Part shown: positions 1 through 64,000 of the stretch, piece after piece
Layout of the letters: each line of letters opens with the position of its first letter
Position numbering within the stretch: position 1 is the first letter of the stretch
Source: Bacteroidia bacterium
Lineage (GTDB): Bacteria; Bacteroidota; Bacteroidia; AKYH767-A; OLB10
Assembly: GCA_038215705.1 (NCBI GenBank)
Contig: JBBQQQ010000003.1
Span: 69,575 to 133,574, forward strand
Reading direction: 5' to 3'
Length of the DNA stretch: 64,000 bases
Translations under genes and position numbers: made by a program
Notes under the pieces: generated by a model
The model's input: the letters and a program-made list of their open reading frames with translations, nothing else
Databases searched by the model: none
Told to the model about the DNA's origin: nothing

Positions 1-1014
1 ATGGCTGAATCCAATTTTATTGATTATGTAAAAATTTGTTGCCGCTCAGGAGCAGGCGGTCCGGGTTCTACTCATCTTCACCGTGATAAACTGACTGCAA
101 AAGGCGGTCCCGATGGTGGTAATGGAGGTAATGGTGGTGATATTATTGTGAGAGGTAATAAACAGCTTTGGACACTGATTCACCTTAAATACCGGAAGCA
201 TGTAATTGCCGTTCCGGGCGGTTCTGGTGGCAGCTCACTGAAAACGGGTGCCGATGGTAAAGATGAAATTCTGGAAGTGCCACTGGGAACAATTGCGCGT
301 GATTTTGAAACTAACGAAGTACTTTTTGAAATTGAAGATGACGGACAGGAAGCAATTTTGCTTCGTGGTGGCCGTGGTGGAATGGGTAATGCATTTTTTA
401 AATCTTCTACACAACAAACTCCGCGATTTTCACAACCCGGCGAACCGGGATTGGAGGAATGGAAAGTTCTTGAATTAAAACTAATGGCCGATGTGGGCCT
501 GGTAGGTTTCCCCAATGCAGGTAAGTCTACACTATTAAGTGTTGTTTCCGCAGCGAAACCTGAAATTGCCGATTATGCTTTTACAACACTTGTTCCCAAC
601 CTGGGAATTGTTGCTTATCGCGATAACAAATCGTTTGTAATGGCCGACATTCCCGGAATAATTGAAGGGGCTCATACCGGCAAAGGAATCGGCTTACGTT
701 TCCTCCGGCACATTGAACGCAATTCAGCGCTTTTGTTTATGATTTCTGCCGACGCGAAAGATATTAAAACGGAATACAAAATTCTGAAAAACGAACTGAA
801 ACAGCATAACCCCGAATTGCTCGACAAACGCCGCATGCTTGCCATCACAAAATCCGATATGCTGGATGAAGAATTAATGACAGCACTGAAAAAAGAATTT
901 CCCCGTGATAAAATGAGTGATGGAACCAAAGTTCCTGTTATTTTTATTTCATCTGTTGCAGGATTTGGTATCCAGATGCTGAAAGATGAATTGTGGAAAT
1001 TGCTGAACGATTAA
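1..1014 (+). CDS. obg: GTPase Obg/CgtA
   Basis: 337 aa. N-terminal Obg fold with Gly-rich GGxGG repeats, G1 motif [10 protein letters not shown]3 DIPG, G4 TKSD. The ORF starts at base 1, so the true start could lie upstream. Confidence 0.9.
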
Positions 1015-1045
1015 TTTTGTGATGTAAATCAGTTGCATTAAATTT

Positions 1046-1630
1046 TTGCCCGTGATAGAAACGTTAGTTAACTTCGACCGTAATCTGTTCCTGTTCATAA
1101 ACAGTATGCATTCTGAATTTATGGATGCAATTATGTGGTGGGCTGCCGACCGGTTTATCTGGATTCCTCTTTATGTTGTGCTTGCAGTTTACCTTGTCAG
1201 GAAATATGGCAAACAAGGTTATATCATGGTTATTTTTGCCGCACTGCTGATTGTTCTCAGCGACCAGGGATCTGTATTGGTAAAAAACACTTTTGAACGT
1301 CTGAGACCCTGTCACGATGAATCATTGTCCTTTCTGGTTCATACAATAAAAAATAAATGCGGTGGCCAATATGGATTTGTTTCTTCTCATGCTGCAAATA
1401 CAATGGCAGTGTTCACATACCTGATGATGATCACCCGTAACAGCAATACAACACTAACGGGAGTGATGGCATTCTGGGTGCTGCTGATAGGGTACTGCAG
1501 GGTTTATATGGGAGTACATTTTCCCGCCGATATCTTTGGTGGCTGGATAATCGGAATCCTGGCCGCTGGAATAACCTATATAATTTACCGATTACTCTTC
1601 GACAGTCCATTAGCTCACCGAAAAAATTGA
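1046..1630 (+). CDS. PAP2-family membrane phosphatase
   Basis: 194 aa polytopic protein carrying PAP2 motifs ERLRP, SSHA and RVYMGVHFPAD. Its stop overlaps the crcB start. Confidence 0.75.
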   Translation: MPVIETLVNFDRNLFLFINSMHSEFMDAIMWWAADRFIWIPLYVVLAVYLVRKYGKQGYIMVIFAALLIVLSDQGSVLVKNTFERLRPCHDESLSFLVHTIKNKCGGQYGFVSSHAANTMAVFTYLMMITRNSNTTLTGVMAFWVLLIGYCRVYMGVHFPADIFGGWIIGILAAGITYIIYRLLFDSPLAHRKN

Positions 1631-2001
1631 ATACATTAGTTGCAATATTTGTGGGTGGAGGACTTGGTAGTCTGGCCCGCTATGGTTTGGGGAAATGGGT
1701 ATCAGGAATTTTGCCGGTAACATTTCCATACGGAACGCTTGCTGCTAATATTGTGAGCGCTCTTCTCCTGGGATTGTTCCTTGGGGCCACAATAGCAAAA
1801 CCGGAAAACGATAATCAATTGCGTTTTTTAATTGCGGTCGGATTTTGTGGCGGTTTCAGCACCTTCTCCACCTTCAGTGCCGAAACACTGGAGCTGTTCA
1901 GAAACGGTTTGTTTTTTTATGCAGGGATGAATGTGATAGGTAGTTTAATTATTTGCGTACTTATGATTATGGCAGGAATGTGGATAACAAAAAATTTCTG
2001 A
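1627..2001 (+). CDS. crcB: Fluoride ion channel CrcB/FluC
   Basis: 124 aa, four TM segments. N-terminus VAIFVGGGLGSLARY and the GFCGGFSTFSTFS motif are typical of CrcB. Confidence 0.85.
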   Translation: MNTLVAIFVGGGLGSLARYGLGKWVSGILPVTFPYGTLAANIVSALLLGLFLGATIAKPENDNQLRFLIAVGFCGGFSTFSTFSAETLELFRNGLFFYAGMNVIGSLIICVLMIMAGMWITKNF

Positions 2002-2007
2002 TTTCTT

Positions 2008-2625
2008 TTAGCCTGCTTTATTCAGCATCGCAGTAACTTCTTCATCCGTCACCTCTGAAAAATCAATATAATACTGACCAACACTCCTGAAATTTTCGGG
2101 TGATTCCAGAACTATTATTTCAGTAACTCCATTCTGTAACAGCTGAAGTGTACGCGGTGATGCTACCGGTACAGCTACAATAATTTTTTCGGGTTGTTGC
2201 TGCTTTAACATCATTACAGATGCCCTCATGGTATATCCGGTTGCAATTCCATCGTCGATATTCACTACAGTTTTCCCCTTCAAAGAAACCTGATTACAAT
2301 GTCCCATATACATGGTGAAACGGTTCCATAATAATTGCCGTATCTTTTCTGATTCTTCCCTGATATAGAATTGAGGTACATCCGTGTGGCCTTCATCAAG
2401 TAATATACAGTTGAGTCCTACAGCACCTATCGCATATTCTTTATTGGTTGGATGACCAATTTTTTTTATCAACAACAAACTCAGTTTCCAGTTAAAATAT
2501 TGAGCAATCACCAATCCCATTGGAACTCCGCCACGCGGTATTGCAAGAACTACAACATCCTCAAACCTGAACTTTTCAAGAAATGGGATAAGGAATTTTG
2601 CGGCTTCTATGCGGTTGAGAAACAT
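2008..2625 (-). CDS. Phosphoribosyltransferase family protein
   Basis: 205 aa. PRPP-binding loop VVNIDDGIATGYTM and N-terminal IPRGGVPMG. Confidence 0.7.
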   Translation of the reverse strand: MFLNRIEAAKFLIPFLEKFRFEDVVVLAIPRGGVPMGLVIAQYFNWKLSLLLIKKIGHPTNKEYAIGAVGLNCILLDEGHTDVPQFYIREESEKIRQLLWNRFTMYMGHCNQVSLKGKTVVNIDDGIATGYTMRASVMMLKQQQPEKIIVAVPVASPRTLQLLQNGVTEIIVLESPENFRSVGQYYIDFSEVTDEEVTAMLNKAG

Positions 2626-2637
2626 GGTCTGCTACTT

Positions 2638-3300
2638 TCAGGGTAAATGTTTATTAAACCATTGCGCTGCTAAAAATGCTACTTGCTCAAGTGCCCCGGG
2701 CTCTTCAAATAAGTGAGTAGCATCCTGTACTACCTGTAAATCCCTTATACATGAAAGTTGAGAGAATGCCAGTTCATTAAGTTTTAACACATCATAATCA
2801 TTACTGCCTACGATCAATAAGGATGGAGCGGTCACTGAATGCAGGAAAGATGCTGCCAGGTCAGGCCGACCACCTCTAATTACTATCGCATATATCCTTT
2901 TCTTAAATTCTGCAGCTGCCATTAATGCTGAGGCGCCTCCTGTACTGGATCCAAAATAACCGATGTTTGTAAAATATAAATTTCCGGGTTCATCAAATTT
3001 CGCAGTAACAGATTTTAACCGTGAAGTCAGCAGTGGAATGTTAAACCGGTTCTCATAAATTGCATCTTCATTCGGAGTTTGCAAGTCAATTAAAAGCGTT
3101 GCCAGCCCGGAACGGTTAAATTCACTGGCTACAAAATTATTTCTTGGGCTAAACCTGCTGCTGCCACTTCCGTGGGAAAATATAACAAGAGCAGATGCAT
3201 TATTAGGAATCATGAGTTCCCCTTTAAGAACCACATTTTCAACCGGTAAAGTCAGCGTATAGTGAGTAATTGTTTCCATCCGTAAAGTAATAAATAGCAA
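2638..3300 (-). CDS. Alpha/beta hydrolase (dienelactone hydrolase-like)
   Basis: 220 aa. HGSGSS nucleophile-elbow-like motif and a GSNDYD / D..H C-terminal catalytic pattern. Confidence 0.6.
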   Translation of the reverse strand: MLFITLRMETITHYTLTLPVENVVLKGELMIPNNASALVIFSHGSGSSRFSPRNNFVASEFNRSGLATLLIDLQTPNEDAIYENRFNIPLLTSRLKSVTAKFDEPGNLYFTNIGYFGSSTGGASALMAAAEFKKRIYAIVIRGGRPDLAASFLHSVTAPSLLIVGSNDYDVLKLNELAFSQLSCIRDLQVVQDATHLFEEPGALEQVAFLAAQWFNKHLP

Positions 3301-3393
3301 ACAGTATTTAACAAAAAGTTAATATCCTATTAGCAGCTAAAAGCTTGCCATATTATCAGCCTATTGCCTAATATTGCAGTATAAACTACACTC

Positions 3394-5028
3394 ATGTTGC
3401 AAAAATATTTTTTTTACACAGTACTGGTTGTTATACTAACATGTTACAGGGCTGCTGCCACTGATCCCAATTCCCCTAAGCCAAAGCTGATTGTCGGTAT
3501 TGTAGTAGACCAGATGCGATACGATTATTTAACACGATACTGGCACCGGTTCGGAAATGACGGATTTAAGAAACTTGTTACCGAAGGGTATAATTTCACC
3601 AATACGCATTTTGATTATGTACCCACGTATACCGGGCCGGGCCATGCCAGCATTTACACAGGAACAACTCCGGCTGTTCACGGAATAATTGGAAACGACT
3701 GGTACAACCGTAATGCAAAAAGAAGAATGTATGTTACGGAAGATACTACAATTACAGGTACAGGAACCAATGCTTACGCAGGAAAAATGTCGCCTGTTCA
3801 CATGCTGACGACTACATTTTCTGATGAATTGCGCCTTGCAAATAACCTGCGATCAAAAGTTATTGGTGTAGCATTGAAGGACAGGGGTTCAATTTTGCCG
3901 GCAGGTCATTCAGCTGATGCTGCGTATTGGTTCGAAGGTGCCACGGGCAACTGGATCAGCAGCAGCTGGTATTTAAAAACGCTTCCTGAATGGGTTAATA
4001 CTTTCAATGCACGCAAACTACCTCAGGAATATGCTAAAAATCCATGGATCACATTATATCCATTAGAAAGTTATACGGCGAGTACTCCGGATGACACACC
4101 CTATGAAGATCTTTTCGCAGGAGAAAAAAAACCTGTTTTTCCTCATACTTTTCCGGCAACGAATACAAGCATGTACCAGTTATTTACTGCCACACCTTAT
4201 GGAAATACCATCACTAAAGAATTTGCCATTACGGCAATGCGGGCAGAAGAACTGGGAAAAGATTCTGTTACCGATCTGCTTGCCGTTAGTTTTTCATCAC
4301 CCGATTTTATAGGACATCAGTACGGAACTCATGCTGTGGAAACAGAAGATTGCTACCTCAGGCTTGATAAGGATATTGCTGAACTGATAAAAGCCGCAGA
4401 AGATTATGCAGGTAAAGGAAATGTGTTATTCTTTCTGACTGCAGATCACGCTGCCATTCCGAATGTAATGTTTCTTGCCGATCAGCAAATCCCTGCAGGT
4501 ATTTTCAATGATGCGCGGGCATCTGAAGCGCTTCAAAAACATTTAAATGAAATCTTCGGCATCCAAAAGTGGGTATTATCGTTTTATAACGACCAGTTAC
4601 ATCTTGACCATGAACTGTTGCGGAAAAATAAAATTGATTTGGATGTTATGACTGATGAAATCAGGAGGTTCCTTTTGAAATACAAGGAAGTTTCAAATGT
4701 GCTGACCGGAAAAGAACTTTCGGTAAATGAATATTCCTGGGGAATACGTTCACTGGTTCAAAAAGGATTTTCAGTAAAACGTTCAGGCGATGTTGTGCTG
4801 ATTCTAGAACCCGGCCTGGTGGAATATAAAAGTAAAGGTACGGATCACGGTTCGGGATATACGTACGACTCACATGTGCCGCTTCTGTTTTATGGATGGA
4901 AAATTTCACGCGGAACATCATCGCGCCATATCAATATAACTGATATTGCCCCAACAATTACGCAATTGCTCGGAATTCAGGCACCAAGCGGCTCTACAGG
5001 AACAGTCATTAAAGAACTTTTTAAGTAA
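3394..5028 (+). CDS. Alkaline phosphatase / nucleotide pyrophosphatase family protein (PafA-like)
   Basis: 544 aa with an N-terminal signal peptide. VVDQMRYDY metal-binding start and GHSADAAYW and TADHAA motifs of the type I phosphodiesterase/alkaline phosphatase superfamily. Confidence 0.75.
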   Translation: MLQKYFFYTVLVVILTCYRAAATDPNSPKPKLIVGIVVDQMRYDYLTRYWHRFGNDGFKKLVTEGYNFTNTHFDYVPTYTGPGHASIYTGTTPAVHGIIGNDWYNRNAKRRMYVTEDTTITGTGTNAYAGKMSPVHMLTTTFSDELRLANNLRSKVIGVALKDRGSILPAGHSADAAYWFEGATGNWISSSWYLKTLPEWVNTFNARKLPQEYAKNPWITLYPLESYTASTPDDTPYEDLFAGEKKPVFPHTFPATNTSMYQLFTATPYGNTITKEFAITAMRAEELGKDSVTDLLAVSFSSPDFIGHQYGTHAVETEDCYLRLDKDIAELIKAAEDYAGKGNVLFFLTADHAAIPNVMFLADQQIPAGIFNDARASEALQKHLNEIFGIQKWVLSFYNDQLHLDHELLRKNKIDLDVMTDEIRRFLLKYKEVSNVLTGKELSVNEYSWGIRSLVQKGFSVKRSGDVVLILEPGLVEYKSKGTDHGSGYTYDSHVPLLFYGWKISRGTSSRHINITDIAPTITQLLGIQAPSGSTGTVIKELFK

Positions 5029-6271
5029 TTTCCTTTGCGGGATGAATAATTACACTGAAACCTGCTTTTGCAAGGTCCTCAAAAAATGAGGGGTATGACT
5101 TTTTTACAACTTCACAGTCGTCAATTAAAACTTTGCCCGTTTTTAGTGCAACGGGTGCAATAGCCATGGCTATTCTGTGATCGTTGTACGTTTTTGCCGG
5201 CCGCAAATAATTTTTAATTCCCTTCCCCCTGTACAATTTAAATTTTGAACCTCCGCAAAAATCAGTATTAACATTAAAATTGTAAAGTTCACGCTGAAGC
5301 GCCGCTGCACGATCCGATTCCTTTAACCTGAAATTTTTTAATCCGTGCAAATCGGCTGTAATGTTTAACCCCGCACAAATAACTGCCAGGGCAGGTCCCA
5401 GGTCAGGGCAACCCGAAAAATCTTCACTGAAATATTCAGGAAGTGAGTGTGATGAAATCCTGGTCAGTGTACACCCGTCCTTTGTAAATTCAGTTGCTAC
5501 TCCCAAATTATTCATGTAATCAGAAATAACAGCATCACCTTGCAGACTGTTACGCGATAAATCTTTAATATGAATTTCGCATTGCTCCGATAATGCAGCT
5601 ATCTCATACCAGTAAGACGCTGCCGACCAGTCGGGTTCAATTATGATATCGCGGTTTTGATAACGCCCTTCCTTGATCACTACCAGGTTGTTTTCAAATG
5701 ATACATCCGCGCCAAAGTATTGCATCACCGATTGTGTCATTTTTATATAAGGGACCGAAAGAATTTCTCCTTCTATTTCAATGGTGATGCCACCCTGTAT
5801 ATAGGGGGAAATCATCATGATTGCACTTATAAACTGACTGCTTATTTCACCGCTGACACGTATTTGTTTTCCTGATAATATGGCAGGTGTTATTATAACC
5901 GGTAATTTACCTTCTTCTTTTTCATATTCAATTGAAGCTCCCAGTTGGCGCAATGCATCAACCAGCTGTGCAACAGGTCGCCTTTTCATAGCTTCGGAAG
6001 CCGTTAGTGTAACTGATTTTCCTGTAATACAAAAATAAGCCATCAAAAAACGCAATGTGGTTCCGCCTTCACCTGCATCAATAACTTCATTGCCCGACAA
6101 AAGGGCTTCGCGCAACTTTTCGGTATCGGCAGCTTTCGATAATCCTTCTATTGTAGACTTCAGTTTGCCTAACGCATGAATAATTAATACACGGTTACTG
6201 ATACTTTTTGAAGCCGGCAATTGTATTGATACCCTTATGGGGCCACCGGGATGTGTTATCTCAGCAATCAT
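5021..6271 (-). CDS. aroA: 3-phosphoshikimate 1-carboxyvinyltransferase (EPSP synthase)
   Basis: 416 aa. N-terminal LPASKSISNRVLIIHALG motif. Overlaps aroB by 4 nt and converges on the PafA-like gene. Confidence 0.9.
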   Translation of the reverse strand: MIAEITHPGGPIRVSIQLPASKSISNRVLIIHALGKLKSTIEGLSKAADTEKLREALLSGNEVIDAGEGGTTLRFLMAYFCITGKSVTLTASEAMKRRPVAQLVDALRQLGASIEYEKEEGKLPVIITPAILSGKQIRVSGEISSQFISAIMMISPYIQGGITIEIEGEILSVPYIKMTQSVMQYFGADVSFENNLVVIKEGRYQNRDIIIEPDWSAASYWYEIAALSEQCEIHIKDLSRNSLQGDAVISDYMNNLGVATEFTKDGCTLTRISSHSLPEYFSEDFSGCPDLGPALAVICAGLNITADLHGLKNFRLKESDRAAALQRELYNFNVNTDFCGGSKFKLYRGKGIKNYLRPAKTYNDHRIAMAIAPVALKTGKVLIDDCEVVKKSYPSFFEDLAKAGFSVIIHPAKEIT

Positions 6272-7371
6272 CCTGAAAGTGAATTGTAATGCTGAAGTGA
6301 ATCCAAAATTAATTCGTCAGATATTTCATTGCAGATTTCCGGAGTCCCTACATTACTGATCAGCACAAAACGAATTTTACCTGCTTCTGTTTTTTTATCT
6401 GCTTTAATGAGTTTACAAATTTCTTCAACAGCTGCTTTGCGGATGTTGCGATGAGGAAAAAACTTTGAAAATACTTCGGAAATTTCCCTTAGTGCTGTAT
6501 CGCTTAATCCGCAGACTTTATTCGAAATAAAAGATTCGCAAATCATACCGGTGGCAATTGCTTCACCATGTGACAACGGTGTGTGATCATGCGACAACGA
6601 AAAAGTTTCCAGCGCATGGCCGATGGTATGACCAAAGTTTAGGAACATCCTCTCATTTTTTTCATAAGGATCGGCTGCAACAATTTTTGCCTTTACGTGA
6701 ACTGCACTTTCCAGTGTTGATACAATTGAATTTTTGAGCGCTTCGTCAATCACTTCTCCCGGGTTATTTTTAACCATGTCCTTCAGTGAAGACCATATTT
6801 TGGGATCAGCAATTAATCCATGTTTGAGAATTTCTGCAACGCCATTTTTCCATTCCTTTTCGGGAAGTGTTTTTAAAAATACCGGATCAATTATAACTTT
6901 CTCAGGAAAAGAAAAGGTACCAATCATATTTTTATAATGATTCAGGTCTACTCCTGTTTTCCCACCGGCCGACGCATCCACTATCCCGAGAAGGGAAGTA
7001 GGGATGTTTATGAAACGGATACCCCTTTTAAAAGTAGAAGCAACAAAACCTCCAAGGTCACTTATCATCCCTCCGCCAAGGTTAATAACTATGGAATTCC
7101 GGTCAGCACCTGTGGTGAGCAACTGATCCCATGCGATTTCACATGACTTCAGATTTTTGTGCAACTCACCGGTTCCAATAATAATTTCCCGGAAAGTTTC
7201 AGGCAAAAAATCTTTTATTAAGGGAAGGCAATGCGTTTTAGTTTGCTGATCGCAAATAACATAGATACCTGATAATTTTCCAGACTGGACTGTTAAAAAT
7301 TCAGCGATCAGCCGGCCTGCTTCGTTCGTAAAAAGGATGTCGTGTTTCCCGGCATTGATAGTTTTATTCAT
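6268..7371 (-). CDS. aroB: 3-dehydroquinate synthase
   Basis: 367 aa. GGGMISDLGGFVASTFKRGIRFINIPTSLL nucleotide-binding region and metal-binding His residues, in an aroB-aroA operon arrangement. Confidence 0.9.
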   Translation of the reverse strand: MNKTINAGKHDILFTNEAGRLIAEFLTVQSGKLSGIYVICDQQTKTHCLPLIKDFLPETFREIIIGTGELHKNLKSCEIAWDQLLTTGADRNSIVINLGGGMISDLGGFVASTFKRGIRFINIPTSLLGIVDASAGGKTGVDLNHYKNMIGTFSFPEKVIIDPVFLKTLPEKEWKNGVAEILKHGLIADPKIWSSLKDMVKNNPGEVIDEALKNSIVSTLESAVHVKAKIVAADPYEKNERMFLNFGHTIGHALETFSLSHDHTPLSHGEAIATGMICESFISNKVCGLSDTALREISEVFSKFFPHRNIRKAAVEEICKLIKADKKTEAGKIRFVLISNVGTPEICNEISDELILDSLQHYNSLSG

Positions 7372-7505
7372 TTATTCAGGGTATTCTGCAAAGATAGAAA
7401 TACAAATACTTGAACAGCTGATATTTCTGATGAAATGAGAGGATTCAGGTATGTTAATCAATTCTTATCTTTGCCCTTCAATACTTTGTATTCCCCAGGC
7501 TCCTT

Positions 7506-8702
7506 ATGAATCCCGCCATTTCATCACCCGATCCACTCACCCGGCCCGTTGATTTTAATAACCTTGAAGTGGCTTTCGCAGGAAAGTCGGATGCGGATCT
7601 CACCCGTGCTTACTGGTTGTTTAAAGCAATGAGCAGTAACCTGCTTGTAAATAACGGTCCGGTTTTACTCGATACAGCCCTAAAATTGCGTTTACCTGTA
7701 ATTCCAATCATCAGAGCAACCATTTATAAACATTTTTGCGGAGGTGAAAGCATAACCGATTGCAATAAGACAATTGCGGCTCTGAAAAAGAAAGGCATTG
7801 GCAGTGTGCTCGATTATTCAGTTGAAGGCGCTGAGAGCGAAGAAAATTTTGATCATACCACAGCAGAAATTATTGCTACGGTTCTGAGAGCAAAAGGCGA
7901 TTCAGCGATTCCATTCTGCGTTTTTAAAGTAACCGGTGTTGCACGTATTGATATCCTTGAAAAAGCAAGTTCGGGTACACTTTCACCGGATGAAAAAATT
8001 GAATTTGAGTTAGCAAGTCAGCGTGTAACAAAAATTTGTGCAGCCGCCGCTGAAAATGATGTTCGTATTTTCATTGATGCCGAAGATTCCTGGATCCAGC
8101 AAGCCATTGATGATATGGCTGATGCTATGATGCAAAAACATAATCGTACGAAAGCCATCGTTTACAACACCATCCAGTTATATCGTACCGACCGGTTAGA
8201 ATTTTTAAAACATTCCCATCACAAAGCGAAAGCAGGTAATTACATCTTAGGACTTAAACTGGTTCGTGGTGCCTATATGGAAAAGGAACGGGCAAGGGCA
8301 GTGGAAAAAAATTATCCCTCACCTATTCAGCCCGATCATGCAGCAACGAATCGTGATTATGATGCGGCTCTTACTTATTGCATCGATCATTTTGGCGAAA
8401 TTGCCCTTTGTGCAGGCACACATAATGAGGCAAGCAGTCATTTACTCGTTCGGTTGATGTACGCTAAAAATATTCCGCACAATCATCCTGATATCTGGTT
8501 TTCGCAACTTTTGGGAATGAGCGACCACATCTCATCCAACCTTGCAGCAGCAGGATATAATGTAGCTAAATACGTTCCCTACGGCCCTGTGAGATCTGTA
8601 CTGCCCTACCTGATACGCCGAGCCCAGGAAAATACTTCAATTGCCGGGCAAACAGGACGCGAGCTCAGTATGATACTGGCAGAAAAAAAACGAAGAAAAT
8701 GA
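7506..8702 (+). CDS. Proline dehydrogenase family protein
   Basis: 398 aa. C-terminal LGMSDHISSNLAAAGYNVAKYVPYGPV..YLIRRAQEN motif typical of proline dehydrogenase TIM-barrel proteins. Confidence 0.85.
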   Translation: MNPAISSPDPLTRPVDFNNLEVAFAGKSDADLTRAYWLFKAMSSNLLVNNGPVLLDTALKLRLPVIPIIRATIYKHFCGGESITDCNKTIAALKKKGIGSVLDYSVEGAESEENFDHTTAEIIATVLRAKGDSAIPFCVFKVTGVARIDILEKASSGTLSPDEKIEFELASQRVTKICAAAAENDVRIFIDAEDSWIQQAIDDMADAMMQKHNRTKAIVYNTIQLYRTDRLEFLKHSHHKAKAGNYILGLKLVRGAYMEKERARAVEKNYPSPIQPDHAATNRDYDAALTYCIDHFGEIALCAGTHNEASSHLLVRLMYAKNIPHNHPDIWFSQLLGMSDHISSNLAAAGYNVAKYVPYGPVRSVLPYLIRRAQENTSIAGQTGRELSMILAEKKRRK

Positions 8703-8882
8703 GGGAATGGGAGAATGCGGGAATGGGATAATGAGGGAATGGGAGAATGAGGGAATGAGAGAATTGGATAATGAGGGAATGGGGGAATGAGGGAATGAGA
8801 GAATTGGATAATGAGGGAATGAGAGAATTAGGAAATTAGGAAAAAAATCCCTTCTACTTTTCTCCTTATGACTTATGACCAA
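8701..8882. repeat. Heptanucleotide tandem-repeat array (GGGAATG/GAGAATG/GAGAATT)
   Basis: About 20 degenerate 7-nt units read directly in the sequence, followed by the flank TTATGACTTATGACC. The array lies in the convergent intergenic gap between proline dehydrogenase and ald. Confidence 0.85.
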
Positions 8883-8891
8883 TAACATTTC

Positions 8892-10127
8892 TTATATCCT
8901 TGCCGCCATCAGCAAATTCAGATCCCGGTACGGCAGCTTACAATGTTCACTCACAAATTTATTAGTGACCGTTCCCCGGTATAAATAAATTCCGCTGCGA
9001 ACAGTTTTGTGTGCCCACAGGTATTCATCCAAACCGCCTTCTTCACCGATATTAATAAGTATGGGCGTAAAAATATTGCTCAGCGCATACGACGCTGTTC
9101 GGGGTACTCTTGAAGCAATGTTCGGAACACAATAATGGACTACACCATATTTTCTGAAAACCGGGTTGGTATGATTGGTTACTTCGGAAGTTTCAAAACA
9201 TCCACCCTGATCGATAGACACATCAATAATGACCGAGCCAAAACGCATTTCACTCACCATTTCTTCAGTCACAATCACAGGTGTTCTGCCTTCCTTGGCG
9301 TGAATGGCGCCAATGGCCACATCAGCAGTACGTAACGCCTTCATAAGGAAACTGGGAACAATGGTAGAAGTATATAATTTCTGACCCAGGTTCCGCTGAA
9401 TTCTTCTGAGTTTATAAAGATTGTTGTCAAACACTTTCACCTGTGCACCTAAACCCAATGCTGTTTTTGCAGCATACTCCCCTACCGTTCCGGCACCAAT
9501 AATTACCACTTCCGTGGGAGGTACTCCGGTTACGCCACCTAATAACTCACCTTTGCCTGACATGGTATGACTCAGGTACTCGGCGGCAATAAGAATGGAT
9601 GTGCTGCCAACAATTTCGCTCATAGCTTGTATAACGGGCAACACTTCCGTTTCATCACGCATGTATTCATAAGCAAGCGCTGTAATTTTTTTTGTTTTCA
9701 GCCGTGCTACAAAATCACGTGGCTGCATGGCAATTTGCAGTATGGATAAAAGCGTTTGCTTTTCCTGAAGCAATTCCAGTTCATTTTCAGAAGGTGGCGC
9801 TACCTTAAGTATCAGTTTGGAGTTCTTGTAAACATCCTCACAGGTATAGGCAATCTGTGCTCCTGCTTCACTGTAATCAGTATCCGTAAAATTGGCGTTC
9901 TTTCCTGCGTTGGTTTCAATCAGCACCTGGTGACCGTTATTCACCAATAGGGCTACCGATTCAGGAACCAGTGAAATTCGGTTTTCCTGAAACGAAGTCT
10001 CGCGTGGAATCCCGATAAATAAGTTCTGGTTCCTATGCCTGATCTCCAGCAAACTTTCCTGGGGCATTAACATTCCCTGCTGTACCATTGAACTCAGACC
10101 CGGCTCATTATGTAATGATTTACTCAT
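8892..10127 (-). CDS. ald: Alanine dehydrogenase / NAD(P) transhydrogenase alpha-like
   Basis: N-terminal AlaDH/PNT domain (IGIPRE..ENRISLVPESV) and NAD Rossmann motif VIIGAGTVGEYAA. The raw ORF runs to 10232, but that start overlaps tsaE; I chose the internal ATG at 10127, and the ATGs near 10088 or 10067 are also possible. Confidence 0.8.
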   Translation of the reverse strand: MSKSLHNEPGLSSMVQQGMLMPQESLLEIRHRNQNLFIGIPRETSFQENRISLVPESVALLVNNGHQVLIETNAGKNANFTDTDYSEAGAQIAYTCEDVYKNSKLILKVAPPSENELELLQEKQTLLSILQIAMQPRDFVARLKTKKITALAYEYMRDETEVLPVIQAMSEIVGSTSILIAAEYLSHTMSGKGELLGGVTGVPPTEVVIIGAGTVGEYAAKTALGLGAQVKVFDNNLYKLRRIQRNLGQKLYTSTIVPSFLMKALRTADVAIGAIHAKEGRTPVIVTEEMVSEMRFGSVIIDVSIDQGGCFETSEVTNHTNPVFRKYGVVHYCVPNIASRVPRTASYALSNIFTPILINIGEEGGLDEYLWAHKTVRSGIYLYRGTVTNKFVSEHCKLPYRDLNLLMAARI

Positions 10128-10555
10128 AAAGTTAAAGTTATAGTTCTTGCTTCCCCCCCCGTTGTTATGGAAACCTTTGCAATTTTTGATGGCAGAAGAG
10201 CTGCGATCCGCTCCGGCCATTCCACAAAACAATAATTTCCGCTGTAAAGGTAATTTTCATATCCCAAATCTAAAGCCTCTGACTCAGATTTAATCCGGTA
10301 AAAGTCAAAATGGAACACCGGCTCCCCTGTTCCCGACCTGTATTCATTCACAATGGTAAATGTTGGGCTTGTTACTACTTCCTCCACACCTAACTGACGG
10401 CATATTTCCTTAATAAATGTTGTTTTACCGGATCCCATCTCACCGTAAAACGCAAACACCCTGAATAGTCCGGCTTCAGCAAGCAGCTGCTGTGCAATGC
10501 CGGGCAATTCTGCGACAGACTTACATACCCAGCTGATTCCTGAAGCAGTTTGCAT
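10124..10555 (-). CDS. tsaE: tRNA threonylcarbamoyladenosine biosynthesis protein TsaE
   Basis: 143 aa. Walker A GEMGSGKTTFIK and the conserved FDFYR motif. Confidence 0.85.
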   Translation of the reverse strand: MQTASGISWVCKSVAELPGIAQQLLAEAGLFRVFAFYGEMGSGKTTFIKEICRQLGVEEVVTSPTFTIVNEYRSGTGEPVFHFDFYRIKSESEALDLGYENYLYSGNYCFVEWPERIAALLPSKIAKVSITTGGEARTITLTL

Positions 10556-10567
10556 AAAATGCTTTGA

Positions 10568-12121
10568 TTATCGGTTCGATAAACTAATTACCGGTAAAAT
10601 CATTTCTTCGGGTGAAACACCACCATGCTGAAATGTATTTTTATAAAAGTTTACATAGTAATTATAGTTATTCGGATAAGCGAAAAATTTATCCTGTTTT
10701 GCAAACACAAATGTTGTGCTCAGGTTCGTTCGCGGGAGCATTGCATCGGAAGGATTTTTTATTTCAAATACATCCTTCTTGTCATAATTCAGATTTTTAC
10801 CCTGCTTGTACCGAAGATTGGTATTCGTATTTCTATCGCCAATGAGTTTTGAAGGTTCTTTCACCCTTATCGTGCCATGGTCGGTGCTGATTACGACTTT
10901 TACTTTTTTAGCTGTTATTTTACGAATGGCTTCCAGCAATGGTGAATGTTCAAACCACGAAACTGTAAGTGAACGGTAGGCTGATTCATCATCTGCCAGC
11001 TCACGTATCACCTGCATATCAGTTCGGGCATGTGAAAGCATGTCCACAAAATTATAAACAATAATGTTGAATTTATTCTGGAACATGTTGGCAATATTAT
11101 CAACCAGCATTTTTCCTGCTTCAAAATTGGTGATCTTGGTATATGAAAATTTCAGTTGCTTTCGCAGACGTTGTACCTGGTCGCCAAAAAAATCTTCTTC
11201 ATGCATGTTTTTTCCTCCTTCGTCTTCATCATTAAACCAGAGTTTCGGAAATCGCTTTTCGATGTCGGATGGCATCATGCCGGCGAAAATTGCATTACGT
11301 GAATATTGTGTTGCTGTTGGAAGAATACTGAAATATGCATCTTCTTCTATCACCTGTAATTCCTCACTCAGAATCGGAGCAATCACTTTCCACTGATCGA
11401 AACGAAGATTGTCGATGAGAATAAAAAATACGGGATCTTCTGTTGCTTCTATAACGGGGAAAATTTTCTTTCTGAAAAGAGTATGCGACATTACCGGTGC
11501 TTTATCATCCTGCTTCAGCCAGTTGATATAATTATTTTCAATGAACTTGCTGAACTGAACATTTGCCTCATCTTTCTGCATCGTGAGGATTTCGTACATG
11601 CCTTCATCTTTGGATTTCTCGAGTTCCAGTTCCCAAAAAATTAATTTCTTGTAAACATCAACCCATGCTTTATAATCAAGTTTATCATTCAGCGTCATTC
11701 CAATATTCCGGAATTCCTGCTGGTAAACAGAAGTGGCTTTTTCACTAACCAGCCGCTTGGTATCAAGATTCTTTTTTATTGAAAGCAGAATCTGGTTCGG
11801 ATTAACGGGCTTGATCAGGTAATCGGCAATCTTTGATCCGATTGCATCTTCCATAATATATTCCTCTTCGCTTTTGGTTATCATCACAACCGGAATCTCG
11901 GCATTCTTATTTTTAAGGCGAACGAGCGTTTCCAAACCTGAAAGTCCGGGCATATTCTCATCGAGAAAAACTATATCATACCGTTGCTTATTGAATAAAT
12001 CAAGCGCATCATGTCCATTGGTGGCTGTGGTAACGTCAAAACCTTTCTCTTGCAAAAAAAGCACATGCGGTTTCAGAAGATCAATCTCATCGTCGGCCCA
12101 AAGAATGCTTAATTTATTCAT
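10568..12121 (-). CDS. porX: Response regulator with C-terminal PglZ/alkaline-phosphatase-like domain (PorX-like T9SS regulator)
   Basis: 517 aa. N-terminal receiver domain (DDE...D58-like VFLDENMPGLSGLE...K) followed by a roughly 380-aa PglZ-type domain. Size and architecture match P. gingivalis PorX. Confidence 0.75.
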   Translation of the reverse strand: MNKLSILWADDEIDLLKPHVLFLQEKGFDVTTATNGHDALDLFNKQRYDIVFLDENMPGLSGLETLVRLKNKNAEIPVVMITKSEEEYIMEDAIGSKIADYLIKPVNPNQILLSIKKNLDTKRLVSEKATSVYQQEFRNIGMTLNDKLDYKAWVDVYKKLIFWELELEKSKDEGMYEILTMQKDEANVQFSKFIENNYINWLKQDDKAPVMSHTLFRKKIFPVIEATEDPVFFILIDNLRFDQWKVIAPILSEELQVIEEDAYFSILPTATQYSRNAIFAGMMPSDIEKRFPKLWFNDEDEGGKNMHEEDFFGDQVQRLRKQLKFSYTKITNFEAGKMLVDNIANMFQNKFNIIVYNFVDMLSHARTDMQVIRELADDESAYRSLTVSWFEHSPLLEAIRKITAKKVKVVISTDHGTIRVKEPSKLIGDRNTNTNLRYKQGKNLNYDKKDVFEIKNPSDAMLPRTNLSTTFVFAKQDKFFAYPNNYNYYVNFYKNTFQHGGVSPEEMILPVISLSNR

Positions 12122-12198
12122 AAATAACCTAATTTTACGGAGTTTAGAAGAATTTAAAGTTACACATTATAATCGAACCTGAGGCTTAAAGTATTGCT

Positions 12199-13425
12199 TT
12201 GAACAAGAAAAAAATAATCAACGATCCGGTTTACGGGTTCATTACCATTCCTTTTGAAATTGTTCATGATATAATTGAACATCCCTGGTTTCAACGGTTA
12301 ACAAGAATTCGCCAATTAGGTTTAACCTATCTTGTTTACCCCGGTGCATTGCATACCCGATTTCATCATACGCTTGGCGCGATGCATTTGATGACAAACG
12401 CCATTGAAACACTTCGCTCAAAAGGACATTCCATTTCCGATAAGGAAGCCGAGGCAGCCTGCCTGGCTATACTTATGCACGATATCGGTCATGGTCCTTT
12501 TTCACATGCACTGGAAAAATTGCTTGTTAAGGATGTCTCGCACGAGTATATCTCTGAAATTGTGATGGAACGCTTTAATAAAATTTTCGAAGGCCGGTTT
12601 GAAGAAGCTATATCCGTTTTTAATAATACCCATCCTAAAAAATTTCTTCACCAATTGGTTTCCAGCCAGTTGGATGTTGACCGGCTGGATTATCTGAACC
12701 GTGACAGTTTTTTTACAGGCGTTTCAGAAGGAGTTATCAGCTCTGACCGCATCATTAAAATGCTTGAAATTGCGAACGGTAACCTGGCAATCGAAGAAAA
12801 AGGGATTTATTCTGTCGAGAAGTTTATCACCGCCCGCCGGCTCATGTACTGGCAGGTTTACCTGCATAAAACCGTTCTTGCAGCCGAATACATGCTTATA
12901 AATATTATTGTTAGAGCAAAAGAACTGGCAGCATCAGGACACCAATTGTTCGGCACCCCTTCGTTGCTGATTTTTCTGAACTCCGATCATTCTAAAGAAT
13001 CTTTCCGCACAAACCCTGATTTGCTGGAGCGTTTTGTTGAAGTAGATGACTTCGATGTGTTTACATCTATAAAAGTCTGGTGCAACCATCCCGACAAGGT
13101 TCTGGCAACCCTGTGCAGGAGCCTGGTAAATAGAAAATTGTTTAAGATCGAGATTGGAAAGACTCCTTTTTCGAAGCAGGTGATCGCCGAAAGGCAGGCC
13201 CAACTCGCCGATTACCTGGGAATTTCCTTCCGGGAGGCTGCCTTTTTTGTTTTCTCGCATTCCATTGAAAACAATGCTTACGATCAGGAAGATGACAAGA
13301 TCAACATTCTCTTCAAAACAGGCCAGGTGATTGATATTGCAGAGGCTTCCGATAATTTTAACATATCCGCGCTTACCCGCACCGTTACCAAACATTTTTT
13401 CTGTTCATATCGGATACAGGGTTAA
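12199..13425 (+). CDS. HD-domain phosphohydrolase
   Basis: 408 aa. HD motif H..HHTLGAMHL..HDIGHGPFSH. Sits in the conserved Bacteroidota position upstream of lpxD. Confidence 0.8.
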   Translation: MNKKKIINDPVYGFITIPFEIVHDIIEHPWFQRLTRIRQLGLTYLVYPGALHTRFHHTLGAMHLMTNAIETLRSKGHSISDKEAEAACLAILMHDIGHGPFSHALEKLLVKDVSHEYISEIVMERFNKIFEGRFEEAISVFNNTHPKKFLHQLVSSQLDVDRLDYLNRDSFFTGVSEGVISSDRIIKMLEIANGNLAIEEKGIYSVEKFITARRLMYWQVYLHKTVLAAEYMLINIIVRAKELAASGHQLFGTPSLLIFLNSDHSKESFRTNPDLLERFVEVDDFDVFTSIKVWCNHPDKVLATLCRSLVNRKLFKIEIGKTPFSKQVIAERQAQLADYLGISFREAAFFVFSHSIENNAYDQEDDKINILFKTGQVIDIAEASDNFNISALTRTVTKHFFCSYRIQG

Positions 13426-13517
13426 TTTCCCTGTTTTATGGCAGATTGATGCATTCTTTTTACCTTTGTGACTCGGTACAAATAAACCCTGTTTAAATTG
13501 CAGGTAATCACTTTCAA

Positions 13518-14558
13518 ATGGAGTTTACAGCCCAGCAAATCAGCAACTTACTTCAGGGAACCATTGATGGCGATTCAAATGTGGCCGTAAAAAGCCTGTC
13601 TAAAATTGAAGACGGAATTCCAGGTTCACTTTCTTTCCTGGCCAATCCTAAATATACCGAATTTATTTATTCTACTGCAGCTTCCATTGTTATTGTTTCC
13701 AACGATTTCGTTGCTGAACACCCTGTGACTGCTACCCTCATCCGCGTAAGCGACCCCTATGCAAGCTTTGCAAAACTGCTTGAAATGTACAACCAGGTGG
13801 TTCGTGACAAGAAGGGAATTGAGCAACCCTGTTACATTTCCGACAGTGCTGAAATAGGTTCCGATTGCTATGTTGGTGCTTTTGCCTACCTGGGTAATAA
13901 AGTTACCATTGGCAACAGGGCAAAGATTTATCCAAATGTTTATATTGGAGATAATGTTACTATTGGAGATGACACCACGCTTTTTGCAGGAGTGAAAATT
14001 TATTCCGATTGTGTGATTGGTAAATCATGTACGCTTCATGCGGGTGTAATAATAGGAGCCGATGGTTTTGGATTTGCGCCTGCTTCCGGTTCGTATAATA
14101 AAGTTGCACAAATCGGAAATGTAATTATTGAAGATCATGTTGAGATTGGTGCCGGAACAACTATCGATCGTGCAACACTGGGTTCGACTTTCATCCGTAA
14201 AGGCGTAAAACTGGATAACCTTATTCAGATTGCACATAATGTTGACATTGGAGAAAATACCGTGATCGCCGCGCAAACCGGAATAGCAGGATCTACAAAA
14301 ATTGGTAAAGATTGTATGATTGGCGGGCAAGTGGGAATAGTGGGTCACCTTTCAATAGCCGATAACACAAAAATTGCCGCTCAGTCGGGAGTTGGTTCCA
14401 GCATTACCGAGCCGGGACAAATTTTGCAGGGATCACCTGCTTTCCCGATAAGTGATTATCGCCGCACATATGTTGTATTCAGAAAACTACCCGATTTAGA
14501 TAAAAAAATACAGGAACTTGAAAAGGCGCTTGCAGAATTGAAGCAAACTATTTCCTGA
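13518..14558 (+). CDS. lpxD: UDP-3-O-(3-hydroxyacyl)glucosamine N-acyltransferase
   Basis: 346 aa. Left-handed beta-helix hexapeptide repeats, an LpxD N-terminal domain and a C-terminal coiled helix. Confidence 0.9.
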   Translation: MEFTAQQISNLLQGTIDGDSNVAVKSLSKIEDGIPGSLSFLANPKYTEFIYSTAASIVIVSNDFVAEHPVTATLIRVSDPYASFAKLLEMYNQVVRDKKGIEQPCYISDSAEIGSDCYVGAFAYLGNKVTIGNRAKIYPNVYIGDNVTIGDDTTLFAGVKIYSDCVIGKSCTLHAGVIIGADGFGFAPASGSYNKVAQIGNVIIEDHVEIGAGTTIDRATLGSTFIRKGVKLDNLIQIAHNVDIGENTVIAAQTGIAGSTKIGKDCMIGGQVGIVGHLSIADNTKIAAQSGVGSSITEPGQILQGSPAFPISDYRRTYVVFRKLPDLDKKIQELEKALAELKQTIS

Positions 14559-14567
14559 AAAATTAAG

Positions 14568-15959
14568 ATGATCCGACAAACTACAATTAAAAATCCGGTT
14601 ACCATTTCAGGCGTAGGTTTGCATACCGGTAAGCATGTAAACCTTACTTTCCGGCCGGCTCCTGCAAACCACGGTTACAAATTCAGAAGAATTGATTTAT
14701 CGGGTCAACCTTTGATCGATGCCGACGTGGATAACGTTGTTGATACCTCACGGGGTACAACACTCAGTCAGAACGGAGCAAAAATCAGCACCACAGAACA
14801 TGCGCTGGCTGCACTTGTTGGCACCGAAGTAGATAATGTGATCATTGATGTTGATGGTCCTGAAGTGCCTATTATGGATGGAAGCTCCAAGCCCTACCTG
14901 GAAGCCATCCGTAAAGCAGGAATTGTTGAACAGGAAGCAGAGCGGATTTATTTTGAACTGAAAGAAATTATAACATTCGAAGAGCCTTCACGCAAAGTTG
15001 AAATGCTTGCTGTTCCAAGTGCCGATTACAGGATTACAGTTATGGTGGATTACAATTCACCGGTATTAGGAACACAGCATGCGCAGATGCATCTCATCTC
15101 TGAGTTCCAGGATGAAATATCACCCTGTCGCACCTTTTGTTTTTTACACGAACTGGAAATGCTTGTTAAACACAACCTGATTAAAGGGGGTGATCTCGAC
15201 AATGCAATTGTAGTTGTCGACCGCCCTGTATCACAACAAAAACTTGATGAACTGGCAACACTTTTCAATAAGCCCCAGGTTGAGATAAAGGAAAAAGGAA
15301 TTTTAAATAATGTGCAGTTACATTTTCAGAATGAACCGGCGCGTCATAAGCTGCTCGATATTGTAGGTGATCTTGCCCTTATCGGGATGCCAATTAAAGC
15401 GCACATTCTTGCCGCTCGTCCGGGTCATGCTGCCAATGTTGAATTTGCACGAAAAATAAAACAGTTGATCAAAAAAGAAAAAGTCAAATCCCCTGCCCCG
15501 GTTTTTGATTTATTGGCACCACCTGTTTTTGATATTAACCGGATCTCCAAATTTCTTCCACACCGGTATCCGTTCCTGTTAATTGATAAAATAATTGAGC
15601 TTTCGGAGACCAAAGTTACAGGAGTGAAAAATGTTACCATGAATGAATGGTTTTTCCAGGGACACTTTCCCGAAAATCCTGTTATGCCCGGAGTACTTAT
15701 GATTGAAGCAATGGCACAAACCGGCGGTATTCTCGTTCTGAATACGGTTGAAGATCCTGAAAATTACTGGACTTATTTTCTTCGTATAGACAAAGCCCGT
15801 TTTAAACAAAAAGTTATGCCGGGCGATACGCTTGTTTTTGATCTCCAGCTTGCCTCGCCTATACGCAGAGGGATTTGCCACATGTCGGGGAAAGCGTATG
15901 TAGGTGATAAAGTTGTGATGGAAGCCGAAATGATGGCACAAATCGTTAAAAAGAACTGA
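14568..15959 (+). CDS. lpxC/fabZ: Bifunctional UDP-3-O-acyl-GlcNAc deacetylase / 3-hydroxyacyl-ACP dehydratase
   Basis: 463 aa. An LpxC domain (TLSQNGAKISTTEH, HKLLDIVGDL) is fused to a FabZ hot-dog domain (LIDKIIE..PGVLMIEAMAQ). This fusion is typical of Bacteroidota. Confidence 0.9.
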   Translation: MIRQTTIKNPVTISGVGLHTGKHVNLTFRPAPANHGYKFRRIDLSGQPLIDADVDNVVDTSRGTTLSQNGAKISTTEHALAALVGTEVDNVIIDVDGPEVPIMDGSSKPYLEAIRKAGIVEQEAERIYFELKEIITFEEPSRKVEMLAVPSADYRITVMVDYNSPVLGTQHAQMHLISEFQDEISPCRTFCFLHELEMLVKHNLIKGGDLDNAIVVVDRPVSQQKLDELATLFNKPQVEIKEKGILNNVQLHFQNEPARHKLLDIVGDLALIGMPIKAHILAARPGHAANVEFARKIKQLIKKEKVKSPAPVFDLLAPPVFDINRISKFLPHRYPFLLIDKIIELSETKVTGVKNVTMNEWFFQGHFPENPVMPGVLMIEAMAQTGGILVLNTVEDPENYWTYFLRIDKARFKQKVMPGDTLVFDLQLASPIRRGICHMSGKAYVGDKVVMEAEMMAQIVKKN

Positions 15960-16753
15960 TGATGATTTCACCTTTAAGTAACATTCATCCGGATGCAAAA
16001 CTGGGAAAGAATGTTCATGTGGATGCTTTTACAACCATCCAGGAAGATGTGAGTATAGGTGATGATACATGGATAGGACCTAACGTTACTATTTTTAACG
16101 GTGCGCGTATAGGAAAAAACTGCAGAATTTTTCCGGGAGCAGTTATCGCAGCTATACCACAGGATCTTAAATATAAAGGTGAAAATACTACTGCTGAAAT
16201 CGGCGACAATTGTACCATAAGGGAAATGGTTACTGTGAATAAAGGTACATTGGCTCTTGGAAAAACTGCAATTGGAAATAACTGTCTGCTGATGGCCTAT
16301 GTGCACATTGCACATGATTGTTTGCTGGGTGACGGTGTAATACTTGCCAATTCAGTGAATCTTGCAGGGCATGTTACTATTGAGGATTTTGCAATTCTTG
16401 AAGGATATGTTGGCGTTTCACAGTTTATAAAAATCGGTGCTCACAGTTTTATAGCAGGTCAGACAGGAGTGCGGAAAAATGTTCCGCCGTATACCAAAGC
16501 AGCACGTGAGCCGCTTTCATTTGTTGGTGTAAACAGTGTTGGATTGAAACGAAGAGGATTTGAAACCAATACAATTAATCTCATACAGGATATTTACCGA
16601 ATTTTATATACTAAAGGATTCAGCACGCGGCATGCAATTGATATTATTGAAAAAGAAATACCATCCACACCTGTAAAAGACCAGATTATTGAATTTATCC
16701 GGTCATCTGATAAAGGAATTATGCGTGGGTATACCGGAGGAGATGATGAATGA
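15959..16753 (+). CDS. lpxA: Acyl-ACP--UDP-N-acetylglucosamine O-acyltransferase
   Basis: 264 aa of hexapeptide repeats. The start overlaps the lpxC/fabZ stop (ATGA). Confidence 0.9.
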   Translation: MMISPLSNIHPDAKLGKNVHVDAFTTIQEDVSIGDDTWIGPNVTIFNGARIGKNCRIFPGAVIAAIPQDLKYKGENTTAEIGDNCTIREMVTVNKGTLALGKTAIGNNCLLMAYVHIAHDCLLGDGVILANSVNLAGHVTIEDFAILEGYVGVSQFIKIGAHSFIAGQTGVRKNVPPYTKAAREPLSFVGVNSVGLKRRGFETNTINLIQDIYRILYTKGFSTRHAIDIIEKEIPSTPVKDQIIEFIRSSDKGIMRGYTGGDDE

Positions 16754-17390
16754 AATCCAGAATGGATTTAAAAACATTCATCTGTCTGACATTGGTAAGA
16801 AGTTCAGAGACCAATGGATTTTCAGAAAAGTAAATCTTGATATTCACAGCGGAGAAAAAATTGCCATAACCGGCCAAAACGGTTCCGGTAAATCTACCTT
16901 TTTACAACTGCTGGCTGGTTATATCAGTCAGAGTGAAGGTAAAATTTCCTGGCAAGGCAACTCTGCCGTTATTCCCGTTGAAGACTTTCACAAGTATATT
17001 TCATTTGCATCACCCTACCTGGAACTGATTGAGGAATTCACACTTGAAGAAAATTTAGTTTTCTATTCACGTTACAAAAAATTGCAGGCGGGCCTGACTA
17101 TTCCAATGATCATTGAAAAATCGGGGTTGGCGGGCGCTACAGATAAGCTGATCAAAAATTTTTCATCGGGAATGAAACAACGCTGCAAGCTTGCAATGGC
17201 ATTCATGGCTGACACTCCTGTGCTGTTGCTCGATGAACCCCTTTCGAACCTTGACAGCGGAGGCTATGAATGGTACAACAACCTGGTAGGCGGCCTTACG
17301 GGAAACAGAACGGTAATAATATGCAGCAACCAGGTGCGTGAAGAAACCTTTTTCTGCGACCGGGTTATCAGCATTGAAAATTTCCGGTAA
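16743..17390 (+). CDS. ABC transporter ATP-binding protein
   Basis: Walker A GQNGSGKST, signature FSSGMKQR and Walker B LLLDEP. The ORF opens at 16689; the likely start is the ATG at 16743/16746, overlapping the lpxA stop. Confidence 0.8.
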   Translation: MMNEIQNGFKNIHLSDIGKKFRDQWIFRKVNLDIHSGEKIAITGQNGSGKSTFLQLLAGYISQSEGKISWQGNSAVIPVEDFHKYISFASPYLELIEEFTLEENLVFYSRYKKLQAGLTIPMIIEKSGLAGATDKLIKNFSSGMKQRCKLAMAFMADTPVLLLDEPLSNLDSGGYEWYNNLVGGLTGNRTVIICSNQVREETFFCDRVISIENFR

Positions 17391-17476
17391 GTAATCCTGT
17401 ATTCAAGTTCGTTAAAGTGAAACCTTCTTTGACAGGAATCGTATTTTAATATACACGATCTAAAAAGTCAAAGCAC

Positions 17477-17689
17477 ATGGGAGCATCAATACGCGAATGG
17501 CAGAAATCAACAAATGAAATAACTCCTCATCAACCCGAGCCGGTAATAACCTACGACCACATGTCGGATTCAAATCACCATTTATATATCAGTGCAAGGG
17601 AAAAGGTTCCTTATATGTATGTGATACTGGATAGCATTATCCTCCTTACACTCCTAACGGCACTGCTATATGTATCGCTTCTTCCCTGA
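17477..17689 (+). CDS. Hypothetical small protein with C-terminal TM helix
   Basis: 70-aa ORF only. No recognisable family. Confidence 0.2.
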   Translation: MGASIREWQKSTNEITPHQPEPVITYDHMSDSNHHLYISAREKVPYMYVILDSIILLTLLTALLYVSLLP

Positions 17690-17696
17690 TCCTTTT

Positions 17697-17790
17697 CCTC
17701 TCATTCTCATTCTCATACACTTTTCCCCAAACTCTTCCCTTTGACACACGTCCATTCCTTATCTTCTACCCTTATGATTTATGATCTATA
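17697..17790. repeat. Heptanucleotide repeat element (CATTCTC units) with TTATGATTTATGATC flank
   Basis: CTCATTCTCATTCTCAT followed by CCTTATGATTTATGATC. Related to the element at 8701-8882. Confidence 0.7.
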
Positions 17791-17803
17791 ATTTATTCCA
17801 ATC

Positions 17804-18226
17804 TCACGCAGGAATAGCATCCTTACTTTTGAATGTTTCAAATTCGCTTTTCAGCTCATTAAAAATTTTGTCGTAATCATTTAACCGGATCTGGTAGGCA
17901 TTCCGCATCATAAGCAGGTAATCCGATACTTTTCCGTCACCACGTTGGGCATGTTCCACCTGGTTTTCGAATTGTTTAAAATCGTGTCTCATAATATCCA
18001 GGACATCCTTTTGCAAAATAATCTGATTCTGGAAATGCTCCGAGCTGGCAGGAACATCGCGCGGAGAATATTTAGCAACGATAATTCCAAGTTCATCCTT
18101 CATAGATTTTAATTCACCCTTAAAATAAAGAATTTGTTTTTGCCAGCCTTCATGCTCTGCAAGCAGGTCTGTCAGTTGTTCCTGTTTTTCCATAGATTGA
18201 ATTTTATTTAGAATTAGTATGATCAC
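17804..18226 (-). CDS. Hypothetical coiled-coil protein
   Basis: 140-aa ORF with charged, heptad-like composition. The start could instead be the internal Met at 18193. No family recognised. Confidence 0.45.
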   Translation of the reverse strand: MIILILNKIQSMEKQEQLTDLLAEHEGWQKQILYFKGELKSMKDELGIIVAKYSPRDVPASSEHFQNQIILQKDVLDIMRHDFKQFENQVEHAQRGDGKVSDYLLMMRNAYQIRLNDYDKIFNELKSEFETFKSKDAIPA

Positions 18227-18639
18227 TCTTATTAATTCACCGACCTTGACATTCCGTTATCGAAAAAGCTGTCATAGCTAAAAAGCGAGTCACTCGTTTG
18301 CACTGTAAATATAAAATAAAATATTAAAAATTAAAATTCTTTCACCCATTCAATTTATAAACAGGCCAAAAACTGACAGGGAATTTGCAGAGTTACGGCA
18401 GATTAAAACTTTTTAAAGCAAAAACAGGCGGTAAAACCTGAATTTCATTCATGCCGGATTATTGACCCCTTTAGTCGCCAACCCAGCAACAACCGGCCTT
18501 CCGGCCTATGGGAGTCATTACAAGGTGCTTTATTCCTGCTCATTTTCATAAAAAACTTACATCCGAAACCTTACTGCTGATATTGAAATTTATTACCCTG
18601 GCCCGGGGGGTATTTTTGGATAACATTAAAAACAGCGTT

Positions 18640-19083
18640 ATGGGAAATTTTATTAAACCTGTAGTATTGGCGTGTTGTATTGGTTTATTTGCAAGCCTTT
18701 CCGCCACGGCACAACAGGTAGAACAATCGAGAAAATACAGGGTGGTTGCTTATAAAAATGGCAATCCTTCAGTGACCTCCACATCCAACACAACCGAGGT
18801 GATTCCTTATATGAGTATATACATTCCAAACTCCTTCACTCCTAACGGCGACGGTATGAACGATACGTTTGGAGCACATGGTGAAGCTATAAAAGAATTT
18901 CGCATGCAGGTATTTAACCGCTGGGGCGAGATGATATTTGAATCGGATAATTATGCCCAGCGATGGGATGGAACTTATGATGGCGTGAAGGCACCTCAGG
19001 GTACATACGTTTATAAAGTTACCGCTTCGGGCATCACCGGGAAACGGGCCTCAAAAAACGGAACAGTGCATTTAATTTATTGA
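18640..19083 (+). CDS. Small secreted protein consisting of signal peptide plus T9SS type-B (gliding-motility CHU_C) C-terminal sorting domain
   Basis: Start chosen at MGNFIKPVVLACCIGLFASLSATAQQ (signal peptide). The C-terminal about 90 aa, NSFTPNGDGMNDTF...FNRWGEMIFES..WDGTYDG..QGTYVYKV, match the type-B CTD consensus. Confidence 0.7.
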   Translation: MGNFIKPVVLACCIGLFASLSATAQQVEQSRKYRVVAYKNGNPSVTSTSNTTEVIPYMSIYIPNSFTPNGDGMNDTFGAHGEAIKEFRMQVFNRWGEMIFESDNYAQRWDGTYDGVKAPQGTYVYKVTASGITGKRASKNGTVHLIY

Positions 19084-19210
19084 CCACATTTCGTTTTTTA
19101 GTATGGCAATAATTATTTTTTGAGCTGATTTAATACCTCCACTACGGGAGTATAATTCCCCGGTTATGGCAAATAAAACATCAAAAAATTTTCATTAAAG
19201 TTCCATGCCA

Positions 19211-19286
19211 TTTTTTGGGTGAACTTTCGTACAATTGGGTGAATGTTTCAAATTTTTGGGTGAAAGTGGCCTTTTTTTGGGCAAAA
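19211..19286 (+). promoter_or_regulatory. Four phased direct repeats TTGGGTGAA (last copy TTGGGCAAA), spacing about 20-21 nt
   Basis: Read directly from the sequence: TTTTTTGGGTGAA..ATTGGGTGAA..TTTTTGGGTGAA..TTTTTTTGGGCAAAA, 200-280 nt upstream of the 1533-aa cargo gene. Confidence 0.4.
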
Positions 19287-19355
19287 AACAGTTATTAACA
19301 CTGTGTTAATAACTTTGAGCATTGATTTACAAATAGTTACCATTTAATAACCTTT

Positions 19356-19379
19356 AAACCCTTGTCAATTCAAGGGTTT
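19356..19379. promoter_or_regulatory. Perfect 9-bp inverted repeat AAACCCTTG-N6-CAAGGGTTT
   Basis: Palindrome 112 nt upstream of the 19491 start codon. A related copy sits upstream of the paralog at 25384. Confidence 0.4.
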
Positions 19380-19490
19380 ATATTATTTTCGGCCTCAATC
19401 CCACTAAAATAGCGGTTTAACACTTTTCGGGAATGGGGCTGCTAGCAGAAATGGGTATTAGAAAACCAATTCAAAAACCAATACAAAAAA

Positions 19491-22400
19491 ATGATTGAAA
19501 CAAAATCCCTCAAACCAGCAGGGCGGTCATGGCGAAATTTGCCATTAACAGCTTCTCTGGTGTCATTGCTTATGATGATCCCCTTCGTCACGGTTATGGC
19601 ACAAACAACGTACAATCCCCTCCGTTACTGGAATTTTAACGGTTCCAGTGCAGCTACCGATCAGATGGGTAACTACAATCTGAACTTTACCACCTATAAT
19701 TCAGCGTATACTGTTGAGAACAGCGGCCAGGTAGGAAAATACATTACACTTAACGGGTCATCAAGCCTTATCGATGGCGGATCAGTTTCGTTAAGCAATG
19801 CAGTAACAATTGAAATGTTATTAAAACCGGGTTATTTATTCAATCAATGTAAAATTATACAAAGAGGTGATGATGCATTTTCCGTACGAATGGAATATGC
19901 AAAAATATTTTTTACCACTACTCATAAAAATTCATCAGGTTCCAATGTTGTGAATGAGTTTGCAGTGGATCTGAACGGTATCGGCAGAAAGTCATACGGT
20001 TATTATGTTGATAATAACTGGCATCACATGGTTTTCCGTTTTGATGCTTCTTCAGGTACTAAGGAAATCTGGGTAGACGGACAGTTACCTTCCGGCTTTT
20101 CAACAACTGTTACACCTGGAAGCTTTTCTAACAGCGGAAGCACCACAGTTTATCTCAATCATACTATAGGATATGTAAAATATCTTGGAAGTATTGACGA
20201 GGTGGCTATTTATAATTCAGCCATTCCGTCTTCTCTTATCTACAAACATTACCTGGGTGTTCAAAACGGACAGGGTTATGATTTTGTAAACAATTATTCG
20301 GGTTCGGTACCTGCTGCAGCCAGCATCACGGGTTCAATCGATCCCACTGAGTTTGCTCCGGGTCATCCAAGTGTTAATGTTTCGGCAACAGACCAGGTTC
20401 TTTCTTTCCCGGTTCCACGTTACAAAACGGGTCATACCCTATTGCCTAACGTACCTTTATATGGTGTTGAATACCTTGGAGGTTTATTGCAGCCGGGAGT
20501 CTCTTACAACCAGGCTTTTGCAAATGCAAAAATTCAACAGGCTGACCTTATCAATAATTTCAATCAATCAATATTGATTGCAAGCAATACAGGTGAATAC
20601 GGTTATGCGAACGATACCACCAAATTTTCAGGTTGGTTTATCAAGTATGCCAATAACAACCCTTCTAAAAAAACCAGTGCATTTTCTTTCTGGCCGCAAT
20701 TAAATCCGAGAAATATCGGAAAGGCTTCAAGTCTTGCTTATGCAGAATGTAATTGTATGAGCAATAACCATTATCTGCGAAACAGCTCCGGTCAGTTTCT
20801 TGATCTTTCTGGAAATGTTACTTCCGACAAATGGCTCAGTCCTGCTGCCCCGGTCGATTCAATCGCATACGACGGCTTAACCCAGCGTTTTTACCTTCAG
20901 CAAATCACTGCCCGCATGACCCGTCCTCTGGATCTGATCTTTGAAAATGGAGAAACACTGCCATTCTATAACAACCCTACAGCTCTTGCAAAAGATCCTG
21001 CTGTACTGAATGATAAAAATAACAGTGGCCTCGACTGGTATACCTACGAAGGACGCCGCGCTAAAGAAAAAGCGCTTGCGTATCGTAACCAGTTTATGAA
21101 CCTTCCTGCTTTATCTAATACCAAGTTTGCCTATTTCCAGGTTGACGGTCAGTCAACATGGCGTTTCAAATACAGTGAAATGCGTGAGGCAAGCACTCAG
21201 ATAAATGGACAGTATTACCCAACAGGTGATATTTACATGCGTTATCCCGACAACTGGAGATACTGGAGCAGTGCATGGCATGGATGGCAGTGGGTAGCTG
21301 AATCAAGAAAAGTTGAACTTGCAAACGGCGATAAATTGTATTCACCTCCTGTTGCTGCAGGCTGGGATTTTGATGAAACTAAAAATGTTCGCCCTGCACA
21401 ATGGCTGGGAATGTTAAAAGCGTTCTCAATGACCGGTGCTGAATTCTTCTATCCTTCATTTTTCACCACATCCACTCCTTACCAGGATCCAAAGAACTGG
21501 GCATGGCAGGTAGTTATGCCTTCATATTCACAGGCTATAAGTAGTCGCTATGAGGACTTATTGCGTAACGGATTTCTGATGGAAGGTGATGTTCCTGATA
21601 ATTATTCAACACCTTCTTATAATGCTTACTCTTTTAAATCGGGTGACTTACGCAAGCTGGTTGTAATCAGGAAACATAATACGCTTGCAAAATATGCGAT
21701 TACAGGAACGCTTCAGCCTAACTCAAATATGATGGGCAATGCTGAAAATTCAGGTGTTGCTTCTATAGCGCTTGACGGACAAACGCTGAAGTTCCAGGTG
21801 AGACGCCAGGGAAGCACATATATCTACGACAAATCAAATGCTGCTGCTCCTGTGTTTTATCAGCTCGACGGATGGCATGAAGCAACTCACCCTTCCTCAT
21901 GGTCTAAGGACTTTAATTTCGAGGCAGAATTATTTGACAACTCCAATTCAAGTGCAGTAATCAAAACGGTTGTTCCTTCAGGAACCACAGCTGGTGACTT
22001 CACTAATTATACAAGCTATGTGAGCTTTACAGCTGCGTCGGATATCATATTCAACTTTACTCCCCGCAAAGGAGCTCCTTCAACGCAATATCTGTGGGTG
22101 AGAGCACGCAGTAAAGATGGTTCTTCTACCGGTTTCACAGCTACATTGAACAGCGGTGCGGTAAATACTTTCGATTGCATCCGTGATACAAACTGGGTTT
22201 GGTACCGTTTCAACACCAGTAATGCTGCAGTTGTTTACAATGGCCTTACTACAACCAGCAACCAGTTAAAAATTACTGCTCTTAATACCAAAATTGAAAT
22301 TGACAAAGTTTCCCTGATGAGCACTTCAAGCGCTGTTTATGGAAATGCAGTAAATTCATGTACCAATGCGCAGGCAAGCATCACTGCTAACGGTTCAACC

Positions 22401-24092
22401 ACATTCTGTCAGGGCGGAAGTGTAAATCTTACAGCAAGCACCGGCACATCATACCAGTGGTCTAACGGCGCAACTTCCCAGGCAATCACTGTCTCCTCAA
22501 CCGGAACGTATACAGTTACCGTTACAACAAATGGTGTAGGAACTTCTACTTCTTCGCCTGTAAGCGTAACTGTTAACCCATTACCTACAGCAACCATCAG
22601 CGCCAGCGGATCTACTACCTTCTGCCAGGGTGGATCGGTAACGCTGACAGCTTCTTCAGGATCGTCCTATCTGTGGAGTCCGGGAAATCAGACTTCACAA
22701 TCAATAACTGTTACAACAGGTGGTACTTATAATGTACGTGTAACAAATTCTAACAGCTGCGCTAAAGTTTCGGCAAATACAAGTGTTACTGTAAACAGTC
22801 TGCCGGTTGCAACAATCTCACCAAGCGGATCATTAAATCTTGCTGCAGGAGGAAGTGTAACGCTTACCGCATCATCAGGAAGCAGCTATCTGTGGTTACC
22901 CGGTAACCAGACTTCACAATCTATTAGTGTGAACACAGCAGGTTCCTACACAGTAAGAGTTACAAATGGTTCAGGCTGTTCTGCGACATCTGCTGCTGCA
23001 GTAGTTACTGTTGCTTCCTCAGGTGGTGGAACTGCAACCATTACTACTTCAGGTCATACTACATTCTGCCAGGGTGGAAGTGTAACACTTACTGCCAGCA
23101 ACGGAACGTCCTTCCTGTGGTCAAATGGATCTACCAATAAATCAATTACCGTGAGTGCATCCGGAACATATACAGTAACGGTATACAATGGAACAACTCC
23201 ATCAACGTCAGCTCCGGTAAGTGTAATTGTTTGGCCCCTTCCAACGGCAACAATCACTGCCAGTGGACCTACATCTTTCTGTACAGGCGGTACGGTTACA
23301 TTAACAGCGTCTTCCAATTACTCGTATTCCTGGACTCCGGGTGGACAAACCAGTCAGTCAATAAACGTATCCACTTCCGGTAATTACAATGTTATAGTTA
23401 CTAATTCGAACGGCTGTACAAAAACTGCATCTTCGGTGCCTGTTACTGTTTCAAGTTGTACTGCCTGTGATCCTCCTTATGGCCTGGTAACTTCAAATGT
23501 CAAGTATAATTCGGCTACTTTTTCATGGGGACATCCCGGTACCGGTCAAACCCAGTACAATGTTAAGATCAAAAACATGCAGACGGGGTATAACTATATC
23601 ACCGGTAAAGTTCCTTACACTACTCAGACTATCTCTGTTGGAGCAAATCAAGCGACAAGTTATCGCTGGTGGGTACGCTCCTGGTGTGGTACTTCAGTAA
23701 GTTCTACTTACGCAGGTTACCTGGCCTTCACTACTCCATCAGTTCGAACAATGTCAAATGGAATTAATGAAGAAACTCCTGAGCTGACAGAAACATTCCT
23801 TGATACAGAGGATGATCCTTCGATGACGTTCTATATCGATGAAAATCAGGTTCAGGTATTCCCGAACCCAGCCAGTACGAGTGCTGCCATTTCGTTTAAG
23901 GTTGATCAGAATGAAAAAATGACACTTACGATTATGGAGATCAATGGCAAAGTGATTTCAACTGAGACTATAGATGCAATGGAAGGTATTAATCTTCATG
24001 ACATGGATCTGAGTAATTATCCGAAAGGATTGTATATGATACAGCTTACAGGAGGTGGAAAAACAACCACTAAGAGGCTTGCTGTTCAATAA
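19491..24092 (+). CDS. Very large T9SS-secreted protein: LamG-like domain + uncharacterised module + Ig-like repeats + FN3 + type-A CTD
   Basis: 1533 aa with a signal peptide. A LamG/concanavalin-like region is followed by an about 600-aa Trp-rich conserved module. Seven or more 75-aa Ig-like repeats (TFCQGGSVTLTAS..YLWSPGNQTSQSITV) and an FN3 domain follow. The C-terminal sorting domain reads VFPNPASTSAAISF...GLYMIQL. Confidence 0.85.
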   Translation: MIETKSLKPAGRSWRNLPLTASLVSLLMMIPFVTVMAQTTYNPLRYWNFNGSSAATDQMGNYNLNFTTYNSAYTVENSGQVGKYITLNGSSSLIDGGSVSLSNAVTIEMLLKPGYLFNQCKIIQRGDDAFSVRMEYAKIFFTTTHKNSSGSNVVNEFAVDLNGIGRKSYGYYVDNNWHHMVFRFDASSGTKEIWVDGQLPSGFSTTVTPGSFSNSGSTTVYLNHTIGYVKYLGSIDEVAIYNSAIPSSLIYKHYLGVQNGQGYDFVNNYSGSVPAAASITGSIDPTEFAPGHPSVNVSATDQVLSFPVPRYKTGHTLLPNVPLYGVEYLGGLLQPGVSYNQAFANAKIQQADLINNFNQSILIASNTGEYGYANDTTKFSGWFIKYANNNPSKKTSAFSFWPQLNPRNIGKASSLAYAECNCMSNNHYLRNSSGQFLDLSGNVTSDKWLSPAAPVDSIAYDGLTQRFYLQQITARMTRPLDLIFENGETLPFYNNPTALAKDPAVLNDKNNSGLDWYTYEGRRAKEKALAYRNQFMNLPALSNTKFAYFQVDGQSTWRFKYSEMREASTQINGQYYPTGDIYMRYPDNWRYWSSAWHGWQWVAESRKVELANGDKLYSPPVAAGWDFDETKNVRPAQWLGMLKAFSMTGAEFFYPSFFTTSTPYQDPKNWAWQVVMPSYSQAISSRYEDLLRNGFLMEGDVPDNYSTPSYNAYSFKSGDLRKLVVIRKHNTLAKYAITGTLQPNSNMMGNAENSGVASIALDGQTLKFQVRRQGSTYIYDKSNAAAPVFYQLDGWHEATHPSSWSKDFNFEAELFDNSNSSAVIKTVVPSGTTAGDFTNYTSYVSFTAASDIIFNFTPRKGAPSTQYLWVRARSKDGSSTGFTATLNSGAVNTFDCIRDTNWVWYRFNTSNAAVVYNGLTTTSNQLKITALNTKIEIDKVSLMSTSSAVYGNAVNSCTNAQASITANGSTTFCQGGSVNLTASTGTSYQWSNGATSQAITVSSTGTYTVTVTTNGVGTSTSSPVSVTVNPLPTATISASGSTTFCQGGSVTLTASSGSSYLWSPGNQTSQSITVTTGGTYNVRVTNSNSCAKVSANTSVTVNSLPVATISPSGSLNLAAGGSVTLTASSGSSYLWLPGNQTSQSISVNTAGSYTVRVTNGSGCSATSAAAVVTVASSGGGTATITTSGHTTFCQGGSVTLTASNGTSFLWSNGSTNKSITVSASGTYTVTVYNGTTPSTSAPVSVIVWPLPTATITASGPTSFCTGGTVTLTASSNYSYSWTPGGQTSQSINVSTSGNYNVIVTNSNGCTKTASSVPVTVSSCTACDPPYGLVTSNVKYNSATFSWGHPGTGQTQYNVKIKNMQTGYNYITGKVPYTTQTISVGANQATSYRWWVRSWCGTSVSSTYAGYLAFTTPSVRTMSNGINEETPELTETFLDTEDDPSMTFYIDENQVQVFPNPASTSAAISFKVDQNEKMTLTIMEINGKVISTETIDAMEGINLHDMDLSNYPKGLYMIQLTGGGKTTTKRLAVQ

Positions 24093-24112
24093 TAATTAAT
24101 TAATTTTTTGGA

Positions 24113-24143
24113 AGAGGGTATCGAAAGGTACCCTCTTTTTTTT
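24113..24143 (+). terminator. Rho-independent terminator
   Basis: AGAGGGTA-loop-TACCCTCT stem followed by a T8 run, immediately after the stop of the 19491 gene. Confidence 0.75.
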
Positions 24144-24434
24144 GTCAGCATTTTCGCTGAGTGACCTGAAAATTCTTTTCCTGTTATCAAAATGCCAGAA
24201 AAAATTTTAAAACTCACACTCCGTTTATCCGGAATATAGTTTGAGTTTTTTTGCTCTCACCTCTGACGGTGGGCTTTTCAAGCTGGCGGTTAAATCAAAA
24301 TCCTGTAATTATTAATGCAAATCTTACATGTTACCGAAGTATCAAAAGATGCTTCATATCTGTGCCGGGGTGAGCCTATTTTTGTTGCATCATATCCAAT
24401 GAACGAAAATAACTACTTAATAAATTTTAAAGAA

Positions 24435-25217
24435 ATGAAACAAACATCTACAAACAGAATGGAAGTTTACTCAACCGGCCAGGCAATCAGAAAAAATGCT
24501 TTTAAGCTTTTTATCATCCTTGCAATGAGTGGTACTTCATTAACGTATGCACAACGAGTTGCAAACACTGACATTAACCCGGTGGTGATTCAGCCTTCCG
24601 GCGAAAAAAATCCGGGATCCGGAACTGTTAAAGGCAATGTAATTGTTGCTCCTATCGCTCCAACTATTTCTTCACTTCAGATGCTTGACATGGGTCATGA
24701 CAAAGCAATTCTGACCTGGGATAATATGTCGAATTTTGACAGTATAATCTTTCGTTATGCTCCATCCGGTGCAAGTACCACACGGATAGTAGCAATTTCG
24801 GGCAATCCGAATCCTGAAAGATATTACCTGTTGGGTTTGCAGTCTCAAACCACTTATGATATTGAAGTAAGTACTGTTGCTTCTAATGGTGTGCGCTCAT
24901 CATGGAGTTCTCCTTTAACTGTTACAACACTTACTGAACCCACTCCACGCCTTTCACAGGGAAATACCAACAGGTTAATTGTAAATCCGAATCCGGCAAC
25001 CACATTAACTAATATTTCCTTTGTGACTACCAACAGCATGCCACAGCAGGTTAGTATTGTATCCTCTGCAGGTCGTGTAATGTACAGCAGACAAATTATT
25101 CCAAATGATGATAAAGTTCAAATGACCATTGATGTGACTGCTTATCCTCCGGGAATCTATATGGTTCGCGTGAATAACAACAGCAATGTATCTGTTGAAC
25201 GACTTATCAAACTGTAA
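24435..25217 (+). CDS. Small T9SS cargo: signal peptide + FN3 domain + type-A C-terminal sorting domain
   Basis: The ORF opens at 24315. The start was chosen at MKQTS..FKLFIILAMSGTSLTYAQ (signal peptide). FN3-like region (ILTWDN..YDIEVSTV) and CTD LIVNPNPATTLTNISF...GIYMVRV. Confidence 0.65.
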   Translation: MKQTSTNRMEVYSTGQAIRKNAFKLFIILAMSGTSLTYAQRVANTDINPVVIQPSGEKNPGSGTVKGNVIVAPIAPTISSLQMLDMGHDKAILTWDNMSNFDSIIFRYAPSGASTTRIVAISGNPNPERYYLLGLQSQTTYDIEVSTVASNGVRSSWSSPLTVTTLTEPTPRLSQGNTNRLIVNPNPATTLTNISFVTTNSMPQQVSIVSSAGRVMYSRQIIPNDDKVQMTIDVTAYPPGIYMVRVNNNSNVSVERLIKL

Positions 25218-25241
25218 AAATCCTATCTGTTTGAGTGATTG

Positions 25242-25269
25242 GGAGGCCGGAGGGCCTCCCTTTTTTTTG
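25242..25269 (+). terminator. Rho-independent terminator
   Basis: GGGAGGCC-GGAG-GGCCTCCC stem followed by a T8 run. Confidence 0.8.
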
Positions 25270-25383
25270 AAATGACGGATGCAATAACAAGACTTTAAAA
25301 TTACCAATACCCCCATTCCACCTTAGCAAAGAAGGATTTTTTCATAAAAACTGACACCTTCTCATCAACCACCAAAAATAAAT

Positions 25384-25416
25384 AAACCCTGTAAAATTAA
25401 GGGTTTCCAAGGGTTG
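25384..25416. promoter_or_regulatory. Inverted repeat AAACCCT-N9-AGGGTTT plus extra half-site AAGGGTTG
   Basis: Same palindrome family as 19356-19379, located 233 nt upstream of the 25639 start. Confidence 0.4.
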
Positions 25417-25638
25417 AACTTCGAAAAATTACCAATCAGAAGCCCTTTTCAGGTAAAATATTACACAGGTGACCATAAATGAAACAATCATCCACGGAGG
25501 CTTTATGCGCGGAATATATTTGTCACCGTTGGCCTTCTAACAAGTAAGACAATTATATAACAATGTAAATAATTCAGTAAAAAACATATGCCTTAACCAG
25601 AATAAAAAAAACACTCAAACAAAAACTCAACAGATACA

Positions 25639-28600
25639 ATGAAAAACAATTTTACAGATCAGGTTTTAAAAAGTGTAAGCTCATTAAGCGCAACGTTCCA
25701 GTTCTGTTTGATGCTCGTATTGCTTATACTAATGGCAATCATCAATGCAGGTGCTCAAACTGTCAATCCAGTCAGGTACTGGACATTCAATGGAACAAGT
25801 GCTTCAACAGATTCCATGGGTCAGAACAATCTTAATTTTACCAGTTATGGAAGCCAGTATACGGTTGGTACAAACGGTCAGGTTGGAAAATTTCTTACCC
25901 TTGATGCCAATTCGAATCTTATTGATGGCGGATCGCTTAGCTTAACGAATGCGGTAACGGTAGAATTTTTATTAAAACCCGGCTACAAATTCAATACAAC
26001 TAATATCATGCAGCGTGCCGATGGCGCTTTCTCCATCAGGATCGAATATGCGACTTTAACATTCAGCACCACTCATAAAGCTGCAAATGGTGCAACCATT
26101 GAAGATAATTTTGCCATATCACTGGAAGGTCTTGGAAGGAAATCATACGGATACTATGTAGACAACAACTGGCATCACCTGGTGTTTCGTTTTGATGCAG
26201 CAACCGGATCCAAACAAGTATGGGTGGACGGTCAGCTTCCTGCAGGATTCAGCAAAACGATAACTGCAGGCTCATTCCAGAATAGTGGAAATATTAATTT
26301 CTATCTTAATCATTCAGTAAGCTACGTAAAATACTTTGGCAGCATTGATGAACTTGCAATTTATAATACCGCAATTCCTTCTAACCTTATTTACAAACAT
26401 TATCTCGGGGTTCAAACAGGACAACCTTATAACTTCGTAAATAATTATTCAGGAACTATTCCTCCTGCATCCTCAACAACCAGTCCGCTCGACCCAACTG
26501 AATTTGCACCGGGTCATCCGACAGTCAATGTTTCCGCAATTGAACAATTACAGAAGTATCCGCTACCACGTTACAAACCGGGAAACACCCTGATGAAAAA
26601 TTTCAACTGGATGGATCCTAAATTTATGGGAGGTTTATTGCAACCCGGTGTGACCAATCAACAGGCCGCCAATAACAGTGCAGTCATACAGACTGAACTT
26701 GCAAAAAATTTCAACTACTATTTCCAGGTAGGACTTGGCAATGGCATATTTGAAACAGCCTGGACCAACGCGGCAAATGCGAACCCCGACTTTAAGTTAT
26801 CGCTGATAATTTTTCGCGGACAATTAAATGGCAACAATAGTGAGCTCACTAATCAAAATAAAACTGCAGCACACTATCTGCAGAATTCAAGTGGGCAGTT
26901 TATCGATGCCAATGGCAATGTAACAACTTCCAAAATCTGGAGACCTACTGCTCCTACCTCATCATACAATGCCGATGGCAATGCCATATACACCATGCTA
27001 ACCGACATGTATTCGCGGTTAAACCGGAATGTGGATGTAGTTAATGAAAATGGTGAGGTCTTCCCACATCCATCCGAAACAGCAATGGCAATGGACCCTG
27101 CTGTGTTAGCTGCAAAGAATGCTTCAGGCCTCGACTGGAAATCGTTTCTGTCACGAAAATATAAAGAGAACGAAACACAATCGTACCGTGATATTATCAT
27201 GTCACACCCACGTATGAGTTCTGCTAAATTTACTGAATATGCGATTGACGGTTTCCCCGAGTACCGCATGAAATACAGCGAAGCGCGGTCGGTAAATTCT
27301 CAGATTAATGGTCAGTATTATCCGACGCCTGATTTCTATCCCCGATGGTCTAATAACTGGAGAAACTGGGTTTCTGCGTGGCATGGCTGGCAGTGGATCG
27401 TAGAATCGCGCGTGCATGAACTGGCTGCAGGAGACAGATTGTATTCTCCTTTCGTAGCTGCAGGATGGGATGCAGATGAAGAAAAAAATATACGCCCTGC
27501 ACAATGGTTAGGTTTGTTAAAATGCCTGGGCATGACCGGTGCTGAATTTTATTATCCCGGGTTCTTCTCACTGGCTGCTCCTTGGCCCGATTCTAAAAAC
27601 TGGATCTGGCAGGCTGCTATGCCACCTTATGCACAGGCAATAACCAGCAGGTATGAAGACCTAATTCGCAATGGAGAATTAATGTTAGGCGATGTTGGAA
27701 ACAGCTATGTAACTCCTACCGCTCCGGGCTATGCGTTTTGGACTGGTGACCTTAGAAAACTGGTAGTAGTGCGTAAACATAATACCGTTAGCAAATACGC
27801 TATCACTGGAACCATCCAGCCTAACAGCAGCATGACCGGCAATGCAGAAAATGAAAGTGTAGCTACAATCACACTTGATGGTCAGGTATTATCATTCAAA
27901 GTTAAAAGACAGGGCAGCACCTATATTTATGATAAATCAAATCCATCAGGAGCTATATTTTACCAGTTAGATGGATGGCATGAAAAATCGCATCCTTCAC
28001 ATTGGTCACATGATTTTAATCTGGAGGCTGAATTATTCGATAACACAAATACACAAGTTGCAATTAAAACTGCTGTGCCTGCCGGAACTGCAGCAGGTGA
28101 TTATACAAATTTTACCAGCTACCTTGCCTGGCCTGACGGGGTTACCAACCCACAGCCTGTTGAATACAACTTTGCACCACGGGGCAATTTTAACAGCAAT
28201 CTGTATGTATGGGTAAGAGCACGCAGCCGGGGTGGCGTTACTTCCAGCATGAATGTTCAACTGGATAACAATGCTGCAAAAACAATCGGCTGTATCAGTG
28301 ATACTGCATGGACCTGGTACCGGTATGATGCCTGTACACAACAGGAAATCCGCTTCCAGAATATCTCTATCCAAAATCATATAATTAAACTTACACCCGG
28401 CAATGATAAGCTGGAGATTGACAAAGTATTGCTTACAGCAGATGCTTCACTGCTCCTCAATTCCGCACCTCCGTCGTGTGGAGCAGCAACAGCAACCATT
28501 ACTCCTTCAGGTAACACAACTTTTTGCACAGGAGGAACAGTCACCCTTACTGCAAGCGCCGGGACTTCATATCAATGGACTCCTGGGGGTCAAACAACAC

Positions 28601-31368
28601 AGTCGATTGTTGTGAATGCTTCAGGTTCGTATAATGTAACAGTCGGTTCCGGTGCAGGTTGTGCAGCTATTGCAAATGCTGTCACAGTTTCTGTAGTTCA
28701 GGCACCCAGTGCACAAATAACAACAGGTGGATCTACAACACTTTGCCCTGGCGCTTCCGTTACCCTGACAGCTCCTTCGGGAATGTCGGGGTATCTTTGG
28801 ATGCCGGGCGGACAAACTACGCAATCGATCACCACTTCAACCGCTGGATTCTATACAGTAAGAGTTACTAATGCTGGCGGATGTTCTGCTACATCATCCC
28901 CGGTGAATGTTACAGTAGGTCAAACTCCAGTGGCAACAATCACAGCCGGAGGAACTACATCATTTTGCCAGGGTAGTAGTGTTACGCTTACCGCTTCAGC
29001 AGCCAACAGTTATTTATGGTTTCCCGGAGGACAAACAACTCAGTCGATAACGGCATCGTCTACAGGAAATTATACCGTGCGTGTAACTGGATCAGGGGGT
29101 TGTACTGCTATGTCAAATCCATCTACAGTTACAGTGTATGCGCTTCCAACAGCAACCATTTCCGCAAACGGGCCTACTTCTTTTTGCACAGGTGGCAACG
29201 TAACTCTTACTGCAGCTAATGCAACTTCCTACTTATGGTTACCGGGCGGACAAACTTCCCAGTCAATAAATGTAACATCCGCAGGATCGTATTCAGTACG
29301 TGTGACTAATAGCTCAGGATGTTCAGCAACATCAACAGCAACAAATGTAAATGTATCAGCATACCCGGTTGCAACCATCACACCCGCAGGATCTACTTCA
29401 TTGTGTGCAGGAAGTTCTGTCGGTTTATCAGCCAGCACAGGCACCGCTTATTTGTGGACTCCGGGCAACCAGACAACACAAACAATTTCAGCTACGACTG
29501 CAGGTGCATATACCGTTAGAGTAACTAATAGTGCCGGTTGTTCAACAACATCGCAGCCAACCAATATTACAGTCAATCCGGCTGTTAACGCAACTATCAG
29601 TGCCAATGGCCCTACAGCTATTTTACCCGGCGGTAGTGTAACACTTACAGGAGCGGGAGGCACTTCGTATGTATGGTCTCCGGGAGGACAAACCACTTCT
29701 TCTATAACTGTTAACACACCGGGTTTCTATAGTGTAACAGCTTATTCCGCGTCGGGATGTTCGGCAACATCCACTCCAACAGAAATTACCCTTGTAAATA
29801 TAAATACACCACCGGCAACAATTACCGCATCCAATAATTCAGGTATGTTGTGTCCTGGAAATTACATGACCTTAACAGCATCTGCAGGAAGTTCTTATTT
29901 ATGGACCCCAGGCGGACAAACCACGCAATCGATCAACATCAGTATTGCAGGATCGTACTCTGTAGATATCACCGACCTTACAGGTGTTACCATTTCATCA
30001 GCCACGTTTGATGTACTTTATAAGCCTGCACCCGACGCACCTGCAATCATGAGTGCATACATTCCTTCAGCATCCTTTCAGTTATCAGCATACGAGCCAA
30101 CAGCCCATTCGTATTTATGGTCGAACGGTGCTACAACCGATGCCATAACAGTGAACAATACCGGAACTTATACAGTGCGTGCAATAAATGGATTTGGTTG
30201 TAAGTCGGCACCGCAAACAATGACCGTGACTTCATTATCGTCACAGCATTGCGGAACACCAAACATGCTTTCTCACTATGGCATTACTAAAACAAGCGCT
30301 GTTGTTTCATGGAATCCCAGCGTAACTGCCGATTCATTTCGTGTTGAATACACACGGATATCAACTGCACAAAATTTCTCAGTGAATGTTGCGGGATCAC
30401 AAAGTAAGATAACTCTTTCCGGGCTTACGGAAGGTGAATTGTATAAATGGAATGTTGTTGCAATCTGCAGTGGCATTCAAACTGGAAGTGCCATAAAACA
30501 ATTCACCACATTAAACGGACCGTTACCTTGTGGCTCAACTCCTCAGAACTTATCGAATGATGTAGTCAACAGCACCATGGCAAAAGTTTCATGGTTTGAT
30601 ACACAGGCCGACAAATTTGTAATTCGCTACCGTGCAGTAGGAACACAAAATTATCTTTACAGGAGAGCTTTTAATTCACTAACTTCAGGGTTAATCGAAG
30701 GACTTACACCATCAACAAACTATGAGTGGAGTGTTCGCTCGGCATGTGCCGGAAATGTTAGTCTTTATTCAGCACCAAAATTCTTCACCACTCCTGCAGC
30801 ATGCCCCGCAATTGGTCCATTTGCCGTTAGTGAAATCACTTTTAACAAAGCACTTGTTTCCTGGACACCATCTACACTTGTTGACAGCGTTATGGTTAAA
30901 TGGGCAGTAAGTGGTACAACAGATTACAGGCATGTTAAAATAGCTGCTTCACCTGATCCGGGAGAATACTGGATACTGGGACTTGAACCTGAAACAACAT
31001 ATGATGTGTGGGTCGCTACAAAGTGTGATGCCGGAAGCACTTCCATGTGGGGTGCAGGTGATTCCTTCACTACCTTCACGGATCCCAATTTACGTTTTAC
31101 TCCTGAAGCAGGTGCCATTCATCTGAATGCGTATCCTAACCCAACAAAATTTGAACTTAGTTACGTGTTTGAATCAAAAGACGACAAACCGTACCTGGTA
31201 AAAGTATGTGATATGGCGGGCAGGGAATTACTTGCCGAAGAACGAATTGCAAACGAAGGAAAAACAGGAGACAAAGTTGATTTACCCGGATTCTCGGGAG
31301 GGTTGTATATGCTGATCATTCAAAAAGGAGGTCAGGTAGGACGATTCAAGTTCAATATTCATGAATAA
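25639..31368 (+). CDS. Very large T9SS-secreted paralog: LamG-like + uncharacterised module + about 10 Ig-like repeats + 3 FN3 + type-A CTD
   Basis: 1909 aa. The N-terminal 850 aa align co-linearly with the 19491 protein (for example YYVDNNWHH.VFRFDA, WHGWQW..ESR, RPAQWLG.LK...MTGAEF.YP). The C-terminal sorting domain reads LNAYPNPTKFELSY...GLYMLII. Confidence 0.85.
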   Translation: MKNNFTDQVLKSVSSLSATFQFCLMLVLLILMAIINAGAQTVNPVRYWTFNGTSASTDSMGQNNLNFTSYGSQYTVGTNGQVGKFLTLDANSNLIDGGSLSLTNAVTVEFLLKPGYKFNTTNIMQRADGAFSIRIEYATLTFSTTHKAANGATIEDNFAISLEGLGRKSYGYYVDNNWHHLVFRFDAATGSKQVWVDGQLPAGFSKTITAGSFQNSGNINFYLNHSVSYVKYFGSIDELAIYNTAIPSNLIYKHYLGVQTGQPYNFVNNYSGTIPPASSTTSPLDPTEFAPGHPTVNVSAIEQLQKYPLPRYKPGNTLMKNFNWMDPKFMGGLLQPGVTNQQAANNSAVIQTELAKNFNYYFQVGLGNGIFETAWTNAANANPDFKLSLIIFRGQLNGNNSELTNQNKTAAHYLQNSSGQFIDANGNVTTSKIWRPTAPTSSYNADGNAIYTMLTDMYSRLNRNVDVVNENGEVFPHPSETAMAMDPAVLAAKNASGLDWKSFLSRKYKENETQSYRDIIMSHPRMSSAKFTEYAIDGFPEYRMKYSEARSVNSQINGQYYPTPDFYPRWSNNWRNWVSAWHGWQWIVESRVHELAAGDRLYSPFVAAGWDADEEKNIRPAQWLGLLKCLGMTGAEFYYPGFFSLAAPWPDSKNWIWQAAMPPYAQAITSRYEDLIRNGELMLGDVGNSYVTPTAPGYAFWTGDLRKLVVVRKHNTVSKYAITGTIQPNSSMTGNAENESVATITLDGQVLSFKVKRQGSTYIYDKSNPSGAIFYQLDGWHEKSHPSHWSHDFNLEAELFDNTNTQVAIKTAVPAGTAAGDYTNFTSYLAWPDGVTNPQPVEYNFAPRGNFNSNLYVWVRARSRGGVTSSMNVQLDNNAAKTIGCISDTAWTWYRYDACTQQEIRFQNISIQNHIIKLTPGNDKLEIDKVLLTADASLLLNSAPPSCGAATATITPSGNTTFCTGGTVTLTASAGTSYQWTPGGQTTQSIVVNASGSYNVTVGSGAGCAAIANAVTVSVVQAPSAQITTGGSTTLCPGASVTLTAPSGMSGYLWMPGGQTTQSITTSTAGFYTVRVTNAGGCSATSSPVNVTVGQTPVATITAGGTTSFCQGSSVTLTASAANSYLWFPGGQTTQSITASSTGNYTVRVTGSGGCTAMSNPSTVTVYALPTATISANGPTSFCTGGNVTLTAANATSYLWLPGGQTSQSINVTSAGSYSVRVTNSSGCSATSTATNVNVSAYPVATITPAGSTSLCAGSSVGLSASTGTAYLWTPGNQTTQTISATTAGAYTVRVTNSAGCSTTSQPTNITVNPAVNATISANGPTAILPGGSVTLTGAGGTSYVWSPGGQTTSSITVNTPGFYSVTAYSASGCSATSTPTEITLVNINTPPATITASNNSGMLCPGNYMTLTASAGSSYLWTPGGQTTQSINISIAGSYSVDITDLTGVTISSATFDVLYKPAPDAPAIMSAYIPSASFQLSAYEPTAHSYLWSNGATTDAITVNNTGTYTVRAINGFGCKSAPQTMTVTSLSSQHCGTPNMLSHYGITKTSAVVSWNPSVTADSFRVEYTRISTAQNFSVNVAGSQSKITLSGLTEGELYKWNVVAICSGIQTGSAIKQFTTLNGPLPCGSTPQNLSNDVVNSTMAKVSWFDTQADKFVIRYRAVGTQNYLYRRAFNSLTSGLIEGLTPSTNYEWSVRSACAGNVSLYSAPKFFTTPAACPAIGPFAVSEITFNKALVSWTPSTLVDSVMVKWAVSGTTDYRHVKIAASPDPGEYWILGLEPETTYDVWVATKCDAGSTSMWGAGDSFTTFTDPNLRFTPEAGAIHLNAYPNPTKFELSYVFESKDDKPYLVKVCDMAGRELLAEERIANEGKTGDKVDLPGFSGGLYMLIIQKGGQVGRFKFNIHE

Positions 31369-31382
31369 AATCTGAGACTGTT

Positions 31383-31422
31383 AAAAAAAGAGGCTGCCGG
31401 AATCCGGCAGCCTCTTTTTTTT
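31383..31422. terminator. Bidirectional rho-independent terminator
   Basis: A7-GAGGCTGCCGG-AAT-CCGGCAGCCTC-T8. It serves the + strand cargo gene and the convergent minus-strand DUF1343 gene, whose stop codon lies inside the T-run. Confidence 0.8.
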
Positions 31423-32626
31423 AATCGGGATACAACATGTACCTCAAACGCATTTCGCGGTAACGCTCCAGATCGGGTTGCCAGCTTTTACGTATTTCAT
31501 CAGCGCTTTCACCTGCTATGATCTGTTGCCGGAGTTTATCAGTGCCTGCAAGTTTCTCAAAAAAATTATTAAAAAATTTATCCTTTTCAGGGAAGGCGTT
31601 ATACATATCAATCAGCCATTCAATTTTTATTTGAGGGGTTTCTAAAATCTCCGGCCAGGTTTCCGAAAGCAGGATACCTTTACATTCCTGACCTTCATAA
31701 GGCGGATCCTTGATAACTCCGGGTATTTCAACAGGGGTAAAAGCATACGCTCCTTTTTCAAATCCCGGGAAGCCCATTACCTGGAAAGGGATAGCAGTCC
31801 CCCTGCCAATTGAAACGGCGGCCCCTTCAAAAAAACAGAGTGACGGATAGAGGTAAACAGAGGCCATATTCGGTAAATTTGGAGAAGGTCTCACGGGTAA
31901 TTCGTACTTAAGGTTGTGGGAATAATTTTCCATTTTTATTACCTGCAGATTGCATTTCACCGTATTCTTCAACCAGCCTTCACCATTTGCCATCATCGCA
32001 TACTCGCCAACCGTTAGTCCGTGCACCACAGGTAAAGGCGCAATGCCTACAAACGAACGGTATGCAGTATCAAGAACGGGACCATCAATATAAAATCCAT
32101 TTGGATTCGGCCGGTCGAATACCATAACAGGAATATTATTTTCTGCGCAGGCTTCCATCAGGTAATGCAAGGTTGAAATATACGTGTAGAAACGAACTCC
32201 TACATCCTGCATATCAAAAATCACATACTCCAAACTGTTAAGATCCGATTGCTCAGGCTTCCTCCTTTTTCCGTAAAGGGAAATTATCGGCAACCCGGTT
32301 TTATCGTCTTTACCGGAAGCAACTTTATCGCCGGGGCCTGCTTCCCCACGGAACCCATGCTCAGGTGCAAAAACGGTTTTGACCAGGATGCCCTTTGAAA
32401 TTAAAAAATCTACCAGGTGCATCTCATTCACAAGAGAAGTCTGGTTTGAAACAACACCAACTTTCTTACCCTTTAACTCAGGCAGGTAACGTTCCCATTG
32501 TGACGCCCCTGTTTTTATCTGGCTGACTTTTTCAGGCTCGCTGGCAATCTTTGCCTGTTGTGCTCCACAGCGGCCAAAAACAAGCAGAGGGAACAGCAAA
32601 AGCAGAAAATGTTTATATTTCGCCAT
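31421..32626 (-). CDS. DUF1343 family protein (NamZ-like exo-beta-N-acetylmuramidase)
   Basis: 401 aa with a signal peptide. KVGVVSNQTS..FAPEHGFRGE..DMQDVG.RFYTY..FDRPNP motifs characteristic of DUF1343/YzbB. Confidence 0.6.
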   Translation of the reverse strand: MAKYKHFLLLLFPLLVFGRCGAQQAKIASEPEKVSQIKTGASQWERYLPELKGKKVGVVSNQTSLVNEMHLVDFLISKGILVKTVFAPEHGFRGEAGPGDKVASGKDDKTGLPIISLYGKRRKPEQSDLNSLEYVIFDMQDVGVRFYTYISTLHYLMEACAENNIPVMVFDRPNPNGFYIDGPVLDTAYRSFVGIAPLPVVHGLTVGEYAMMANGEGWLKNTVKCNLQVIKMENYSHNLKYELPVRPSPNLPNMASVYLYPSLCFFEGAAVSIGRGTAIPFQVMGFPGFEKGAYAFTPVEIPGVIKDPPYEGQECKGILLSETWPEILETPQIKIEWLIDMYNAFPEKDKFFNNFFEKLAGTDKLRQQIIAGESADEIRKSWQPDLERYREMRLRYMLYPD

Positions 32627-32695
32627 AGTTTATTTAATTACCTGTACATGGTGCGAATGTGGTAATTTTACCTTGAAAAATCAAATAGCGTTAAA

Positions 32696-33919
32696 GTGAG
32701 TTACGAGCGTTACATTGCGTCAAAAATTCTAAGAGGGAAATCCGGCAAATCGCGATTTTCTAATCCCGTAATCCGTGTTTCAACAGCAGGTATAACCCTT
32801 GGTGTGGCCGTAATGATTGTTGCAGTTATGGTGGTTACCGGGTTCCGGAATGAGATTACCCAAAAAGTAATTGGTTTTGGCGCACACATCCGGATAAATA
32901 ATTTCGACAGTAACAATTCGTATGAAGAAAGTCCACTTTCCTTAAATGCTCCTTTTATTGCTCAGCTAAAATCAAACCCCGATGTTTTTCACGTTCAGGA
33001 ATACGCCACAAAAGCAGGCATCATCAAAACCGATGAGGAAATTGAAGGCATCGTCTTAAAAGGCATTTCCAATAGTTATAATTGGGATTTTTTCAAGAAT
33101 AAAATTATTGAAGGCTCTATCATTCGATCAGGAGATTCATTACATGTAAATGAAGTTCTTATTTCAAAAAAGACATCACTTAAATTGTCGCTCAAGCCCG
33201 GTGATGATATGGTGATTTATTTTATTGAACAACCTCCGCGAATCCGGAAGCTGAAGGTTGCAGGTGTGTATGAAACAGGGCTTGATGAATTTGATAACAT
33301 TTATGTTTTTTGTGACATAACATTAATCAGGCGACTCAATAACTGGCAACCCGACCAGGCAGGTGGAATTGAATTATTATTAAATGATTTCTCCCGACTT
33401 GAAACAGTAAATGAACAGGTTTACAAAACTGCAGGTTACCAGTTTTATACTCAAAGTATACGGGAACAGTATCCGCAGATTTTTCACTGGCTCGATTTGC
33501 AAAATATTAATGTTATTATCATAATCACCCTTATTCTTTTAATTGCAGGAATAAGTATGATTTCAACATTGCTGATTATAATTCTTGAAAATGCTGGACT
33601 TATTGGTGTATTAAAAACAATGGGTTCAACCGATCGCAGCATTCGTAAAATTTTTATCTATATCGCAATGCCTGTAATCGGAGGTGGTATTCTTGCAGGC
33701 AATCTGCTCGGAGTTACATTATGTTTTCTTCAATTAAAATTCGGTCTCGTTTCTCTTCCTCAGGAGTCCTATTATGTTTCAACTGTACCTGTTAATTTTT
33801 CATGGCTTCACCTGGTTTTAATTAACGCAGGAACTATAATTGCCTGCCTGCTCATGCTTATTGGCCCTTCAATGGTAGTGGCACGCATCTCACCTTCCAA
33901 AGTAATTCGATACGATTAA
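32696..33919 (+). CDS. FtsX-like ABC transporter permease (LolC/LolE family)
   Basis: 407 aa. N-terminal TM, large periplasmic loop and three C-terminal TM helices. LolE-type start MSYERYIASKILRG. Confidence 0.8.
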   Translation: MSYERYIASKILRGKSGKSRFSNPVIRVSTAGITLGVAVMIVAVMVVTGFRNEITQKVIGFGAHIRINNFDSNNSYEESPLSLNAPFIAQLKSNPDVFHVQEYATKAGIIKTDEEIEGIVLKGISNSYNWDFFKNKIIEGSIIRSGDSLHVNEVLISKKTSLKLSLKPGDDMVIYFIEQPPRIRKLKVAGVYETGLDEFDNIYVFCDITLIRRLNNWQPDQAGGIELLLNDFSRLETVNEQVYKTAGYQFYTQSIREQYPQIFHWLDLQNINVIIIITLILLIAGISMISTLLIIILENAGLIGVLKTMGSTDRSIRKIFIYIAMPVIGGGILAGNLLGVTLCFLQLKFGLVSLPQESYYVSTVPVNFSWLHLVLINAGTIIACLLMLIGPSMVVARISPSKVIRYD

Positions 33920-34125
33920 TTTTAATTACATCATCCCTTGCGTTCTTTGCGCGACTGCGTGAAACACCAGTATCACCCAACGGAGGCATGCATGAAAATT
34001 ACAATCAATCACTCTTTGCGATCAGCTAAATAAAAATCATCATATTACCCAATTAAACGCCCAAGTTAACCGTTAACTTTTTTTCCGGTTTAACCTCCTT
34101 TTCGTACCTTTGCACCTTAAATTTA

Positions 34126-35499
34126 ATGAGCATTATGTATTGTAAAAATATATTGGAAACCATTGGTAATACGCCACTTGTAAGGTTGAACAAGGTAACG
34201 GAAGAATGTAAGGCGACAGTACTTGCAAAAGTCGAAACCTTTAACCCAGGCAATTCCATAAAAGACCGGATGGCTGTGAAAATGATCGAAGATGCTGAAA
34301 AGGCAGGTCTTTTGAAGCCGGGTGGGACTATTATTGAGGGAACTTCAGGAAATACCGGAATGGGACTGGCCATAGCAGCTATTGTTAAAGGGTACAAGTG
34401 CATTTTCGCCACTACCGATAAACAGAGTAAGGAAAAAGTTGATGCCCTCAGAGCCTTTGGTGCTGAAGTAGTTGTTTGCCCAACCAATGTTGAACCGGAA
34501 GACCCGCGTTCCTACTATTCCGTTTCAGCACGCCTGAGCAAGGAAACTCCCAATTCATATTATCCCAATCAGTATGATAATCCTTCCAATGCTCAGGCAC
34601 ATTATGAATCTACGGGGCCTGAGATTTGGGAACAGACTGAAGGAAAAATTGATCACCTGGTAGTTGGTGTCGGAACAGGGGGAACAATTTGCGGAACTGC
34701 AAAATATCTGAAAGAAAGAAATCCGGCATTGAAAGTATGGGGCATTGATACGTATGGTTCGGTGTTCAAAAAATATAAGGAAACAGGCATTTTCGATAAG
34801 AATGAAATTTATCCGTATGTGACCGAGGGTATTGGAGAAGATTTTCTGCCAAAGAATGTTGATTTCAACCTGATTGATCATTTTGAAAAAGTTACTGATA
34901 AAGATGCTGCATTAATGACGCGACAAATCGTGCAGAAAGAGGGTATTTGGGTGGGGAATTCTGCAGGTTCCGCTATTGCGGGATTACTTCAGTTGAAAGA
35001 AAATTTTAAGGAAGGTGAAATAGTTGTCGTTATTTTTCATGATCATGGCACACGTTATCTTGGTAAAATTTTTAATGATGACTGGATGCGTGAAAAAGGC
35101 TATACCGATAAAAAAGGCATGACTGCAAAGGATATAGTTGCCACCAGCAAAAATGGTGAACTGATAACCATCCATGCAACTGATACAATTGCTGAAGCTT
35201 TAAAACTCATCACATCACACGGAATTTCTCAATTGCCGGTGACGCAGGATAACAGGATCATTGGCTCAATAAATGAAAACCTGGTGTTCAACAAAATCAT
35301 TGAAAACCCTGAAATTTCATCACAGCAGGTTAAAACAATTATGCAGGAAGCACTGCCATTTGTGGATGCTTCCACCCCGCTGGAAGTTTTATCAGGGATG
35401 ATAAAAAATGCAGACTCCGCAGTGCTTGTAAAGGATTTCAAACAGGATAAAAATTATATCATAACCCGGTTTGATATTGTAAAAGCCCTTGCCAATTAA
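34126..35499 (+). CDS. Cystathionine beta-synthase (PLP-dependent cysteine synthase fold + tandem CBS domains)
   Basis: 457 aa. PLP lysine motif NPGNSIKDR, glycine loop GTSGNTGMGLA and a C-terminal CBS pair. Confidence 0.85.
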   Translation: MSIMYCKNILETIGNTPLVRLNKVTEECKATVLAKVETFNPGNSIKDRMAVKMIEDAEKAGLLKPGGTIIEGTSGNTGMGLAIAAIVKGYKCIFATTDKQSKEKVDALRAFGAEVVVCPTNVEPEDPRSYYSVSARLSKETPNSYYPNQYDNPSNAQAHYESTGPEIWEQTEGKIDHLVVGVGTGGTICGTAKYLKERNPALKVWGIDTYGSVFKKYKETGIFDKNEIYPYVTEGIGEDFLPKNVDFNLIDHFEKVTDKDAALMTRQIVQKEGIWVGNSAGSAIAGLLQLKENFKEGEIVVVIFHDHGTRYLGKIFNDDWMREKGYTDKKGMTAKDIVATSKNGELITIHATDTIAEALKLITSHGISQLPVTQDNRIIGSINENLVFNKIIENPEISSQQVKTIMQEALPFVDASTPLEVLSGMIKNADSAVLVKDFKQDKNYIITRFDIVKALAN

Positions 35500-35510
35500 A
35501 GATTACAAAT

Positions 35511-36323
35511 ATGGTTTATACTGATCAAATGATGCGTGAAGTCAGGTTGCAAAAACCTCCTTCACGCATTGTTTCTTTAGTTCCTTCAATTACTGAATTA
35601 TTATATGACCTGGGCCTTGAAAAAGAGATCGCAGGTATTACCAAATTTTGCATCCACCCCGATGCACTTTTCAGAAATAAAAAACGTATAGGCGGTACCA
35701 AAACAATTGATTTTTTAAAAATCGATGCACTCAATCCCGACCTGATTATTGCCAATAAGGAAGAAAACTTAAAAGAAGATATTCTTGCGCTGGAGAAAAA
35801 TTATCCGGTCTGGATCAGTGATATAAAATCATTGGCTGATGCGGTCAGTATGATTGAAATGCTTGGAGAAGTTACCGGGAAAATTTTTGAAGCCCGGGAA
35901 ATAAACAATAACATTATTCGGCAATTCAGCCTTATCAACCCGTTACCCGGTATCCCTGCGTTATACCTGATCTGGAGAGATCCATTCATGGCAGCTGCTC
36001 CCGGTACTTTTATTAATGATATGATGCAGCGTTGTGGTTTTATCAATGTGCTAACTGATGAATCGCGTTATCCGTCACTCAATGCTGCTGCGATTAAAGA
36101 ATTAAATCCATCCTTGATTATGCTTTCTTCCGAACCCTATCCGTTCAGCGAAAAACATATCAATGAACTTCTGGAAATTTTACCGGGCAGCCGGGTTGAG
36201 TTGGTTGATGGGGAATATTTCAGCTGGTATGGTTCCAGGCTGAAAGGTTCGCCGGAGTATTTTAATTCAATTATTTCCAAAGTAAAAAGCATTAATCCGG
36301 AAGCTACCTCAGATGAAACTTAA
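35511..36323 (+). CDS. Periplasmic binding protein, BtuF/TroA-like (cobalamin or metal-chelate binding)
   Basis: 270 aa. [18 protein letters not shown]-terminal motif of class III substrate-binding proteins. Confidence 0.65.
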
Positions 36324-38598
36324 ACTTTTCCTGACAATTTTACTGTTGCTGGTTTTACCTACTGTTATGCTTGCGCAGAAGACAGGGCTGGTATTAAGCG
36401 GAGGAGGTATTCGCGGAATGGCTCACATTGGCGTTTTGAAAGCCCTGGAAGAAAATGGAATACCCATTGATTATGTCACCGGAACTTCTGCCGGCGCTGT
36501 TGTAGGATCACTCTATTCAATAGGTTTATCTCCGGCAGAGATCGAATCGCTGGTAATGTCGAATGAATTCCGTGAATGGGCTACGGGGCAGATAAATGAA
36601 AACCTTGCCTATTACTACAACCAGGAAGAAGTCAACGCATCGTGGGTATCACTAAAATTCTCAATCGACTCAACGCTAAAAACGCATTTACCCAGCAGCG
36701 TGGTAAGTTCTGCACGATCCGATTTTGCGTTGATGCAGGATATGTCGGCAGCAATAGCAGCTGCAAAATATAATTTCGACAGTCTCTTTGTACCTTTTCG
36801 TTGTGTTGCTTCGGATATTAAATCCAAACGTCCCGTAATTTTCAAATCGGGTGATTTACCAATGGCAGTCAGGGCTTCTATGGCCTACCCGCTTTACTTC
36901 ACACCGGTTTCTTTTGATAATATGATACTTTTCGATGGAGGAATTTATAACAACTTCCCTGTTGATGTGATGTTAAACGACTTTAATCCGGATGTGATCA
37001 TAGGTGTGAATGCCGGGTCGTATGCTGATATTCCCTATGAGGAAAATCTCTTTTCGATGTTTAAAACCATGCTGGTTCAAACAACTACGTATTCGGTTCC
37101 GAGGGAAAATGACATTATGATAAATCCGGTTGTTACCAATATTGGCATTTTTGAATTTGATGATATGCGAGCTGCCATTGATTCAGGTTACCAGGCTACT
37201 ATGAGAAACATCGAAGATATCCGTAATAAAATCGGAACTCGTGTTTCACCTGCCTCCGTAAAAATCAAACGTGAAATCTTCCGTTCGCAGTTTCAGGATA
37301 TCATGATAGATAAAATTACTGCAACAGGAATTACTCACAACCAGGAACATTATGTTCGTAATATTCTCAATCGCGAAAATGAATGCCTTTCCATTGAACA
37401 AATAAAACCTGCATATTTCAAATTGCTGAGTGATAATAATATTAAATCCATATTTCCACGTCTAAAATACAACGATTCTACCGGCTATTACGATATGGAT
37501 CTGCTCATCAAGAAAGAAAAAGACCTGCGCGTTGACTTCGGAGGAAACATTTCATCTAACCCGATTAATGAAGCCTTTGTCGGATTGGATTATAATATCT
37601 GGGGAAAACATGCACTAAACTTAAACGGAAATATTTATTTTGGAAAACTATATAATTCGGTATCCATTAAATTACGCTATGATATTCCGGGAAAATTCAA
37701 GTACTATATTGAACCTGTTGCCATCATTAACCGTTTTGATTATTTTAAAAGCAGTTCCGCTTTCCTTGAGGATGTGAAGCCCGCTTACCTGATACAAACC
37801 GACCGGTTCTACGGTCTTAACCTGGGTATTCCTGCCGGAAACAAAGGAAAAGCATTTATTTCAGGAGGTTCCATTAACCTGATTAACCGGTATTATCAGA
37901 CACGGGATTTTTCAAGTGAAGATATTGCCGATGAAACTCAATTTTCGGGTTGGACCGGATCAATAAACTTTGAACGGAATACACTCAACCGGAAGATGTA
38001 TGCCACGAAAGGAACTTTCTTCAAAATAACAGGCAAAATTGTTTCCGGTGAAGAAAAAACCTCTCCCGGAACATCCGGAATATCTACAGATACCATAAAC
38101 AGTCTGCACGATTGGTTTCAACTCCGGATGATCTATCATAACAATTTTAAACGCGTAGGACCATTTACCTTTGGTTTGTATACCGACATGTTTCTTTCTT
38201 CGCAACCATTCTTCGCGAATTATACCGCCACAATTTTATCGGCACAGGCCTTTCAGCCCATTGCACACAGCAAAACCATATTCCTTGATAAATATAAAGC
38301 CAATAATTATATCGGAATGGGGTTGAACACAATCGTGACATTGGTAACTAATGTTGAACTTCGGGTAGAAGGCTATATTTTTCAGCCGTTCCAGGAAATC
38401 CTTCAGACTCCTGATCTAAAGCCAAAATATAAAAATGCTTTCGACTCACGTTCCGCAATAGCGTCCTTTGCGGGCATCTATCACAGCCCGGTTGGACCGG
38501 TTAGCCTTAGTTTAAACTATTATGAAAAACGCGACAACCAATTTTCGGTATTGTTTCATTTTGGTTATATCATTTTTAACAGGCGGGCGCTCGATTAA
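36313..38598 (+). CDS. Patatin-like phospholipase fused to C-terminal outer-membrane beta-barrel (Omp85-like)
   Basis: 761 aa. Signal peptide, patatin motifs GGGIRG, GTSAG and DGG, and a long beta-rich C-terminus ending in aromatic residues. Confidence 0.8.
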
Positions 38599-40421
38599 TT
38601 TTCAGGTTTATTAATTTTATAAAATTCAACTTCCATTTCTTTTATGCTGAATAGGGTTTTGTTTTTATTCCATACAAATATTTTAATACGGCTGTCAGCT
38701 TGAAAATCTGCTGGCACTGAAAATCCAAACTTTCTTTTTCTCCATTCATTAATTTCTTCTGAAGGCAGTTCATTAATTTTTTCACCATTCCAAAAAAGTG
38801 TATTCCCTGCGGAATCTTCTATAGTAAAAACTAAAAAGGTTCCATCGCACGCACCTGTTTCCTTTTCCTTTCTTGATAATTGAATTTTCACATAATAATC
38901 AGCATCTGATATCGCCTCAAAATTCAGGGATAACGCAGGCCCGTATTCAGTATCGGAATTAAACATTATTTCGCTAGCCTGATTAACGGAAAATGCAGAT
39001 GTCCACAAGGGTTCTGATGATGTATTTAAAAGTTTATACCGAAGTGCTGGTGTCTCTTCCAATTCAAAATATAATAATTCAGGTTTACCCCCAAGTACAT
39101 TCCTGAAATCCGATCCGGTTTGAAGAAAAACATACTTATACTTCTCAAAATTCATCGCATCAGGATGAATTATATTATACCTGTATTGATAAGTCTGGAT
39201 CAGGTTCAGCACTATACATAATATCAGAAATGTATAAATCCAAAATTTTACCAAGCGGTTCGTAATCGTCTGCACCATCAAGGCTACCGGGATAATAAAC
39301 ACTGCATAAAAATCAATATACGCACGCAATCCAAATCCATCTCCGAAATACCAGCTCCACCAGGAGGAAATTATATAAATACATATCAATAGAACACACG
39401 TGAATGAAATGCCCTCATATATACTTCTTTTAAAAAAAAAATAAATACCGGGAATTATCATCAGCATCACAGGAGTATAAACCAACCAGCCCTTCCGGAA
39501 ACTAAACAGTGATTGCAAAATATGCGGATTGGAAAAATTGAATCCCTCATTACCATAGGACCATACAAAATAACTACCGGTCTGTAATTTAAACAGACCC
39601 AACTGGACCGAAATCACAAGCACAAATAAAAGAAGGGAAACCAGGAATACCTGAGGCCTGAAAATTTTCACTAAGGCCTGTTTTAAATCGGGCCATGATC
39701 CTGCAAGAAATGGAATTGCAAAAACAATCATTAGATTCAAAGGCCTGATGATCGTAATTAATCCTAGAAATAGGGCAGCCAAATACAAATTCCGGATCGT
39801 GCTATTCAGGCAATACATTCGAATATGATATGCGAAAACACTTATGACAAAAAAAGAATATACATGAGCCATGGTACTGTGAACAGCTGTGTAATAAAAA
39901 AGGTTGGTACCTATAGCAATCCCGGCAATGATTAATGCAATTGTACTGTCTTGTATTTGATAGGAAGAAAGTAATTTCCTTAAATAATATAGGCCGGCCA
40001 ACAGATAAAATATTGCCGCTGCAATCAATGTGAACATGTACGGCCAGGAATAGCCCGACTGCATTTCACCTGTCAACCAGGCTATACCATGACCGGCAAC
40101 AAAAAATGGTGTTAACAGTACTGCGACGCCGCAATAATTTTTATTTACATACGAATCAACGGATGTCCTGACCTTAAACCGCGGATGATAATATCTTTTA
40201 ATTGCTGAATTTTCTGCCTGATCATAAAAATTAAAAGAAAGGTCATGATAAATAAATAGCGCAGGCAAATATGCATAATTTCCTTTACTGTCTCCATCAA
40301 CCGTGGCTTCCCACCCGTTACCGTCCTCCCCATTCCACCGGTGCATGTATGAAAAAAAAACAACGCAAGCTGCTACAACGAAAAAAGAAAAATGGGAGGA
40401 TTTTAAAAATGAGACATTCAT
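38595..40421 (-). CDS. Polytopic membrane protein, candidate GT-C-type glycosyltransferase (hypothetical)
   Basis: 608 aa, about 11 predicted TM helices, then an about 200-aa soluble C-terminal domain. Only 120 nt upstream of the GT2 polyprenyl-phosphate sugar transferase gene on the same strand. Confidence 0.55.
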
Positions 40422-40543
40422 AATAACAAAATTAAATTTGTTACATCAATAATTTAATATAAGTTCCATTATCTCAAAAACTCTTTGTCCTTCTTTGTCA
40501 CTACGTTTCCTTTGTTGTTTTCATTTCTGTGAGACGAATTACA

Positions 40544-41266
40544 TTATTTTCGCAATAATCCATATTTAACAATACACCAAACAGCCCTGACCCCATCCTT
40601 CCATCCTATTTTCTTTCCCTGTTTATTTGTACGGGCATTATACCTCACGGGAACTTCAGTGATACGAAGACCTCTGTTTCTGGCGAGTTTGGCAGTTATT
40701 TCCGGTTCAAAACCAAAACGCTCTTCCACAAGAGTAATACCTTTCATTGCCTTGGCGGGAATGAGTTTATAGCAGGTTTCCATATCCGTCAACCGGGTGC
40801 TGAAAGCCAGGTTTGAAAATAAAGTCAGAAATTTATTTGCTGCAAGAGAAATAGAAAAGCTGTTACTGTTTTGCTGCCCCTGCAAAAACCTGGATCCGAA
40901 AACTACATCCGCATTATTTGAAAGTACCGGTTCTAACAGCACATTAAAATCTTCAGGGTTTAATTCAAGGTCTGCATCCTGAATAATAAAATAATCACCT
41001 GTTATTTTTTCAAGAGCCGTGTGTATTGATCCGCCCTTCCCTTTATTTATTTCATGATTAAAGAACCGGAAGCAGGCATCATTTCTTCCGGAAATAAAAT
41101 CTTCAATTCTTTTCCGGCTCCCATCCACCGAAGCATCATTTATTATAATGATCTCCTTTGTGATGCCTCCGGTGAGCTGAACATTATTAACTTTTTCGAG
41201 AACTGAAATTACGGTATGCTCTTCATTAAAAACAGGAATTATTACACTCAGTTTATTAATCAGCAT
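40544..41266 (-). CDS. GT2 glycosyltransferase (polyprenol-phosphate sugar synthase, DPM1/ArnC-like)
   Basis: 240 aa. VIIPVFNEE, a DXD-like motif in QDADLE, and a DPM1-like fold. Confidence 0.85.
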   Translation of the reverse strand: MLINKLSVIIPVFNEEHTVISVLEKVNNVQLTGGITKEIIIINDASVDGSRKRIEDFISGRNDACFRFFNHEINKGKGGSIHTALEKITGDYFIIQDADLELNPEDFNVLLEPVLSNNADVVFGSRFLQGQQNSNSFSISLAANKFLTLFSNLAFSTRLTDMETCYKLIPAKAMKGITLVEERFGFEPEITAKLARNRGLRITEVPVRYNARTNKQGKKIGWKDGVRAVWCIVKYGLLRK

Positions 41267-41284
41267 ACCAATTCCAATTCAACA

Positions 41285-41596
41285 TCATGCCTGTGCAGTA
41301 GGACCGCCGAAATTCATCGGTATTGACATGCCTTCAGTCTGCTTGATGGTTCCGTGAACTGCCTCGAACTTGGAAACATTATCCGCAATAGCGGAAAGAA
41401 GCCTTTTCGCATGCTGAGGTGTTAAAACAATTCTGGATTTAACTTTAGCCTTGGGAACGCCCGGCATTACTTTTACAAAATCAATTACAAATTCACTGTT
41501 GCTGTGTGTGATAATTGCAAGGTTACTGTAAATGCCTTCCGCCATTTCTTCAGTAAGTTCAATATTAAGATGAGGAGGTTGGTTTTTATCTTCCAT
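41285..41596 (-). CDS. DUF3467 domain protein
   Basis: 103 aa. SNLAIITHSNSEFVIDF core. Sits in the conserved position immediately downstream of rpoC. Confidence 0.7.
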   Translation of the reverse strand: MEDKNQPPHLNIELTEEMAEGIYSNLAIITHSNSEFVIDFVKVMPGVPKAKVKSRIVLTPQHAKRLLSAIADNVSKFEAVHGTIKQTEGMSIPMNFGGPTAQA

Positions 41597-41636
41597 GATA
41601 GTTCGGTTTTAAGTAAAGTTAATCAATTTTAACGGG

Positions 41637-41669
41637 TTAAAAAAAGCCGCCTGTTGTTTACAGGCGGCT
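41637..41669 (-). terminator. Rho-independent terminator after rpoC
   Basis: On the minus strand, AGCCGCCTG-loop-CAGGCGGCT followed by a T7 run. Confidence 0.75.
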
Positions 41670-41687
41670 AATGCATTTTGAGCATTG

Positions 41688-44600
41688 CTATTCTTGTCCT
41701 GCTAACTCTTCCTTATCTGTCTTCTTGGAAGCCATTAACAAATCATATTCTTCCTGTGAACCTACAATGAGTTTTTCATACTCACGCAATCCGGTTCCTG
41801 CAGGAATCAGGTGTCCTACGATTACATTCTCCTTCAATCCGAGCAGGTAATCAATCTTTCCTCCGATAGCAGCTTCGTTAAGCACTTTGGTTGTTTCCTG
41901 GAACGATGCCGCAGAAATCCAGCTCTTGGTGTGAAGCGATGCCTGGGTAATTCCCTGGAGTAATGGAGTTGATGTTGCTGAAATTGCAGGACGGGATTCT
42001 ACCAGCTTCATATCCTTACGGCGAAGAATCGAATTCTCATCGCGTAAACGACGGATACTGATAATCTGGCCGGCTTTAAATGATGCCGACTCACCCGGAT
42101 CCATAACTACTATTTTATCGATGATGGAGTCATTCTCCTCCATGAAATCAATTTTATTCACATGTTCTTTTTCAAGGAACTTGGTATCACCCGGATCTTC
42201 AATCACAACTTTACGCATCATCTGGCGAACAATCACCTCGAAGTGCTTGTCATTAATCTTCACACCCTGCAAACGGTAAACTTCCTGTATCTCGTTAACA
42301 AGATATTCCTGAACCATTGCCGGCCCTTTAATGCTAAGGATATCGGAAGGCGTGATTGCTCCGTCGGATAACGGCGAACCTGCCCTGATGAAATCGTTAT
42401 CCTGTACAAGGATGTGCTTCGATAATGGAACCAGGTATTTTTTAACATCCCCGTCACGCGAGGTGATAATGATTTCCCTGTTACCACGCTTGATACCTCC
42501 GTAAGACACTTCTCCGTCGATTTCAGACACAATTGCAGGATTGGAAGGATTACGTGCTTCGAAGAGTTCGGTAACACGTGGCAGACCTCCCGTAATGTCA
42601 CCGGATTTGCCGGTTGCACGAGGGATTTTTACCAGCACCTGTCCTGCAATTATTTTTGCGCCAGAATTTACAACAATGTGAGCACCTACCGGAATGTTAT
42701 AGGCCTTCAGTATTTCTTTATCCTTGCCTTTGCCATCAGTAACAATTTTAATTACCGGATTTTTCGTTTTATCACGACTATCGATAATCACTTTTTCCTT
42801 AAAGCCGGTTTGTTCATCGGACTCTTCACGGAAGGTGATATTTTCTTCGATGTGTTCAAAATCAATTTTACCGGCCATTTCAGAAACGATAACCGCGTTG
42901 TATGGATCCCATTCACACATCAGTTCACCTTTTTCTACAATCTGACCTTCTTTAACTAACAACTGCGCACCATATGGAACGTTGTTGGTTGATAAAACCG
43001 CCCTTGTATTCGGGTCAATAATGCGGATTTCTCCGGAACGTCCTAAAACAACATCAAATGTTTTTGTTTCGGTTTTATAGGGGATGGTACGAATTTCTTC
43101 GAACTCCAGTTTACCGGCAAACTTTGCAACCATCTGTGATTCAGTTGCCGCTTTTGAGGCGGTACCTCCCACGTGGAATGTACGAAGTGTTAACTGTGTT
43201 CCCGGCTCACCGATCGACTGCGCTGCAATAACACCAACAGCTTCACCTTTACCCACCATTCTTCCGGTAGCAAGGTTACGGCCGTAGCATTTACCACAAA
43301 CACCATGTTTCGATTCACAGCTGAGCACCGAACGGATCTCTACCATTTCGATAGGAGAATTTTCAATGGTTTCTGCAACATCTTCAGTGATTTCCCATCC
43401 TGATTCAATGATCAGTTCACCGGTTAATGGATGGTAAATATCATGCAGGGAAACACGTCCGAGAATCCTGTCATACAGTGATTCAACAACATCTTCGTTG
43501 TTCTTCAATGCTGTTTCAGCAAGTCCTCTTAATGTACCGCAATCTTCTTCATTGATAATAACATCCTGTGCAACATCAACCAGCCTTCTTGTAAGGTAAC
43601 CGGCATCAGCTGTTTTAAGTGCAGTATCGGCAAGACCCTTTCGCGCACCGTGAGTAGAGATAAAATACTCAAGGATCGACAGACCTTCCTTAAAGTTCGA
43701 AAGGATCGGGTTCTCGATAATTTCACCACCACTGGCGCCCGACTTCTGCGGTTTCGCCATCAATCCCCTCATTCCGCCTAACTGGCGAATCTGTTCTTTC
43801 GATCCACGAGCTCCTGAATCCAGCATCATATAAACCGCGTTGAATCCCTGACGGTCTGATGATAATTGTTTCATCAGGTTCTCGGTAATTCTTGAATTGG
43901 TACGTGTCCAGATATCGATAATCTGATTGTAACGCTCGTTGTTGGTAATGAATCCCATGTTATAGTTATTCCTTACCTCTTCAACTTCTTCATGCGCTTT
44001 TTTAACCAGTTCAATTTTCTGAACAGGAATCATAACGTCATTCAGGTTAAAGGATAATCCTCCTTTGAATGCCATCTTGAAGCCCATGTCCTTGATATCA
44101 TCAAGGAACGCTGCGGTTTTAGCAATACCTGTACGCTTTAGTACCTGGCTGATAATTTCGCGCAGTGATTTCTTGGTAAGCAATTCATTAATGAAACCAA
44201 CATCTTTAGGAACTACCTGGTTGAAGAGGATACGACCTACTGTTGTTTCAGTTAACTGTTTTACCAGAACTTCATTTTCACGAACCATTACTTTCACTTT
44301 CACCCATGCATGAAGATCGATACGACCTTCGTTGAATGCGATGATAGTTTCTTCGGGTGAATAAAAAGAAAGGCCTTCACCTTTCACCACGGTATTACTT
44401 TCTTTTTCAGTTTTCTTTCCTTTGGTCATGTAATAGAGACCGAGTACCATATCCTGTGAAGGAACAGTAACCGGTGCACCATTGGCAGGGTTAAGGATGT
44501 TGTGAGCTGCAAGCATCAGCATTTGAGCTTCCAGTATAGCGGCATTTCCAAGTGGAACGTGAACCGCCATCTGATCACCGTCGAAATCGGCGTTGAATGC

Positions 44601-46007
44601 AGTACACACCAGAGGGTGCAACTGGATCGCTTTTCCTTCGATCAGTTTCGGCTGAAATGCCTGGATACCTAAACGGTGAAGGGTCGGGGCGCGGTTTAAC
44701 ATTACCGGGTGACCTTTCAGTACGTTTTCAAGAATATCCCAAACGATTGCGTCTTTTCTATCTACAATTTTCTTCGCTGATTTTACGGTCTTAACAATAC
44801 CGCGCTCAATCATTTTGCGAATGATAAATGGCTTGAATAATTCGGCTGCCATATCCTTGGGCAATCCGCACTCATGCAATTTCATTTCAGGTCCAACAAC
44901 AATTACGGAACGCGCTGAATAATCAACACGCTTTCCGAGAAGGTTCTGACGGAAACGACCCTGCTTTCCTTTTAAGGAATCGGAAAGAGATTTCAGTGCA
45001 CGATTGGATTCCGTTTTAACTGCATTAACTTTTCTCGAGTTATCAAAAAGTGAATCCACAGCTTCCTGCAGCATCCTTTTTTCGTTACGAAGGATAACAT
45101 CAGGTGCCTTGATTTCAATAAGACGCTTCAAACGGTTGTTACGAATAATTACCCTGCGATACAGATCATTCAGATCGGACGTTGCAAAGCGGCCACCATC
45201 TAATGGAACGAGTGGACGCAATTCAGGTGGAATTACAGGAACCACTTTTACAATCATCCACTCGGGACGATTTTCAATGTGTGTGTTTGCCTGGCGGAAA
45301 GCTTCAACAACCTGGAGTCTTTTCAGCGCTTCATTTTTACGTTGCTGAGAAGTTTCAGTGCTTGCCTGGTAACGCAAACGGTAAGATAATTCATCAAGAT
45401 CAAGTCTGCTCAGCAAATCATGAAGTGCATCAGCACCCATCTTTGCAATAAATTTGTTCGGATCATTATCATCGAGATGCTGATTATCTTTCGGCAATGC
45501 CTCCAGTATATTCAGGTATTCTTCTTCCGTAAGGAAATCAAGATAATTAATTCCATCCTGTGCTTTTATTCCTGCCTGTATCACTACATAACGCTCATAG
45601 TAAATAATGAGGTCAAGCTTTTTGGTAGGAAGTCCGAGCAGGTAACCAATTTTGTTGGGAAGTGAACGGAAATACCAAATATGTGCAACAGGCACCACCA
45701 GTTGGATATGTCCCATACGTTCGCGACGCACTTTCTTTTCTGTTACTTCAACACCGCAACGGTCACAAACAATTCCTTTATAGCGAATTCTCTTATACTT
45801 ACCGCAATGACATTCCCAATCCTTTACAGGTCCGAAAATACGCTCGCAGAATAAACCATCACGCTCGGGTTTGTAAGTCCGGTAATTGATAGTCTCAGGT
45901 TTCAAAACTTCACCGCTCGACTGCTCCAGGATATGCTCGGGAGAAGCCAGGCTGATGATGATTTTGGAGAAGTTACTTTTGATCTTGAAATCTTTTTTAT
46001 TAGCCAT
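41688..46007 (-). CDS. rpoC: DNA-directed RNA polymerase subunit beta'
   Basis: NADFDGD catalytic motif and zinc-finger CxxC..CxxC. The ORF opens at 46043; the likely start is [15 protein letters not shown] at 46007. Confidence 0.95.
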
Positions 46008-46130
46008 TTTTTTGATTTCTGTTTTAATACTACGTTTAATCACTGTGAATGGAATTGTAGGTGTTTGGTGGTAAGACTGACTGATTTTTTCAACTCGTCA
46101 CTCGTAACTCTCCACTCGCAACTTATTTTT

Positions 46131-49100
46131 CTATTCCAGTGAAACCTTAAGGCACAAACCTCTGAGTTCATGCAACAATACGTTAAATGATTCCGGGATA
46201 CCGGGAGTTCCGAGGTTTTCACCTTTAACAATAGCTTCATAAGCTTTTGCGCGGCCCATAACATCATCCGACTTAATCGTAAGCAATTCCTGCAGGATAT
46301 GTGCAGCACCAAATGCTTCGATTGCCCAAACCTCCATCTCACCAAAACGCTGACCTCCGAACTGGGCTTTTCCTCCCAGTGGCTGTTGTGTAATGAGTGA
46401 GTAAGGTCCGATTGATCGTGCGTGCATCTTATCGTCAACCATGTGACCCAGCTTAAGCATGTAAATGATACCTACTGTAGCAGGCTGATCAAAACGCTCG
46501 CCGGTTCCGCCATCATGTAAATACGTACTTCCGAATGTCGGGATCTCTGCTTTGGAAACATAGGATTCAATATCTGCAATGGATGCTCCGTCGAAAATAG
46601 GCGTTGCGAATTTCACTCCGAGTTTTTGACCTGCCCAAGCAAGAACTGTTTCATAGATCTGTCCAAGGTTCATACGCGATGGTACACCCAGCGGGTTAAG
46701 AACGATGTCAACCGGTGTTCCGTCGGAAAGATAAGGCATGTCCTCATCGCGAACGATACGGGCTACAATACCTTTGTTTCCGTGGCGGCCTGCCATCTTA
46801 TCTCCTACTTTCAGTTTCCTTTTCTTCGCAATATAAACTTTCGCAAGCTGCATGATTCCCGGAGGTAATTCATCACCCACCTGGATGGCAAACTTCCTTC
46901 TTTTAAATCCGCCAATAACATCGTTAACTTTTATGTTATAGTTGTGCAGCAAACGCTTTATCTGATCATTTTTATCTTTATCAGTTGTCCACTTATTCGG
47001 ATTGATATTGCTGTAGTCAATTTCAGAAAGTGTTTTCTGAGTAAACTTTGCACCTTTAGGAATTAACACTTCCTTAAAGTTATCCATTACACCCTGTGAA
47101 GTTTTTCCACTCACCAGGATGAACAATTTATCAACCAGTTTTGCTTTCAGTTCAATAAGTGCTTTTTGCTGCTCCTCATCAATTTTAGCAATAACAGTTT
47201 TCTCGTCAACCTTGGCATTTTTTTCTTTCACTGCACGTGAGAAAAGTTTCTTTGCAATTACCACACCCTTTACGGATGGTGGCACTTTCAAAGAAGCATC
47301 TTTTACATCACCGGCTTTATCGCCGAAGATTGCGCGCAATAATTTTTCTTCCGGAGAAGGATCGGTTTCACCTTTAGGAGTGATTTTACCAATAAGAATA
47401 TCACCTTCCTGCACTTCAGCCCCAACACGTATCAAACCATTTTCATCCAGTTCGCGTGTTGCTTCTTCACTAACGTTAGGGATATCTGCAGTAAGTTCTT
47501 CGAGACCTCTTTTGGTATCACGTACTTCGATGCTGTATTCATCAACGTGAAGCGAAGTAAAAATATCTTCACGTACCACGCGCTCAGAAATAACGATGGC
47601 ATCTTCGAAGTTATAACCTTTCCAGGGCATGAAGGCCACTTTCAGGTTTCTTCCCAAAGCAAGTTCACCATCCTGTGTTGCATAACCTTCGCACAGCACC
47701 TGTCCTGTTTTAACCTTCTCACCTTTTTTCACAATTGGCTTCAGGTTAATACACGTATTCTGATTGGTCTTCTGGTATTTTGTAAGATTGTAGGTCTTAA
47801 GGTCATCATCAAAACTGATGAGCTTTTCATCATCGTTGCGATAGCTCCTTATAATAATCTGGTTGGCATCTACATATTCAACAACACCATCTGATTCGGC
47901 ATTCACAAGTACACGTGAATCGCGAACCACCATACCTTCAAGACCGGTACCCACGATAGGCGCTTCAGGACGTAATAAAGGAACTGCCTGGCGCTGCATG
48001 TTTGATCCCATCAGGGCACGGTTGGCATCATCATGCTCAAGGAATGGAATAAGTGATGCGGCAATCGATGCAATCTGGTTAGGAGCAACATCCATCAACT
48101 GGAGTTTTTCAGGCTCTACTTCCGGAAAATCTCCCTCGTAACGGGCTTTTATCCTGGCGTCCTTGAAATTTCCTTTATCATCGATGTTGGAAACTGCCTG
48201 CGCAATTACTTTTGAATCTTCTTCTTCAGCGGTAAGATAAACTACCGGCTTATCCACTTCAACACGACCGTCGGCAATTGTACGGTAAGGTGTAGAAATA
48301 AATCCGAGGTTGTTAATTTTCGCATATACACACAGTGAGGATATAAGACCGATGTTTGGTCCTTCAGGAGTTTCAATGGTACATAAGCGGCCATAGTGCG
48401 TGTAGTGAACGTCGCGGACTTCAAAGCCTGCACGCTCACGGGAAAGACCACCGGGCCCGAGTGCTGAAAGACGCCTTTTATGCGTGATTTCTGCAAGGGG
48501 ATTGGTTTGATCCATGAACTGCGACAACTGGTTCGTTCCGAAAAACGAATTGATCACCGACGAAAGTGTTTTGGCATTGATAAGATCTGCCGGAGTGAAC
48601 ACCTCGTTATCACGCACGTTCATACGCTCACGGATAGTTCGTGCCATACGGGCAAGTCCCACTCCGAATTGCGAATACAATTGCTCACCAACGGTACGTA
48701 CACGACGATTGCTCAGGTGATCAATATCATCCACATCAGCCTTTGAATTGATCAGCTGAATCAGATATTTAATGATCGAAATAATATCCTGCTTGGTAAG
48801 TACTTTAGTTTCTGACGGAATTTCAAGACCCAGCTTGCGGTTGATCCTGTAACGTCCTACTTCACCAAGATCATAACGCTTATCGGAGAAAAACAATTTG
48901 TCGATAATACCACGGGCCGTTTCCTCATCGGGTGGCTCGGCATTACGCAACTGGCGGTAGATATGCTCTACAGCTTCCTTTTCAGAGTTCGAAGTATCTT
49001 TCTGTAAAGTATTATAAATTATCGCATAGTCACCGGAGTTAGTATCTTCTTTGTGAAGAATCACAACCTTAACACCTGAATCGATAATCAAGTCAATGTG

Positions 49101-49958
49101 ATCATCTTCAAGGAAAGTTTCTCTTTCGAGGATGACTTCATTTCTTTCGATGGAAACTACTTCACCGGTATCCTCATCAACGAAATCTTCAACCCATGTT
49201 TTCAGAACGCGGGCTGCGAGTTTTCTTCCGGTTGCTTTTTTAAGAGCTGCTTTACTGACCTTTAATTCATCAGCAAGACCGAATATTTCGAGAATGTCTT
49301 TATCCGTCTGGAAACCGATCGCACGCAGCAATGTAGTTACCGGGAATTTCTTCTTACGATCGATATAAGCATACATGACATTGTTGATGTCCGTAGCAAA
49401 TTCAATCCAGGATCCTTTAAACGGGATTACCCTTGCAGAATATAATTTTGTTCCGTTCGCGTGGCGGCTTTGTCCGAAAAACACACCCGGTGAACGGTGC
49501 AGCTGAGACACTACAACCCTTTCAGCGCCATTGATTACGAATGTCCCTTTAGGAGTCATGTAAGGAATGGTACCCAGGTATACATCCTGAATAATGGTTT
49601 CAAAATCCTCGTGATCGGGATCGGTACAATAGAGTTTAAGCTTTGCCTTCAGGGGCACACTATAGGTTAATCCTCTTTCAATACACTCTTCGAGGGAGTA
49701 TCTTGGGGGATCAACAAAATAGTCAAGAAATTCAAGAACGAAGTTGTTCCTGGAATCTGATATTGGGAAATTCTCGCTGAAAACTTTGTAGAGGCCTTCG
49801 TTATGACGATTGTCGGAAGTTGTTTCGAGCTGGAAAAAATCCTGAAATGATTTTAATTGCACTTCAAGAAAATCAGGATACTCAATTGCCTGCTTACTGG
49901 ATGAGAAGTTAATCCTTTTAACGCTGTTCTTCAGTGGTGAGTTTTGGATTGCGGCCAA
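46131..49958 (-). CDS. rpoB: DNA-directed RNA polymerase subunit beta
   Basis: 1275 aa with conserved RpoB blocks throughout (for example [21 protein letters not shown]). Confidence 0.95.
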
Positions 49959-50039
49959 GGTATTTAGGTTTTAAGGAATATGAAATGTTCAAACACACTA
50001 AAAACCGTTCGTGCAGGCACGTCGGTTTATAAAAGGGTA

Positions 50040-50072
50040 TAGACCTCTACTCCTGTTAGGGAGAAGAGGTCT
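50040..50072 (-). promoter_or_regulatory. Hairpin in the rplL-rpoB intergenic region (attenuator-like)
   Basis: AGACCTCTaCTCC-TGTT-aGGGAGaAGAGGTCT imperfect 13-bp stem between rplL and rpoB. Analogous to the known attenuator in the E. coli rplL-rpoB spacer. Confidence 0.4.
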
Positions 50073-50099
50073 GATGTTCATTGCAAAGAACGGAACGGG

Positions 50100-50474
50100 T
50101 TATTTAACTTCAACCTCAGCGCCGGCGTCTTCTAATTGGCCTTTAAGAGTAGTGGCTTCGTCTTTAGAAACACCTTCTTTAACCGGCTTTGGGGCACCGT
50201 CAACAAGGTCTTTTGCTTCTTTAAGGCCAAGTCCGGTAAGTTCTTTTACCAGTTTCACTACAGCCAGTTTATTTTGTCCGGCAGCCTTGAGGATCACATC
50301 AAATGTTGATTTCTCTTCAGCAACAGCGGCACCGCCACCACCACCGGCCATCATAACTGGTGCTGCAGCAGCCGGCTCAATACCATACTGATCCTTGAGA
50401 ATCTGAGCTAATTCGTTAACTTCTTTTACAGTCAGGTTAACCAACTGTTCTGCGAATGCATTTAAATCTGCCAT
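50100..50474 (-). CDS. rplL: 50S ribosomal protein L7/L12
   Basis: 124 aa. Ala-rich hinge and C-terminal domain. Confidence 0.95.
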
Positions 50475-50551
50475 TTTATTAATTGTTTTTTTGTTACTTA
50501 ATTGTTGATTTTAGAATTGGGTAATTATAAGAGCTGGGTTCTCGTGGAAGC

Positions 50552-51073
50552 TTATGAACCTTTTTCTTCAAGAGTTTTAAGAATACCTGATAATTTCTGT
50601 CCTCCCGACTGAAGCGCGGAAATAACATTTTTAGCAGGCGACTGAAGTAACGCGATGATGTCGGCAACCAGTTCATTTTTAGATTTCAGAACTGACAGGG
50701 TTTCCACATTAGCATCGCCAATATAAACCGCTGTATCAATCCAGGCACCTTTCAATATTGGACGGTCACTTTTTTTACGGAATTCCTTGATGAGTTTTGC
50801 AGGCACATTTCCGGTATCACTGTACATGATAGCGGTAGAACCTTTCAGGGCCTCAAACATGGGCGTGTAATCACCATCCATGCGCTCAAGCGCTTTCTGA
50901 ATCAACGAGTTTTTTGCTACATTGATCTTTACATCCTTGTCGAAACAAAGACGGCGTAACTGATTTGTTTTTTCAACCGTCAGGTTGGAAATATCAGTGA
51001 TATAAAAATTATTGTATTTTGACAGGTTTTCAACTAAGGAGCTGATGATCTGTTCTTTTTCTTCCCTTTTCAT
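50552..51073 (-). CDS. rplJ: 50S ribosomal protein L10
   Basis: 173 aa. Confidence 0.9.
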   Translation of the reverse strand: MKREEKEQIISSLVENLSKYNNFYITDISNLTVEKTNQLRRLCFDKDVKINVAKNSLIQKALERMDGDYTPMFEALKGSTAIMYSDTGNVPAKLIKEFRKKSDRPILKGAWIDTAVYIGDANVETLSVLKSKNELVADIIALLQSPAKNVISALQSGGQKLSGILKTLEEKGS

Positions 51074-51103
51074 TGGACGTTATAGATCTTCGGGTTTAAC
51101 TTA

Positions 51104-51799
51104 TTAACCTCCTATCGATTTTGCATCGATACGGACACCTTTACTCATCGTGCTTGACATAGCAATGCTTCTGAAGTAGGCTCCTTTTGCAGAGGATGGT
51201 TTTAATTTGGAAATGGTTTGCAGAAGTTCATTTGCGTTCTCATATAATTTCTGAGCGTCAAATGATACTTTGCCAATAGATGCATGAATAATACCCGTTT
51301 TATCGACCTTAAAGTCGATTTTACCGGCTTTCACTTCCTGCACTGCTTTACCGATATCATTTGTTACCGTTCCGGTTTTAGGGTTTGGCATCAGGTTACG
51401 GGGTCCGAGGACCTTTCCGAGCTTACCTACTTTCGCCATAACACCGGGCATGGTAATAACCACATCCATATCAATCCAGCCTTGCTCGATTTTCTGGATA
51501 TATTCATCCAATCCAACATAATCAGCACCTGCTTCAAGAGCTTCTTTCTCTTTATCAGGCGTGCATAGTACAAGAACTTTAATTGTTTTCCCGGTACCGT
51601 GTGGAAGGGTAACAATTCCGCGGACCATTTGATTGGCTTTACGGGGATCAACACCCAGGCGAACGGCCAGGTCAACAGAAGCATCAAACTTGGTGTAGGA
51701 AATATCCTTCATCAGTTTAGAAGCATCCTGGAGTGAATATTGTTTTGCAGCGTCGACTTTACCGGCTACTGCTTTTTGTTTTTTTGTTAATTGTGGCAT
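51104..51799 (-). CDS. rplA: 50S ribosomal protein L1
   Basis: 231 aa. Confidence 0.95.
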
Positions 51800-51840
51800 T
51801 TTCTGCGATTGTTTACAATGAATAAACTACTGCCGGATAA

Positions 51841-52281
51841 TTATTTTCCGGGAAACTCCCCTTCAACGGTAATACCCATACTGCGGGCTGTACCTGCAAC
51901 CATTTTCATGGCTGACTCAACGGTAAAGCAATTCAGATCAGGCATTTTTCCTTCAGCAATTGATTTCACCTGCGACCAGGAAACGGAAGCAACCTTTTTT
52001 CTGTTAGGCTCAGCAGAACCCGACTTTTGCTTGGATACTTCCAGCAACTGTACTGCTACAGGAGGGTTCTTAATGATGAATTCAAAAGACTTATCAGCAT
52101 AAACCGTAATGATCACCGGCAAAACTTTTCCGGCTTTATCCTGCGTAAGCGCATTGAAACGCTTACAGAATTCCATTATGTTTACACCTTTGGCACCTAA
52201 TGCGGGACCAATTGGAGGAGCCGGGTTAGCGGCACCGCCTTTTACCTGGAGTTTTATGAGGGCTGCTACTTCTTTAGCCAT
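51841..52281 (-). CDS. rplK: 50S ribosomal protein L11
   Basis: 146 aa. PPIGPALG motif. Confidence 0.95.
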
Positions 52282-52370
52282 GGTGTTTGAGTTATAAGGT
52301 TCCCTGGGTTATCATTCCGGTTCAGCCTGGAAGCGGCCTGCACGGAAATGGGTTTCCCCGGGAAGGGTTG

Positions 52371-52910
52371 TTATTCTTTTTCGACTTGCATATAGCTGAG
52401 TTCAAGCGGTGTTTTTCTTCCGAAAATCTTAACCATTACTTTCAGCTTTTTCTTTTCTTCGTTTACTTCTTCAATAATACCGGTAAAACTGTTGAACGGA
52501 CCATCTACCACCTTCACAGATTCGCCAACCACAAAGGGATTGTGAATGATCTCCTCTGAATCGGCAAGCTCGTCAACCTTACCCAGTATGCGGTTTACTT
52601 CAGAAGTACGCAGTGGTGCGGGGGCTTCGCCTTTTGCACCAAGGAATCCGATTACTCCGGTTGTATTTTCAATAATATGGGGAATTTCTCCTGTCAGATA
52701 CGCTTCAATTAAAACATACCCCGGGAAATAACTTCGCTCCTTACTTACTTTTTTACCATCTTTAATCTGGTAAATTTTTTCCATCGGTATCAGAACCTGG
52801 GCTACATAATCCTGCAACTTCAGTCGTGAAATTTCCGATTCAATATATTGCTTAACTTTCTTTTCCTTCCCACTGATCGCCCTGATCACATACCACTTTT
52901 TGTCATTCAT
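52371..52910 (-). CDS. nusG: Transcription termination/antitermination factor NusG
   Basis: 179 aa. NGN domain WYVIRAISGKE and a KOW domain. Confidence 0.9.
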   Translation of the reverse strand: MNDKKWYVIRAISGKEKKVKQYIESEISRLKLQDYVAQVLIPMEKIYQIKDGKKVSKERSYFPGYVLIEAYLTGEIPHIIENTTGVIGFLGAKGEAPAPLRTSEVNRILGKVDELADSEEIIHNPFVVGESVKVVDGPFNSFTGIIEEVNEEKKKLKVMVKIFGRKTPLELSYMQVEKE

Positions 52911-52922
52911 CGCAAAAGAATA

Positions 52923-53129
52923 TTAGAAAGAACTGTAAAGAAGGTTCATGATTAACTGGAAAACTGAATCCATTCCGAATACCAATAATCCGATGATCAA
53001 CGATGCTACCAGCACTACTATTGCACTGCTTTGGAGCTCCGCCCAGGTAGGCCATGAAACTTTATGTACTAATTCATTGTATGAATCCTGGATATAAGCT
53101 TTAATTTTTCCCATAGTCTGCTGACTCAA
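52923..53129 (-). CDS. secE: Preprotein translocase subunit SecE
   Basis: 68 aa, single TM. KVSWPTW motif. Lies between nusG and tRNA-Trp. Confidence 0.85.
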   Translation of the reverse strand: MSQQTMGKIKAYIQDSYNELVHKVSWPTWAELQSSAIVVLVASLIIGLLVFGMDSVFQLIMNLLYSSF

Positions 53130-53219
53130 ATTATTAATATCAATCTTTCTATGCAGTGGTTTTACTACTGCTTTACTTTGTCAGGAAGTGATAACCTCCT
53201 CCCTGCGTTCCTTTACTTG

Positions 53220-53292
53220 CACGGGTGGAGAGACTCGAACTCCCAGCCAATGGTTTTGGAGACCACTACTCTACCAATTGAGCTACACCCGT
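53220..53292 (-). tRNA. tRNA-Trp (anticodon CCA)
   Basis: Manual fold: acceptor ACGGGTG/CACCCGT, anticodon loop CTCCAAA, T-loop GTTCGAGTC. CCA is not encoded. Confidence 0.85.
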
Positions 53293-53344
53293 AACTTTTT
53301 ATGATCTTTCTCACTGTGACAGCAGGCATCTAACTTATCCCTTT

Positions 53345-53430
53345 CAACTTCTCACCCGTCTCTCCGAGCCGGGCAGGCTTGCCACTTCTCACTTCTCACT
53401 TCTCACTTCTCACTTGTTGTATGACTTATT
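53345..53430. repeat. Repeat element: core CACCCGTCTCTCCGAGCCGGGCAGGCTTG + (CACTTCT)x4-5 + GTATGACTTAT flank
   Basis: Same core sequence as in the 62836-63100 array. Lies between tRNA-Trp and tuf. Confidence 0.8.
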
Positions 53431-53493
53431 TTCAATCCGTTTGCAGCAGTAAAATCCCGTTAAGGATCAACTGCTGCAAAAAGATATGTTTTA

Positions 53494-54681
53494 TTACTTA
53501 ATAATTTCAGTCACCTGACCGGCACCAACGGTTCTGCCACCTTCACGGATAGCGAAACGAAGACCTTTGTCCATAGCAACAGGAACAATAAGCTGAACGG
53601 TGATAGTTACGTTATCACCAGGCATTACCATTTCACGTCCTTCAGGAAGTACGATTTCACCGGTAACATCAGTTGTTCTCAGGTAAAATTGAGGACGGTA
53701 TTTATTATGGAATGGAGTATGACGTCCACCTTCTTCTTTTTTAAGAACATAGATTTCAGCTTTGAAATCAGTGTGCGGAGTAATGGATCCCGGTTTAGCG
53801 ACAACCATACCACGACGGATATCGTTTTTCTCAATACCGCGGAGCAACAAACCTACGTTATCACCTGCTTCACCTTTGTCAAGGATTTTGCGGAACATTT
53901 CCACACCTGTAACGGTTGAAGTAAGTTTTTTCTCCTGCATTCCCAGGATATCAACAGTATCGTTTGAATTGATAATTCCTCTTTCGATACGTCCTGTGGC
54001 AACAGTACCACGACCTGTAATAGAGAATACATCTTCAACAGGCATCAAAAACGGCTTGTCGATATCACGTGGAGGAATTGGAATAAAAGTATCCACGGCT
54101 TCCATAAGATCGTTAATTTTTGGAACCCATTTAGCATCATTATTCAAACCGCCCAGGGCAGATCCGCGGATGATTGGTGTGTTATCACCATCAAACTGAT
54201 AGAAACTGAGAAGTTCACGGATTTCCATTTCAACAAGATCCAATAACTCAGGATCGTCAACCATGTCAACCTTATTCATGAAAACAACAATCTTTGGTAC
54301 ACCTACCTGACGTGCAAGCAGAATGTGCTCGCGTGTTTGTGGCATAGGTCCGTCAGTTGCTGCAACAACAAGTATAGCACCATCCATCTGGGCGGCACCA
54401 GTAACCATGTTCTTTACATAATCGGCGTGACCAGGACAGTCAACGTGTGCATAGTGACGTGCTTTGGTTGAATATTCAACGTGTGCGGTATTAATCGTAA
54501 TACCACGCTCTTTTTCTTCAGGAGCGTTATCAATCGAAGAGAAATCTCTAACTTCTGCCAGACCTTGTGATGCAAGTACTGAAGTGATTGCAGCTGTAAG
54601 AGTAGTTTTACCGTGGTCAACGTGACCAATGGTTCCAATGTTTACGTGGGGTTTGGAACGATCGAATTTTTCTTTTGCCAT
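53494..54681 (-). CDS. tuf: Elongation factor Tu
   Basis: 395 aa. [15 protein letters not shown] and NKVD motifs. Confidence 0.97.
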
Positions 54682-54890
54682 TTTGTATTGGTTATTTAAA
54701 CGTGGTTTTTATTAATTGATTTTGGATTCCTGTTCGTGTGATCCTGCTTACCGTTGAACTGTGAATCAGGACACGAGGCACGACAGGAATTTTTTTTTGT
54801 ACTATTTATATATTAAACTTTTTATTTTTGAACTGTAATAAGCAAACTAAACTCATCCAAACTCCCCGCTGCCGTCCGAAAGGCAGATGG

Positions 54891-54963
54891 AGCCAATGAC
54901 CAGGATCGAACTGGTGACCTCATCCTTACCATGGATGTGCTCTACCGACTGAGCTACATTGGC
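54891..54963 (-). tRNA. tRNA-Thr (anticodon GGT)
   Basis: Manual fold: acceptor GCCAATG/CATTGGC, anticodon loop ATGGTAA, T-loop GTTCGATCC. CCA is encoded (54888-54890). Confidence 0.85.
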
Positions 54964-55056
54964 TTTTGAGCATACCGGGATTCCAGTTTTGCAGGAACCT
55001 GCAATGAAGCCTGATCACTAAATCTAAAAACCAGCGACTCTGGTTTTTTACTCTTG

Positions 55057-55129
55057 AGCGGAAGACCGGGCTCGAACCGGCCACCCTCAGCTTGGAAGGC
55101 TGATGCTCTACCAAATGAGCTACTTCCGC
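55057..55129 (-). tRNA. tRNA-Gly (anticodon TCC)
   Basis: Manual fold: acceptor GCGGAAG/CTTCCGC, anticodon stem TCAGC/GCTGA, loop CTTCCAA. Confidence 0.85.
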
Positions 55130-55327
55130 TTATCACCATTCGTAGCTCCTCGCAGAGAAGCGAAGGATGGTTATTGGTACAATCCGTAACTCTTAATGAG
55201 CGAAGGATGGATATTTTTTTATACTCTTCTGATCGCAACGAGCAAAAGTTCACTCATTCTCTCAATTAAGTCAACCTCTGAACTTAATCTCACCCGCCCT
55301 CCTACGCGAAGCTACAGAGGGCTAAGT

Positions 55328-55409
55328 GGGGAGAGAAGGATTCGAACCTTCGAAGTCGTAAGACAACAGATTTACAGTCTGTCCCATTTGGCCACTCTGG
55401 TATCTCCCC
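55328..55409 (-). tRNA. tRNA-Tyr (anticodon GTA), long variable arm
   Basis: Manual fold: acceptor GGGGAGA/TCTCCCC, anticodon loop CTGTAAA, T-loop GTTCGAATC, 82 nt. Confidence 0.85.
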
Positions 55410-55462
55410 AATTTACCTGACAGCCATCAGGAACGGAATGGTTTTCACCACACTTTCCGAAG

Positions 55463-55536
55463 AGCCGATGGAGGGATTCGAACCCCCGACCCACTGATTA
55501 CAAATCAGTAGCTCTGGCCAACTGAGCTACATCGGC
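55463..55536 (-). tRNA. tRNA-Thr (anticodon TGT)
   Basis: Manual fold: acceptor GCCGATG/CATCGGC, anticodon stem ACTGA/TCAGT, loop TTTGTAA, T-loop GTTCGAATC. Confidence 0.85.
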
Positions 55537-55582
55537 TTGGAATATTTCAGGTACTCAAAGAACACCCCAAAATTTGGGATTG

Positions 55583-55612
55583 CAAATGTATGAAAGATAT
55601 TTTGATATACAA
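55583..55612 (-). promoter_or_regulatory. Candidate Bacteroidota sigma-A promoter for the tRNA-Thr/Tyr/Gly/Thr-tuf operon
   Basis: On the minus strand, TTG-N19-TACATTTG (the -33 / -7 TAnnTTTG consensus) ending about 45 nt upstream of the tRNA-Thr(TGT) 5' end. Confidence 0.3.
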
Positions 55613-55822
55613 ACGGTTAGATAAAAAATTTGTCACCAACACCATGAACATCCTGAGCATTGATTATTAACGAATTACCTCATTGTTAAATACAATTTTT
55701 TATTAGAAACGCACCACCTAAGGGCTAAATAACTAATTTGTTATCAACAAAATATCAAAATTTCTATTTAGTCGGAATATTTCTTAAATTTGATACTTGT
55801 TGAATTTCCAAATCTGAATCAA

Positions 55823-56890
55823 ATGAACCGGATGACTTTTAAATCTCAGATAAAGGGCCTTGCCGTCCTTTCTATTGTGCTATTTGGGTCGAATGTGAAT
55901 TCCCAGAATGTGGGGGTTGGAACAGCCACTCCGCTTGAAAAACTTCATGTGATCGGGAATATCAGGTCTTCCACCCTTTCGGGTTTGGGTAACAGAATGG
56001 TTTTGGCTGATCCGAATGGTACACTTTTAACCGCATCCGGACTTGGTTCGCCGGCATGGATGGTCACCGGAAATTCCGGCCTTTCGGGTGGAACAACTAC
56101 CACCACAGGAACCAATTTTATTGGAAATACCGATGCCCAGAATATTTGTTTCAGAACTAATAATATTGAACGTGGACGTTTCAGCGCACTGGGTGAATTT
56201 TTTGTAGGAACTTTCAATACTGTGATTCCAGGAGACCTCATGAATGCTGTTGGTAACCCGGTATTTCCATGGGCAGTGAATGGGTATGTTCCTGCAGGAT
56301 CTAACGGCGGTGGCGTATACGGACAAATACAATCGGGTAACGGAACAATTTTCGGAGCCGTACAGGGTGAATATTCCGGCACCAATGCCTCCGGCGCCGG
56401 TGTCAGGGGAATTGCAATTAACCCATTTTCAATCGGAGTACAGGGTCAAGAATCGACCTTGTTAGGATGGGCGGGTTATTTTAACGGGGATGTGTTTTCA
56501 ACAACCGGTTATTACATCCCTTCCGATGAACGGTTGAAGAAAGATGTGAATCCATTGAAGAATGCACTCGATCAGATTAAAGGCATTTCCATATATTCCT
56601 ATTATTATGATCAGGCAAAATATCCGAATCTCGGATTAAGCAATCGCTTGCAATACGGTGTACTCGCCAATGAACTGGCTGCTATATTACCTTCGGCAGT
56701 TGCAACTAAAAAACTTGTCGATGGTAATCCATCCAGGATGGCAGATACACGAGAAATTTCAGCGCTCGAAGTGCAGGTTGTGAACTATGAAATGCTCATT
56801 CCTTTACTTGTTGCAGGAATGAAGGAACAACAGGAACTAATTGAAGAGCTTAATCGGCGCATTACTACACTTGAAACACAATCTAAATAG
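55823..56890 (+). CDS. Tail-fiber-like secreted protein with C-terminal peptidase S74 intramolecular chaperone domain
   Basis: Signal peptide, conserved N-terminal module (QNVGVGTATPLEKLHVIGN..), a Gly-rich beta-repeat region, and a C-terminal SDERLKKDV...coiled coil typical of the auto-cleaving chaperone domain of phage tail spikes. The ORF opens at 55790. Confidence 0.7.
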   Translation: MNRMTFKSQIKGLAVLSIVLFGSNVNSQNVGVGTATPLEKLHVIGNIRSSTLSGLGNRMVLADPNGTLLTASGLGSPAWMVTGNSGLSGGTTTTTGTNFIGNTDAQNICFRTNNIERGRFSALGEFFVGTFNTVIPGDLMNAVGNPVFPWAVNGYVPAGSNGGGVYGQIQSGNGTIFGAVQGEYSGTNASGAGVRGIAINPFSIGVQGQESTLLGWAGYFNGDVFSTTGYYIPSDERLKKDVNPLKNALDQIKGISIYSYYYDQAKYPNLGLSNRLQYGVLANELAAILPSAVATKKLVDGNPSRMADTREISALEVQVVNYEMLIPLLVAGMKEQQELIEELNRRITTLETQSK

Positions 56891-56922
56891 TTTTATTTTT
56901 ATTTCTAACTTAATATTTCTCA

Positions 56923-58584
56923 ATGAAAAATTTTTACTGCATCAGTTTATTGCTTCTCGTTTTAAATTGCTTTACAGGACAACAGACCATCGCACAGAAT
57001 GTGGGTATTGGTACGGCCACTCCTCTTGAAAAATTACACATTATCGGTAATGTCCGTTCATCAACACTTGCAGGTATCGGAAACCGTTTAGTCCTCTCTG
57101 ATCCGAATGGAACATTGATAAATGCTACCGGACTCACTTCCCCTGCCTGGTTAATTACAGGTAATTCCGGAACCGTGGCCACAACGAATTTCATAGGAAC
57201 CATCGATTCAGTTGCTTTCATTATGCGCACCTTTAATATAGAAAGAATGTGGATACTTTCCAACGGACAAGTTTCGGTAAACAATGCCACTCCTTTTGCC
57301 ACAGCTGTGTTTTCATCCTATGCTGCAGGTGGTTTTGATGCAGTCACCGGAGCAGCTACAGGTACGGGTGACGGAGTTTACGGACAAAATACAAGTACCG
57401 GAGCAACACCCGGTAATGGCGTTACCGGAATTTCAACTACCGCCACAGGTTTTGGAGTGGGTGCTTATAATATTAATACAAGCGGAACTGCAGTACTGGG
57501 AGTAGGCAATGGTGTGGCAGGTAATTATGCAGTGGCCGGATCCGGAGCGGCCTTCACAGGTTCCCGCATTGGTACGTATTCGCTTTCATTAAATACTTCA
57601 GGCAACGTATCCAGTACCGGAATTATCGGAAGGGATGCCGGTGGAACTTTCACTATGCTCAACGGCGGCGCAGGGGTTACAGGTTCAGCTGCTAATTCAG
57701 GTGTAGGTGTTTTCGCCTACAATACCGGAGTTACTAATCTGAGCCATGGCGTGTATTCCTCTATTGCATCCACAACTGCTGCAGCAGTACTTGGAATTGG
57801 CGGAAATTCAGGAGTGCAGGGTCAGACTACTGTCGCATCCGGTATTGGAACAAGCGGTTTTGGAGGTGCAAATGGTGACGGGGTTTATGGAACTGCCCCC
57901 GGTAATCTTGGATTCGGCGTAACAGGATTTGTTACCAACGGAACATCCGCCATCGGAGTGTATGGATATGCCGATGCAAACGGTCCAACACGCTTTGGTG
58001 GTTTCTTCGATAATGATCTTGGTTCGAGTGGTGTGAAAACTTTTATGATTGATCATCCGCTGGATCCTTCTAATAAAATTCTTAAACATTTTTCAATGGA
58101 ATCACCTGAGGTACTTAACGTGTATCGCGGTAATGTGGTTTTAAATGGTGCCGGCGAAGCCATTGTGACGCTTCCTGATTATTTTGAATCGGTCAACAAC
58201 ACCAATTACAGCTATCACATAACTCCCATCGGTGCCCCTGCGCAGCTGTATGTTAAACAGGAAATAGCTAATAAGGAATTTATAATTGCAGGTGGAACCA
58301 ACGGGATGAAAGTGTCGTGGATCGTATATGCCGAAAGAAATGATCCTTACCTCCAGCAAAATCCGGAAGAACGTGAAGTGATTATAAATAAAACCGGAAC
58401 TGAAGCAGGAAAGTATATCAGTCCTGTATTGTACGGTCAGCCTAAGGAAAATGGATTGTACTATAAAAATCAGCAAGGTGCCAAAGTAACTCCGCAACCA
58501 ACAACAACAGAAAAAACAACAGAACAAACGGAGCAAAAAAAACCTGCGGATTTCACTCCGGTAGATACGTTCGATTCAAATTAA
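56923..58584 (+). CDS. Tail-fiber-like secreted paralog (no S74 domain; distinct IDHPLDP C-terminal module)
   Basis: 553 aa. The N-terminal 90 aa are about 70 percent identical to the 55823 protein. A long Gly/Thr-rich repeat region is followed by a C-terminal FMIDHPLDPSNKILKH..domain and an acidic tail. Confidence 0.7.
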   Translation: MKNFYCISLLLLVLNCFTGQQTIAQNVGIGTATPLEKLHIIGNVRSSTLAGIGNRLVLSDPNGTLINATGLTSPAWLITGNSGTVATTNFIGTIDSVAFIMRTFNIERMWILSNGQVSVNNATPFATAVFSSYAAGGFDAVTGAATGTGDGVYGQNTSTGATPGNGVTGISTTATGFGVGAYNINTSGTAVLGVGNGVAGNYAVAGSGAAFTGSRIGTYSLSLNTSGNVSSTGIIGRDAGGTFTMLNGGAGVTGSAANSGVGVFAYNTGVTNLSHGVYSSIASTTAAAVLGIGGNSGVQGQTTVASGIGTSGFGGANGDGVYGTAPGNLGFGVTGFVTNGTSAIGVYGYADANGPTRFGGFFDNDLGSSGVKTFMIDHPLDPSNKILKHFSMESPEVLNVYRGNVVLNGAGEAIVTLPDYFESVNNTNYSYHITPIGAPAQLYVKQEIANKEFIIAGGTNGMKVSWIVYAERNDPYLQQNPEEREVIINKTGTEAGKYISPVLYGQPKENGLYYKNQQGAKVTPQPTTTEKTTEQTEQKKPADFTPVDTFDSN

Positions 58585-58600
58585 TTAAATTCTGATCATC

Positions 58601-61600
58601 ATGCGTATACTTTTAATAAAAATGAAACTATCACTTCTCACTATAGCGGTGTGCCTGTTTGTTTCTGGTGACATCCTTGCCCAATGCATGTCCTATCATG
58701 TTCCCCTTCATCAGAAGGTCATGAATTCATCGGTTATAATTGAAGGAAAAATTATCAGTAAGAGCTCTTTCTGGAATCCAGCATCTGATTTCATATATAC
58801 CAGCAACGTTATAGAGGTTTATAAAGTATTTAAAGGTGGCATAACTGCATCACAGGTTGAAATAATTACTGAAGGCGGCACTATAGGTAATTCGATGATT
58901 GTTGCTGAACCGTCACTGCAACTGAATGTTAATGATATTGGTGTCTTTTTCATGATTCCTGCCGGGCAACTCAATCCATCATCGCCACGACCTGCCGCTT
59001 TACAGTTTGAAGGATATGCATCCAACCAGTCACTCGTCCGGTATGATATGAAATCGCTGGAGGCAATTGAACCGTTTACTGTTTACACTGATATTACCAC
59101 CGATATTTATCAGTATATCACAACGACTCTGAACCAGAATTACTCCGAAATAATTCCTTTCAACGTATTTCAGCCATCGAATTCAGGTCCTTCAGGAAAT
59201 CCGGTTCCAATGGCATTTCCGACCATAACAAGTATTACATCACCTTCTACAGCTGGAACTTTTTCATTGGTAACAGTAAATGGAAACAATTTCGGGGCCG
59301 GCCCTTATGGCGGATCACGTGCTTTGGAATTCCGGGATGCCAACAATGGAGGCGCAGGCTTTATTCCCACTCCTGCAAATCACATTATTTCATGGACGAA
59401 TACTTCAATCCAGGCATGGGTACCTACACAAGCTGGCAGCGGTAACATCAGGGTCACAAATGATCTGGGTGAATCCACCATTTCAGCAGTAACAATCACT
59501 ATTAATTATAATGAATCAAATGTGAACTCGGGTGGTGTTTATTATCAGCCTGATCTTATCAATGATAACGGTATTGGCGGATATAACTTTGTTTACAATA
59601 CAACCTTTAACGGCAATGCCGCAGCAGTTGCATCCTTTGAAAGAGCGCTTCAGACCTGGCGTTGTGGAACGTTTGTCAACTTTAATAAAACCGGTACCAC
59701 CCCCACTTCCTGCCAGGCACTTGATGGAACCAATCTTGTTACATTTGACGGTGCCTGTGCACTTCCTGCAGGAGTTCTTGGCGTTTCTTACAGTTATTAC
59801 AGTGCCTGTGGATTTGGCATATGGTACCTGAATGAAAACGATTTAAAATTCCGTACCAACGGAACGGGGGGCATTAACTGGAATTACGGCCCTGCTCCCA
59901 CTGCAGGAGGCCTTTTTGATTTTGAATCCGTCTCATTGCATGAATTAGGACACAGTCACCAACTGGGACATACCATCGTCCCGGTAACGGTAATGAATTA
60001 CGCGGTTGCTCCCAATACGGACCGGCGCACGCTTACACCTGTGAGTGAAACTGCAGGAGGTAATGACATCATGTCACGAAGTGTGGTAAATAACAGTTGT
60101 GCTCCTACTGCAATGGTGGCATTAAATGCATCAAATTGTTCCATCAATGCACCTATCGCCAATTTCACAGGAACACCTCTTTCTGGCTGCAATAGTTTAA
60201 CAGTAACATTCACTGACCAGAGTACCGGTACACCAACCAGCTGGAACTGGAGTTTTCCCGGAGGCGTACCGGCTGCTTTCGCAGGACAAAATCCACCTCC
60301 GGTTCTTTATGGCGCACCGGGTAATTATACAGTCACGCTTTCGGTTTCAAACGCATCCGGTAACGATACCGAAACTAAAACAAACTATGTTGTTGTAAAT
60401 AATTGTCCACCTCCCGTTGCCGATTTTTCAGGAACACCACAAAGTGTATGTACCGGTCAACAGGTTTATTTTGTAGATCTGTCAACAAACAGTCCTACGA
60501 GCTGGTCATGGACATTTCCCGGGGGAGCACCAGGCGCCTCTTCAGCACAAAATCCTGCAGTTTTTTATGCTGCACCGGGTGTATATGATGTTACATTAAC
60601 AGCAACCAATCCTTATGGATCAGGTTCTGTTACCAAAATAGGTTACATTACAGTGGGAAATTGCCCGGTACCTCCTGTCGCAAATTTCTCAGGATCTCCC
60701 ACTACATTATGCGCCGGCGGAACAGTTTCCTTTACGGACCTGTCGGCAAACAGTCCAAATTCCTGGCAGTGGACATTTCCGGGAGGAACTCCTGCAACTT
60801 CAATCGGGCAGAATCCGGTAGTAACGTATAACACCGCAGGCACATACGCTGTTACATTAATAGCAAGCAATGGTGCCGGGTCGAACACTGCAACCTTTTC
60901 AGGATACATAACCGTAAACGTATGTGCTCCACCGGTAGTTGCTTTTACAGGATGGCCTACCACAGTCTGCACCGGAAGTTCCGTTTCATTTGCTGATCAG
61001 TCAACAAACTCTCCTTCATCATGGGCATGGACGTTCCCGGGAGGCACACCGGCGGCATCTGCTGTACAGAACCCTGTAATCACATATAATGTTGCCGGAA
61101 ACTACAACGTTACATTGCAGGCAACCAACTCCTTTGGAAACAATTCACTTACCAAAACAACTTATATTACCGTAGCAACCTGTCCTGCATTTGGCTCGGG
61201 ACTCATTGTTAATGACGGCTCCCTCATTCACGTTGAACCAAACGCGCTTGTAACAATCCAGGGTGGTTTAATCAACCGCGATAATACAGCAGCTAACATC
61301 GGGCGTGTTGATAACTGGGGATTGATAACTCTAACAGGCGACTGGACCAACAACAGTTCATTGAATGCATTCATTAACTCGAGTCCCGGTACTACTGAAT
61401 TAATGGGAGCTGCACAAACCATTACGGGGAGTACTACTACAAACTTTTACAATCTTTCTTTAACAGGATCGGGGATAAAAACACTTACCATAAATACTGT
61501 TGCAGAGGGCACACTGGCACTCAACGACCGTGAGCTTGCAACGCAGGGCAACTGGATGCACGTGACCAATGCTGCGCCAACGGCAATTACACGAACAGGA

Positions 61601-62680
61601 GGATTAACTTCAACCCCAGTTCAGGGATTCATTAGCAGCACCGGTACAGGCAGGGTTCGATGGAATACCAATACCACCAGTACTTATATTTTCCCACTGG
61701 GATCAAGTATAGGCAATCCGCGTTTCCGTCCTATAGGTTTAAAACCTACCAATACTTCACTGAATACCTTTGCAGCACGTTTTGTAAATAATGATCCAAC
61801 AATTGATGGATATCCAATTACTGTTAAAGATGCAAACATCGGCAACATCAATCCTTACTGGTATCAAAAAATAAACAGTCTGACCGGCACAACCGATCCG
61901 GATGTCACATTATATTTTGACAATATTGCCGATAACATTGCACCACTACCTACACTCATTATGGCGCAATGGGCCTGGAATGCTCCTCCCGTCCAGTGGA
62001 GAGCAATTTCCGGTGTTATCATTGGCGGAGCCGCATCTCCCACGCTCTCCAGTGTTACAAAAGCTGCATGGATTTCATTTGACACTGAAAATTTCAACCT
62101 TGCACCCGAATCCACTCCGTTACCTGTTGAATTAATCAGCTTTACCGGAATGTGTAAACCCGGAGGTATTATTGTAAAATGGATAACTGCTTCAGAAACC
62201 AATAACGATTATTTCAAACTTGAAGCAAGCAGTGATGGAATCAACTTCAATGAAGTATCGATCCGTAAAGGAGCAGGAACGAAAAGTACCTCTACGGAAT
62301 ATACAGTTTTTGATACCTCTGCTGATACGTACAAAGCGAAATATTACAGATTGAAACAATTTGATTTTGACGGATCTGAAAATGAGTCGAAAATAATTCT
62401 GGTTGACTGTTCAAGGCAATCTGCTTCTTCCACCGAAATTTCAATTTTCCCCAATCCTACTTATAACGATTTAAATGTGCTGATCAACCAGACGTTTTCC
62501 GGCAAAACTAAAATCAGCATTGTAAATGTTTTAGGTCAGATTGTTTTTTCAAACGAATATTCTCTTGAATCCGGCCTTCAGCAAATCAAATTAAATCTGG
62601 GTGAATTTGCTCCTGATCTGTACCAGGTGGTAATTGAAAGTGATGATTACCGGAAAGTCTGGAAGATTGTGAAGGAATAG
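58601..62680 (+). CDS. Large T9SS-secreted protein: IPT/TIG + metzincin-like Zn-peptidase motif + 4 PKD domains + beta-rich region + type-A CTD
   Basis: 1359 aa with a signal peptide. HELGHSHQLGH (HExxHxxxxxH) is preceded by a matrixin-like FERALQTW segment. Four PKD repeats (..TFTDQSTG.PTSW.W.FPGG..). C-terminal sorting domain ISIFPNPTYNDLNV...DLYQVVI. Confidence 0.8.
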   Translation: MRILLIKMKLSLLTIAVCLFVSGDILAQCMSYHVPLHQKVMNSSVIIEGKIISKSSFWNPASDFIYTSNVIEVYKVFKGGITASQVEIITEGGTIGNSMIVAEPSLQLNVNDIGVFFMIPAGQLNPSSPRPAALQFEGYASNQSLVRYDMKSLEAIEPFTVYTDITTDIYQYITTTLNQNYSEIIPFNVFQPSNSGPSGNPVPMAFPTITSITSPSTAGTFSLVTVNGNNFGAGPYGGSRALEFRDANNGGAGFIPTPANHIISWTNTSIQAWVPTQAGSGNIRVTNDLGESTISAVTITINYNESNVNSGGVYYQPDLINDNGIGGYNFVYNTTFNGNAAAVASFERALQTWRCGTFVNFNKTGTTPTSCQALDGTNLVTFDGACALPAGVLGVSYSYYSACGFGIWYLNENDLKFRTNGTGGINWNYGPAPTAGGLFDFESVSLHELGHSHQLGHTIVPVTVMNYAVAPNTDRRTLTPVSETAGGNDIMSRSVVNNSCAPTAMVALNASNCSINAPIANFTGTPLSGCNSLTVTFTDQSTGTPTSWNWSFPGGVPAAFAGQNPPPVLYGAPGNYTVTLSVSNASGNDTETKTNYVVVNNCPPPVADFSGTPQSVCTGQQVYFVDLSTNSPTSWSWTFPGGAPGASSAQNPAVFYAAPGVYDVTLTATNPYGSGSVTKIGYITVGNCPVPPVANFSGSPTTLCAGGTVSFTDLSANSPNSWQWTFPGGTPATSIGQNPVVTYNTAGTYAVTLIASNGAGSNTATFSGYITVNVCAPPVVAFTGWPTTVCTGSSVSFADQSTNSPSSWAWTFPGGTPAASAVQNPVITYNVAGNYNVTLQATNSFGNNSLTKTTYITVATCPAFGSGLIVNDGSLIHVEPNALVTIQGGLINRDNTAANIGRVDNWGLITLTGDWTNNSSLNAFINSSPGTTELMGAAQTITGSTTTNFYNLSLTGSGIKTLTINTVAEGTLALNDRELATQGNWMHVTNAAPTAITRTGGLTSTPVQGFISSTGTGRVRWNTNTTSTYIFPLGSSIGNPRFRPIGLKPTNTSLNTFAARFVNNDPTIDGYPITVKDANIGNINPYWYQKINSLTGTTDPDVTLYFDNIADNIAPLPTLIMAQWAWNAPPVQWRAISGVIIGGAASPTLSSVTKAAWISFDTENFNLAPESTPLPVELISFTGMCKPGGIIVKWITASETNNDYFKLEASSDGINFNEVSIRKGAGTKSTSTEYTVFDTSADTYKAKYYRLKQFDFDGSENESKIILVDCSRQSASSTEISIFPNPTYNDLNVLINQTFSGKTKISIVNVLGQIVFSNEYSLESGLQQIKLNLGEFAPDLYQVVIESDDYRKVWKIVKE

Positions 62681-62835
62681 AATATATGGAAAAAGACATT
62701 AAGACATTAAGACATCAGGTCACTGAGTTATGGTGTTAGCTTAAAGTTAAACACAAGGTTGGAGGATTCTATTTTAAGGATACTTTTTATCAAGCAGGGA
62801 AGCATTGAAACCGCGTGAATAATAGATTTTCGTGC

Positions 62836-63100
62836 CACTCCGTCACTCGTCTCTCCGAGCCGGGCAAGCTTGTCACTTGTCACTTGTCACTTGTCACTTG
62901 TCACTTGTCACTTGTCACTTGTCACTTGTCACTTGTCACTTGTCACTTGTTACCCGTCTCTCCGAGCCGGGCAGGCTTGTCACTTGTCACTTGTCACTTG
63001 TCACTTGTCACTTGTCACTTGTCACTTGTCACCCGTCTCCCCGAGCCGGGCAGGCTTGTCACTCGCCACCCGCCACTCGCCACTCGCCACTCGTCACTTT
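62836..63100. repeat. Composite heptanucleotide tandem-repeat array: 3 x core CCCGTCTCTCCGAGCCGGGCAGGCTTG each followed by (TCACTTG)n
   Basis: About 30 CACTTGT units, with CACTCGC variants at the end, read directly from the sequence. Ends in CTTTATGATGC. Confidence 0.9.
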
Positions 63101-63120
63101 CCATTGTAACTTTATGATGC

Positions 63121-63149
63121 AAAAAAGCCGCTCTAACCAGGAGCGGCTT
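63121..63149 (-). terminator. Rho-independent terminator
   Basis: On the minus strand, AAGCCGCTC-loop-GAGCGGCTT followed by a T6 run, downstream of the 63196 gene. Confidence 0.7.
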
Positions 63150-63195
63150 AAATTGCTGCCTGGTTGACTTCAGACAGCTCACTGAACTACACAAT

Positions 63196-64000
63196 TTATC
63201 TTCGAATAACCTCAAACTTTTTATAAATGAGGCCTTTTTCTGTTTTGATAGCCAGGAAATAAAAACCCTGGGAAAATGATGTGGTAGCAATTTTGATTGC
63301 TGAACCCTTATTTTCGGAAGTGGCGACGAGCAGTCCTATATGATTATATATTTCATAACCTGTAATATCAGCTACTCCGGAACGTACGAACAATTGTTCA
63401 TTGGCAGGATTAGGATAAACTGAAATAGAATTTTCTATCTCTGCCAGTTCATTGATTCCAACAGAAGCTGCTGTGTCAATCACAATAGAATCAATTTCCG
63501 TATTGATCAATAATTGATATTCTGATGCAGTGATTGCTTTAATGTCACTCAGCACAATTGGCATGGTAACTTTGGCACCGACATTGTCGACAATCACAAT
63601 TCCTAACCGTGCAAGAAAACCGAAACCGCTTAAATTCTGCTGATCATTTCTTACAAGTGCCATGTCAATTTTACCCTGTGACATAAGATCTTTATGGAAA
63701 GCAATCAGGTCGACCTGTGCATCACCTAACCAGCAACCGGTGTAATCAACATCGAGATAATTGGATGCTATAAGGCTGGTATCGATGTTGACCGTAAACG
63801 CAATACCATAAATACTGTCAACAGGTAATGCAGAAGTACCCAAGAAAATATCTATTTCGCAGGTGTCGCTCAGGTAAGCAGTATCGGGGTTAGCAACAAG
63901 ATATAATACGGGTGCGGGTAATTGGCTGGTTACAGGATTTGATAATCGTGGTGCATGGAAAAATCCATAGTTTAAAGAGACTGCTGTTGTATCATCAGCG
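63196..64000 (-). CDS. T9SS type-A CTD-containing secreted protein (partial, N-terminus beyond window edge)
   Basis: C-terminal SVYPNPANEQLFV...GFYFLAIK sorting domain. My manual translation of the frame shows it stays open from 63843 to 64000, so the ORF-track Met (a TTG) is internal. Confidence 0.65.
   Translation of the reverse strand, partial: ADDTTAVSLNYGFFHAPRLSNPVTSQLPAPVLYLVANPDTAYLSDTCEIDIFLGTSALPVDSIYGIAFTVNIDTSLIASNYLDVDYTGCWLGDAQVDLIAFHKDLMSQGKIDMALVRNDQQNLSGFGFLARLGIVIVDNVGAKVTMPIVLSDIKAITASEYQLLINTEIDSIVIDTAASVGINELAEIENSISVYPNPANEQLFVRSGVADITGYEIYNHIGLLVATSENKGSAIKIATTSFSQGFYFLAIKTEKGLIYKKFEVIRR

Follow-up and report, generated by a model that had tools for sequence, protein, structure and literature searches.

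Composite heptanucleotide repeat array with an embedded 27-nucleotide core in intergenic spacers of an uncultured member of the Bacteroidota

Genomic context and coding status of the main array

The analysed stretch of DNA, 64,000 nucleotides long and referred to as the window, contains a composite tandem array of approximately 265 bp at positions 62836–63101. The array is composed of three copies of a 27-nucleotide core, each preceding a run of heptamers (Table 1). It is positioned in a 515-bp spacer between the ends of two convergent genes, both of which encode T9SS-secreted proteins. The only canonical intrinsic terminator in it belongs to the minus strand (63149–63125), and when the spacer is viewed along that strand, the array starts about 25 nucleotides past the terminator. 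No plus-strand intrinsic terminator was found between the PKD gene and the array.

Table 1 Features of the core-bearing arrays, the rpoB–rpoC remnant, and their neighbours in the window
Feature	Position	Strand	Description
rpoB–rpoC remnant	46092–46126	+	Five degenerate units (AACTCGT, CACTCGT, AACTCTC, CACTCGC, AACTTAT); core-less
tRNA-Trp	53219–53292	-	Left neighbour of the array with core copy 4
Material left of core copy 4, probably a decayed array	53308–53354	+	TTCTCACT, GCAGGC...CAACTTCTCA; 74% identity with "core end + heptamers" (families D2, D3)
Core copy 4	53355–53381	+	Exact; 30/30 identical to consensus with TCA flank (53352–53354)
Heptamer run, tuf locus	53383–53417	+	CACTTCT x4 and CACTTGT x1; AGAAGTG on the transcribed minus strand
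Stem-loop	53435–53485	-	Just 3' of the tuf stop; kept in L115, L118, L123, L130
tuf	53494–54681	-	Right neighbour of the array with core copy 4
Left gene	ends 62680	+	1359-aa PKD protein with Por_Secre_tail domain (Pfam)
Core copy 1	62846–62872	+	CTCGTCTCTCCGAGCCGGGCAAGCTTG; two mismatches to consensus
Heptamer run 1	62874–62950	+	CACTTGT x11, all perfect
Core copy 2	62953–62979	+	CCCGTCTCTCCGAGCCGGGCAGGCTTG; exact consensus
Heptamer run 2	62981–63029	+	CACTTGT x7, all perfect
Core copy 3	63032–63058	+	One mismatch, C instead of T in the putative loop
Heptamer run 3	63060–63101	+	Six diverged units (CACTCGC, CACCCGC, CACTCGC, CACTCGC, CACTCGT, CACTTTC); degenerate array edge
Intrinsic-terminator-like hairpin	63125–63149	-	Of the minus-strand Por_Secre_tail gene; 9-bp stem and T tract
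Right gene	ends 63196	-	Por_Secre_tail; continues past the window edge; orthologue is a 1447-aa protein in L123

The plus strand is open in three frames across the array, which results in open reading frames of 100, 111, and 79 amino acids. A Pfam search of the three array reading frames gave no match. The reading frames are spurious, as the initial annotation had proposed, because a period of seven nucleotides, which is not a multiple of three, cannot encode a stable frame and because the translations do not match any Pfam family. The coding interpretation was therefore rejected, and the main array is non-coding.

Structure of the main array

The consensus sequence of the core is CCCGTCTCTCCGAGCCGGGCAGGCTTG. 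The distances between successive cores in the main array are 107 and 79 nucleotides, both of which can be expressed as 7k+2, so that the cores do not keep the register of the heptamers. The core can be read as a 23-nucleotide insertion within a single heptamer, CAC(CCGTCTCTCCGAGCCGGGCAGGC)TTGT. The GC content of the core is 74%, compared with 42% for the window. The centre of the array is homogeneous, with 18 identical CACTTGT units, and both edges are degenerate. Superimposed on the heptamers is a higher-order repeat with periods of 107 and 79 nucleotides that includes the core. In the minus-strand direction, the composite has the form (GCGAGTG)n-core-(ACAAGTG)n-core-(ACAAGTG)n-core.

The array received TRF scores of 226–322. 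At period 7, TRF recorded arrays of 23.1 copies with a score of 226, of 5.6 copies with a score of 64, and of 4.7 copies with a score of 66. Head-to-tail units of seven nucleotides are far above chance, and the number of period-7 arrays in shuffled sequences is approximately zero. In 100 shuffled sequences there was not a single match to the core at up to three mismatches (expected number 0.00), compared with four found in the window. The sequence, TRF, and the shuffles confirm the earlier observation of three 27-nucleotide cores amid heptamers at 62836–63100. The runs that follow the cores were also described correctly, but their lengths, given as 7–12 units per core, are 11, 7, and 6 units.

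Second core-bearing array and the rpoB–rpoC remnant

A fourth core is located between the genes for tRNA-Trp and tuf, and the two core-bearing arrays are 9.5 kb apart. The core is common to both loci at 30/30 identity, whereas the flanking heptamer variants differ. The organization of the tuf locus matches that of the main array on the same strand: the tuf stop codon is followed by a stem-loop (53485–53435) and then by (AGAAGTG)n and the core. To the left of the fourth core there is probable decayed array material resembling the end of a core with heptamers, which is expected if arrays grow and erode.

The spacer between rpoB and rpoC contains a remnant with a TRF score of 31 and 73% matches, which is not individually significant. 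The three loci in the window share one family of units, represented by CACTTGT, CACTTCT, CACTCGC, and (A/C)ACTCGY. The occurrence of three loci on the same strand within 64 kb, all with units of the CACT(T/C)N(T/C) family, suggests a dispersal process beyond simple local slippage.

These results refine the description of the repeat as a genome-dispersed element. The same core followed by CACTTCT units had been reported between tRNA-Trp and tuf, and this copy is exact, also over the 30 nucleotides that include its flank. The degenerate version reported between rpoC and rpoB belongs to the same family of units, but it is a weak remnant of five units without a core (TRF score 31). Dispersal is thus seen at two loci, or three if the weak rpoB–rpoC remnant is counted, all within 64 kb.

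Heptamer arrays in related lineages

The window was compared with 17 loci (L115–L131) that represent seven other lineages. The nucleotide identity of their tuf genes to that of the window is 84–92%, indicating that the relatives are different species. Two further sequences considered as same-species candidates, P0001 and P0002 (annotated as a "477-aa EF-Tu"), were rejected as chimeric calls with internal duplication.

The spacer between tuf and tRNA-Trp contains a period-7 array in five of the eight lineages, built from at least four different units, and no array in the remaining three. The window has (AGAAGTG)5 and the core; L118 has (AAGTGNN)9; L115 and L116 have (CCAACTG)5 (TCTACTG)3; L123 and L124 have approximately four units of (ACCGNTG); and L130 and L131 have (GGTCANC)4 facing an inverted (ACCGNTG)3. 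The spacer is array-free in L117, L125–L128, and L129. In all the array-bearing lineages, the heptamers start just downstream of the post-tuf stem-loop. The core-less heptamer arrays in the tuf spacers of relatives show that the arrays exist independently of the core. The tuf-spacer arrays are identical between the independent assemblies within the pairs L115/L116, L123/L124, and L130/L131, which shows that this class of arrays is not an assembly artefact.

The tuf–tRNA-Trp, rpoB–rpoC, and PKD-downstream spacers are non-homologous among the relatives. The claim that the repeat inserts even inside highly conserved regions was therefore overstated: the genes are conserved, but the spacers between them are not. 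A composite that parallels the main array was found at the PKD-downstream site of L129, where 18 copies of GCAGTA, three of GAACCGCT, two of a 49-nucleotide GC-rich palindrome, and eight of AACAAACC are present. Core copy 1 shares 9 nucleotides (AAGCTTGTC) with the L129 palindrome, no more than would be expected by chance.

Sequences totalling 168 kb, from the window and seven non-redundant relatives, contain 16 short-period arrays, of which 10 have a period of seven. Block shuffles of the same 168 kb contain about one array overall and virtually none of period 7. Both the length and the unit sequence of the arrays change fast between related genomes, in a comparison that is between species only. 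In this lineage of Bacteroidota, heptamer arrays repeatedly arise and disappear in the spacers of the tuf-secE-nusG-rpl-rpoBC region, which is otherwise rigid, and these spacers are hotspots of such turnover.

Distribution and folding of the core

At up to seven mismatches, no copy of the core is present in the loci of the seven related lineages. A 25-mer of the core had no match in the metagenome contig collection, and the junction of the core with the heptamers had none in the viral contig collection. A search of genome contigs with the 18-mer CCGAGCCGGGCARGCTTG gave at least 114 single matches, and those listed are all at chance level; they are mostly from GC-rich genomes, have four or more mismatches in the remainder of the core, and are not adjacent to heptamers. 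In 956 kb of fetched DNA, the search for a donor or a partial relative of the core produced chance matches only. With respect to the relatives' loci and the metagenome and viral collections, the core is lineage-specific. The heptamer itself, searched as (CACTTGT)x4, was found in viral contigs in four unrelated short arrays.

Whether folded as RNA or as DNA, alone or with its flanks and on either strand, the core is not stabler than dinucleotide-shuffled sequences. The z-scores of the RNA folds lie between -0.4 and -0.8. Among the DNA folds, the strongest is that of the minus strand, with an imperfect, interrupted stem of 7 bp (-6.9 kcal/mol, z = -2.0). Folding of the core had been suggested in the initial annotation, and this is its outcome. 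The four near-identical copies of the core leave no covariation to test. A scan of the window against Rfam 15 at gathering thresholds identified only tRNAs, and at E ≤ 1 the arrays overlapped solely with a sub-threshold match to Vax2os1_2 (53278–53389; 9.8 bits, compared with the gathering threshold of 55). A structured RNA was rejected on the basis of the Rfam and folding results.

The search for inverted repeats around both core loci did not identify terminal inverted repeats; it returned two terminator-type hairpins and chance-level pairs of 8–15 nucleotides only. No recognisable target-site duplication is present at either locus, where the heptamers that flank the core would mask short duplications. 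The core is thus neither a hairpin element nor a transposon end. The earlier REP- or MITE-like interpretation of the repeat is not supported: the absence of terminal inverted repeats argues against a MITE, the absence of a stable palindrome argues against a REP sequence, and the core is missing from relatives and collections. A CRISPR was rejected as well, because the "spacers" between the cores are heptamer runs of 77 and 49 nucleotides and not unique sequences.

Related heptamer arrays in environmental contigs

The pattern (AAGTGNN)x5 was found in at least 120 contigs of the metagenome collection, with GC contents from 29 to 73%. Among the matches listed, 21 of the 120 arrays are positioned at contig ends, because the arrays break assemblies, and about 15 are inverted pairs of the type (AAGTGNN)n-spacer-(NNCACTT)n. 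The array starts within 15 nucleotides of the stop codon of a co-oriented reading frame in 16 of 26 cases among the environmental contigs listed, an association that is partly built in, since AAGTGA-type units have a TGA whichever frame is read. The orientation statistics are weak: in addition to these stops, AAGTGA arrays leave every frame of the opposite strand open, a source of bias when the context is derived from reading frames only. The gene-context statistics depend on crude calls of reading frames.

An insert that is not a heptamer interrupts five of the 120 arrays among the matches listed, and none of the inserts resembles the core from the window. One of the five, in contig L188, is a true higher-order repeat of an array and a unique segment of approximately 110 nucleotides. 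More than 500 nucleotides away from the matched arrays, the listed contigs contain 157 further short-period arrays, 87 of which have a period of seven. The AAGTG family accounts for 26 of these 87 arrays (30%), whereas random heptamers would give 1.3%. A single contig, L169, contributes about two-thirds of these 26; it is dotted with inverted AAGTGAG/CTCACTT pairs, an arrangement suggesting that such pairs may stand in for canonical terminators.

Origin of the arrays

The favoured explanation, with a probability of roughly 0.65, is that the main array is a heptamer simple-sequence repeat in a selectively relaxed spacer that was shaped by slippage and unequal exchange, and that a passenger core was subsequently copied between arrays. 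The three processes are deduced from the pattern of the repeats. Slipped-strand mispairing during replication would expand and contract the 7-nucleotide unit, keeping the centre of the array homogeneous while its edges decay. Slippage on a larger scale or unequal exchange could then have duplicated the segment comprising the 27-nucleotide core and n heptamers, producing the periods of 107 and 79 nucleotides and the three cores. The presence of 30 identical nucleotides of non-repeat sequence in two arrays implies that array material may move between loci. The core would have been copied between the main array and the array in the tuf–tRNA-Trp spacer, 9.5 kb apart, in either direction. The most plausible route of the copying would be ectopic gene conversion or template switching, for which the near-identical heptamer tracts could provide the homology. 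The core itself would be a lineage-specific GC-rich passenger that tags copying between arrays. Several points count against this scheme, among them the spread of one family of units over three loci on the same strand. RecA-type conversion would work poorly between tracts that differ at one of seven positions, unless no such difference existed when the core was transferred. Furthermore, the exact conservation of a 27–30-mer with a GC content of 74% in a genome with 42% GC could reflect selection, for a binding site or a small hairpin, and not recent copying. According to the favoured explanation, the array is probably not essential, and any effect of its length would not go beyond modulating the transcription or termination of neighbouring genes.

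A functional role of the arrays as cis-elements at the 3' ends of genes is unlikely. The heptamers could be phased binding sites for single-stranded nucleic acid-binding proteins of the cold-shock or S1 type, one per heptamer, with the core as a protein-binding or hairpin punctuation mark. Alternatively, read-through or antisense transcription could be terminated at the array if its C-rich, G-poor strand acted as a rut-like tract on which Rho is loaded. The composition of the plus strand of the array (37% C, 19% G) and the lack of a plus-strand intrinsic terminator between the PKD gene and the array are consistent with Rho loading, but in the arrays at tuf and rpoB it is the antisense strand of the genes that is rich in C. 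Arrays occur just downstream of the ends of reading frames or of terminator hairpins, both in the window and in many environmental contigs (16 of 26 cases among those listed within 15 nucleotides of the stop codon), although the TGA carried by AAGTGA units in three frames partly builds in this association. A period-7 array recurs in the tuf spacer of five of eight lineages despite the turnover of its sequence. However, the unit sequence is not conserved, and the absence of the array from the other three lineages indicates that it is dispensable. The PKD-downstream and rpoB–rpoC spacers of the relatives examined are array-free, except for unrelated arrays of 6–8-nucleotide units downstream of the PKD gene in L129. 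Precedents for protein binding come from CspB, which binds heptamer repeats with one protein per unit, and from S1, Csp, and CsrA, which were proposed as partners of TAACTGA repeats (PMC4679880).

It is quite improbable that the core and heptamers together constitute a small non-autonomous mobile or dispersed element, MITE-like, REP-like, or of a new kind, which seeds arrays upon insertion or replication. An exact sequence of 27–30 nucleotides at two loci 9.5 kb apart, compositionally foreign (74% GC compared with 42%) and absent from relatives as a recent invader would be, could be explained in this way, and the third locus has the same family of units. A MITE bearing a minisatellite is also reported from another member of the Bacteroidota (PMC4596501). 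Nevertheless, neither locus has terminal inverted repeats, no target-site duplication is recognisable amid the flanking heptamers, and the palindrome in the core is not significant. The core-less arrays in the tuf spacers of relatives indicate that arrays predate the core and do without it. In addition, the core is identical at the two loci, yet the heptamer variants that flank it differ. The core had no match in the metagenome and viral collections, and none of the inserts in five of the 120 listed environmental arrays resembles it.

It is very unlikely that the array, its copy numbers, or the core at the tuf locus resulted from collapse, expansion, or chimeric graph traversal during short-read metagenome assembly: although the sequence is a contig of an uncultured MAG, the 265-bp array exceeds a typical short read, and such arrays often break assemblies (21 of the 120 listed are at contig ends), the junctions of the tuf-locus core (TTCTCA/CCCG and GCTTG/CCACTTCT) are unique, unlike those of the main array, and must therefore exist in the reads, the distinguishing mismatches in the three main-array cores anchor their order, and independent assemblies of relatives are identical at the same site (L115/L116, L123/L124, L130/L131).

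A further proposal, which is speculative and has a low probability, is that the core acts as a natural "barcode", by which arrays at different loci can be recognised as related by copying and not by independent slippage. If many core-tagged arrays are present genome-wide, they would represent either a new dispersed element without terminal inverted repeats or a footprint of array copying. If correct, reading such barcodes would provide the first handle on the spread of heptamer families in Xanthomonas, Nostoc, Beggiatoaceae, and Bacteroidota. The broader version of the proposal, of the same low probability, is that (AAGTGNN)n arrays are a functional 3'-end class that crosses phyla. It leans on the occurrence of the arrays in at least 120 contigs with GC contents of 29–73%, often as inverted pairs that abut stop codons.

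Relationship to known repeats

The arrays are intergenic heptanucleotide simple-sequence repeats, or long SSRs, and they have every feature of the class that was tested. They are intergenic and close to the end of a neighbouring reading frame: the main array is about 25 nucleotides past a terminator and the tuf array follows the post-tuf hairpin. The part of the initial annotation that considered the repeat a VNTR or simple repeat is supported by the tandem 7-nucleotide units, the intergenic site, and the turnover between species. Descriptions of intergenic heptamer arrays in bacteria go back to 2007 or earlier. In practice, such arrays are usually of value for strain typing and as a caution in gene calling and assembly, as illustrated by the three spurious reading frames in the main array and by the 21 of 120 listed environmental contigs that end in such arrays.

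REP and BIME sequences are short GC-rich extragenic elements that form stable imperfect palindromes, occur in hundreds of copies, are associated with RAYT transposases, and are often clustered after the 3' ends of genes. The core is similarly short, GC-rich, and extragenic, but it has no significant hairpin and was seen in four copies in the 64-kb window. STRR sequences are tandem heptamers scattered through non-coding DNA, in families that are particular to each genome. These short tandemly repeated repetitive heptamers of cyanobacteria were reportedly described by Mazel et al. in 1990. The arrays in the window are also dispersed tandem heptamers in non-coding DNA, but the resemblance is of kind only. 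They are not STRR sequences, as the host belongs to the Bacteroidota, based on its EF-Tu relatives and T9SS domains, and the units differ from the STRR heptamers. Three tandem heptanucleotides are known from Calothrix PCC 7601 (PMC4692102). The minisatellite-containing MITE of Porphyromonas gingivalis resembles the arrays studied here in being a dispersed intergenic element of a Bacteroidota member with a tandem array (PMC4596501). That element is defined as a MITE, and inverted termini are expected of it, whereas there are no terminal inverted repeats here; in addition, the non-repeat part is here inside the array and not around it.

Heptanucleotide units are the most abundant class of long SSRs in prokaryotes, and their length has been proposed to match the footprint of the polymerase and to favour slippage, according to Mrazek 2007 as cited in PMC4679880 and PMC4692102. 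Polymerase slippage is the proposed cause of heptameric SSRs (PMC4692102; PMC4679880, citing Mrazek 2007). In Xanthomonas (GGGAATC) and Nostoc (GGGGA(T/C)T), approximately 90% of heptameric SSRs are intergenic, at a mean distance of 28 nucleotides from the upstream reading frame, with occasional inverted pairs and extensive variation among close relatives (Rehm 2015, PMC4692102). The arrays described here share with them the tandem 7-nucleotide units, the intergenic position near the end of an upstream reading frame, the presence of one family at several loci, the occasional inverted pairs, and the extensive changes of length and sequence between related genomes. They differ in their host, an uncultured member of the Bacteroidota, and in that CACTTGT/ACAAGTG is not rich in G-tracts, so that the G-quadruplex idea is inapplicable (PMC4692102). 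A 27-nucleotide non-heptamer core embedded in a higher-order repeat is not described in PMC4692102 or PMC4679880.

Direct repeats of TAACTGA occur in Beggiatoaceae, Cyanobacteria, and five Bacteroidetes (MacGregor 2015, PMC4679880). Their arrays reach 43 copies in some Bacteroidetes, and the corresponding spacers of close relatives are shorter and repeat-free. The spacers hold other heptamer arrays too, and they occur in regions of ribosomal-protein operons. The mechanism of dispersal of TAACTGA repeats was not evident (PMC4679880), and the movement between loci, for which the core shared by two arrays in the window is a marker according to the favoured explanation, is the step that the literature leaves unexplained for genome-specific heptamer families. 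The unit differs from CACTTGT, and an embedded core was not reported for TAACTGA repeats (PMC4679880). In "Maribeggiatoa", the repeats are present in two to six copies immediately upstream of start codons, whereas those studied here are long and positioned downstream of gene ends or terminators. Nevertheless, both systems consist of intergenic direct repeats of a heptamer that form long arrays in Bacteroidetes (PMC4679880).

Stem-loop and inverted repeats of the tuf–tRNA-Trp spacer

A stem-loop located directly past the tuf stop codon is kept in several related Bacteroidota MAGs (L115, positions 10065–10115; L118; L123; and L130), and the rest of the spacer separating tuf from the tRNA-Trp gene turns over among the relatives. 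The stem-loop lacks a U-tract and no terminator was called at its position, so a role in processing or attenuation is conceivable. The 5' part of the GC-rich core in this spacer (CACCCGT, GTCTCTCC; 53352–53368) has a 7-mer and an 8-mer in common with the 3' end of the adjoining tRNA-Trp (GAGTCTCTCCACCCGTG; 53219–53240). The two words are permuted in order and inverted in orientation, and the sharing is possibly due to chance.

The same spacer of L130 (1535–1610) and of L131, a further related MAG locus, contains (GGTCANC)4 opposite an inverted (ACCGNTG)3, separated by a gap of about 20 nt, and the two arms could form a long hairpin. The right arm alone remains of this type of pair in the related loci L123 and L124. 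In the 16-kb environmental metagenome contig L169 (JFJP01022119.1, positions 1900–9800), (AAGTGAG)~4 and (CTCACTT)~4 form inverted pairs, about ten in all, that are spread out along the DNA. Since the two arms of each pair could anneal over about 28 bp, the pairs may function as REP- or terminator-like hairpins made of heptamer arrays.

Stem-loop, small arrays and mosaic spacer in the window and in L129
Feature	Sequence	Position	Strand	Context
Stem-loop	GCAGCAGT...ACTGCTGC	53435–53485	minus	directly past tuf stop
Small array	AAGACATT x2.9	62693–62715		3' of PKD gene
Small array	CTTATGA x2	8865–8879		3' of gene 8892..10220 (-)
Small array	TCTCAT x3	17699–17716		3' of gene 17804..18193 (-)
Small array	TTATGAT x3.6	17772–17796		3' of gene 17804..18193 (-)
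Mosaic (counts to be read with caution)	GCAGTA x18; GAACCGCT x3; 49-nt GC-rich palindrome, tandem duplicate; AACAAACC x8	L129 1777–2224		3' of PKD orthologue

Gene calls next to the repeats

The gene to the right of the heptamer array (63196–64000, minus strand) stays open up to the end of the window. What was listed here as a "215-aa TTG-start ORF" covers just the C-terminus of a large Por_Secre_tail protein (67.5% identity to the L123 orthologue). The database proteins P0001 and P0002, annotated as 477-aa EF-Tu, are chimeric: domain II/III is duplicated internally in both calls.

Other short-period arrays

Small arrays with 6–8-nt units occur immediately past stop codons at four sites in the window. 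The environmental contig L137 bears a TTATGAG array of 54 copies (142–517) besides its AAGTG-type arrays. The spacer 3' of the PKD orthologue in the related locus L129 is a mosaic that shares its anatomy, GC-rich units within short-period arrays, with the heptamer array of the window; the sequences are unrelated. Both rpoB and rpoC of L129 (14609–21188) are split into many small ORFs, which suggests that the assembly carries indel errors, hence the caution about its exact repeat counts.

Approximately 17 G-rich octamers (units GGGAATGA, GAGAATGG and GATAATGA) form an array at 8694–8836 of the window, with a higher-order period of 40 nt, and are flanked by the convergent genes 7506..8702 (+) and 8892..10220 (-). 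Judged by sequence, the octamer unit appears similar to the GGGAATC heptamers of Xanthomonas, which are prone to form G-quadruplexes (PMC4692102).
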